DNA of 7,878 bases from a virus (lineage: Monodnaviria; Loebvirae; Hofneiviricota; Faserviricetes; Tubulavirales; Inoviridae). A program made the translations under genes and the position numbers. Location: IMG/VR virus record IMGVR_UViG_2654587726_000001. The stretch is one strand, 5' to 3'. This document shows positions 1-7,878 of the stretch, in pieces (within the stretch, counting starts at the first letter, position 1; every line of letters begins with the position of its first letter). The notes under the pieces were generated by a model. The model was given only the letters and a program-made list of their open reading frames with translations, was not told the DNA's origin and did no database searches.

Positions 1-123
1 GTCGGAGATACCAAGCCGCTGCGCTGCCATCTGTGTTGTCAGACGCCGGTCGATGACGTCCTGAATAATCTTGAGTCGGTTAACTTCATCCAAAGTGAAA
101 AACTCCGCTGCGAGAGCCGTCAT
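1..123 (-). CDS. Partial CDS, N-terminal 41 aa only (gene continues beyond window start); HTH-type protein, possibly the N-terminus of an IS transposase
   Basis: Reverse complement of 1-123 reads MTALAAEFFTLDEVNRLKIIQDVIDRRLTTQMAAQRLGISD with ATG at 123-121 and an AAGGA Shine-Dalgarno about 5 nt upstream on the minus strand. The LT..MAAQRLGIS pattern resembles HTH N-termini of some IS transposases (ISNCY/IS1202-like) from memory; not verified. Confidence 0.4.
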   Translation of the reverse strand, partial: MTALAAEFFTLDEVNRLKIIQDVIDRRLTTQMAAQRLGISD

Positions 124-203
124 GGTAATCCTTACTTGATTATACACGCCGGACATCTTAACTTAGCCCAAGGCGGACATTACAACTTTGCTGTTACAAT
201 ATT

Positions 204-236
204 GGTGCACATAATGTGACACGCGTTATGTTGAAA
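204..236. other. dif-like Xer recombination site with atypical 11-bp spacer; putative prophage attachment junction
   Basis: GGTGCACATAA (204-214) matches the XerC arm of E. coli dif GGTGCGCATAA at 10/11; TTATGTTGAAA (226-236) matches the XerD arm TTATGTTAAAT at 9/11; the spacer TGTGACACGCG is 11 bp instead of 6. Sits at the boundary between the flank and phage-like DNA. Confidence 0.4.
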
Positions 237-273
237 AGGCCGCTGCGATACTTTCCACCGCAGCGGCCTTTTT
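234..273. terminator. Strong stem-loop (14-bp perfect stem, 11-nt loop) flanked by A-run and T-run; candidate bidirectional terminator or structured att/origin element
   Basis: AAAAGGCCGCTGCG (234-247), loop ATACTTTCCAC, CGCAGCGGCCTTTT (259-272), followed by T. Perfect inverted repeat read directly from the sequence; overlaps the right arm of the dif-like site. Confidence 0.45.
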
Positions 274-306
274 ATACATAACGCCATTGTGCGCACTGTT
301 GTGTAT

Positions 307-420
307 TCAGTCGTTGCTTCTGTTGATTTTATTGTGTGCCCTCAGGACGATTGGCAACACTATTGTTATGACGCTGAACAAAAACATGCCGAACAGACTA
401 CCGGCAATCAGGTATTTCAT
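307..420 (-). CDS. Hypothetical small hydrophobic peptide (37 aa; possible 46-aa form from ATG at 447)
   Basis: Minus-strand ORF MKYLIAGSLFGMFLFSVITIVLPIVLRAHNKINRSND: one predicted transmembrane helix followed by a basic tail. No convincing Shine-Dalgarno; below the ORF-track size cutoff; a competing short plus-strand ORF exists at 368-463. Weak support. Confidence 0.2.
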   Translation of the reverse strand: MKYLIAGSLFGMFLFSVITIVLPIVLRAHNKINRSND

Positions 421-498
421 TAGTAAATCCAGAATCATGTCGTGCATGGTTTTTCTGAGCTGATGTTGTTAATCCTGTCGGGACTCTACATTCCTTTA

Positions 499-732
<234 letters not shown>

Positions 733-788
733 TTAAACCGTATCCTTTCGATCCTTCGCGGGTAGTCTGCTGAATGCAGGAAAAGGGA

Positions 789-1001
789 TCACATTGCCTT
801 TTTTTTCTTAAGTTCTTCTTTGCTTATTAGATCTTTCACCGCATCATCTAAGTAGTTGTCTATTAAGTGGTTTACTATCTCTGATGGTTTTAGTAGCTCA
901 CCTGTTTTATTACCGATTTCCAGCACTCTTCGTTTTAGCTCCAGTTTTCTGTTTTCGTTAATCCTTACGGTTGTGTCTCCGCGCTTTGTTTCTTTTTTCA
1001 T
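789..1001 (-). CDS. Small DNA-binding protein, ribbon-helix-helix-like; putative phage transcriptional regulator/repressor
   Basis: 70 aa from ATG at 1001-999 (the track's TTG start at 1004 is one codon upstream) with GAGGT Shine-Dalgarno 8 nt upstream. Sequence MKKETKRGDTTVRINENRKLELKRRVLEIG... has a beta-strand then basic helix pattern typical of RHH (Arc/CopG-like) proteins. Divergent from the rep operon, as for repressors of integrated filamentous phages. Confidence 0.5.
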   Translation of the reverse strand: MKKETKRGDTTVRINENRKLELKRRVLEIGNKTGELLKPSEIVNHLIDNYLDDAVKDLISKEELKKKKAM

Positions 1002-2877
<1,876 letters not shown>

Positions 2878-2881
2878 TTTT

Positions 2882-3055
2882 ATGTCTGTTAATTCGGATT
2901 CAGTTTCCACGCAAATTAATGCTATTTGCGTGGGGATACCTGATGTGTCGGGGATTTATTCCTCGGCGTTTTTAACGGGATTTTCACTGCCAGTATTTTG
3001 TTTTTTTCTTGGCATGATTATTTCCACAATTTGGAGTTTAATAAGGAGACTTTAA
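2882..3055 (+). CDS. Small hydrophobic protein (57 aa), possible minor coat protein (pVII/pIX-like)
   Basis: ORF MSVNSDSVSTQINAICVGIPDVSGIYSSAFLTGFSLPVFCFFLGMIISTIWSLIRRL with hydrophobic C-terminal half; lies between the ssb-like and major coat genes where Ff phages carry gVII/gIX. Below ORF-track cutoff; weak Shine-Dalgarno. Confidence 0.35.
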   Translation: MSVNSDSVSTQINAICVGIPDVSGIYSSAFLTGFSLPVFCFFLGMIISTIWSLIRRL

Positions 3056-3057
3056 TT

Positions 3058-3306
3058 ATGTTTGCAAAAATGACCAATTTTTTTAAGGGTGTTGATAAGA
3101 AAGTTGCAGCTTTATCTTTTTCCGCTGCTTCTGCTCTTGCTGTATCTCCGTCTTTTGCTGGTACAGTCGATTTTTCATCATTGACTAACAGCATTGATAT
3201 GTCTTCTGTTTCTGCTGTTATTCTTTCTATCGGTGTTGCAGGAGTTACAGTTTATCTGACTTTTGCTGGCGTTCGTAAAGTATGGGGAGCCATCAGAAGT
3301 ATCTGA
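3058..3306 (+). CDS. Major coat protein (pVIII-like) precursor
   Basis: ATG 3058 preceded by AGGAGA at 3044-3049. 82 aa: 34-aa signal peptide ending SFA, then a 48-aa mature peptide GTVDFSSL...GVRKVWGAIRSI with acidic N-terminus, hydrophobic core and basic C-terminus. The track start at 2998 is a TTG extension, judged less likely. Confidence 0.8.
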   Translation: MFAKMTNFFKGVDKKVAALSFSAASALAVSPSFAGTVDFSSLTNSIDMSSVSAVILSIGVAGVTVYLTFAGVRKVWGAIRSI

Positions 3307-3322
3307 GTTGTTTTTTATGAGG

Positions 3323-3348
3323 AAGGGCGGATATTCCGCCCTTTTTTT
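3323..3348 (+). terminator. Rho-independent terminator after major coat gene
   Basis: AAGGGCGG (3323-3330), loop ATATT, CCGCCCTT (3336-3343), followed by a 7-T run to 3348. Same placement as the terminator after gVIII in Ff phages. Confidence 0.8.
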
Positions 3349-3440
3349 GGATATTTATGTTTGATTTTATTTTTATGATGTTTGGTTCCCTTTGTGGGTT
3401 ATGTTGCGTCATTGGCTTTAAATCTAATTTGTGAGGTTTT

Positions 3441-3611
3441 ATGTCTACTCAAGAATTTAAAGTTAAATTGCCAGAATACACTATCGAGCAGATAGAAAGA
3501 ATTATTTACAATAAAAATACAACCATTGAAGAATATGTTGTTTCAGTTATTCTTGAAAAAGCCGATCAGGATTTCCGTCGAATTGTAAAACCATTTAGTT
3601 TTTACTGGTGA
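3441..3611 (+). CDS. Hypothetical small hydrophilic protein (56 aa), not part of the canonical inovirus gene set
   Basis: [59 protein letters not shown]; GAGG 4-8 nt upstream; stop at 3609-3611 sits 4 nt before the pIII ATG. Below ORF-track cutoff. Charged, no hydrophobic segment. Confidence 0.35.
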
Positions 3612-3615
3612 TGAA

Positions 3616-5247
<1,632 letters not shown>

Positions 5248-5261
5248 TAATCAGGTGGTGA

Positions 5262-5552
<291 letters not shown>

Positions 5553-5563
5553 GAGGGTGATTT

Positions 5564-7878
<2,315 letters not shown>

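Follow-up and report, generated by a model that had tools for sequence, protein, structure and literature searches.

A probable CTX-type attL at the left end of a filamentous prophage integrated at dif in Escherichia coli

Background

CTX-type phages are defined by an attachment region made of two inverted sites, of which attP1 has an over-long central region (12 bp in CTX itself) and attP2 a central region of 5-7 bp (PMC4246890). In CTX, neither attP1 nor attP2 is competent for recombination as a duplex, because the arms are out of register (PMC4246890), and the attP(+) takes the form of a forked hairpin (Val et al. 2005 and Das et al. 2010, as summarised in PMC4246890). YpfΦ and CUS-1Φ are listed as CTX-type phages (PMC4246890; PMC4266046; PMC3442271), the pair of sites of YpfΦ being termed only "potential" (PMC4266046). 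The VGJΦ type is defined by a single double-stranded site of ~29 bp and by reversible excision (PMC4246890). Finally, the UPΦ phages of Enterobacterales are inoviruses of ~7.6-8 kb that lie in tandem at dif in E. coli and its relatives, with only the first ~15 bases of dif repeated between the copies; the paper that describes them is without the words "attP" or "hairpin" (PMC7307601).

The DNA studied here is an inovirus sequence of 7,878 nucleotides (IMG/VR record IMGVR_UViG_2654587726_000001), called "the window" below in its whole length. A preliminary description, made from the letters alone, had proposed that a dif-like site near its beginning is a phage-derived att site (and not the functional chromosomal dif), that it marks the left boundary of a prophage, and that this prophage belongs to the Xer-exploiting elements (IMEX). 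We think it quite probable that positions 204-297 are the attL of a filamentous prophage integrated at dif by the route of the CTX phage, in view of the anatomy of the region, its junctions in related genomes, an empty site, its fold, its conservation and covariation, and a layout identical to that of CTX.

Results

[quoted passage not shown] The stem arms are 100% complementary, and the first three stem bases are the last three of the XerD-like arm. A match of the quality of attP1 is expected 4e-4 times per window and is reached in 2 of 3000 shuffles. We add here an inverted second site at 297-271, absent from the preliminary description, in which the XerC-like arm scores 9/11 against E. coli dif and the XerD-like arm 8/11, with a 5-bp spacer between them; the chance of such a site at its position is ~5e-4. 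With this second site, the feature has therefore to be seen as a 94-nt unit of two inverted sites around a hairpin. The hairpin is the tip of a two-site attP of the CTX type, and no bystander to the dif-like site. An independent repeat finder returned an outer inverted repeat at 223-237/270-284.

Table 1. Coordinates of the features in the window (fractions are matches to the arms of E. coli dif)
Feature	Position	Strand	Remarks
End of IS1202-family (annotated ISNCY) insertion sequence	1..198	-	transposase N-terminus 123..1; IS end ...GCTGTTACA at 191-198
5 bp ATATT, native sequence left of dif	199..203	.	native flanks end ...TTTATATT or ...TTTATGTT
XerC-binding arm of hybrid attL	204-214	+	GGTGCACATAA; 10/11 (XerC arm); G to A at position 6
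Phage central region (attP1 spacer), 11 nt	215-225	+	TGTGACACGCG; same at left and inter-copy junctions
XerD-like arm of attP1	226-236	+	TTATGTTGAAA; 9/11 (XerD arm)
Apical hairpin	234-272	+	perfect 14-bp stem 234-247/259-272; 11-nt loop 248-258
Extended -10-like motif TGC-GATACT	244-252	+	5' stem-loop junction of apical hairpin
Inverted second site attP2	297-271	-	AGTGCGCACAA 297-287, TGGCG 286-282, TTATGTATAAA 281-271
Complete attP(+)-type module, here in attL form	204-297	+	94 nt; one forked hairpin when folded (predicted)
RstR-like repressor ORF	789..1004	-	phrog_2503; 68% identity over 56 aa to RstR-like protein of a CTX prophage
Rolling-circle replication initiator, Rep_trans/RstA-like	1306..2532	+	RefSeq relatives start at 1336
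Remaining phage genes, coding strand	2542..7878	+	filamentous-phage set
gIII-like ORF	3616-5247	+	
DUF2523/gVI	5265-5552	+	
Zot/gI	5564-6622	+	
Secretin/gIV	6619-7878	+	ends at last base of the window

The canonical chromosomal dif, unique at the terminus, has a central region of 6 bp between its 11-bp arms, whereas the spacer at 204-236 has 11 bp. TGT opens both the phage spacer and the central region of dif (TGTATA), beside the predicted position of XerC cleavage; it was fixed in our search patterns, so that its invariance across the modules described below is no independent evidence. Another dif-like match of the window, at 5240 (8/11 and 7/11), was rejected as being at chance level, shuffled windows giving ~2.4 such matches each. 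A search against Rfam gave best scores of 23.5 and 20.5 bits, far under the gathering thresholds of 60 and 93.

The homology with E. coli chromosomes sets in at ~195-205 of the window, and that with the prophage copies in E. coli exactly at the XerC-like arm, which agrees with the left boundary first proposed. Among 5426 complete E. coli genomes, ~15 contain 80% or more of the phage, nearly all of them with tandem arrays; in these related genomes the prophage comes directly after hipBA (the dif neighbourhood) and is usually in tandem, with a unit of ~7.95 kb. In strain JNE21-003 (O166:H15), the chromosomal flank at the left passes into GGTGCGCATAA and then into TGTGACACGCG; between copies, the phage end passes into AGTGCGCATAA (the phage arm) and again into TGTGACACGCG; and at the right end, the phage end is followed by AGTGCGCATAA TGTATA TTATGTTAAAT, that is, by a regenerated dif. 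This three-part pattern is repeated in other carriers, and both junctions were seen in L001/L003, L004, L006 and L056. The window stops ~260 nt short of the right end of the phage; the right end of its own copy is outside the window, and the right junction is known from the relatives. In E. coli A25 the exact left flank of the window is followed by a canonical empty dif, GGTGCGCATAATGTATATTATGTTAAAT, and the empty-site relative (L009) has the arm GGTGCGCATAA, with G at position 6, in an identical flank.

We conclude that the XerC arm of the window is host-derived, because of the junction pattern in the relatives and of the empty site with the same left flank. The idea of a phage-derived att site thus holds for the spacer and the XerD-like arm, but not for the XerC arm, which the junction comparison assigns to the host. 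These comparisons support the reading of 204-236 as a hybrid attL that would mark the left boundary of a Xer-exploiting (IMEX) filamentous phage: the junctions in relatives and the empty site in A25 argue for the lifestyle, and the canonical dif at the right end of the prophage in relatives, together with the empty site, argues for an att site and against the functional chromosomal dif. The preliminary description had counted a canonical dif elsewhere against its own proposal; such a dif was found at the right prophage end in relatives, where the CTX-type mechanism predicts one, and this condition therefore needs rewording.

Several observations concern the sequences around the arm. The arm GGTGCACATAA of the window is also found at the left junction in Y. 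pestis (L016, 3062-3072), and the idea that its change from G to A at position 6 is a private mutation is rejected, the same variant being present there. It follows that the published dif of strain CO92 (GGTGCGCATAA...) would be a site regenerated at the right end, with the phage arm. The inter-copy flank of L005 (8981-9005) is one base off the hipA-side flank of E. coli in L001 and identical to that of L004, and the Ypf inter-copy flank (L012, 3779-3803) is identical at ~19/25 positions to the left flank in Y. pestis (L016, 3037-3061). This likeness of the flanks upstream of the phage XerC arm suggests that the phages may once have captured a chromosomal dif region. Finally, the viral contig IMGVR_UViG_2651869724_000001 (L037) is 99.7% identical to window positions 1-6622, including the IS flank and the G-to-A change in the arm, and is likely to come from the same strain or a sister strain.

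The flank at 1..198 is on the host side and outside the phage. The same IS sequence is annotated as an ISNCY transposase on E. coli chromosomes and plasmids, and gives a weak match to HTH_23. The IS end stands exactly 5 bp from the XerC arm, as published for the "dif-site hunter" IS (PMC10132070). On E. coli plasmids, this IS likewise adjoins a dif-like site (in L010, ...gctgttaca atgtt TGTGCGCACAA TCTATC TTATGTTAAAT), and in L056 ISKpn21 is separated by 5 bp from the plasmid Xer site.

As single-stranded DNA, the junction in its phage form is predicted to fold into one forked hairpin (-42.9 kcal/mol, z = -10.6). The copy of the window has the same predicted fold at -33.4 kcal/mol (z = -7.8), the G-to-A change in its host arm weakening the outer helix; attL activity is not expected in the CTX-type mechanism, and by this analogy the weaker fold would be no objection. 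In the predicted pairing, the two XerC arms pair with each other, TG (215-216) and GCG (223-225) pair with the 5-nt spacer of the partner site, and the paired XerD arms run on into the 14-bp stem, whereas TGACAC (217-222) forms a 6-nt bulge within the spacer in both predicted folds. From the gene orientation and the parallel with CTX, we infer that the + strand is the packaged strand.

Using a pattern that fixed parts of the arms only and left the hairpin stem free, matches were obtained in Y. pestis NCTC5923 (two), in Phytobacter, Scandinavium and Rosenbergiella genomes, and in 38 viral contigs. Over 32 distinct modules the stem is essentially invariant and the loop and the bulge vary; the XerD-like arm TTATGTTGAAA is invariant too, being partly fixed by the pattern. 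In the named fold 95.7% of the cells are paired in these modules. Five pairs are changed on both sides, against none in 500 shuffles and none in slid controls, a modest covariation in which most arm positions are fixed by the patterns, so that their invariance is no independent evidence. Relaxed patterns, with an imposed lower bound of 8 nt for the attP1 spacer, gave 37 further contigs. In the resulting 63 modules, the sequences between the XerD arms form 17 clusters at less than 70% identity, with a stem in every cluster; the arms are complementary at 8-11 of 11 positions, and the spacers measure 9-13 nt in attP1 (under the bound just given) and 5-7 nt in attP2. One of the contigs (L013, JARKOR010000214.1) is binned as a "Candidatus Nanosynbacter" MAG and carries a Ypf-type enterobacterial att module; it is probably a mis-binned contig.

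The module is not tied to one phage backbone. About 95 nt long, it is present on E. coli inoviruses with other replication proteins, namely a replication endonuclease in L004 and proteins of the II/X family in L005 and L006, and in L007 it accompanies a Rep_trans protein like that of the window phage, in a tandem array on a 273-kb plasmid. The target of the plasmid array is the plasmid Xer site AGTACGCATAA-TGTACG-TTATGTTAAAT, and the junctions follow the same logic as those of the chromosomal copies. In L056 (NZ_CP173491.1), which carries a tandem pair of CTX-type inovirus genomes, the left junction (12687-12780) consists of the plasmid arm AGTACGCATAA and the 10-bp spacer of the phage, and the right junction (29753-29780) of the phage arm GGTGCGCATAA, TGTACG and TTATGTTAAAT. 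These junctions indicate that CTX-type inoviruses can use plasmid dif-like sites. The ~95-nt module may be a portable cassette, swapped among inoviruses with at least three families of replication proteins and also found at plasmid Xer sites.

The phage itself is a new E. coli inovirus with an attachment system that is already known (CTX-type). A megablast search of the whole window against the phage collection gave no match, and the phage is therefore no deposited phage record; the best listed matches to its gI in this collection are inoviruses from gut metagenomes, at 35-40% identity. We rejected its identity with UPΦ901, since the primer of that phage is absent from the window at up to 3 mismatches and the best listed gI matches are these gut-metagenome inoviruses and no named coliphages. 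Identity of the whole phage with YpfΦ or CUS-1Φ was rejected as well, the att module being all that is common to both sides. No toxin genes were seen in the window.

Some features of these genes may be recorded here. The RstR-like match corresponds to positions 6336-6596 of GU942563 (a Vibrio cholerae CTX prophage) and is surprisingly close for a pair of phages from E. coli and Vibrio whose Rep and RstA share only 33% identity. An unannotated ORF of 46 aa at 307-447 (-), hydrophobic and membrane-like, adjoins attP2, and a counterpart with 50% identity occupies the same place in L004, a prophage of unrelated backbone. At 4501-5000, inside the gIII-like ORF, there is a local GC peak (0.55 versus ~0.43) with a positive AT skew, which is possibly a glycine-rich linker. 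The length of the gIII-like ORF varies from 1632 to 1686 nt among otherwise near-identical prophages (RefSeq annotations).

The loop of the hairpin carries a motif of its own. In the window it is GATACT (247-252), preceded by TGC, on the + strand and at the start of the loop, at the 5' stem-loop junction; other modules have TATAAT, TAAAAT, TAGAAT, TACAAT, TATACT or GAAAAT at the same place, and TACCAT can be read by eye at this junction in the first CTX hairpin. Across 17 unrelated hairpin clusters (L011-L093) the motif is TGnTAnAAT, on the coding strand only. Among 19 representatives of modules found by fixed arm patterns, 16 have A at position 2 and T at position 6 (mean 3.0 and maximum 9 in 10,000 trials of loop shuffles), and the mean match to TATAAT is 4.1, versus 1.7 for the reverse complement and 2.6 for shuffled loops. 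With the upstream bases, the consensus is (T/C)-G-(C/G)-T-A-a-A-A-T, at 10-14 nt after the XerD arm. In the literature searched we found no description of a -10-like motif in the loop.

Three simple identifications of this motif or of its hairpin were tried. An ordinary sigma-70 promoter in double-stranded DNA was rejected: there is no -35 element at 16-18 bp, and a TTGAAA within the XerD arm stands at a distance of only 10-11 bp. A nick site for Rep in the loop hexamer is unlikely: the CTX ori(+) lies between rstR and rstA, outside the att region, and the module is common to three Rep families. For the mapping of this ori(+), a primer positioned with respect to rstR was used (PMC4439123). The packaging-signal consensus of Xanthomonas phages has no convincing match to the hairpin by eye, and that signal adjoins ori(+), not attP.

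Discussion

The likeness of the locus to CTXΦ covers the site itself, its junctions and the neighbouring genes. In the CTX prophage record GU942563, the left junction consists of the host arm and, on the coding strand, a 12-bp spacer; the phage arm AGTGCGTATTA stands between the copies, AGTGCGTATTA TGTATG TTATGTTAAAT (dif1) stands at the right end, and an inverted attP2 with a 7-bp spacer lies ~150 nt away; this region is predicted to fold into a hairpin of the same kind, with a 5-nt bulge at the same place. Both phages thus have two inverted XerC/XerD sites, the long-spacer one on the coding strand and its short-spacer partner inverted, with a bulge in the central region right after the XerC arm and a TGT in common with dif. 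Their junctions agree as well, with a host arm on the left side, a phage arm wherever two copies meet and a regenerated dif on the right side; both occur in tandem arrays, and the window phage has a Rep 33% identical to RstA and an RstR-like ORF. They differ in the spacers (11 and 5 nt here versus 12 and 7 in CTX) and in the module, which has 94 nt and one 14-bp hairpin here versus ~152 nt with a branched interior of ~90 nt in CTX; moreover, unlike CTXΦ, the window phage lives in E. coli, has as target a dif with TGTATA and encodes its own secretin.

YpfΦ of Y. pestis and CUS-1Φ of E. coli O18:K1:H7 have a homologous attP module, with identical arms and an identical hairpin stem, and a Ypf-type module is present at two junctions in Y. 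pestis NCTC5923. In contrast, tblastn against the Y. pestis loci detected no similarity in Rep, repressor or gIII, and gI, gIV and gVI have 37-45% identity; the spacer is TGTGACACGCG here versus TGTACGACTCG in YpfΦ, and the loop differs too. With the VGJΦ type the locus would have in common the exchange by XerC only at dif, its completion by replication, and the hybrid sites left behind, but it differs by its two inverted sites and its 11-nt spacer. As for the UPΦ phages, which are marked by structural genes like those of IKe and I2-2, the comparison covered gI against the phage collection and the early-genome primer of UPΦ901 (used for the integration check), which is absent from the window phage.

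By analogy with CTX, integration could be pictured as follows. Two inverted XerC/XerD sites with a GC-rich hairpin between them would let the packaged (+) strand fold as one forked hairpin of 94-97 nt, whose stem would mimic a dif duplex: a XerC-arm duplex, five paired central positions with a 6-nt bulge, and a XerD-arm duplex. XerC would cut the attP1 strand after its arm, just before the TGT of the spacer, and the strand would be exchanged with the top strand of dif, where the central region likewise begins with TGT. Host replication would then turn the resulting junction into a prophage. At the left, this would leave the host XerC arm followed by the phage spacer, XerD-like arm, hairpin and attP2; at the right, the phage XerC arm followed by the host TGTATA and XerD arm, that is, a working dif able to accept further copies. 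The double-stranded prophage would not be excisable by Xer, and new phage would come from rolling-circle replication across the tandem copies. Xer binding and cleavage, the single-stranded substrate, the resolution by replication and the irreversibility are all inferred from CTX, with the tandem arrays of nearly all carriers as indirect support for the last three. Under this mechanism, the source prophage should have, past the secretin, ~260 nt, then AGTGCGCATAA, then either TGTGACACGCG (another copy) or TGTATATTATGTTAAAT (a regenerated dif).

It could be argued that the hairpin serves mainly gene expression, as a bidirectional intrinsic terminator or a promoter-bearing palindrome, and that its role in attachment is secondary. 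The GC-rich 14-bp stem is indeed flanked by an A-run and a T-run, and the loop has a conserved extended -10-like motif on the + strand. Nevertheless, modules of the Ypf type have a broken T-run (CTCTTTA), both runs are accounted for by the inverted XerD arms, whose ends they form, and no -35 element is present at 16-18 bp; we regard this explanation as improbable. A terminator and promoter scan made no call at the hairpin, where a stem and a TTTTTAT run are present, since it accepts terminator loops of up to 8 nt and the loop here has 11 nt. A putative role of the hairpin as terminator or promoter is compatible with its being part of an attachment site, and is no exclusive alternative to it.

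Another explanation would be that the double-stranded replicative form recombines through attP1 alone, as in VGJ-type phages, the hairpin being a terminator and the inverted site a relic. The junction sequences themselves would be identical after a XerC-only exchange on double-stranded attP1, and a stem followed by TTTTTAT, placed between convergent transcription units, does resemble a terminator. Yet the 11-bp spacer sets the arms out of register for a duplex XerCD synapse, the inverted partner is retained in 63 of 63 modules with complementary arms and compensatory changes, and VGJ-type elements have a single, excisable site of ~29 bp (PMC4246890). We consider this explanation improbable as well. 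Finally, the notion that the site is the host's own functional dif in a long-spacer variant, based on good matches to both arms, is refuted: the sequence from the spacer onward is phage sequence, repeated at inter-copy junctions, and a canonical 6-bp dif is present both at the right end of the prophage and at the empty site that shares the flank of the window.

Returning to the CTX-type attachment site, the position of the loop motif deserves a comment. A stem that is duplex to about -12, and single-stranded from A-11 on, is how sigma-70 reads an opened promoter. We put forward tentatively, as a rather doubtful idea, that the hairpin apex is more than a spacer and that the folded attachment site is itself a target of host RNA polymerase. 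Recognition of this sort would couple integration with complementary-strand priming or transcription, or set them in competition. In the double-stranded form, the motif could be a -35-independent promoter antisense to the repressor operon. A description of the balance between integration and conversion to the replicative form in CTX-type phages was not found in the literature searched.

Conclusions

An attL of this kind defines where the prophage of this E. coli inovirus begins on its left side and how it was integrated, and a CTX-type attL explains the "dif with a wrong spacer" that annotation pipelines report beside such prophages. The putative single-strand attachment module of the CTX type is widespread and modular in Enterobacterales, where it is associated with different replication genes and also with a plasmid Xer site. 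The loop motif, if functional, would give a handle on the balance between integration and conversion to the replicative form.

Follow-up and report, generated by a model that had tools for sequence, protein, structure and literature searches.

A lineage-specific small gene upstream of the pIII gene in temperate Escherichia coli inoviruses, with a predicted ribbon-helix-helix fold

The DNA that we analyzed (the window, a stretch of 7,878 nucleotides or 7.9 kb from IMG/VR) is almost wholly a filamentous (inovirus) prophage of Escherichia coli. On the plus strand, it encodes a Rep_trans replication initiator (1306-2532), a pV-like gene (2542-2877), a 57-amino-acid gene with a hydrophobic C-terminus (2882-3055), the major coat protein gene (3058-3306; Phage_Coat_B, E = 0.0068, and phrog_2186, E = 2.9e-14), a pIII-like adsorption protein gene (3616-5247), a DUF2523 pVI-like gene (5265-5552), a Zot/pI gene (5564-6622), and a pIV secretin gene (6619-7878). 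A 71-amino-acid gene (789-1004), which is a candidate repressor, is divergently transcribed. We recognized the pIII-like gene by its position, its size, and matches of its C-terminal part to phrog_7187/3942; it encodes a protein of 543 amino acids with a signal peptide, a Gly/Ser/Thr linker, and a C-terminal anchor. An element that is 99-100% identical is present in E. coli E700025 as tandem copies directly downstream of hipBA, and the segment from the coat gene to pIII is found in 27 of 5,426 complete E. coli genomes. Carriers of the prophage include human stool and clinical isolates, and tandem copies beside hipBA are common. None of the deposited phage genomes matches the prophage at the DNA level: the nearest deposited phages are uncultured oral inoviruses, whose pI proteins are just 35-40% identical.

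As in the Ff phages (M13/fd/f1), an intrinsic terminator comes after the coat gene, and then come the adsorption gene, pVI, pI, and pIV. To our knowledge, the Ff phages have no gene between the terminator and gene III. The window differs in that two open reading frames, ORF25 and ORF56, occupy this interval. The terminator that the original prediction placed after the coat gene and upstream of ORF56 is indeed there: an inverted repeat at 3323-3348 on the plus strand folds as RNA into a hairpin with a 9-bp stem (AAGGGCGGA/TCCGCCCTT) and a TAT loop, followed by a run of seven T's. The hairpin has a dG of -19.4 kcal/mol (z = -3.75). A scan for consensus terminators did not list it, and the same hairpin is present in a diverged relative, a second E. 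coli inovirus (locus L006), and in locus L064.

ORF56 (plus strand, 3441-3611) has exactly the coordinates and the 56-residue translation that were first given for it, and it ends 4 nt before the pIII gene, as had been noted (its TGA is at 3609-3611 and the ATG of pIII begins at 3616). The protein is hydrophilic (GRAVY of -0.38, with a hydropathy of 0.43 for the best 19-residue window) and thus lacks both a signal peptide and a membrane segment; its net charge is -1. Given that it is predicted to be cytoplasmic, we agree that ORF56 is unlikely to be a virion protein. RefSeq already lists it as a hypothetical protein (WP_000107046.1). The length of the frame is by itself weak evidence for a gene, because an ORF of at least 56 amino acids turns up in 2.5% of mononucleotide shuffles of positions 3349-3615. 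So it is conservation that decides.

The original prediction described the interval as a 267-bp spacer with one ORF, and this description needs to be corrected, as a second conserved gene, ORF25, occupies positions 3357-3434 of the plus strand. This micro-gene, which is also absent from the RefSeq annotation, encodes 25 amino acids (MFDFIFMMFGSLCGLCCVIGFKSNL) with a hydrophobic character (GRAVY of 1.52). Its ATG lies 8 nt beyond the T-run of the terminator, and these 8 nt are the only non-coding part there. Its stop codon (TGA, 3432-3434) overlaps a Shine-Dalgarno-like element that we read from the sequence (GAGG, 3433-3436, plus strand), which is 4 nt before the ATG of ORF56. In the second of the two clades that we describe below, ORF25 is MWEFIFMMYGSLCGLCCVMGFKSNM, which is 80% identical at the amino acid level with a dN/dS of 0.06 and saturated synonymous sites. 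A profile of four ORF25 sequences found look-alikes in 30 further loci, and the hosts include Haemophilus, Rodentibacter, Mannheimia, Glaesserella, Actinobacillus, Klebsiella michiganensis, Scandinavium, Brenneria, Phytobacter, Arsenophonus, and a Burkholderiales MAG. Also, YpfPhi of Yersinia pestis has a weak look-alike.

These distant loci show what the interval looks like without ORF56. We found distant inoviruses with an alignment-based pI scan of genome contigs (a query with a single pI protein gave no match). In about 25 distinct distant inoviruses (most of the ORF25 look-alike loci in which we could identify a pIII ORF), the ORF25-like gene runs 4-73 nt into the start of pIII and there is nothing between them. 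The apparent exceptions are loci L043 and L062, with a large gap between the ORF25-like gene and pIII; in these, pIII may be degraded. In the three nearest deposited inoviruses, just 51-110 nt separate the coat gene from pIII. The E. coli lineage has 181-203 nt between ORF25 and pIII, and ORF56 occupies this gap. There are no relatives of ORF56 in 44 distant inovirus loci or in the closest deposited inoviruses, so the original view of ORF56 as an extra gene relative to other inoviruses stands: the slot is filled in the E. coli lineage and empty in the distant ones. Because the ORF25-like gene elsewhere overlaps the start of pIII without any ORF56, ORF56 is a lineage-specific insertion between two core genes. 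The junctions are tight, with the stop codon of ORF25 6 nt upstream in both clades and pIII 4 or 14 nt downstream, which suggests that a chain of coupling from ORF25 to ORF56 to pIII has been retained.

Relatives of ORF56 are rare. When we searched 1.84 billion cluster representatives exhaustively with phmmer, a single diverged relative emerged: P0005 (63 amino acids, 46% identity, E = 8.5e-8). It is encoded by L006, where the order is the coat gene, this small ORF, pIII, pVI, pI, and pIV. With P0005 as the query, we found 18 further variants. A match to a protein of 1,840 amino acids (P0006, E = 7e-4) covers a stretch of 20 residues, and we treated it as spurious. Across word-seeded, phmmer, and profile searches and pattern scans of viral and metagenome contigs, relatives of ORF56 were confined to two clades. 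A tblastn search of ORF56 against 50,697 phage records gave no match, and Pfam, PHROGs, NCBIfam, and PADLOC contained nothing below an E-value of 0.01 (the best PHROG had E = 0.034, over a 17-residue stretch). By PHROGs and by tblastn against deposited phage records, ORF56 has no homology to Ff genes I-XI or to any filamentous-phage PHROG family. We rejected weak matches to HTH_40 and Pox_VLTF3 as noise. We also found no paper about ORF56 or about a ribbon-helix-helix (RHH) gene upstream of gene III in inoviruses.

Nevertheless, the reading frame is conserved among its relatives, and it is intact in all 29 loci, which comprise 11 nucleotide alleles and start with ATG or GTG. The family splits into two clades with about 46% amino acid identity between them. 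Between the clades, pS is 0.70-0.78 (about 0.72), while pN is 0.35-0.39 (about 0.36). Inside clade 2, pN/pS is about 0.2-0.35. Inside clade 1, there are 6 non-synonymous differences, all conservative, and 1 synonymous difference, which are too few to judge. The conservation is uneven. The part of ORF56 that precedes the tail, which we discuss below as the RHH part, retains only about 34% identity, and selection on it is weak. The best-conserved portion is the C-terminal tail (residues 42-54, plus strand 3564-3602), in which 11 of 13 aligned residues are identical between the clades. The tail motif, D-x-D-F-R-x-[IV]-V-K-P-F-S-F, is nearly invariant, even though there are about 8.2 synonymous differences on about 7.8 synonymous sites (pN is 0.19). 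For example, Ser53 is encoded by AGT in one clade and by TCT in the other. Since the tail has been kept despite saturated synonymous sites, ORF56 cannot be a mere leader of pIII or a chance ORF. It is a real gene under purifying selection.

What does ORF56 encode? AlphaFold2 (AF2) with the family alignment gave a monomer model with a pLDDT of 80.3, two helices (residues 12-25 and 29-49), and an extended N-terminus. Helix A, the turn N26-T27-T28, and the long helix B (3474-3587 on the plus strand) have block pLDDTs of 85-89. Residues 5-10 (EFKVKL; plus strand, 3453-3470) alternate as expected for the strand of an RHH protein: F6, V8, and L10 are hydrophobic and would face the core, while E5, K7, and K9 are polar and would face solvent or DNA. 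In clade 2, the polar positions are E5, R7, and Q9. The strand pattern and the two predicted helices give ORF56 the beta-alpha-alpha topology of the RHH superfamily. It also has the polar turn between the helices that is typical of the superfamily: N26-T27-T28 here and N26-I27-T28 in clade 2, with N26 and T28 invariant across 23 sequences. RHH proteins usually have a G-x-S/T-type turn, and the N-terminus of helix B contacts DNA phosphates. N26 and T28 align with G30 and S32 of Arc, so N stands where G is usual.

Comparisons to known structures point the same way. The named top matches from Foldseek against BFVD were mostly RHH proteins or repressors of the Arc, CopG, and ParG types (with probabilities up to 0.99 and TM scores up to 0.80), and the closest structural matches include the RHH antitoxins TacA1/2/3, MazE6, CopA, ParD2, PrpA, and RelB, which have partner-binding C-terminal extensions. 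When we compared the family profile to PDB sequences, residues 5-40 aligned with residues 9-44 of the Arc repressor (E = 0.28); for KacA, an RHH antitoxin, the E-value was 1.2. Both alignments are in register over the strand, helix A, and helix B. In the alignment with Arc, residues 5, 7, and 9 of ORF56 sit on Q9, N11, and R13 of Arc, which we take to be the base-contacting residues of the Arc-operator complex. Homology and structure-prediction searches had been proposed as the way to check ORF56, and their outcome is that it matches no known family and has a predicted fold that is RHH-like. We have good confidence in this fold, as far as models allow. The assignment holds at the level of the fold only, because none of the 23 members matched a curated RHH family below an E-value of 0.01 (the nearest match of a related kind was RelB-like, with E = 0.15, in 4 of the 23).

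There are weaknesses in this assignment. The N-terminal strand is not formed in the AF2 monomer model, which counts against an RHH fold, and the single-sequence monomer model has a pLDDT of only 60. Among viral models (BFVD), Foldseek found no match to the model of ORF56 at E <= 0.001, or even below 0.06. As for a regulatory role, the slightly acidic charge, the reliance on monomer models of 56 residues, and the lack of a family match all weigh against an RHH regulator. Arc and CopG are more basic than ORF56.

It is useful to compare ORF56 to small RHH proteins of known function. It resembles Arc and Mnt of phage P22, CopG, and omega in its size (45-70 amino acids for this group) and in its predicted strand-helix-helix order, and it shares the alternating strand with the Arc and CopG repressors; in ORF56, a polar N-x-T turn precedes helix B. 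Unlike Arc and CopG, to which it has no significant sequence similarity, ORF56 has a long helix B (21 residues) and a conserved aromatic tail. Also, repressors of the Arc/CopG type lie at a divergent regulatory region, while the gene for ORF56 is inside the late (morphogenesis) operon. The RHH antitoxins (TacA, ParD, MazE6, CopA, RelB, and KacA) resemble ORF56 in that they combine an RHH head with a conserved C-terminal extension, and ORF56 is like them in being acidic to neutral overall. It differs from the antitoxins in that no cognate toxin gene adjoins it, its tail is only about 13-15 residues, and its neighbors are inovirus core genes.

Small regulators have been described in other filamentous phages. 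ORF13 of the Pseudomonas phage PMBT54 is omega-like and was reported to have an RHH motif (PMC10534721), and YpfPhi carries an RstR homolog, YPO2273, at the position of rstR (PMC4266046). These two proteins, RstR of CTXphi, and the 71-amino-acid gene of the window are small DNA-binding proteins that are encoded, usually divergently, in the regulatory or replication region. In contrast to RstR, YPO2273, and ORF13 of PMBT54, ORF56 is encoded between the coat terminator and pIII. We considered that ORF56 might be a paralog of the 71-amino-acid candidate repressor and rejected this, as the two sequences show no similarity; the candidate repressor has no sequence relative in the PDB. In summary, the sequence family of ORF56 is new and narrow in its distribution, its predicted fold is a common one, and its place in the genome is unusual.

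The relationship between the two clades extends beyond ORF56. When we compared the window to L006, we found that the 57-amino-acid gene, the coat gene, pVI, pI, and pIV encode proteins with 88-98% identity and have a dS of 0.13-0.28. Specifically, the coat protein is 88% identical with a dS of 0.14, and pVI, pI, and pIV are 96-98% identical between the two types. In ORF25, ORF56, and the first ~480 residues of pIII, the synonymous sites are saturated (pS of 0.5-0.8), and protein identity is 80% for ORF25, about 45% for ORF56, and 43-87% per 60-residue block of pIII. Along pIII, the pS per 60 residues is 0.51-0.83 up to about amino acid 480, and then 0.28 and 0. The edges of this divergent block are clear. 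On the left, DNA identity to L006 falls from 93% to 77% at the terminator (around 3326). On the right, the edge lies just past an array of 12.2 copies of an 18-bp tandem repeat (plus strand, 4657-4876; found with TRF), which encodes the (GSGTGT)n linker of pIII, and identity returns to 88-100% from about 4912. (The length of pIII ranges from 517 to 563 amino acids among the loci.) So ORF25, ORF56, and the N-terminal two-thirds of pIII are an anciently diverged cassette.

Across the 29 loci, the type of ORF25, the clade of ORF56, and the N-terminal type of pIII are perfectly linked, and this holds across replication modules. The morphogenesis module that contains ORF56 occurs in combination with at least four replication/integration modules: Rep_trans; an IS110 transposase with a Phage_GPA endonuclease; Phage_GPA at hipBA; and G2P_X_C with Phage_DNA_bind. 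Because of this variety, the role of ORF56 is tied either to the morphogenesis and adsorption half of the phage or to the host, which argues that ORF56 does not serve any particular replication or integration system. The linkage between ORF56 and pIII is suggestive. Adjacency alone can also explain it: if the N-terminal part of pIII is exchanged through crossovers in the conserved coat gene or terminator on one side and in the repeat array on the other, then ORF25 and ORF56 go with it, so that linkage is expected from their position.

Of the roles that had been suggested for ORF56, regulator fits the predicted RHH fold. Host interaction and superinfection exclusion did not fare as well, as their sole hint is the co-inheritance of ORF56 with the N-terminal part of pIII. 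As a gene, ORF56 is genuine and specific to a group of temperate E. coli inoviruses, and we modestly favor the view that it encodes a DNA-binding regulator with the RHH fold that the models predict. If so, the N-terminal strands (residues 5-10) of two chains would come together as an antiparallel ribbon. The ribbon would read the major groove of DNA, with residues 5, 7, and 9 pointing outward, and the phosphate backbone would be clamped by N26-x-T28, the turn where helix B begins. ORF56 would then regulate transcription in a sequence-specific way, most likely as a repressor or an autoregulator. The invariant tail may contact a conserved partner, or it may set the stability or turnover of the protein. 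ORF56 would be made from the late message beyond the terminator, alongside pIII, pVI, pI, and pIV. Coupled translation is probable, because ORF25 stops 6 nt before ORF56 and pIII starts 4 nt after it.

We looked for DNA elements that might be related to such a regulator. A promoter scan of positions 3349-3440 detected no sigma-70-like promoter. Within ORF56, there is a promoter-like site (3505-3534, matching 9 of 12 positions), which we discounted: it is not present in clade 2 and such sites are no commoner than in shuffled sequences. ORF56 also contains an inverted repeat (3526-3557), and we do not consider it to be an operator, as L006 and L064 have different ones and the frequency of such repeats is that expected by chance. 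More broadly, scans for repeats and promoters in both types of cassette gave short inverted repeats that are allele-specific, and they revealed no operator and no promoter-like site near ORF56 that is conserved. No Rfam family matched the region.

The main rival to a DNA-binding regulator is an adaptor or antitoxin-like protein that has the RHH fold and acts via its invariant tail. It would restrain or deliver the pI ATPase, pIV, ORF25, pIII before its export, or a host factor, and DNA binding would be secondary or absent. We think that this is unlikely, yet it deserves attention. The top structural matches are RHH antitoxins with partner-binding C-terminal extensions, and it is the tail that is most conserved while the RHH part has diverged. 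An invariant tail would also match conserved partners, and pVI, pI, and pIV are nearly the same across the cassettes. The slightly acidic charge fits as well. On the other hand, ORF56 has no toxin-like neighbor; the genes that flank it, ORF25 and pIII, exist without it in many inoviruses; nothing here matched PADLOC or a toxin family of Pfam; and the tail is short for wrapping a toxin.

A related idea combines the divergent head with the constant tail. Each cassette could have its own version of ORF56 as a specificity factor, evolving in step with the receptor-binding half of pIII. The head would read a site in phage or host DNA that differs between cassettes, and the tail would dock on a conserved component, for instance a host protein or the assembly ATPase pI. 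We consider this to be quite improbable. If it were true, then the type of adsorption would be linked to gene control, such as shutting off the receptor and excluding superinfection by phages of the same type. Alternatively, it might gate late-gene expression or assembly in lysogens. Either would be a layer that has not been described for filamentous phages.

More simply, ORF56 could be a superinfection-exclusion or host-range factor that goes with the receptor-binding domains of pIII, for example by repressing the host receptor or co-receptor on which phages with that type of pIII depend. The perfect linkage of ORF25, ORF56, and pIII types would be explained, as would the placement of all three in one block with saturated dS between flanks with a dS of 0.13-0.28. 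Furthermore, the outward-facing residues of the strand differ by clade (K7/K9 or R7/Q9). But the linkage is what position alone would produce, ORF56 is not similar to known exclusion proteins, and PADLOC gave no match. The exclusion peptides of inoviruses that are of the PfsE type are short, hydrophobic, and located in the inner membrane. ORF56 is hydrophilic (maximum 19-residue hydropathy of 0.43), and it is ORF25 that has a hydrophobic character instead. We give this idea a low probability.

We find it hard to believe that ORF56 is a component of the virion or of its assembly, such as a cytoplasmic morphogenesis factor that acts on the packaging signal or on the pI ATPase. Its gene does lie within the morphogenesis operon, and it is this module that it accompanies, not any replication module. 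Also, RHH proteins with flexible tails, such as ParG and omega, stimulate partner ATPases of the Walker type. However, ORF56 has no membrane segment, and related inoviruses that have an ORF25-like gene, pIII, pVI, and pI do without it, which means that assembly does not generally require it.

Finally, a non-functional frame (a leader of pIII, a regulatory RNA, or an ORF that arose by chance because the DNA is AT-rich) is barely credible: it would account for the frequency of such ORFs in shuffled DNA, for a GC content of 30% in this region versus 43.6% across the window, for the lack of a match in any family library, and for the excess of non-synonymous differences in clade 1, but not for a frame that is held between clades with twice as much synonymous as non-synonymous divergence, a tail that is kept through synonymous changes (including the AGT/TCT serine), a start codon that is retained as ATG or GTG, a confident model that consistently matches one fold, or the absence of an Rfam match.

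The temperate filamentous phages that reside in pathogenic E. coli as prophages have been characterized poorly. Across a wide clade of inoviruses, there is a hidden, conserved micro-gene between the coat gene and pIII. The phages studied here swap their adsorption end as an allelic cassette that is old, and one morphogenesis module has been combined with at least four replication/integration modules. If ORF56 is an ordinary autoregulator, then this is a useful annotation and no surprise. If there is indeed an RHH regulator in the late operon, then it would provide a handle on how pIII, pI, and pIV, which damage membranes, are kept quiet or are tuned in lysogeny. The control of these proteins in lysogens is not addressed by the Ff model.

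The genes for morphogenesis travel with changing partners: across the loci that we compared with window 1-2880 (L002-L005, L016, and L064-L072), at least four different replication/integration modules are joined to this one morphogenesis module. One carries Rep_trans; another combines an IS110-family transposase with a 667-aa Phage_GPA endonuclease and is found at different chromosomal sites, adjoining hcxB, leuO, or yahK; a third, with Phage_GPA, adjoins hipBA; and a fourth encodes Ff-like G2P_X_C and Phage_DNA_bind proteins.

In the window, a dif-like sequence (GGTGCACATAA-TGTGACACGCG-TTATGTTGAAA, about 204-238) lies at the left boundary of the prophage, and the matches of other E. coli prophage copies to the window start at 195-205. 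Taken with the tandem prophage copies that adjoin hipBA, these findings suggest integration of the XerCD/dif type. In E. coli E700025, the copies lie head to tail (L001 6001-13677 and 13935-19677). The coat-to-pIII segment is matched at 2-4 places in several other genomes, and the whole window, used as the query, at up to 10 places per genome. Near the boundary, window 1-215 is 98% identical to the ISNCY-family transposase gene of many enterobacterial plasmids and 397-656 is 88% identical to unannotated DNA in E. coli plasmids, so the left end of the window, judging by these matches, is not phage DNA in its usual context.

Further in, a divergently transcribed gene of 71 codons (789-1004, minus strand) belongs to phrog_2503 (E = 1.5e-27), a family without an assigned function. 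It faces the best promoter-like site in the window (TTTACA-18-TATGAT, 10/12; 1076-1105, plus strand), and the two are probably the phage repressor and the early promoter. Its sequence pattern also has a strand-helix-helix look, as predicted for ORF56, the 56-aa gene just before pIII. We found no similarity between the 71-aa gene and ORF56, and no sequence relative of the 71-aa protein in the PDB.

The morphogenesis module itself contains an old allelic cassette, which runs from the terminator across the micro-gene ORF25 and ORF56 into pIII, where it takes in about 480 codons (window about 3326-5030; about 620-2400 in L006, a diverged E. coli inovirus). Between these two loci, synonymous sites are saturated within the cassette, whereas dS is 0.13-0.28 in the flanking genes. 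The cassette's right boundary lies at the Gly/Ser/Thr repeat array. There, the pIII (GSGTGT)n linker is encoded by an 18-bp tandem repeat (4657-4876; 12.2 copies, 96% matches), and because its copy number differs among isolates, pIII ranges from 517 to 563 aa. ORF56 varies at its end: in isolates of clade 2, the L006 type (proteins P0005-P0024), the frame is shifted at a short G run near the gene's 3' end (L006 about 900-937). After FSFDF, these proteins end in GGGREIK, GGWS, GWWS, GR, GRLL, or GG, and the spacing between the end of the gene and the pIII ATG goes from 4 nt to 14 nt. From this variation, residues beyond the conserved tail appear to be dispensable.

ORF25 (3357-3434, plus strand) is an unannotated hydrophobic micro-gene of 22-28 aa that lies after the coat gene and before pIII. 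Its conservation extends over a broad inovirus clade from Enterobacterales, Pasteurellaceae, and one Burkholderiales MAG (L018 6086-6160, L019 6391-6465, L032 2932-3054, and further loci). Across this clade, the micro-gene usually overlaps the start of pIII. Candidate roles for its product are the missing second tip protein (an analogue of pVII/pIX) and a small membrane factor.
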